Under the pieces are notes generated by a model. The model was not told where the DNA came from. It did no database searches and saw nothing but the letters and a program-made list of their open reading frames with translations. A DNA stretch of 60,946 nt, counting the filler, from Bipalium vagum (lineage: Eukaryota): NCBI GenBank assembly GCA_037834085.1. It is 3 parts of 3 records of this genome, joined end to end, with 100 filler letters (N's around TTAATTAATTAA, not from the genome) between each part and the next. Parts side by side here need not be neighbours in the genome. Positions count along the whole stretch, not along the records: positions 27,286 to 44,210 come from JBBMKC010086170.1; 2 more parts are not named here. One strand, 5' to 3'. The position numbers and the translations under genes are program-made. How positions within the stretch are numbered: the first letter of the stretch is position 1; each line of letters opens with the position of its first letter. This document shows, piece by piece, positions 1-60,946 of this stretch.

Positions 1-11667: not shown

Positions 11668-13948
11668 TCAGGGGCAGTCAAAAAATTTTGGGAATTGTGG
11701 ATATGGAAAGGTGTAGTGAAAAAATAAAAACGTTAATCGTAAAATACGTTATTTTAATATTGTATTACTTTTATCTAATAATAAAAATCGCATTTTTAAA
11801 AAAATCATCATATTTAAATATGGAATATAAAGCGGAAAATATGAATTTATCAATAGAAAACTTTCGAGCAATGATTTTATATGATTTCCCAGATGGATTG
11901 GAGCAGCAGCAATGTATTGGCATTTCCTGATTATACTCGATCGTAAACTGCAGTGTATCGATAGTTTCATTAATTTAAATTTAGACCCGTCTGTTTAGGT
12001 GATAATTTCAAAACAAAGTGTATCTGATGAAAATATTGAAGTTGTTCAGAAATTAATTGAGGAACACATGATGAAATTCAGACATCATTGAACATATTTC
12101 GGACTTCAATCCATTCTATTTGACATGAACACTTAGGTGTCAGAAAGCTATGTCCTAGTTGGATATCCCACATCCTTACAATTGATCAAAAACGAGATAG
12201 CATTAATTGGTCAAAACCTTCGGTCGATAACTTTAAGCAGGGAACCTCAAAAGCATGTTTATGACATTGTCAGTGTCAATAAACCATAGATATACTCACA
12301 TGAACCGGTAACAAAGCATCAGTCAATTGTTTGGATGTTTCAGGGAGAAAAATTACCAACAAAAGTTGTTTGATCCCGGAACATCTCCAAGCAAATGGCT
12401 GCTTGTTTCTTAACCAAATCAGGCCATGTCGCTATTATTTCTTGAGATAATTGTCGTACAGTTACTTTGAATTGGTAGACCACAGTTTGCTTGTCTGAAG
12501 TCCTCAAAGAATGGAGACAAAAAAACTCGAAACACTCAATTATGCTTCATCATGATAATGCCACTTCTCATACAACCCATAAAAACGATTTTTTGAGGAC
12601 TCAAAATTGTAAATTATTAAGCCATTCATCCCATAGTCCTGATTAAGCACTAAATGACTTCTCCACATTTGGTTCCATAAAAAATAGTTTGGGCAGCTGT
12701 TTTCATGTCCTGAACAGGCTGTAGAAGCATTCAAATCAAATTTTTTGGACATACCGACTTCGGATTGGAATAAATGTTTCAATGACTGGTTTGACAGATT
12801 GCAAAAGTGTATAGATTGTGACGGTGAATACTTCGAAAAACAATTATGTTAATATATTATTATAAATATAGTGCTGAAAAAAAGTCATGTCCACAGCCAA
12901 ATAATGCTACATAATAATACATACATAATACTACTACAAATATTAAAACAAGTACCTGAAACAAGTACTGTGAAAGACAAGGTTAGATCAGCTAGAGCAA
13001 AAAAATATTCGAATAAAGAAGAACGTGCCTTAGTCCGCACAAGTCTCAAAAGTCGGTGTCTAACATCCTCTGAACTAAAAATGTAATTTAACAATTACTA
13101 TGGAATTTCTGTAACAGTAGCAACTGTGAGAAATAGTCTCCTTAAGTATGGATTTCGTGGTTGTGTGGCAGTCAGAATGCCACGAGACTAATCGCATGAA
13201 GAGGTTAGTTTTCGCTCTCGACCACTTGTCATGGACCATAGACCAATGGAAGCATATTCTTTGGAGTGATGAGAGCTCGTTCAAATTATTTTGTGTAGGT
13301 AAACGCATCTATGTACGAAGAAGAAAAATGACAGTGTATCAATCCAACAGTGAAATTTGGAGGAGGCAGGGGTGCATGTCCTTGGCTGGAGTTGGTCAGT
13401 CAACATTTGTGTATAGATGAATCAAATGTTGCCGTCGACAAGAGACTTATTTGGCCATAATAAACCATTTATCTTTCAGCACGATAATGCTCCAAGTCAT
13501 AAGGCTAAACTGACTTTCTTGCTCGCACACATGTGGATGTTTTGGATTGGTTAGCCCAGTCCTATAATCCCATTGAGCACCTATGGAATATTCTTTTTAG
13601 GAAGATACAAGAAAAGAAATCAAGCAGTCTAGAGCAACTATTTAATGAGTTCAATAATGCTTGGCAGCTCATCACTCCAGAGGAAACCGGCAACTTGGTG
13701 GAGTTCATGCCACGGCGTGTATGGGCGGTTTTTGCATTCAATGGTCTGCAAATAAAATATTGACGTGCATGCGAAATTCCTGTTTTTATGTATAGTAATA
13801 TTAAATGTGTTTGAATATTTTTGTATAAAACTAAATAAATATCAAGCTTTCTATTATTTTGTTATATTATTTGGGTCTCTGGACATTACTTTTTTCCAGC
13901 ACTATATATGCTATTTGTGTCATTCCCGAAAATTTTCGACTGACCTAT
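11668..13948 (+). mobile_element. full-length degenerate mariner in a mucolipin intron, carrying a nested Tc1
   Basis: TIRs AGGGGCAGTCAAAAAATTTTGGGAAT (~11670-11696) and ATTCCCGAAAATTTTCGACTGACCT (~13922-13946); ENFRAMILYDF, WISHIL, LHHDNATSH and WFDRLQKCIDCDGEYFEK remnants. Confidence 0.85.
12869..13904 (+). mobile_element. Tc1 element with TIRs and TA target duplication
   Basis: TIRs TAGTGCTGAAAAAAAGTCATGTCCA / TGGACATTACTTTTTTCCAGCACTA flanked by TA; WKHILWSDESSF, FQHDNAPSH and NPIEHLW motifs. Confidence 0.92.
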
Positions 13949-14034
13949 TTATTAAAGTTTTATGTAAAATATTAAAAGTAAACGTTATTTAAATATACAC
14001 TTATTTTATTATTTTTATTTAATTTAGGTTAATT

Positions 14035-14068
<34 letters not shown>

Positions 14069-15769
14069 TATTTTATTATTATTTTATTATTTATTCCAAT
14101 TTTATTTTATTTATTTATTTATCGATTCACAAAAATTCCATTACCTTTGTCTTGTGAATATTTAATCAATACAAAGATATGTATTTTGTAATGAAAATTT
14201 TTAAAAATACAAAATCAATACAATACGTTGTCACATGACATTATCACAATTCATATTTACCGTTCAGTAATTAATGTTAGCTTTTTTTACTTTTGACTGA
14301 AAAATACTCCATGACAAGCTCTTTTGTTTGTCCAACTAAAACAGTTCGATATGGTGTTTGAACCATATATCTGATATGTGATCTGTACTTTGCATTATTT
14401 ATGAATTACATTACTTGTTAATTTCATATTATCATGTGGTGTTTTTCCATAACAAAGAGTCCATCGAATTGAACCCGATATATAACAGTTCCGGACATTT
14501 CTACGATGTCAAAGCTTACTTCAAAGAAAAAAATTTTTCTATCGATTTCAGAGGGTAATTTTCTTTACAATGTGATTATTTTTATGATGTCATTATTTAA
14601 TTATTTTTGGAGGATTTTCATAAGCTTATTTAGTTTTTCTTTTAAGATTATTTTTGAAAAATCATCAATTGTGCAATTATGTTGTGATAAATAAAGGAAA
14701 ACTAAAATTTGAATGTGAAAAAAATCTTTTATTTTATACGATTAAAAATTATATTATAAATGGATATTATAAGTGTTAAATTTGTAAATTAAACGAACTA
14801 TTTTTTGTTCTTTAAAATTCAACAAATGCCCTGAGAAGTCACGATCTTTTAAAGTTACAGGATTTTATAGCTTGTGTGCTTCAAATATGAGATTTATTGA
14901 CTGGGATTTATTTATTGCATGAAGGAAGTTCTGATTTAGGCGGATAAATAGGCCTCGAAATTTAGTTTTTGTTAGACAACAGGGATTTTATTTTTTTTTA
15001 ACAAGATTTATTAAAACAATTTACATTCTGGTTACAAAAAATTATAATCTTCCAAGATGATGATAAGACAATATGGTTAAATGTCACAGATAATTAATGA
15101 ATCAATAGATCATTAATGAATTACAATGAATAGTAAAATAAAATATGAGAAATCTATGAAATTTATTTGCTCAAATAATCCAAATGTGTAAAATTTCAAA
15201 ACACATCGATGAAATTTATTTGATCAATAAATAAAAATTCTTCATATAGAAACATAAAAATCTATGAAAATTATTTTCATAATGCATAAAAGTTTAAAAA
15301 AATATAAAAATAAAATTTAATGATAAAAATCTAAGAGAAATACTTTGATAATCAATAAAACGTGTCATTTCTCAGATTTATAAAAACAATTTGGGTAAAT
15401 AAGAATTAAATGTAATTGATGTTATTTATTATTATTATTATTTTATTATTATTAAAATTATTAAATCTCAAATAAAAAAGGATGAACTTTATTTGAATAG
15501 ATAATTTAATAAAAATAATATTATTAAAAATTAATAATATTTATCTGTCATCAAATAAAATGTGTTGGAGCCGTATTTTAAATAAAAATTGTTTTCGTTG
15601 TGTTAATAATTTCTTATAAAATTCTCAAAATGTTGTACTGACGTTTTCCGGAGTCTGAAAGTTTATATTAAATAATTTATAAATAATAACAATATCTCCC
15701 GGAATACGGACCCCATATATAATAATTTATCCGGATCAAATGTGAATGCCGTTATCTGTTGATTTTTAG

Positions 15770-16887
15770 TATGCTGTTGGCAAAAATTGAATTCAGTTTG
15801 CGTACCATCCAACTAAAGTCATATGAGATGGATCAAACTCCAGACTGTTTCCAGTTTAACGTCATAGTGAGTACTTTTGACAATTATGATGGTCATGTTG
15901 TCAACATTTCGCACCTAGATCAAATTCGATAATGGGAAACACAATGGTCAAGTATTAGTGGATCTAGACACGGAATTGCACGAGCTGGAATGTAACAAGT
16001 CTGGTGACACGGAATTATATGAGAACTTTGTCAACCGATTTCTCATTTCCATCGATTCGCTATCTCTCATTTTCAGCATTCTGTCGCTCTTTCTGTGCAC
16101 CAGATCTCTGATAAGACTTTATCGTTTCTGGAGAGTAGGACTGTTAGTTTTGGCAAAATAACTTTTCAATGAAGTGTTTTTCTTTTCCAGAAAGCGAAAT
16201 CTTTCTTCATCAACGAAATGGACATAGACATCACCGACAAACGGAAACATTTCATTAGCGTTTCGTACATATTGATCTTTTGTGGTGATGTTCTGATCAT
16301 AATCGGGACTTTGATGAAGATCGACAGATACATGATAGAGGTAATACTTTTTCCATTAGAGTTCCGTTTTCTGAACTATTGACTTTGCCAGCCAACGAAG
16401 GGCGTAGCCAGTTTCGGCGATTGTACGTACTTTCTGGGCATCGGTGTGTTTCTTTCATATGTGACACTATTGAGGTATTTCAGCTTCTATCCGAAAAGCA
16501 GCGTAAGATTGTTTATGGCTACGTTAATAAAACCCCATTTTCTTTATCGACTTTTAGATTCTTGTCAATACCATTCGAGCTGCCGGAGCCCCTCTAATTC
16601 GTTTTTCTTTGTGCTCCATAATTCTCTATTTGGCCTTTTCTCTACTCGGTTGGACTATTCTCGGTCCTTATCATCTTAAATTTCGAACGTTTGTCAACTC
16701 TTTGGCCTGTTTGTTCTCCCTGATGAACGGTGACGACATGTACGTTACCTTGTCAATAATCGGTCAAAATAATCTGTTTATCTTCATGTTCTCACAATTC
16801 TTCGTCTATGTCTTTTGCTTTCTTTTCATTTTCGTTGTACTCAATCTGGTTCTGACAATTATCATAGAGGCCTACAACGAGGTTCAG
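15770..16887 (+). CDS. MCOLN: mucolipin (TRPML) channel, central and pore exons
   Basis: Exons 15770-15866, 15919-16134, 16191-16340, 16392-16502, 16558-16887, all GT-AG and in frame; PDCFQFNV/IKFDNGKHNG, GWTILGPYHLKFR and the selectivity filter LFSLMNGDDM. Confidence 0.95.
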
Positions 16888-18436
16888 GTACGTCTATGTA
16901 ATTGGTTTTTTTATTTTGTTGTTATTAATCAAAATTATATTATTGATTTGATGCTGTCACTGAGTGTTTTTCTGAGTGAATTTCTTCTTTTCTCATAATT
17001 GAAAGTTAAATACAGACTTAAATCTTAACCTAATATACATCAATTTTAAAAAGAATCGATTTTTAAATTTATTATTATTATTATTATTATTATCATTATT
17101 ATTATCATTATTATTATCATTATCATTAATATTATTATTAAAACTATTAGAATTATTAAAATTATTAAAATTATTAAATCAAAGTATAAATTAAAATTAA
17201 AATTATAAACTTTTTCTGATTGCAATTTTTATAATAATATTAATATTGGTTTATTAGTAAATTTATTTATATTATTATTATTATTAAGATTAATATTAAA
17301 TTTTAATATTTAAAATTATCTTATGATTGTGATAATTTTATTTGTTTATATCAGATAAACAATAATTCCATTATTATCTACTATTGTATTATTATTTAAT
17401 TTAATTTTATTATTAATATTACATTATATTAATTATAAATGAATATTTTAATGGTATTAATTAAAAAAATTATCATTAAAGTCAAAATTAACATATTATT
17501 CAATGTCATTTAAGATGGAATAAGTCTCACATTTGATTATTTCGATGGTGCCATTGATTATAACATGTAATAGTGCTGATATCGGAACGTTGTATCTGTT
17601 ACGATATTATAATTTTCATTTGGTTATTTTATTGAGGATTTGAAAATACCCAAGAAAATTCCGTATTAAATTCCAAATTATAATTAGATTTAGATTCTGT
17701 TTTTATTTGAATTTAATAATATAATTAATAATAAATAATAAATTTTCATAAAAATACAGGGTCAAAGGCTATGATTGTGTTATTTCAAATCTGTTATATT
17801 GCGTGAGTATGTGTAGAGTGCATTTTTTGAAAAATAAATTGAAGTCTTATATTCTCACAATTGTGCCTATTGATTTATTAAACATATTCCAAAGAAAGAG
17901 TAAAGGAAACAATTTCGGGTTACAATTATATTCGTAATTTTTTAAATTAAGAGTAGTGCCAATATAATAATAATAATAAAAAGTATGTAAAGTATTAATT
18001 TTTTAAAATTAAAAGTATACAATAAAGTTACAAAATTCTAAAAAAAATTATCAATCGATAATATAAATAATCATTTGATAAGTTTCAAAATCTATTGATT
18101 AAAAATAAATTACAATCAGTTTATAAAAAAACTTTTCGTAGAAAAGAATGAAAATGTTCGTTAAATTCATAATTTTTAAACACGACTTCAAAAAAAAACG
18201 CAATCCACACATTGAATTATTAAATAACCTAATAACCACCCGACAATACCAGACCAAAGATATAAGAGGTTATGAACATAAATCAGAAATTGATGATGTT
18301 CAGTTGAATAAAAATATCGAAATTGATCTCAGCGGAAGTTGCAAAGGATATCAACGTAGATCATACCATAGCTCTTGTCATTTAAATAACTTGACCATTT
18401 CTAAGACCATTATTGGACATGATCGTTTGATGAACT

Positions 18437-19772
18437 AACACTAGTGTTTCTGAATTTTTCTGAGACTATTACTGCTTAGATTTATGTGGTAGGACTAGAG
18501 CGTACTTGGACTTAACCAGAAAGAATGAAGTAAATTCAATAAAATTTTTTTTTAACAATACGTATACATTTATAAGTTTCATATCTCGACAACAACTGGC
18601 ATTTAAATTGATGTAATTTTTCCACCGATTGATCATTCCATTGAAGTATATCTCAAAGATCCTTCTGATACTTCTATATAAGGAATTTGGTCTCGTTATT
18701 TTTCTTTAAATCTTTTGAAGCAAATTTATGTACTCGCATGTTTCTTCAAATGATTGAATAACCTAGAGTGAATTTGAGAAAGATATGGACTGTATTGAGG
18801 ATCCATCTGCACCAAGACAACTTCTGTTTTCTTGAATGTGTGAATAGGAGTGTTAACTTCGAGCAAAAAAGCTCCTGATTGTGTATCTTGCCTCGGGTGT
18901 TACCACTTTCAACTATGACATTACTGTATTAATTCAAATTCATGATTTCTTCAGTAATGCCATTTCTATGCAAAAAGATGTTCAATATAGCACATTAAGA
19001 TGCAAATTTCAAAGACGCAAGACTTTGGATGGCTTCTCATTTTCAAAAACTCATTTCTTTGACTTTCTCTTAGGGTAAGGAACATGGAGACTCAATGGTG
19101 TCTCATCTGTGGTTATTACATTCTATTAAAAATTTGGTCCCACTGAATTCAGAAGACGAAGATTCCATTCAAAGGCCATTTTTCGTCTAAGAATCATTTC
19201 AGGTGTTAAAAATCTCGACACCAACATATTATATAAGCTGCGGATTCTCATTTGCTCTAAAACTAACGGTACGGGTCTTTTCCATGCATTTAATCTCTTA
19301 GATAGCTGCGTTTTCGTTCATTTGTCACGATATCTTTCTTTTTTTAAAAATATTTTTTTCACTATTTTCAACAGGTCTTCTATTTTCAGTTGCATAGAGA
19401 AAAATTGTTTGATCGGATAAAAATTCTCCGATCCAGTTAAAAATGGTGGTTCTTCACCGTATACCTCTTGGAGTGGATCAATAATTTTTAATATTCAGTA
19501 CTGATTTTTAGTGAATAGAATGTTAAATAAAATTTCATTCAATATTTATTACAATTTAAAATCAAAGATTTAAAAAATTTCGGCTTAATTTATTAAAAGT
19601 AAGTACGTCATGATTGACAGTTTAACTGTCCAATCACAAGGGTTAAACCACAATGAAAGTGGATAAATAAACGAACTTATCATTATTATTTTTCGACAAA
19701 ACTTTGTTGTCAGAAGGATATTCCAAAAAGTGGTTTTTTACTTAGTCTATCAAGTAAAATGTGACACGAGAT
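18437..19772 (-). mobile_element. degenerate mariner (~1.3 kb) in the last mucolipin intron
   Basis: Minus strand NVITTDETPLSLHVP...EKPSKVLR; weakly matching terminal repeats; boundaries approximate. Confidence 0.65.
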
Positions 19773-20135
19773 AGGGCAAAATTTTTGAGTGTCTGTTATG
19801 ACTGTTACCAATTAAATAGGTTTTACATCCTACACTCATCATTAAATTAATAGAATTTTTGATTACTACACAGTCAAGTGTGTACCAAAATCTTTATGAA
19901 AGATTTATTGAAAGTATTATTGATTTAATTTAAATAATCAATTACAAAATTATTTATTACTTTGATTTAATTATAAATTAATGATTAATATTGATTTTTC
20001 CAAAAATATTAAGAGAGGAATTTGTAACGAGTGAAAAATCTGTTTTTTTTATAGAATATTTATATATTTTTATTCACAGAATCATATATATTTAGTGCAT
20101 AATATAAAAAAATATAACGGAAAGTATTTACTTAG

Positions 20136-20489
20136 AAGCAAGATTTATCGACTACCAATAATGATGTGTTTTGGCGATTCATCAATTCGTGTCCGGAATC
20201 CAGCAAATCTCCGTTATATAGAAGTGACTTGATCTACGAAAACAGCGTTCGACAGGCCAACTTTTCGAAATTCTCGCGAAAATTCGTTGACACCCTTTGC
20301 TGTTGCATTGGGAAAGGAGGTCACACTGTCGAGATCAAAGATGATTCTGAATCGCAGAGTCATGAGAGCTTGAATGAAGACTTCTTCCGATCTCTCGATC
20401 AATTAAATGATTTAAATCATCTTGTATGCACCAGAATGAATAATCCGAAACAAAATTACAAATCGTTAGTTCAAAATCGTAAGCGGTAA
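20136..20489 (+). CDS. MCOLN: mucolipin (TRPML) channel, last exon
   Basis: TTAG acceptor ends at 20135, in frame with the exon ending 16887; FINSCPESSKSPLYR and LCCC match the mucolipin cytosolic tail (IAQCQDSPTSGKFRR...CCC). Confidence 0.85.
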   Translation, partial: KQDLSTTNNDVFWRFINSCPESSKSPLYRSDLIYENSVRQANFSKFSRKFVDTLCCCIGKGGHTVEIKDDSESQSHESLNEDFFRSLDQLNDLNHLVCTRMNNPKQNYKSLVQNRKR

Positions 20490-21059
20490 GGCACTTATTG
20501 ATTCAAATTATCAATATTTTCTGTTTTTGCACCTACAATCATTAGTCTGCCACTGATTTTGATTAACAATCAATCATCGAACATGGAGAACTCTGAGGGT
20601 AAAGATTAAGATTTCACTTAATTACGGTAGAATAATTTTTAAAATTTATGAATAATTTTTTCTTCAAACAATATGGAACAGTTACTTATTTCCTATTATA
20701 ATCCATAAGAACAAACTCCAAGGAACTTGCTTTGAGATATTAATAATAATAAGAAATTGTAATACAGTTCGACACATTTGTTTATAAGAGGTCATTTTTG
20801 TCCCTTAATCGTAGATCCTATCATGATATAGAAATGAAAATCTATTAACAGAAACAATTTTAAACAAAAAAGTTTAAAAAATAAATTTAATTATAATACT
20901 AAACAGTGTTGTTTGAAATTTAATTGAAAAACGCAGAAAAGTTGTTTATAACATCTGACAATTAAAAATCCAGACAATTTTCAAATCAAATTTAAACTAA
21001 AAATCAATATATTTAAAAATTTGAAGTGAGTTTTATTTTGTGGAGAATTTGATTTAGGG

Positions 21060-21500
21060 TTTAATAGAACAGACAATTCTTCTAATGTTTGTCTAGGATC
21101 TGTTTCGATGATAGCCTTTAACACATCATTATCCACCAACAGATTGTCTATGTCTCCGTGTTTTGATCTACAAACTGAGATCACCATTTTCATTTCTTGA
21201 ATTTGCGAACATCATGCATATCATCGTAAACATTGCTGATAATTTTGGTTACAACGGTGGCATTTGATTCCCGTTTGAACTCATACAGAATACAATGCCG
21301 AATATGAGCGTCTTTTTGGAAATTTTCATTCATTATAAAATACGTTAAATTAATTTAATACTACACATTTTTAAAACAATTGTCATCGATTTTTAATTTT
21401 AAATTGAATTTAAGTTTTGCTTATTATGGACGATATAAACAATATTAAAAAAATGCTATTAAATATTATTAAAAAAAACGAGCTTTCAATTTGAAAAGCA
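21060..21500 (-). mobile_element. mariner 5' fragment
   Basis: HIRHCILYEFKRESNA...VDNDVLKAIIETDPRQTLEELS. Confidence 0.8.
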
Positions 21501-22191
21501 TAATAATAATATTAATGAATATATGGAATCTTCTGTTGAAATTCATTTGTTTATTTATTTTCATAATCGCAGTTGCACAATCACACTTTGAATACCTAGA
21601 AATTATTTTCTATTTAAGTATCGTGACAAATATTTTCAATAATCAATAACAAATAAAATGATTTCAAGAATAAAAATCGATATTGAAAAAATCTATTGTT
21701 TTTATAATTTTATTGGTTTATAAAAATAACATCGATTAAATAAAATTGTAAAGTTAATCTTTTGTGAAAAACAGTTTGTGGAATTGTTCGAAAAATGAAA
21801 AAACAAAATATTCATTTCAGCCATATTTTTCACATCTGAAAGGGAAAATGTGTCACAGAAAATAACAAAAATATTATGTAATTTTTATTATGATAAAGGA
21901 TTTTATTGAAAACCTAAAGGAAAAATGGAATCAGATCGAAATATTACAGAAATTAATTTGAAAAAGGTTAAACATTACAATTCTTTCATAAACACGAATT
22001 ATGAATCACTTGAAACTTTCAAGAAATTCAATTAACCATGCATTAATACCTGGATTAGAAATGATCCATTTTTGGAACGATTGGAAACCACACCAAAAAC
22101 TGATATCTATCAAAAGAACTTTCTCTTCAGCTTAGTTGGAGTAAAAATTAATTATCTATTGTAAAACTAAACGGTAAAAAAAATTAGGATA

Positions 22192-22350
22192 TTGGGTTGT
22201 TCGGAAAGTCACTTCACTTTTTTATATCAAATTATTTTTAGATGGCAGAAGGTCTTGGAACAAAAAGGACAATACATCATTGATTTTACAATATTTATTA
22301 CTAATAAAACTTTTGGTAACAAATATGAAGCGAGTTTCAGAACAACCCAA
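22192..22350 (+). mobile_element. mariner-derived MITE (159 bp) with TA TSD
   Basis: TIRs TTGGGTTGTTCGGAAAGTCACTTC / GAAGCGAGTTTCAGAACAACCCAA flanked by TA; retains the transposase tail RWQKVLEQKGQYII. Confidence 0.88.
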
Positions 22351-24599
22351 TATCTAAATACATCAACAGATATTCCAACTGAATAATGAAATTCAAAAAC
22401 GAAAACAAAGTTGGAAATCAAAATGCTACAGTCTTTTAGCAGAAAAATTCGAGGTAATACTCATCTTCAATCTCAGTAAAAATAGTTGCCTCTTGTTTGG
22501 GATGTACTCTTACAGTTGTTCCTTGTTTCAGATAAAGCATCTTCATATTTTCGCATAATTCACTCATTATGGGATTCTTTGAACCAGGTGACAATGGTAG
22601 TTACATTAAAATGGCTAACTAAATAGATTTAGGAACAACTCGAATGGAGCTTTTATCCCCCTATAAGTCATTAACATTCAAAGGAAATATTAAGGATATT
22701 GAAGAAAATCATTAATTGAAATTAAAAAAAATAGAATAAAATTAAAAATTGATTTTAAAAAATATGTCCTCGACCTCCAATTTATTTCCAGAAATTGTAA
22801 AAATATTGCTTTCTGAAATCATTGGAAAGTATAACTAGGTCTAAAACTAACTTCTCAGATAATGAAAAATTAATCAGTATAACAAATTAAAAATTCGATC
22901 ACACACGAAAACGTTACGGCAACGATTTGTGACTGCAGAATTTTTAAATTTTTATTTTGAACGAAATTTTTTGCAAAATTACCCCAATTATGCTTTTATC
23001 ACTCGTGGAACAGTTACCGTTTTGAGTTCTCATAAAGCGTGGTTATATTTTTCCATAAAATTGATTTCTGATATAAACTTAAACAATATTTCCAGGTCTG
23101 TAAACTTTGGAGAGATACCTATCCGTCATCATTCGCGAGGTGGTGATCTCGCTTGTTCACTTTGATACACTGGATTTTGCTATTTTCTACATTCCGATAC
23201 CTATTTTATAAATGCAGATGATGATTTTAATAAATTATTCCATTTGACACAAGTTTCCATTTTGATATGGTTTTATATATTTTTTAATTTTATTCAGAAT
23301 TTAAAACTGTTTTTATTTTTAATGTTTCAGATTTTTGTTGGACAGATGTATTTAATTATTTTTCTGTTTTATAAAATTTCATTTTTTAATTTTTCGTGGT
23401 TTTATTAGTTAAGCAAGATGTATACATACTTAGGGTATAGAAATTAACAAATTGATTTAAACAAAATAAAATCATAATAATAAAAAAACAACTTCGGTAA
23501 AATTATTGACAAGGCTATGAAGTTGATTTTTATAATTTAGGCTTTATTATGGACAAATTAATCAAAATATTTTTAAAAACTGAAACCAATAATTATAAAA
23601 TTTTTTTTAATGAATTGTCTACGTATGATCTTCACTCTTCATTTTTACCCTACTACATGATTACTTTTTAAAAAATTATGAATCATGGTATTGTGAATTT
23701 TGTAAAAAATCTCTTTAAAAAGTCATGAAGGTACGATAAACCATGAGATTAACCTTATAAATTCAGAGAAAAATGATATTTTTTAAATTTATATTTTAAA
23801 CCTTAGATCTCGATTTATTTCATGCATTTCCCTACTACTATAGAACTATTATAAATTGTGATTTTACTACACCGTTTTTTATTGAAAATAACATTTTTGA
23901 TTTTACAAAATCTATGAAAAACATTTAATTAAAAATGATGAATAAAAATATCACCCAACAATATCTAAACCAAATATGGATAAAAATCAATCTACTTAAT
24001 TTGGTGAAATCAAAGTTTCAACAATAAAAAGCTTTTGTTGGTATTCAAAATCTAAAGGTCATAATGAAAATTTATTTAATAGATACAACTTATTTAATGA
24101 CTTACCTAATAACGAATTAATTAATTCAAAATCTCGGGAACTCTAGATACAAATTTTTGAATAGGAAATTTTTAAAGAAAAAACAACTATTTTTACATCT
24201 TTAAAATCAACATTAAAGTGGTAATGAAAATTCAATGTTTAATGTTATGCATAATCTTTATTTTCTTTTTAAAAAATATCTAAAACATTTTTGTGAGCTT
24301 TGCAATAATTTTTTAAAAATAAGTATTAATAATACAATTTCACTATCTTTCTTTACTTTATTTTTTTCTCTATCTGTTCTTTCATTTTTTCTTTTCAATA
24401 TTAAACATTTTTCCATAAACTTTTCTTATAACAAAACAACATTCGTTTTACCTTTAAAATATGAATCTTTTAAAATATGTAAAGTTACAACTGCACCATT
24501 AAAACATCAATTTTATGGTTGATCTCTTAAATCAAAACGAAAGATGGAATATAAATTTTAAAATTTTAATAAATTTAGTTGAAGATTATTACTTAAGTA

Positions 24600-25098
24600 T
24601 TTGAAGATTTGACAAAAGGTTATGATTTCCCTTTTTTGGAACTGTGACGGTATGTTGTTTTTTGAACTTCTACCAGATGGTCAAAGCATAACCTCGGACA
24701 CTTACTCATCACAATTGAAAAATCTTCATGATGTTATGAAAGTAAATTATCCTTATTTAATCAACCCTAAAAATATTGACGGAATGGAACTCTTACCGCA
24801 TCCGCCTTACTCGCTAGACATTGCAGCCTCTGACTTTCATCTGTTTTGTTCCATGGCACATTTTCTCAAAGGTCGGCGGTTTGAAGATAATGAAGACCTT
24901 CAGAAGAACCTCCAACTTTTCTTCGACTCCAAACCATCGGATTGGTACAAAAGTGGGATCCAAAAAATTTCAGAAAATTTGGGCCCTTGTTTGTGCAAAT
25001 GATGGATATTATTTTAGTAACTGATATTTGTTTTGTGCAATAAAATTTTTAAAAAGAATTTTTATTCAAAACGCTCATTTTTTATGGAACACTCTAAT
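24600..25098 (+). mobile_element. mariner 3' half with internal deletion
   Basis: KVMISLFWNCDGMLFFELLP...LPHPPYSLDIAASDFHLF...FFDSKPSDWYKSGI. Confidence 0.9.
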
Positions 25099-25335
25099 AT
25101 TTACATGCTTTTTCATAATTTGAATGAGTTCTATTATTTTTAAAATTTTCAAATTGTTTAGGATTTAAAGGATAGTATGAACTATTAACTTGAACTCTTA
25201 TATCTTTTATTTCATGTTCAATAAACAAACTATTATTTTTATTAAAATTAAATTCTGATTCCCTAAAAGAAATAAATATATAAATTGGTTTATTTGGTAC
25301 ATTATATAATTGTAATGTTTGTATAGTTCATTCTG

Positions 25336-25620
25336 TTAAATTTCTTCACAATGACTTGATAAAAAATTTATATTTATAGATTTTCCATCATCTATTCTTG
25401 ACAAAAGATTTGCTTCACTAGATGTATTTAATTGTAATTTTGGAATAAATAATTTTAATTCAAGTAATTTTATTTTAGAGTCTCTTTTTGTTCCATAAAA
25501 TATTTCTTTATCAATATCAATTCTTCTTGTAAATGCTAATTCTCCTTGCATGTTATAAATTACTCTCTTATAATATTGTAAAAATACAAACATTATTTTT
25601 AATGGAAATTCTCCTTTATT
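25336..25620 (-). mobile_element. Polinton/Maverick (adintovirus-like) major capsid protein fragment
   Basis: FLQYYKRVIYNMQGELAFTR...KIKLLELKLFIPKLQLNTSSEANLLSRIDDGKSININF resembles the Polinton MCP pattern FxxDYxKIxxxxKxELILTR...KIxWxxPHVxL...xxGKxIxIxF. Confidence 0.6.
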
Positions 25621-27185
25621 ATTTTAATAAAAACTTTTTCTAGTTTTATATCCTTTATTATCTTTAGCTGATCCTCACTTTCTTTATCGGGAATCCAACA
25701 AATATTTGTCCATTTTTACTTATATTATTATCATAACAAAATTAATTTGAGAATTTCATGGACACACATTTTCAATTGTTTTTATTTCAGTTGATACCTA
25801 ATTTTAAGTGGTATTAGAAAATAAATATGGAAAGAAGTTATTTTGTAAGGTTATATTTTCATCAGCTTTTATATATTTTTTTAAAAATAATAATTCTGTT
25901 ATATTTAAGATGATAACATAATAGGTTTTATTATATTTAATAGAGAATTTCGCACATTCGGTGCTTGAGCCTTCAGGTCATAATTACCTTTAATTTGATT
26001 TACAAACCGTCCAAATCGGAGTACTAGATCAAAAGTTAAAGATCTGCCACAACCAGGATTTGAACCACCAGCCTTTATTCCAGATGAGATTTAAGTAAAA
26101 ATTGATAAAGCCCTTCAGACCTCTTTTCCTTTTTAAAACATTAAGTTTTGATTACCATATTCATAAATTTATCTAATATGGTTGAAAAATTGATTTTGTA
26201 AGACTAGGTGGCCGAACCGATAGAGACTCAGTCAGTAATTAAATGTTTGATGGTTCAAGTCTTTTGTTAATCTTATCTCAGTTTAAAATAAATTTAAGAT
26301 GAAATAAAGATACTTTAAAAATAAAAAGTATGCACAATGTTGGCTTAGCCAAGGACATATCCTTGTTAACCCTTTTAAAAATTATATGTTAAAGGCCACA
26401 AAAGGGTCAGGAGTAAAATAATAATAATAATACTAAAAATAATAATTAATTAAAAAGTACAAACTTAATTAAAACAAAAAAGGTAATTAATTATTTTCTA
26501 AAAACGATTTAAACTTGACAATGGCGAACCTAAATTTCCAAGATTAGATCAGGGTCTGCAAGGAGAGAATTAAAGAGCTAAAAAGGGAATTGACATTCCC
26601 CATTGATAAAACTGTTCTACGACTGATTGATCGTCTGACCAGAGTAGTATTTAAGGAGTTAGAATCCGCAGTGGATCGTCATAACAATTTCTGAGAGAAA
26701 TTTTCGTCAGAAGACTAAAAAGTTTTTGCAGCTAGTAAATAATTCTTTATGCCTTCTATGCGACAAGAGCTCACGGTGGGTCCTATGACTCGCACCTTCG
26801 GACCAACCAATTCAATCCAGCCAAAACAATCAAAACCCTCAAAACAAGAACATTATTGATTTTAAACATTTTAGTGATTATTTAGTGATTCATTTGTTGT
26901 ATAAAAAAATATATAATTTGTGTAATTTTATTTATTTGTGAAAGTTAAAACCCGGAATTTGATTTTAATAATGCTCTTTCTCGTCTGTTTAATATAAATA
27001 TAAAATAGAATATAAAATATAAAACAAAATAATAAAATAATGTATATAAAATAAAAAATTATTATTATTATAATTAATTAAAAAATTAATCATTTTGATG
27101 ATTAATTTATAAACTATTTGGAAAAAATTGTTTAGTAAAAAAAAGTTACGATAAATAATTTTTTCAGTAAAAATTTTAATCAATG

Positions 27186-27285
27186 NNNNNNNNNNNNNNN
27201 NNNNNNNNNNNNNNNNNNNNNNNNNNNNNTTAATTAATTAANNNNNNNNNNNNNNNNNNNNNNNNNNNNNNNNNNNNNNNNNNNN
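27186..27285. other. assembly gap (44 N + TTAATTAATTAA + 44 N)
   Basis: Directly visible; artificial six-frame stop linker. Confidence 0.98.
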
Positions 27286-27559
27286 AAATATTATTTGTCG
27301 CTTCTGTTGCCTTGACACCGGTTTTAAACTGAAAGAGCATGCAATGTCGAATATACTCTTTATTGAAATCCATAATTTTTATCTACAAATTTATAATTTT
27401 TTCAAATTAATTTTATAAATAATTAACGACTTATACCTGTACTAATTAATTATTAAATTTAAATATTCGTCAAGTTGTTTAAATATTATTATAATATTAT
27501 TTAAACAACTTCACAAAATGATATTTAAAAAACGAATTTACTATTTCCTTAATCCAATA
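27286..27559 (-). mobile_element. mariner 5' end truncated by the gap
   Basis: MDFNKEYIRHCMLFQFKTGVKATEATNN plus a TIR-like end at ~27530-27559. Confidence 0.75.
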
Positions 27560-27564
27560 TTTTA

Positions 27565-28096
27565 AAGGTTAAGTTAATGAAATGTCATTTATATATTTTT
27601 CCAGTTAGAATGATTGAAAAAAAAGCAGTAATTCGGACAATATTACGTCATCATCGGAAAAAAAGTCTATCAGCTACAGATGCGACTAGAGAAATTTGCG
27701 ACGTGGATGGCAGGAAGGCACTCAAGGAAAATGAGGTCCAGTCGTGGTTTCGTCGTTTTAATCAAGGAGATATCGGTCTAGAAGATCAAGAACGTTCAGG
27801 TCAAACATCGGTGGTGAAGAAAGAAGAGTTTTGTGCCCTAGCCCAGTACAAGTACCTGAAGCCTGTCAGAGGGGCTCAAGCATTCTCAAAGCACCATCGT
27901 TCATCATCTGAATAACATGGGTTTTGTAAATAAAAATCCCCTCTGAGTTCGCTACGAATTGACAGATAATCAAGCCAAGTGTCGAGTTGATCTTTGTCGC
28001 GAATTACTCCAGAATCCCAAAGACAAACGCTTTTAGAGGCGCATTATTACAGGTGATGAAAAGTGGGTTTTCTTCTGTAATTCCAGTAAAGGTAAT
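27565..28096 (+). mobile_element. mariner 5' half (left flank of the viral insert)
   Basis: ATDATREICDVDG...VQSWFRRFNQGDIGLEDQERSGQ, then RIITGDEKWVFFCN, ending abruptly at ~28096. Confidence 0.92.
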
Positions 28097-29037
28097 TAAT
28101 AAATCTTCTGGATCTAGAAGAGTGTTTTGCAAAAAATTATATATTACTCTTCGGTTGTAAGACAAATCAATAGATCGTCTTTTCGGATCATCCAGACTTT
28201 TTATCAGAGCTGGAAGGTCGCTAGACAATGCCTTGTCTAAAAGTGTCGCTAAGTTAAAACCCACTTTAATCGGGAAGGTTTTCTTTCCTTCTGTTTGTAA
28301 CCAGTCCAACTTGTTATAGTTTTTGTTGTACTTGTCTAAATGCCTGTTGTTTATTAGACAGTCACGAACTTCACTTTCTTCGGGAAAAGGAGGGATTCAC
28401 ACGGAGAGATGTTGAGACAGACCTTATACTTTTGTTTGTAATGGGAGCTGACCATTTCGATGAAATCTGCTGTTAGATTATTGATGTCAGTTTCTATAAT
28501 CTGTTTCTCTTTCCGTCCTATGTCTTTGAGTTTATTAAGACCAGCAATAGAGTCTGTGAATGAATGCCCCCAGTGCCCGTATAAGCCGAACAGTTGATAG
28601 TAAATGTTAGGGTTTGTGTTGTTATCGAACATTGACATGAATTTGTTTACCAACAGTTCTACTTTTGAGATGTTTTCGCATGTGCCAACTAATAATTGTT
28701 TGATAGCATCTGTGAATGAAGAAAAGATAGAGTTATAGAAGATGGGTTCTGTGTTTAGCAAATCCCCTTCTACATTCTTAAACATCAAGGAGATGCACAA
28801 TGGCTCAACCATTTTTATAATGTCATATGCTCGATTGTCGTACTTGTCTAGAAACGTGTCAAAATATTGATAAAAATCCATGATCATTGGATTGCTCGCT
28901 GTATTGCATTTTTCTAGATTTGAGGGGTTAGAGTGTTTTACCCACGAGTAGAAGAGAGTGTGTGTATCGCCATGGCGATTTTGTTTTTTTAAAATCTAGA
29001 AGACAAGAGATCAGCAATGATTAAAAAAGTCTGTCAG
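28097..29037 (-). pseudogene. endogenous viral element: rhabdovirus-like (Mononegavirales) L polymerase N-terminal fragment, conserved region I
   Basis: About 310 codons with a few frameshifts/stops: LIIADLLSSRF; YDIIKMVEPLC (VSV YDLIKMVEPIC); QLFGLYGHWGHSFTDSIAGLNKLK (VSV [21 protein letters not shown]); DWLQTEGKKTFPIKVGFNLATLLDKALS; RRVIYNFL. Confidence 0.9.
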
Positions 29038-29222
29038 CTGAAAAATAAAATAGCCGATTTCTTCGACTCAAATAAATCTGAGTGGTATCGCCATGGAATT
29101 GAACAATAGGCAGAAAGATTACTTCTAGTTAGAAAAGCTGATGGATAAATGTGACCTGTATTAAAAAATTTTGTAAATAAAATATTTGCGTAAGACCATG
29201 AATAACTTCACTCAACGTGATA
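29038..29222 (+). mobile_element. mariner 3' end (right flank of the viral insert)
   Basis: KNKIADFFDSNKSEWYRHGIEQ*AERLLLVRKADG is a mariner transposase C-terminus; TIR-like end near 29195-29222. Confidence 0.8.
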
Positions 29223-30149
29223 ATCCACAAATTTAATGTAATCTTGATATTTAAGTATGCTGATAAATAATTTACCTAAAATCCATCATGAGATTATTTC
29301 ATCAGACTTTCTAAATTTTTCAAGCATTTTTTTCTTCAACCTAGCTCAGATTGGTTATGGTTTGTAATCAATATCACCAGGTTAACTTTTTTTCAATACA
29401 TTTAAAACCACCAATTGCTTATGGTTTAATACTGTCCCAACTGATTTTGGTCTGAATTTTATAGTAATAGTCTCGCCTTGACCAATCCGTCGTCTTGGGA
29501 AAGATATTTACTATCTATTTTAAATTTTTTATTCTACCTTAGTATGTTTTATTACTGTCCACAGCAGTTAATATTTTTTTCCATTGTATTAATTTAATGT
29601 CATGGTTTCTGAGATTTCAAAAATGATTAATTAGGTTTGATTTTGGGTACTTCGAAATACCTTATATTAAATAATTTTTAAAAGTTGGTTGTGATTTTTA
29701 TTAATTATTAATAAAAATTTTCATAATAATTATTATTAATACCAAGAACCCGAAAATCTATTCTTATATATAATTTATATTTTAAATTAAATAGTAAACA
29801 AATGTTCATCAAAATTTCTGGAAAAACGATCATATTGTGGAAAAATATTAATAAATGTTAGTTATCAGAAGATATTATATTTTAAATATGAGAAACCTTG
29901 TGAGAAATAAGATCTGTTCCTAGGGTTTTTTTTAATAGAAGAATCGTCAGAATATGAAGTTTTAGGTAACGAGTCGTTATTGTTCAGACAAAATTCATTT
30001 TAATATAATCTATGTACATTATTTAGTGTCTTGATAATCTTGGAAAATAATTACAGGACGTTAAATAAGTCAGTTCTTCCTCGCAATCCTATTAAACAAT
30101 CGTATTAAAATAAATTTCAATAGAAATTTCAAAAAAAAATATTATAAAT

Positions 30150-31020
30150 TATAATTAGTTGCACCTCCTGTAGCTTTGAAAATGGAAGCCATCATGTATG
30201 GCAATGACTCATATAGTCCTTGTTTATATTTTATAGGAATATTGTACCATGTATCTTGGATTTCCTTTCAATATTCCTCAACATTTGCAACAAAGTTTCT
30301 TATTTACCTAATCATGTATCCCCATATATTCTTTATAATATTGACACCCGGAAAATTTCCAGATCAAATACATATTATTATTGCGATGTAAAAATTGTAT
30401 TGTTGATTTTGAAACATGTATAAGACTATCTTGTACCAATTTAAACTCCTTGTTTGGAAAAACTAGCGCAGGAGCTACAATATCAATATAATAAATCACT
30501 TCATATTGATATTTCTGGGAATATAAAATTCAATTAATTTGTCTCAGTGGACAAACTCTATTGTTGGAAATGACACACCAAACTTGTTCATGCAACAACC
30601 TTTCTTTAGACTTTCATCGGTTCTACGTTTCGCTTTCTTAGATTTGGATTCATTTTGAATAATTTTTCATTTTAAAATATAATCGACTCTCATCCACCTC
30701 TGATAGGAATGTAATTTTGCCCACTCTCTTTGTCTTTGACCTTGTTTTAAATGTAGTTACGGTTTTGTAACATCACACATCTTTTTAAAGAAAACTGCCT
30801 AAAATTTTTTGTATCCAAACTTTACTAATTTTTCTTGAAGTTTGCTCATAAAATTGATATGAAATGGAGCTTAAACTGGAAAAATGGCTCCAGAGTAAAA
30901 ACCTCGTTTAGACACATCACACAAAATGTTTTCTTCATTATTATAACTTCTCGCATGAAGAACTGTTACAATTGCCATTCTATTTTCTTTCGAGATAAAT
31001 TTAACCATTTTTTCTAAAAA
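30150..31020 (-). mobile_element. degenerate Tc1-like transposase
   Basis: VWCVISNNRVCPL...LVFPNKEFKLVQD...WSGNFPGVNIIKNIWG...GLYESLPYMMASIFKATGGATNY. Confidence 0.75.
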
Positions 31021-32409
31021 ACGAAAAAAATTAATTTAAAAATTAAATAAAAAGATTATTATGAAATCTTTATTATTGTTTGTAAACTGTTCTATTAAGA
31101 ATTTCAAGTATGGCGCTGGGGATTTTTTTTCACACATGAAATCTTTGTGATATATGAATCTTTTATTACACGATATTTTATTGTTAAGAAAATATATAAC
31201 AATAAAATACTTAATCATTCATTAAATCGATAAATAAATAAATAAATATATATATATATTGTAAATGAATTTGAAAAATAGATAATGGTAGATATGAAAT
31301 TCATCTTATTCTTTGAAAATTTAATTTCCATTGAGGCTTTGGCATATTTCATGTAGTCCACCTATGCCAGTACACATATAGGTTCTGATTTCTTTTTAAT
31401 TACCTTTGGTTTATAAATGAATAAACTTGCGTAGCATGTCAGATAACACAAAGTATTTGATTTTTTAGTGTGTAGGCAAGGCCATCTTTTCTCAATCTTT
31501 GGCTCAAAACCTTTTTCTGTCGTCTCATTTTTTATCTAAAATAAATTTCAATTATAAGAAATCTAAGAATATTCAAAAATATTGTAATGTATAAAAAAAC
31601 AACTATTTATTTCTTATAAATTTATTGAAATTTTAAAGTAATGTATAATATTGTATTAATCTAAAAAATAAGTTTGCCAAAAAACCTATATATACAATTA
31701 TTAGGTTGACTGAAAAGTGCTGTCTGCTTTTTATGCAATAGCTTTAAAGCAAAAATATTTTATTCGAATAATATTATATTTATTGATAAATAATAATAAG
31801 ACAGGTGAGATCTTATTAAATTAAAACCTCTTTATTATTTTAAGTTAGTTTTAATAATATAAAATGCTATTTAAAAGACTAAGACAACGACGCCAATTAG
31901 AACTTGCTTACATTATAAATATAAGTTAAAAAATATGCACCAGAGGCGGTGTCAATTACTAAACAACATGTTCAGCATTTGGTTCAAACGGTTCCTTTTT
32001 GTAGAGACATCCATTGAATAACGGTGTCGTTGAGGTCCACCTCTTATTGGTAATAACTGTTTAAAAGCCAAGATCGAGTCCAACCTTCAACAATCAACAG
32101 TTTGTGGTCATCTTAAAATTATATACCGGTTTATTAAATATTGAAAAATTGTTTGAATATTATTATGTTTTAAAACATTAATAAATTGATTAAAGTAATA
32201 GTCTGATTAAAATTACAAAGATTATTAAACAGTTAATTGAAAAGGTAAGTTTTTTAACTGAAATAAAATTCTGAAAAAATAAATTTGAAAACACACTGAC
32301 TGTTTTTAAATAGGTTATTGGTTATTCAAGATTTAGAAGAAATTTCTTTATTATTATAATACACGTCTCCTATAACCGTTTGACAAGTTTTAACAGCTTC
32401 TGATGAATC

Positions 32410-33042
32410 ACACCATTATGTTCCCACTAGATGTCGGAGTTGCAAATTGTTTTTTGATTTTAGCATTATCGCAATAAATCCATTTTTGATCACACGATAC
32501 TTACTTTTTTCACGTTGCTTTCGCCTTTCAATATCTCTTGGCTTGCGTTGATTAGGAACCCCGCTTCCTTCCTTAAAAATCTTTTCCGTGACTTTCACAC
32601 GTCGACTGATCGACGTTTGATCTACATTTAATAAATTCGCAAGCTCATTATGGATTTTCATCAACCAATGGTTCGAAATCTTGGTCTTCAAACAAGCTTC
32701 TTTTGTCCAAGATGTTCTTCATCGTCAATCATGATGTCACCATTTCTGAAGTGTGCGAACTACCTTTTTTATCTAGTCAAATGATGGTGCATTGTTGCCA
32801 TTAGTATCTACAATTAAGTATTCTGTGGGTTTCTGCAGCTGATTTATTGATGTTAAAATGAAAAAGAATCACTTTGCGAATATGGTGATTATTTGGTATT
32901 TATTTCGCCATCTAAAAATATATGAAAAAATACAATCATTAAATCAGTTTTATTAAATAATGTTTAAAGTAAATAACAACAATTATTTCAGTAAAACATA
33001 TACATTAGTTAAAAAGTCTCATTTTCAACAGACACACCTAAT
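32410..33042 (-). mobile_element. degenerate mariner 5' half
   Basis: HHIRKVILFHF...KSAAETHRIL...FAHFRNGD...ELANLLNVDQTSISRR...PRDIERR. Confidence 0.8.
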
Positions 33043-33497
33043 AATTGTAGAACTATAAATTAATTCTTTATAGGATATATAAAATGATAACAGATTTAAT
33101 AAAATTTAAAACTTAATATTTGAACAAAAAATATATTTTCTAAAAATGTTTTTTTCTTTTGATATAAAAAAATCTAAGAGAATATCAGATATATTACATT
33201 CAATGAGGAAGTTTCAGAAATTTCTGGAAAATGTTCTCGAAGTTCTAATATAAATATTTTCCAAAATAAATTATTATTGAGATTAGACATTATCATAAAA
33301 TTAATATTACAAAATCAAATCTTTATATCATTAAAACACTTGATAATTTTTAGAATTTTATCGAATGATGGTAGTCTATTGATTTGTAAATTTTTTTTAA
33401 AAAAATAATCATTATTTGTGCATTTTTTTTAGAAAATGTGTGAAATGAAAAATAATTATAGAAGATATATTAACACAAATTTAATTATATAACAATA

Positions 33498-34800
33498 ACG
33501 GGTGGCCAATAGAGAATGATAATTCTTTGAATGACATTTGACTTAGACAGCATAATGTTAAATTAACTCAATTAAAAGTATTTAATAAAGAATCAAACCA
33601 AAATTTACTTAATTAAAACAGTTTATTAAACAGTCTATTACTTAATTAAACAGTCTGTCCAAAACTCTTTGTCGAAGGCAATCGATGGCTTGGCGAATCA
33701 TATTTAATGGAATTTCTACAATTGTTTAATTTTTTCAATCAGTTTTGTACGATTTTCAAATTTTTTGGTTATCAGTCTCTGTGATACTACTTCCCAAAAG
33801 AAATAATCAAGAGGACTAAGATCTGGTGAATTTAGTGGCCAATGATTTAGAGCTATTCTTGAAATACCAGTCTTTTTGAATGCTAAAATCGTTTCTTTGC
33901 TTCTGTGACAGGTGACCATTCTTATGATATATGAAATCGCTTCCAATGAGCTCCCTTCCACATTTTGCAACGATTGGAAGTACATTTGATATGTAAAATC
34001 TTTTATCAAAAGATGTTTTTATCGGTGAGAATAAAGGTTTCGTCGGACCCTGATATTTCAATTCAACCCATACCATTACTTTCAAAGGATATTTTCTCTT
34101 TGGAAAAACGCTACCTTTTAAATTTGCATCTTTTTCTAGACACAGCATAAACGACGTCGTGTGAATTAAACTGACTATCTGCATCAAAATATTTTTCATC
34201 ACTAAACAATTTTGTTCTCTGCCTGTTTACTAAATCTTTTTCTTAACCAACATGAGTACGTCTTTCGTCTATTGATTTGGGACTCAGATAGATATGGAAC
34301 TTTTATTTTCCTGTAGCACTTAAATCCCAAGTCATTATGTATATTATTTCCAATAGTTCCTCTTGAACATTTGAAATCTAAAGCTAACTTTCTTGCTGAT
34401 TTTTGTTTGTTTGTTGTAAGATTTCTGTTAATTTTTTGATAAATGTTTTCGTTCTTACGGTTCTTGGACATCCAGGGGAATTTCGAGCAAGTAATGATTT
34501 TTCCTCTTATTAGTTTAGTCCATCTATAAATAGTGAACTTTGGTACCCATTTTGCTACAGCTTCATAAATTTCTTCCGGCGTTTTCACATTTTCATGAGT
34601 TTTTATCAAATTTCTTACACAGCTCTCATACGTCATTATCTAAAAGAAAATATTGCTAAAAATAACATAAGTTTATTTTGCAAGATATTAAAAACTTAAA
34701 TTAAATTGATATTTAATCAATTAATAATTCAAATTAAATTTTTTTTAGTTTAAAATAATAATGTATTTAAACAATTTATCATTCTTTATTGGCCCCCCTT
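33498..34800 (-). mobile_element. near-complete DD37D (maT)-type Tc1/mariner element
   Basis: TIRs ACGGGTGGCCAATAGAGAATGATA / TATCATTCTTTATTGGCCCCCCT with TA flanks; SARKLA HTH, SDEKYF, KVMVW and WPLNSPDLSPLDYFFW; frameshifted. Confidence 0.88.
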
Positions 34801-35035
34801 TAGATTCTCATTTAAAATTCGAAAGTAATGTTATGACTGAAATTATTGGAGCTGAAAGAGCATTTTAGAAAAGTGCCTCAACTTTAGGAATTATTTTTAT
34901 TAATTTATATTCCCTTTGGTACTGTAATTTTTAGTGCTTTAAATTTGTTTATTTTTAATCAATAGAAAAATTAAATCATAAAGAAAATATTCGACACAGA
35001 AAATTTTTAAAAATTGTGCACTCAATTAATAAATA

Positions 35036-36067
35036 AAGTGGGATCTCTCAAAAGTGACCACTTTTTTAAAGTTCTGGTCACATTTTGATAGGTGGTCACT
35101 TTTCTGAAAAAATGTAAAGAATAATAAAATTAAAAGCAAAATTGGTATGTCAAACATTTATTTCACGAAATATCTTAATATATTTTCATGTTGTAGCTTG
35201 ACCGACTGCAAGAGCGTATTTTCTAGCAAGTATATACCGTTTAATTTATCAGGGGAGTATTCAGTAGCATATTTTTTAGAATCATACAAAATTTGATAAA
35301 TATCATCTTTTTGAATCGAACTTGTATTTTCATCAGAACTGTTTCCATTTCTTGTTATCATACTTTTGTTGGCCATCGTTTAATGAAACAAGGCAGTCTC
35401 GTCACAATTAAAAATGTCTTATAAGTCATGTGTTATAAATTTCAGTTATGGTACCTAAAAATCTTTTGCACCATCATAATTTGCAGAGACTGCTTCTCCG
35501 ACTAATTTTCTTGATTTTCTGCAACCAACTGGAAGAAGCCTTAAAATTGTTAATATGAATACCATTAGCATTTTTTAAAGCAAAGATTTTAGTCATCGGA
35601 CCAGATACCGGAATGCCTTGGCTTCTTAACCTGTCAAACATATCAGGCACACAATTTTCTATTATAAATTGGAAATTTTACCTTTCCAATGAAACCTTTT
35701 ACCTTTTCCCTGACTTCGGTTTTGCAAATTAATTAAATCTTTTCAGACCATATTTTCTGTATAGCTGCCTTGGTAACGCCATATTTCGCAGCCAATTTTC
35801 TTTGTGATGATTTTTTTGTAATAGCTTTTCAAGTATTTCTCTATTCTGATTATTATTTAATTTTCTCATTCTAATTAAATTTTATCATAAATTCAAAATG
35901 TTATTTATTACTATTATTTAAACAAAAATATTTACCGGTCAGCTTTTCTTGATATTTTTTAAAAGTTTATACTGGACATTTAGCCTAACTTTAACAAAAT
36001 TTAAATATGGTCAATTTAATAGAGGTGGTCACCAAAATCTTGCGGTGACTTTTGAGAGGTCCCACTG
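35036..36067 (-). mobile_element. internally deleted pogo/Tigger element
   Basis: TIRs AAGTGGGATCTCTCAAAAGTGACC / GGTGACTTTTGAGAGGTCCCACTG with TA flanks; CENP-B-type HTH (SQRKLAAKYGV, GIPVSGP, FKASSSWL) and IFNCDETALF; a related solo TIR lies at ~10563-10612. Confidence 0.88.
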
Positions 36068-36149
36068 TATAATTATAAAACTTCAGATCTTATTTTATGA
36101 CCACTTAACTTACATTATCATCAATTATTCTTTTATCATCATATTGGGA

Positions 36150-36960
36150 AATACCAATCTTATTTTGAATATTTTGTGCACCATCCTTGTATGAATATGG
36201 TTGAACAAACTGTGGTTTTCCTCAATTCCGTGAGATGATTTCTAAGCATAGAAAGAGCATTCACCCACCATTCACAGTTTGTTGGAAGTTGAAGAGACAT
36301 TGAAATGTTTATTCACATCCACACTGTGTATGCTTAGGAGTTGTGTTGTGAATTTGGTTGTGCGCAGAACAGATTAGTCAATGTTTGGTGTTTGGAACAA
36401 TATTCATCGTTCCAAAATCTGTTGTCCAACATTTCTCGGTTTCGAGAAGAGCCATTCTGCGAAAGAGAGTCGCAATTGTCCATTGTTTGATTTCAGCTCT
36501 TGAAGCAAAGTAAATTTCTAAGGAAACAGTCCCAGTTGTTTTCTGAAATTGTTCTATTGGAGTTGCAGCCAAGTTATGATACACTGAGTTTCAATTATTC
36601 TTCCACGTTTCCACATCGATCATTTTCCATAGATTTACCTAGAAATTTCCGGATTTACCATTATCATTTACACTGTCCGCGCATTCGAATTTAACGACCA
36701 GTCTTTGTGCTCTGAGTTGTGATAGTTTTCTTATTAGACCACGTTTCTTTTTGCAAAGATGCTGAACTTTCTCCATTTGTATAATAACATTTTATGAGGA
36801 AAATTCGATCTTCAAAGGATATCTTGATCTTGAAAAAAGTAAAATTTCTTATACTTATTGAATATATTAAATATTCCAAAATTAATTTATAAAAATATCA
36901 TTAAAAAATTATATAATTTAAATTTAACTCAATAAAATTAAGTATTCAAAAGGTTCGTAA
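36150..36960 (-). mobile_element. degenerate Tc1/mariner (rosa/DD41D-like N-terminus)
   Basis: FEDRIFLIKCYYTNGES resembles the DD41D family N-terminal HTH; heavily decayed. Confidence 0.5.
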
Positions 36961-37129
36961 GTTATGAATCTTCTTGTATTTATTTAATTAATCTAAATTT
37001 GATAAAAATTTATTTCTTGTTTATCTGCAGAAATATTCCTTTCATAATTAAATTGTATGATGAAACGTAGGTAAGTAGTAAGTTTTTTTAAATTCATAAA
37101 CTCTTTCCACTAATTTGCAATACCTATCA

Positions 37130-37650
37130 CCTTTTTACCAAGTCTGTTACCTTTTAGTATAGGAATTGCATGTTGGCCTGGTTTTTATTTGCTGTGGCTG
37201 AAGTACACCAATTTTTCATTACTCGTGACAATTCTCTTTATAAATGGATCATCCCAATAACTAGAAAGTAATTTTTCACAATTTTTAATTCGGTTTTCTG
37301 TTTGTTGTGTATTTATATCATGCGGTATATTGCCAACTGATCTTTATAAGTAGATGTTAATGCCGAGGTATAGTTGATTGTGAGGGATATAATTCTGAGG
37401 ATAATTTTCTTGTGCTTGTTATTGGATTTTAATTTACTGCATCTTTAGTAGCTTAGAATCGAAGACCGTTGTTTGTCCTTTATGGAGTCAATAAATCAGC
37501 TGGTCATACTATTATTAAGGGTTTTGAACCATTCTTGTGTAATTCGAATTGATAGTGATCTTTCACCCTTCACATATACTACTTGGTACATCTATTGATT
37601 TCCAGTAATGTCTCAGAATTAATCTGATTTCGATGTGTAAGTAGCTCATT
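37130..37650 (-). mobile_element. degenerate mariner 5' half
   Basis: SIRITQEWFK...DDPFIKRIVTSNEKLVYF...KPGQ. Confidence 0.7.
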
Positions 37651-40600
37651 TTGAAAGTAAATAGACCCTTAATATATATTATAATAATATATATTAATTT
37701 TCGATTATTTCTATATTTATAAGTTAATATAATTAAAATATTTCATTAAAGATAAAAATTGTAAAATTACGAGTTTTGATTTTTATTACTGTTACTTTAT
37801 TTTTTATCTGCGGATGATAATAAACCTACGGTATACGAAAATTGTTTAAAAATATAAATATAATCTAAATATAACTTCGTGGTCAAGGAAATAATTTATT
37901 TAAATTAAATAAATATGTACAGTACAATATTTGTTTTATTTTTCATAAATGAATGCATTCTTAAGGTATATCAATTAGGTTCTTGTAAAGGGTTATCAGT
38001 TAAGAAAATTGAAACAAAAAATTTGAAAAGAAATTGGAATTGTAGTATTGTCTGCGAACGCATATTTACTACTTTCTAGAAAATAAAGGGTTAGTTTAAG
38101 AAATAATAATAATAGATTCATACTCATTGACACTACAGGCATAATGCATGGGTGGAATGTCGGAGTCGTTATAATACTTATAGATAATCTCGGGGTCATA
38201 CTCATCCAAGTATTTATTTATAAGAAAAAACACAACAATTTACAAAAAATTTGGTCAACGTTAGTAAAAGTAATGTTCCACTTAATATAATAATACTCAA
38301 TAAAATAAACATAAGTTGAAAATAATGCATATAATAATTAATATAAAGGTTTTCTATTTTATTAATAAACTGATCATAATGTTTCATAATCTTAGCATAA
38401 TATTTAATAATTTGCTATAAAATTAAAAAAAATACACGAAAAATATACTAAATACAATTAGGCTAAACATTGGCTTAAATAACTAAAATTTTCCGCATGT
38501 GTTCGAAGAAACTGGATAAATTTTATTTTAGGCATCAAAATTCTAAATTAAATCTGTTACAAATAGCTGAAGAAGATTTAGTGCTACAGTAACTTTGTTG
38601 TATTAGAAATTTAAATCGGACAAGAATTTAACAAAAAGGTTTTGTGTTTGAAGGGATTATGTCGTATTACTATAAATTTGATAAAAACAAAGGCTAAGGG
38701 TATGAAATATATTTATATTTATAAAAATAATCATAACCAAAAAATGTATAATAAACTCTTATTAAACTCAAATTTACAGAGGTTAGAATCTCTATCTACT
38801 ACATATATTATACTCTTAATAGGCAGTCATAGTAAAAATGGAATAGGTAATGGAATAAACCAAAAATTCAATTTTTATAGATCCTCCAACGTGATTCCGT
38901 TTAATACTGAATAATAATTTAAGTATTTGGTTTAAATGATTATTGATTTATATTAGAAGTGATTTGGTTTCTAGATAATTAAAATTATTTTGTTTTAGTA
39001 TTACAAACTTAGAAATGATCTGTTCTTGAAAGTTTTGTATTTGAGGTATCGTTTAAACATTTTCATAAAAAATGCAGTCGATTTGCAATAAATTAATGGA
39101 AATGGATTTAGAGATTTTCTTGACTTTTTTAAAAAAATGTTTGTTCTTAATTGTCTTCAGTGTTCTTGAGCCAGAATAGATAGAACATTTCCCAAAATAA
39201 CACTGTTCCAAAGTTCAGAGATCATGTTTATTTATTAATATTTGATTATAATAAATAATAATAATTATTAACATTTTTTTAAATAATCTCATTTTACACT
39301 TGGCACCATCTTCGTTGATTTCGTATATTCTTATTTTGATTTTTGTATTTTCGCTTTTGGCTGCCTTAGTTCATCTGTTATGCCCGGAAATTTCATCAAA
39401 TGGGAGAGGAAGCGGAGTTGTGAGAAGGAAGAAGTGAAAAAGAGTAAATAGCAATGAAGAAAAGTATACTAAGGATTACAAGTATAGTATGAGAACATTA
39501 AATTCTTTATCTATTAATAATACAAGTGTTGTGTTTTTGTAAATAGTTTCTTATTAAAGTTTAATAGAATAATTGTGGGAATTGATAACAGCAGAGTGAA
39601 AAAGAAAGTAAATATGATATTATATGGAGTGGGTTAAGTTTTATTTCTGTACTTTGGCCATTATATTTCATAATCAACTAGCAATAATTCAATTCAAATT
39701 TATAAAAATCAAATCAATTGTAAAAAAACATTTGTATTTCATCCTTTACATTTTTCGATCATTGTGATTTTATTAAATTTTATTGATTATTGTGTGATCT
39801 TATCTTTTTATTCATTTTTAATAATTAATTTATTTTTAAGATAAAAATTAATAAGAATTAAGTAAATGGAAAGTTTAAAATAAAATAAAAACAATTAACG
39901 TTTTGAACTAGGTTGGGAATTAGGTTATCCTCTGGATTTGTTCTTTTAAACAATGTTTACATATTGTTTTATAATTATTAAACTCTAGGAACTTTTCTGT
40001 TCTTTTCAATGATTTTAATATTACGTAATATTTCCTAAATAGAGAAACTTATTTTTTGGATGTCTGAAAAAATTCAACACTTCAAATTTACTTATGAGGA
40101 ACAATTTTTGCAATCCTACAATAAGTATCATCCGGTATTGCACGTATTATATAAAGTTTCACAGTGCATAACAACTCTTCTTGTGTTAGTGACTAATGGA
40201 ATTCAAAAAATTTCTTACTATATCGAATTGTTGAAAACAGAAATCAATTTGAAAATGAATATTTAAATTCTTATTTTTGAATTTGGATTTGACATTGTAA
40301 TTCCAACAATATACAATTGTTCTTAAAGATAATTAGACATTATTTTGTGACAATCTCCAAAAAGTGTAAACTTATTCTTTTAATTTAATTAATGTTTGTG
40401 TGATATTTTCAGTATGGAGTTTTTATATGATATGTTTATTATTGTATTTGACTACTAAAATTCAATGATGTTGGTATTTTATCTTTAATTTTGTAATTTT
40501 ATGCTAATCTATTTATTATATTACTTAAAAGGTATCTCACATATCCTAGATTTTAAATAGGTTTTGGTGTAGTTAATTAGTTTATTAATGTGTTGTACTA

Positions 40601-41499
40601 TTTCCTGTGGTTTGACAAATTATAAAAGGAACATGACTTTTTATAACATGATTTTAATCGATTTTACTATACTCATGGAAAAAAGTAAAAAGCACCCTAA
40701 AATTCTAAATAATTGTTAATAATTTAAAATTAAAAAATAATTTAAATTAAATTAAAAAAAAGTTTATACGTCAATACAATTTTTTAGCAATCTAAGTATG
40801 AGAATTGAAATTTGTTAAGTTCCTAAAAATTTGAGTTTAATTGGGTTAAATAAACCGATTTAGGGAAAAGTTTATTTAGGTGAATGTTTGTTTATTCATT
40901 TTTTAAAGAAGTAATTTCATGCTATCAACTTCTTCTGCCGTATAGACATTTTCTTTGTCATCATCTACTTTGGGATTTTCTTTCGGTATATTTGAGATTA
41001 AGGTTTTATCGACAATTTCATAATTTTTGTGTGAAAGTTCAAATAGAAGGGTTTCATAGCTTGTGATATTTTCATGTTTCAATTGAAAAGCTTAAAGATA
41101 ATTGATTCTTTCCTTATAAAATTCTATATAATTTTTTAAATTTAAGAACATTGTTATTTAATGGACTTTAAAATAGTTTTTAATAACTCAACAAAACACC
41201 TGTGATCAGAAGGGTTTACGGGGGGTTAACGATCAAAGCACACATCAAACTTTATTATTACAATGTAAAATTGAATCAATTTAAATATGAACTGAGCCAA
41301 CACATACTTTTAAAAATATTTATTTGTAAATTACTTACAATAAAAAATGTTATACAATTGTTAGTTAATTTAGACTAACAATTGTAAAAGAATCGTTAGG
41401 TACAAACTGTGTTTAGTATGTTAAAGCCAATGGTAGTTTATCCAGTAGCAACTGTGTAAAATAAACAGTAAAAAGAAAATAATAAAAAAGATTTATTTA

Positions 41500-42060
41500 A
41501 TTCTCCACGTGTTCATAATTTGTCAATGGAGTAATAATGATACATCAATTCTGAAAGTATCTTATGAATACAATATTTCTGATTGTACTATAGCAGAATG
41601 ATACAACAAATTCCGTGATCTGGGAAGCATTATTATTTTATTGAGACTGACAACTAAATTAAGTGACCCAGACCTCATGGTAGAGAGTGATGAATCCTTG
41701 TTTGTAAAAATTAAATATGGAAAAGGTCGCGATTAAGTGGTGTCTGCAAAGGGTTTATGCTGAAGTCAAACAATTGAAAAACAATTTTTATAGAATTTGT
41801 TGAGAAAAGAGAGATTGAGAGAATCTAATTTCAATAGTAAATAAACGAATTTTACCTTGATAATTTTTTTATCAAAATTTGGCCAATTTCTAGCCCAATA
41901 TGAATTTTTGTGAATCACACCAATAAAAATATTCATAAACAAAACATAAAAGCATTCTGGAGCGTTTTTAAAGGAAATTATTCATAAAGGAGACAATAAT
42001 TACATAAATAATATTGATAATTATCTGGGTGACGTGAGGTTTTAAAAATTATACTATTTT
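41500..42060 (+). mobile_element. Merlin (ISXO2-like) transposase remnant
   Basis: KLSDPDLMVESDESLFVKIKYGKGR...EFVEKRD*ENL...VNH...HKQNIKAFWS matches GGxGxxVEIDESxFxKRKYxRGR...RD...VNH...HTQxIEGFWS; a weaker remnant lies at ~22760-23250 (-). Confidence 0.8.
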
Positions 42061-42879
42061 GGTTCCTTTATCTTGCATATAAGTAAATGTTTCTAAAGAT
42101 TGGATTATACTATAATTTTTGATAATTTTTAATATTAGTTTCTAATTTTGATAATTAAAATAGGTAATATCGTTTTTAAAAACTTAACATTAGTATGATT
42201 AAATTTATTTTTAATATTGTAAGGCTCGAAATCCAACATTGTCATAAATCATAAACTATAATTGTTTTTGGCTTAAGTTCACAATTAACTGTGACATATT
42301 TGGAGAAGGTGGAATATTTGGCCAAAATAGAACTGGACCTAATTTTTAGATAAAATCTTGAAATTTTATTTTACCTGGAAATAGATTCAATAATCTTCAA
42401 AATAATCAGTTCTGTATTGTCAAACATGGTATTAGATAACTTAAATATTTGACACTGTACTCTTTATAAATTTTAATAGGAAAAATGTAAAAGATCCATT
42501 TGGGCTAGAAGCGGTAATTTCATCATTTTAGAAAATTTTTGTATAATAATAATTATTATAATTATTTATATTTTATTTTCTTTTAACATTTGGGAAAAAG
42601 TTCTTTTACATTATGAATAAAAAATCAAAGGCTATAGAAAAACAAATGAATTAATAAATATTTTTATTAACACACAAAATAATAAAAAGGTTTTGCACAA
42701 TTGTAATTTTGGGAATTTGTGAAGTCTCCACATTTCTCCCTCTGCAATGAGACTTCTGTCCGCAAAAGTTGGCATATGAACCAGGATATGGTGATTAAAG
42801 CGTGTTCTGCCAATCACCGCCACAATATCAACTTTGGATCCAGTTGGATTTATAACTGTGGGCGAGACAGTCGGACATT

Positions 42880-43600
42880 TGGTCAATTGGATTTCTTTGT
42901 CGGTGGGTTTGCCCTATAGAGTTGACAGAGGAGTGTCAATATCGATTGGGTAGTTGATTGGAAGAGCTGTAGAGATCATATTGGAAGGTTTGGTCTGCGT
43001 TGGAGTAGTAGTAGACCTTTCTGGTCTTTTAATCATTCCATAAACTGTATTTCTTTCTAATCCTCTTATATTCATTTCCATTTTCTTTGCTTTCTGGATT
43101 AACTTATCGTAATCTTTATATTCAATTAAACTGAGTGCTACCCTCATCTCCTGACTCATTCCGATCCAAAACTGATCTTCGACTAATTTCCTTATCTGAT
43201 CTGACCATGTTCTCTTATCGCTAAATGTACGCTCTGCCAGTATTCCTACCTGGTAGGCAAATTCACCAATCATTTCATCTCTTCTCTGCTAGTCTCAATT
43301 CATCATCTCTCATCTCAATTCTGCTAGTAAATGTGCAGAACATTTGGAATGCTGGGGGTGATAAGTTTATCTGTCCTGCCCAAGGGAATCGTTGTCAGAT
43401 TGTGGATATCTCTGATCCATGATCTATGTATGGCAAGTGTATCCAGAATCTAAGTAGATTTCGACGAGAATTTGTCCAATTGTCTATTCCATGCTTTGAA
43501 CGGCAATTCGATTCAAGAGCTCTTGTGGTAAATATGGATTGGTGAACAAAGCTACTTTCTGGCGTAGCTGCTGTTGCCACCAGAACCGAGTGATGTCATT
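42880..43600 (-). mobile_element. Gypsy-like LTR retrotransposon gag remnant
   Basis: PBS-like TGGTGGCAAC at ~43580 followed by a frameshifted gag-like ORF (IGEFAYQVGILAERTF...LVEDQFWIGM...LIQKAKKME). Confidence 0.6.
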
Positions 43601-43959
43601 TTTAATATGTAAAATTATAGTGCAAAAATAAATAAACACCACTAATTAAATGAACGTTTTTTATTAATTACTCAAATAAAAGTAAAATTGTTATTTGGAA
43701 TTTTTAGATTGTTTTGGGAGTCCACAATATAATAAATCTAAAAAATATTCACTTATTCTGATTTCTCTTAAACTAGAGAATCGAATGCTGTAAAAATGTT
43801 TCATATAAACTTTATTGGTCCTTTTTTATTTGTTAAATTTCTCTAATTTCATATATTCGTTCAAAATTGTTCACCTTTCTCTTTTTTAATATTTTCAACT
43901 TTTTTCTTAAAAAATAAAATTCTTATATTGAAAAAATGTCTTTTCTAGATGAATATAAA

Positions 43960-44210
43960 AACTTTCAAGATTTTAATCCGGATACTTTTTAGTAGATTTT
44001 CAAAATTAAAAATTTTAGATGATTTTACAAAAGCAATTTATTAGAAAATCTTGTCTAATTCGATTTAAAGTTGAAACAGAAGTTCCAATTTTATTTGCAA
44101 TTTGTTCTTGTGTTAAAGTTGGATTAAAAGATTTTGCTTTTGTAAAATCATCTAAAATTTTTAATTTTGAAAATCTACTAAAAAGTATCCGGATTAAAAT
44201 CTTGAAAGTT
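43960..44210. repeat. perfect 77-bp inverted repeat (43960-44036 / 44134-44210) abutting a gap
   Basis: The arms are exact reverse complements. Confidence 0.95.
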
Positions 44211-44310
44211 NNNNNNNNNNNNNNNNNNNNNNNNNNNNNNNNNNNNNNNNNNNNTTAATTAATTAANNNNNNNNNNNNNNNNNNNNNNNNNNNNNNNNNN
44301 NNNNNNNNNN
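44211..44310. other. assembly gap (44 N + TTAATTAATTAA + 44 N)
   Basis: Directly visible. Confidence 0.98.
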
Positions 44311-44349
44311 GTTATGTTAAATAAAAATTATAATATTCGTGCATCTCTT

Positions 44350-45220
44350 TCTATGCTAGTCTCACTACTTATTGGGCGCACCACGTAATAATAGATTTAA
44401 AAATTATCATTAAAATGTACCCGATATTATTATCAATAAGTATTATCATAAAAAAGCTTCCTACATCTGAGTTGGATTGAAACGGATTTCCACATTACTC
44501 TCAAGGAGAGTGTACAGTAAGTTAAAGAAGAATTCAATGAAGATGTTTGTCAAAATACGATAAAAATGCTCACGAAAGTAAGCTTATTTAAAATTAATTG
44601 TCAAACCTCCAAAAAATGAATTCCCAAGTAAAAAAGGAGAAGATATGATGATTTAAATAATTTGTTTAAGTCTAAAGCTGATGAAAGACGTAATTTGGAT
44701 AGATGAATAAAATTTTAATCTATTCTGTAACCACAAAGAGAACAGGTCGAAAATTGGCTGTTTATCCCGTGTTATTATGTTAAGCAGCAATCTCATCTAC
44801 AAGATTATTGAATTTCCAATGTAAACGGGGCTCTTATAAAGGGGAAAACTGCAAGATATTGTTCAGGCAATTAATATCTTAATGAAATGCAGAAGACATT
44901 AAGTAGCCCACTTTTGTTATTAAAAGTGCTCCTGTACATAGTCAATTGGAAATGGCTGTTGAAGTTATTCGTCTGACACCATATTCTTACTTGCTGAACC
45001 AAATATAAATTTTAAAACTGTGGTTTAGGATAAACTTCGTGAAGAAATGCCAGATTTGATGGCATATAAGAAAATAAACGGAGGACTGTCGGTAACATTC
45101 CGATTGAGAGTATTGAAAGAATTGCGTATAGTGCAAAAGAAACTTTGACCACTAAAAAATTGATTGAATTCACCAAGAAAAATATTATATTTCAATTGAA
45201 AGACCTTGTTGAAGATTTTC
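44350..45220 (+). mobile_element. degenerate IS630/Tc1-like (DDE_3) transposase
   Basis: IWIDE*NFNLFC...SAPVHS...IRLTPYSYLLNQI resembles WIDExxFN...DNAPxH...LPPYSPxLNPIE. Confidence 0.65.
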
Positions 45221-45479
45221 AATAAATTTGTGGGTTTTTGTTTTGAATTTCATCATTTGAATTTAATATTAAATTGGTTTTGTGTATAATTAAATTATAT
45301 CATTTCATAAGTTTCATTTTGGACTATAAATGGTATAAAATTTTGTGTGGACAGTAATGTTTTCGATATTTTATAAAAATATTGAAATAGAGTATTATTT
45401 TTAATTTAATGTTAAAATGTAAAAAAAGATTTCTCTCTGTATTGTAAAATACAAATACTTTGTACTAAATCATATTCCG

Positions 45480-45985
45480 GGCCGAGATTACTTTCAAACG
45501 GCAGCAAACCAAGGATTTACATTGGAAAAAAATCATTTTTATGAACTGCTGTTACAAAATAATATGATCGATTCTGATCAGTATTGATTAACAAGATTAA
45601 AGCGAGTGATTGAAAAAGTCAGGTCAAATTTGATAAACAGCAATGTCTAACCACACACATGTTTGAAGGACCAGCAAAGATTGAACGAGTTTAGCTAGGA
45701 AATAATAAAAGATCAACAGTACAGCACCATCAGATTATCATTTATTTAGATTTCTATAGATATCTCTCAAAAATCAATTGGGATTAAGGTCAGCTCTATG
45801 CAGGAATATAAAGAATATTTGACAGAATTTTTAGCCAAAAATCCATGAAACTTTTCAGTAAAAATAGCAAAGATTTATAATATAAAAAGTGCATTTGTGT
45901 GATTTAAATAAATACTTTTATTTTACTTTTCTATTTACTTTCAATTTTTTTTAAAAATACGAAAAAAAATTTTCATTCACCCAAA
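45480..45985 (+). mobile_element. degenerate mariner 3' half
   Basis: IFYELLLQNNMIDSDQY...APSDYHLFR; sibling of 3470-3830. Confidence 0.7.
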
Positions 45986-46103
45986 ACATCATATATTGAA
46001 GATTTTATATTTCTGTAATAAGCACCTCACAGTTGCATGAGTAACGGTAACTTTAATATTAACTAACAAAGTTATCGTTCGAAAAGATGATAAAGTACCC
46101 TAC

Positions 46104-47046
46104 CAATTGCTTTTGATATTCTAGTTCCTTAATAGCTTGTTCCAACTCGTGAATTCGTCTGCGTAAAGCGTATTCTGTTCTCTGACTCTGATGATCAAGC
46201 ATATCGTCGACTTTATGCGCAGTATAATGCAAATCTTCTCTTGTCCTTTGTCCTTTCTCCATTTCGGTTTTCGCTCTGTTGATGCTATAACGACTAAAGT
46301 CTTCCCATTCTTGGGGATCCGTACTCCTGACAAAATGGCATTGAATTAAGAACTGACAAAAAATGCAAACATTTTAGGTTTGCGAGTCGAATTGGGCTTG
46401 TAAACTATATTTGGTGACTTCTCCGTCATATTATATTGAGCTATGTCGATTTCTAAGGCCCCTGTCTTATCTTGCAAATCACCGAAAAATTCTTCTCTAG
46501 CCTCTTGCATCCGACACAACTGCTCAAAAGCTTCGTCAATCTTTTTTTGCAATAATTTTTTACACTCTGCAATCAAATTTTGTTCCTATTTAAATAAATA
46601 TGATCAAAAAATAAAAGAAAATTCGATAAAACATTTTTCAATTCCTTTTGACCTTCATCATTCACGTTTTCAATTCCCCGTCGACAGTCCCTGTTATTTA
46701 AGCATTCACTAACTGTATCTTCATTAATGTTTTTATCTTCCAACTGATGTTCCATTTCTTCCTTTGACTCACTAAGAGCTTGAATTTCTTTATCAAGATT
46801 AGCTTTAGTTTTCTCTAATAGCTCTTTCCATCGTCTAATAATATCTATTCTGTCTGACAATCTTGTATTACTATCAAGCTGATCCATTTTTGTTTTCAGG
46901 TCAGTCTCAATTCTGGTCGCTCTTCCCATCTGTCTAGTTTTTTCAGATACATTTCGTTGCTCTTCACTGTTTTTGCTTAATTCATAAGCATCTGAAAACC
47001 AATCACTTGATTCATATTCTTTAACAGGTCTACTTACAGTAGCCAT
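46104..47046 (-). CDS. TEKT2: tektin-2 (tektin B1-like), exons 1-3; 3' exons not found
   Basis: Exons 47046-46633, 46585-46371, 46326-46104 (GT-AG); RLSDRIDIIRRWKELLEK, AFEQLCRMQE, SPNIVYKPNSTRKP and QEWEDFSRY match TEKT2 (RLVERIDTVNRWKEMLDK, AFEQLCLLQE, SPNISLKVDPTRVP, QQWDDFSRF). Confidence 0.92.
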
Positions 47047-47430
47047 TATCTGATTAAATAAACAACAATCAATGCAATATTTAAAAAGATGACCTTGTTA
47101 TAGTAGTCTGAGTTGCATAAAGTAAAACAATAAGCAAGCAACAAATATTTTAAATATTTCTTTTCCTTGAAAAACTCTTATAAGTATACAAAGGCTTATG
47201 TTTACATTTTGAATAATTCTCTTAAATAAAAATTTCTATTAATAAAATATAGGGACAAAATAATTAATTTACTATTTATCTTCAAAATAATTTTCCTGCA
47301 ATATTCAGAATCTCAAAGAGGCATAATAAATTATTCCACATTTCTGCTTATGGGTAAGAAATCATCACAGCAAAATTAAATAATTTTACTGGTGTCAATT
47401 TATTAACTTTTAAATTTATTATTTTCATTT

Positions 47431-47518
47431 ATATATTTTAAATATAAAAGTGAAATATTTTAAATATAATACTGAAATATTTTAAATATAATACTGAAAT
47501 ATTTTAAATATAATATTG
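47431..47518. repeat. 22-bp tandem repeat (TGAAATATTTTAAATATAATAC) x ~4 in a divergent intergenic region
   Basis: Directly visible. Confidence 0.85.
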
Positions 47519-47669
47519 CAATAGTCTGTATTAGAATGTTATTTTCTTATTTATAAATCTTAATTTACCTATTTAAAAATATTTTATAATTTGTGTATAA
47601 TTTTAATTTTTGTTTGAATATTCAATTTCAACTTGACATTATTTAATTATCAAATTAATTTTCATTATA

Positions 47670-48284
47670 ATGTATGTTCTCATGTTTCGAAATTTTTTAT
47701 TGCAATTAAAAAAGAGATATTTTAAGAATCTTACAGTTGGATTTTTTGGATTTTATGTAATTAAAGCTAAAGCGTCTACTAATACCTCAAAATCAGAATT
47801 TGAAAAATTAGAAATCAACAAGTGGATCCCATCTAAAAATCTCGTTTCTTCTGTGCAGCAGCAAATTGATATTACTTCTGATATTATAAACCAAATGCTT
47901 CTTGAATTTAATTATTATACAAAATATATAAATGTGGTTATTCATGATTTAATTAGTCAGATGAAGTATGAATTGGTTGATGAAGGGGCTCTTGATTCCT
48001 GTGTTGAATTAAGAGAAAATTTAAATGTTCTCATTACTAATATTAACGAACTTGAACTCTGTTTGAATGCTGCAATTAATGTACTTGAAACGTCTTTAAA
48101 TTCAGCTTTTTTCACTTGTGATAAAACTGTTGATAACAGTATTATGAGTCGAATTTATAGTACTGGATCTAAATCTCTTGATGAAGCCAGAAATTCTTTA
48201 TTGGAATGTAAACAGATTAAAGAAAGACTGTTAAAAGAACTATACCAAAAGCAACATGATATCATTACAGAATCAGCAAATTAA
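47670..48284 (+). CDS. divergent Smac/DIABLO-like mitochondrial protein (204 aa, intronless)
   Basis: Basic N-terminal presequence plus hydrophobic stop-transfer-like segment; ungapped 44-aa match ALDSCVELRENLNVLITNINELELCLNAAINVLETSLNSAFFTC vs human Smac [44 protein letters not shown] (R, LE, A, E, A-aromatic-x-T in register); all-helical. Confidence 0.6.
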   Translation: MYVLMFRNFLLQLKKRYFKNLTVGFFGFYVIKAKASTNTSKSEFEKLEINKWIPSKNLVSSVQQQIDITSDIINQMLLEFNYYTKYINVVIHDLISQMKYELVDEGALDSCVELRENLNVLITNINELELCLNAAINVLETSLNSAFFTCDKTVDNSIMSRIYSTGSKSLDEARNSLLECKQIKERLLKELYQKQHDIITESAN

Positions 48285-50457
48285 AAGATTTAATATTTTG
48301 ATTAAAAAATACATTCATTTTATTTGACTCTTAAATTTCTTTAAAATGATTCAATAACAAGATAGTTTTGCAAAATTTCATAAAATTAATATACTAAGTT
48401 TTATAGTTGTCCGAAATTTTGTTTATTTAAATTTTTAGTAATTGTATCCAGAAATAAATTTGATTTGGTTCTGTTTTAAAACAGTTAAGTAATAAACCTA
48501 TTTGCAAAAATAACTCAATAAAGACAATACAATTTATTATCAACAAATATAAGCAATGCCCAATAAAAATATCAAAACATTTCTCATGAATAATGGTAAT
48601 TAAGACACTAAATAATATGAAATTATCAATCTAAAACAGTTTTTACAATGGTATTAAAAAATGACAAGTTTCAACAATTGTGAAAGCAGTGAAAAGGTTC
48701 TTGGGATAATCACGAATTCTCTAATTGATTGTTCGTCATTAGCCGAGTTCCGTGGAACTCTAGCTTTCTCTAAGAAAATTAATGACATGCCACATATCCC
48801 TAATCAAATTTTCAACTAATATCAATTTTTATTCTGCTGTTCTCAGCTGTGAGATCGCTATTTATTGGCCCGCTACTGCCAATAATTTGTTTTATTATCC
48901 AATAACATAAAAATTTCATTTTAAATTATAATTTTGCGCTATTTTTGTTTGGAGAATTTTATTTTTTATTGTAATTATTAATATTATTACTGTTATTTAC
49001 TGAGAATAATAATCATAATAAATAATCATACATATTGATAACTATCATAATATAATTAACTATAATAACATTTTTGAAAACCTTAATTAACAATCTCACT
49101 AATAAAAATTTCTTTCATCATTGCCCAGATCAGAAGTTTTCCAGCTATGTGTGATTGAAGAGACTGTTGAAAGGGAATTAATCATTCAGCTCAGACGTTG
49201 CGTTCTATCTGATGTGATAACTAAAGAACCTGGTGATCCATTAACAAATGTAAAGGGGAAGCGAAGGAAAGAGGAATGATGAAAGATTCATGAAAGAGAA
49301 CTAATTAACTATTCAGTTCAGTGGTCGAGCTGAGCTGATAGTTAAAATCCCAAGCTTCTGCAGTAATTAAGAGGAACGAGGAGAAGAGGTAAATTTTTCG
49401 TGATGAGAATTGCCAGGAGACAATGGAAAGATGATTATTAAATAACAGGAACTCTATGGACTCCTATTTAAGGCGGTAGCAAAGATTTTTGAGCAACATT
49501 TTTAAAAAACATTTTGGGCGAAATATTCAAAGTTTGAATATTTTTTCCAATTATAAATTTTCGAAGAGGAAAAATATTATTAAACATTTATTTTTGAGTC
49601 TTTTTAAAAACGTTCGAGGAATGCGATTGTTGTGACGTAAATTGACATAATTTTACTTTTAAACTCTGTTGGCAATGAATTGTTACAAAACTAAATATAA
49701 ATTGATTTTTACATAAGTTTTTGATGAAATGAAATCCCCTCAAAACCACTAACTCGACTAAGAACTGATAGTTCTAAATAATAATTTTTGGAATATACCT
49801 TTCAAAATATTTTAAGATCAATTAATTTATTCCTTTTTTATTCCTCCCTATATCTTCTCTTTTTACATTCTTAAAGTAGGACGAAATCGATATTTTATTT
49901 ACTGAGGATCCTTAAGCCTAATAAAAGATCTCTCTTTAACCGAATTAATATTTAAATAAAAAATTGTACATCATAAAAGTTTTAATAAAAATTTATTTTA
50001 GTAAGAATCTACTTATCTCAATTATTTAGTTTGACCCAAAGTCGACTCATTATTCGATTGAATGTTAAGTAAAATTATTTTTTCATTTTTAATGTAACTT
50101 TTCAATCATTTAAAAAATATTTTTTTCGGTTCTAGATAAAAGGAGTTAATTGAAGAAATATTAAGATGCGAAATTTGAATATCTTAAATTAACCGAAAAT
50201 ATCACCATGGAAACAAGTGCAATGAAAATTTCCAACGACAATGTTGATTGTTTTTATCGTTTATGGTAACTGAAAAATGACATCTTCTTTCTCGTTTAAA
50301 AAACACTAAAACAAATCTGTTGCCAATCTCATTTCCAGACAATTCAATTCAATTATAAAAAATTTATTGAAGAAATAAGTTAAAACTTTAAAAAAACAAT
50401 CATTGATAAAATACTAAAGAGAAATATTGGAAAATAAAACGAAAAACTGTCCACGAC

Positions 50458-50712
50458 TCATGTCTTTTTCATGAACGAACGGTGCATTTCACAGAGCTCT
50501 GTTACCAGCAATTCCTCAATTTCTCTATCCGACTTTTCACTGCCGTCATCACTGAGAAACAGTAGCTTGAAGTCGAACTTGTCATCGTTCAACGTTGAAA
50601 TCCAAACCTTTTTCTTTCTCGTGTCGATGATGTTTCCAATAACAACTTGGTGTTTGTACTTTTGGAGAGCTTCGAAACATTTCCTTTCCAAAATATTTGG
50701 ATCTGTCTCCAA
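50458..50712 (-). CDS. PPCS: phosphopantothenate--cysteine ligase, last exon
   Basis: TTTCAG acceptor, then LETDPNILERKCFEALQKYKHQVVIGN...EIEELLV, completing the SFK/LETD motif. Confidence 0.93.
   Translation of the reverse strand: METDPNILERKCFEALQKYKHQVVIGNIIDTRKKKVWISTLNDDKFDFKLLFLSDDGSEKSDREIEELLVTELCEMHRSFMKKT

Positions 50713-60946: not shown

Follow-up and report, generated by a model that had tools for sequence, protein, structure and literature searches.

The locus examined here (27565..29222) lies in a window of 60,946 nt from Bipalium vagum, by which we mean the whole stretch of DNA that was analysed. The window is AT-rich animal DNA (GC 17-38% per kb) with two gaps, one of which ends at 27285; it holds a tektin (tektin-2-like) gene and an ion-channel gene, and Rfam and tRNA scans of it came back empty. 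At the locus, two mariner halves on the plus strand flank ~930 nt of minus-strand sequence from the L gene of a member of Mononegavirales, and this antisense viral sequence takes the place of the middle of the transposase (Table 1). The mariner/viral composite is a genuine structure, and the viral fragment is a single broken piece of ~0.9 kb within one dead mariner copy.

Table 1. Features of the mariner/viral composite, in window coordinates.
Feature	Position	Strand	Evidence
Mariner 5' untranslated part	27564..27609	+	High summed contig depth 27564-27627; family loose end 27594
Transposase residues 1-79, first HTH	27610..27846	+	65% / 63% to P0095 / P0096; PF17906 E 1e-12
Transposase residues 82-166, post-frameshift, 3 stops, first catalytic Asp retained	27842..28095	+	71% to P0095; Mos1 92-166
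Left junction	immediately after 28095		17 contigs of other copies continue as mariner past 28095
Viral L piece 3, 100 codons, 0 stops	28097..28396	-	PF00946 profile 405-501, E 0.043; natural-L profile iE 6.5e-19
Viral L piece 2, ~187 codons, 0 stops, G-H-W-G-H motif	28399..28959	-	PF00946 E 4e-23; VSV L 264-396
Likely templated insert, ~30 nt, breaks viral frame	28960..28991	.	Mariner C-half matches, score 42; L columns
Viral L piece 1, 11 codons	28992..29024	-	L columns 96-106
Right-junction stretch, likely templated filler	29023..29039	+	16/17 identical to mariner 27659-27675
Transposase residues ~303-338, one stop	29040..29145	+	65% to P0095; depth jump in bin 29036-29099
Right terminal-repeat-like end, terminates in TA	29195..29222	+	By-eye likeness to L004 3' TIR; depth end

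The N-terminal half of the transposase is 70-72% identical to P0095 and P0096, both full-length at 343 aa; piece by piece it aligned to them at 63-71% identity (27610-27846 to residues 1-79, 27842-28093 to residues 82-165), and it matched HTH_48 in Pfam (E 1e-12) and Mos1 residues 92-166. On the same strand, the C-terminal half (29035-29145) aligned to residues 302-338 at 65% and 49% identity to P0095 and P0096. The initial annotation had described a transposase split into colinear, same-strand halves, and this arrangement is what we observed: residues 1-79, 82-165 and then 302-338, all on the plus strand. The homology is that of a mariner, with both a Mos1-type bipartite HTH and a catalytic domain represented. 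By alignment to the 343-aa proteins, residues ~167-301 have been deleted, which amounts to ~135 codons (~405 nt); as these residues are gone, the viral insert is a replacement and not a simple insertion. The earlier statement that the catalytic centre was missing therefore needed adjustment: the middle is indeed deleted, but the loss is ~135 codons rather than 140-150, and the first catalytic Asp (ITGDE) remains, with only the other two members of the D,D34D triad lost. P0095 and P0096 bear mariner catalytic motifs. With four stops in 200 codons and a frameshift, this mariner copy is dead.

Both halves belong to one mariner family, as had been proposed: each is 65-71% identical to P0095, compared with 36% for the other mariner in the window. 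Moreover, contigs of other family copies in sequencing run X1 join 27623 to 29166 and 28010 to 29074, indicating that the two halves come from one family and that this family includes further internally deleted copies. The other mariner (24613-25090, plus strand) is the C-terminal half of a member of a second family, in which a 22-codon internal deletion removes the second catalytic Asp; its segment 24613-24999 does not supply the missing middle. Related mariners were found at 80 loci in metagenome contigs, with a maximum protein identity of 61%, and at one weak locus in viral contigs. Two of the metagenome loci, L001 (212-1500) and L004 (162-1446), hold complete mariners that belong to the P0095 subfamily (56-61% identity) and have clear terminal repeats. 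Planarians have been reported, in the cited part of PMC3036899, to carry 10^3-10^4 mariner copies.

By eye, the right end of the element (29195-29222) looks like the L004 3' TIR, and the mariner family depth stops in bin 29164-29227 among the run X1 contigs. No left TIR was recognisable in 27286-27609, the 324 nt between the gap that ends at 27285 and the ATG (search score 20, with 83 of 179 control tiles as good), and no left partner was found in the rest of the window either. In six complete relatives, the left repeat begins ~174-233 nt before the ATG; a candidate picked by eye at ~27468 did not beat the controls and was dropped. The copy thus has a TIR-like right end with no partner in 27286-27609 or elsewhere in the window, and because no left TIR was found, the composite is probably immobile. 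An imperfect 72-nt palindrome (27458-27529) lies just upstream of the mariner 5' part, at the expected position of the left TIR, and may mark a rearrangement that removed this repeat.

On the minus strand, PF00946 (Mononeg_RNA_pol) matched two colinear segments, 28357-28995 (E 4e-23, profile 232-393) and 28097-28396 (E 0.043, profile 405-501). The best match of the viral piece to a solved structure was VSV L (5a22) at residues 264-396, also colinear. The short piece 1 (28992-29024) fits columns 96-106 of 71 natural L proteins, with Asp conserved in 67 of 71 and Arg in 71 of 71, and its score was reached by none of 19518 host stretches. The viral frame is broken twice, at ~28960-28991 between pieces 1 and 2 and within 28357-28396 between pieces 2 and 3. 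The fragment stops ~20 codons short of the invariant K-E columns (its last matching column is at 28097-28099) and so includes no polymerase catalytic motif. Matches of 28007-28396 to Internalin and Cmr3 were set aside as chance.

To place the donor virus, we relied on a full HMMER scan of 1.84 billion cluster representatives, which returned 94 L matches at E <= 0.001, none of them at 1e-10, at 24-36% identity; an earlier word-index search had turned up none of the longer relatives of this fragment. Among the 20 relatives looked up, 10 of the 13 named ones bore rhabdo-type names, an almendra-related virus included; the others included one arlivirus, which was the best named match, and one nematode protein. 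In a quick tree of the longest viral piece alone (the 187-aa piece 2 with 91 relatives, 3 of the 94 being omitted for short overlap), the fragment formed a lone branch of length 1.35 with a support of 68 and no supported sister. Judged by its sequence, the donor was a divergent mononegavirus without a close relative (~30% identity), and it was probably rhabdo-like. The fragment shares the PF00946 N-terminal region and the H-W-G-H motif with L proteins of Rhabdoviridae and rhabdo-like viruses (VSV L 5a22; Himastelon rhabdovirus 1; Hubei rhabdo-like virus 2; Erthesina fullo arlivirus 1), but it is only 24-36% identical to them and sits on a long branch of its own, and its best named match is an arlivirus, not a rhabdovirus. 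The original description, ~940 bp of rhabdovirus-like L on the opposite strand, thus stands for the antisense L sequence (~930 nt) and is a fair label for the nearest named matches, but the tree does not place the fragment in a family. A 2022 survey of 66 flatworm species recorded, in the cited part, rhabdoviruses in parasitic Neodermata only and none in free-living flatworms (PMC9241645).

Copy number was estimated from the summed depth of contigs (not reads) in run X1, the sole public run in which the locus was found; this run is possibly the assembly's own sample, its filter can leave out records, and summed contig depth is not the same as true copy number. A single run X1 contig (3204 nt, depth 26.6) spans 28055-31214, differs there at one position in 3160 nt and reaches from 41 nt left of the left junction to 2.1 kb into the right flank. 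Both junctions are therefore bridged by one contig. At 80% likeness, the depth of the insert (28140-29035) was 26.6 in 11 of 14 bins and 26.9, 29.0 and 30.8 in the others, similar to that of unique neighbouring contigs (16-29). The mariner bins were 18- to 220-fold deeper than the insert (489-5847 on the left, 1093-1564 on the right), and the depth climbs from 26.9 to 1564 within bin 29036-29099. No second L copy was found among run X1 contigs at >=80% identity or elsewhere in the window (best score -5.8), and the same searches yielded no genomic parental copy. With one contig at single-copy depth, the composite is single copy in run X1. The viral piece has two properties of an EVE: homology to an RNA-virus gene (94 L proteins, E <= 0.001) and joining to host DNA at host-like depth, the latter in one run.

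The two junctions differ in character. On the left, mariner sequence runs through 28095 and the last L-like codon is 28097-28099; a 2-nt overlap of mariner and viral sequence was considered here and dropped, as the next codon scores -2.25. Neither a target-site duplication nor poly(A) was found at either junction, so the hallmarks of a LINE-type retrocopy are absent, and the target carries a deletion instead. On the right, two short stretches resemble mariner sequence. The first, 28960-28991, has no counterpart in natural L proteins, and its part 28960-28988 matches the mariner C-half both directly (29082-29096, 15/16) and inverted (29041-29051, 10/11); the second, 29023-29039, is 16/17 identical to mariner 27659-27675. 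For the first stretch (score 42), none of 829 windows from the viral core scored as high, compared with 41 of 8559 host windows that had the same geometry and 2 of the 3379 among these with similar GC. For the second, no viral window out of 839 and 7 host windows out of 5860 did so. These counts are not strict probabilities because the windows overlap and were picked after the matches had been seen. The L signal of 29023-29039 stood at 5339/19524. These comparisons suggest that 28960-28991 is likely a templated insert and that 29023-29039 is likely templated filler, though the latter may be viral in origin.

A broader version of this interpretation was discarded. All 80 nt of 28960-29039 taken as mariner filler gave a score of 94, reached by 0/79, 0/157, 0/500, 0/585 and 0/2340 controls (6/2338 at 100 nt), but 28992-29024 proved to be viral coding sequence, which means that the score was inflated by one chance match. 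That match, one of four, was between 28995-29008 and 27777-27791; it was likewise rejected as a mariner copy, and its position in viral coding sequence illustrates that short mariner matches can arise by chance. Even so, the gap-repair background given in the initial annotation is supported in so far as the junctions have the look of break repair: there is a deletion, neither a target-site duplication nor poly(A) is present, and mariner-matching stretches lie near the right junction.

The distribution of stop codons bears on the order of events. No stop occurs in 288 viral codons, compared with 4 in 200 mariner codons (Fisher p 0.028; p 0.08 if the stop at 29034-29036 is counted as viral). On the simplest reading, the scarcity of stops in the viral part means that the mariner was already decayed when the viral sequence came in, and we consider this order probable from the codon counts. 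It agrees with the cited part of PMC8277862, in which most Pack-TIRs of the single-copy type are found to arise in elements that are resident and inactive. Selection to keep the viral frame open would also explain the few stops, but it fits poorly with the two frame breaks.

On balance, we lean towards a single-copy, broken EVE, taken up in a single event when a DNA break within a decayed mariner was mended in an error-prone way. The mariner copy is degraded and has no detectable left TIR. A host retroelement enzyme would, from what is established for such viruses, have reverse-transcribed the viral RNA. A break in the mariner would then have been resected and the viral cDNA joined nearly bluntly at the left; at the right, the exposed arms of the mariner may have served as template in a few switches of the growing strand, which was then sealed. 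Such a process would correspond to polymerase-theta-like end joining or to gap filling, with the enzyme a presumed one. The composite remained one copy in run X1 and would now be neutral, making no protein of either kind. The mariner was most likely the site of an accident and not a vehicle, and the composite is most likely neutral. Because Tc1/mariner coding remnants make up at least 6% of the window (20 intervals), a break inside one would not be a rare event. Among 59 open segments (17000-44200) and 32 window ORFs, Pfam matches included neither a reverse transcriptase nor an integrase; there is thus no local retrotransposon to credit, though decayed ones would be missed by such a scan.

Published systems offer parallels to this reading. 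According to the cited part of PMC8277862, single-copy Pack-TIRs in animals arise mostly from transposition-independent gap filling in resident elements. The cited parts of PMC2895639 and PMC4490562 describe, at polymerase-theta end joining, templated inserts that copy neighbouring sequence imperfectly and over short lengths, in either orientation; the deletion at our locus and its short, inexact matches to nearby mariner sequence, direct and inverted, are of this kind. In contrast to those cases, 0.9 kb of foreign DNA has been bridged in here, one template lies ~420 nt off, and an enzyme is not identifiable from sequence. Several points count against break repair: the mariner-matching stretches are short and were chosen after being seen, and the template at 27659-27675 sits 420 nt from the left junction, beyond the flanking templates described for polymerase theta. 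Moreover, the gap is ~30% of a typical element, compared with a median of 4.6% for Pack-TIRs (PMC8277862, cited part), and for a gap of this size an older deletion fits equally well.

Such an older deletion is the core of a two-step alternative, in which the mariner middle was lost earlier, viral cDNA was inserted later at or near the deletion, and the mariner-like stretches are chance matches or later scars. The internal deletions in other family copies (for example 28010 to 29074 and 27623 to 29166) and a gap that is large for gap filling are in keeping with it. We nevertheless find it rather unlikely: the insertion would have to fall precisely at the earlier deletion, none of the joints listed (15/23 and 15/63) is an empty 28095-to-29040 join, and the two mariner-matching stretches cluster within 80 nt of one junction.

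A further possibility is that RNA itself served as the template: the broken left mariner end would have primed reverse transcription on viral mRNA, by an endonuclease-independent LINE enzyme or a repair polymerase, and the new 3' end would have been patched to the right arm. Endonuclease-independent LINE insertions give deletions without duplications. The plus strand of the insert has the sense expected of first-strand cDNA extended from the left arm along L mRNA; its left join is clean (28095/28097) and the patching is confined to its other end. RNA-virus EVEs, moreover, generally derive from single transcripts (PMC2987831, cited part). This orientation would be expected half of the time in any case, however, no mariner/viral overlap is demonstrable at the left join (next codon -2.25), and RNA and cDNA templates are indistinguishable from sequence. 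We rate direct copying from RNA as unlikely.

The initial annotation had suggested a possible Pack-type mariner; on this reading, an active or mobilisable element took up viral DNA, moved or amplified it, and supplies antiviral antisense small RNAs. The cargo does lie between colinear halves of one family and antisense to the transposase, a right TIR-like end persists, and RNA-virus EVEs can feed piRNAs in arthropods (PMC6580184, cited part). Yet the insert is at single-copy depth, no left TIR was found, and the mariner is more decayed than its cargo. Amplification by the mariner is not supported: the first two of these observations were among three named beforehand as contrary to it, and we hold the whole proposal to be very improbable; a DNA transposon that spreads an antiviral template is not supported.

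Slightly harder still to credit is secondary capture, in which gap filling copied an older, longer EVE located elsewhere and since lost or diverged, making the locus a conventional Pack-TIR. The filler of Pack-TIRs is derived from parental copies in the genome, many of them nearby (PMC8277862, cited part), and another virus-type relic, the capsid-like fragment at 25097-25623, is close by, but no second copy at >=80% identity adds to the insert depth in run X1 (whose filter can drop records) and the window holds no further L-like stretch (best other score -5.8). An assembly chimera or contamination can be dismissed almost entirely: the sole run with the locus is possibly the assembly's own sample and the bridging contig extends just 41 nt left of the left junction, but that separately built contig repeats both junctions at host-like depth with 1 mismatch in 3160 nt, and the viral frame is broken, as expected of an integrated relic.

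The composite is best read as viral cDNA captured once, at a break, in the manner of single-copy Pack-TIRs but with viral cargo. Like the single-copy animal Pack-TIRs of Tan et al. (2021; PMC8277862, cited part), it holds foreign DNA (100-5000 nt in their set) between parts of one TIR transposon, is single copy, has internal breakpoints and probably took up its cargo after the element had settled; as in their definition, both flanks come from the same element. In contrast to Pack-TIRs, its cargo is exogenous RNA-virus sequence, no genomic parental copy was seen, the left terminus is missing, and the gap is far above their median. Because no TIR pair was found in the window and no genomic parent among run X1 contigs or in the window, we do not class the composite as a Pack-TIR. 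The pipeline of that study accepted only cases with both termini of the element and a parent sequence at 90% identity (PMC8277862, cited part), and could not have reported such a viral case.

As an EVE, the fragment belongs to a known kind. Mononegavirales L EVEs described in the cited parts of PMC2987831 and PMC6580184 are likewise broken fragments of a single gene with weak family placement, and those of insects likewise have no duplication or poly(A). Unlike them, the fragment here lies inside a DNA transposon and replaces deleted sequence, and its donor relatives are at most ~36% identical. Ixodes EVE flanks are enriched for non-LTR retrotransposons and not for Tc1/mariner, according to the cited part of PMC6580184. 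Among the open-access papers listed, no title or opening of an abstract described an RNA-virus fragment within a mariner, though the published case lists of Pack-TIRs may include a viral one.

The entry of non-retroviral viral DNA is usually ascribed to 'non-homologous recombination or retroelements' (PMC2987831, cited part). Here the target is a known repeat, which makes the deleted part and the junction stretches readable, and both point to break repair. Searches for EVEs inside high-copy DNA transposons would yield readable junctions of this kind and make the entry route testable. The fragment also records a negative-strand RNA virus without a close relative among 1.84 billion cluster representatives. 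Should the host be a planarian, the known range of rhabdo-like viruses would grow to include free-living flatworms, for which the cited part of PMC9241645 reports none. A bolder combination would have the RNA virus copied straight into the break (the broken mariner end priming, template switches sealing, and no retrotransposon insertion machinery taking part), the donor coming from a deeply branching line of mononegaviruses in free-living flatworms, and transcripts that read through from the mariner giving antisense small RNAs against it; we view this conjunction as a long shot.

The surrounding region is a graveyard of several Tc1/mariner-superfamily lineages. In addition to the mariners, it holds a Pogo/Tigger-like remnant (35161-35677, minus strand; HTH_Tnp_Tc5) and a Tc1-like remnant (33719-34639, minus strand; HTH_Tnp_Tc3_2). 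A short element at 22183-22359 with 59-nt imperfect inverted ends of mariner type is probably a MITE, and a perfect 77-nt inverted repeat that ends at a gap (43960-44210) is either a recent fold-back element or an assembly artefact. Directly after the mariner remnant on the far side of the gap ending at 27285, and 2.5 kb from the RNA-virus piece, 25097-25623 (minus strand) carries a capsid-like gene of the double-jelly-roll type in two pieces (PF21738, E 1e-9 and 0.007), a relic that is probably of Polinton or adintovirus type. A decayed frame of ~112 codons at 26521-26856 (plus strand) has several stops, a GC content above that of its flanks and no Pfam match. At 7637-7780, tandem 18-nt units in one frame encode Tyr-Tyr-Asp-Gln-Gln-Gly-like repeats. 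Finally, a 319-codon single-exon frame at 56977-57933 (minus strand) has a signal-like start, a late hydrophobic segment and no Pfam match, and its look-alikes in the atlas are leucine-rich-repeat membrane proteins (score 0.94).
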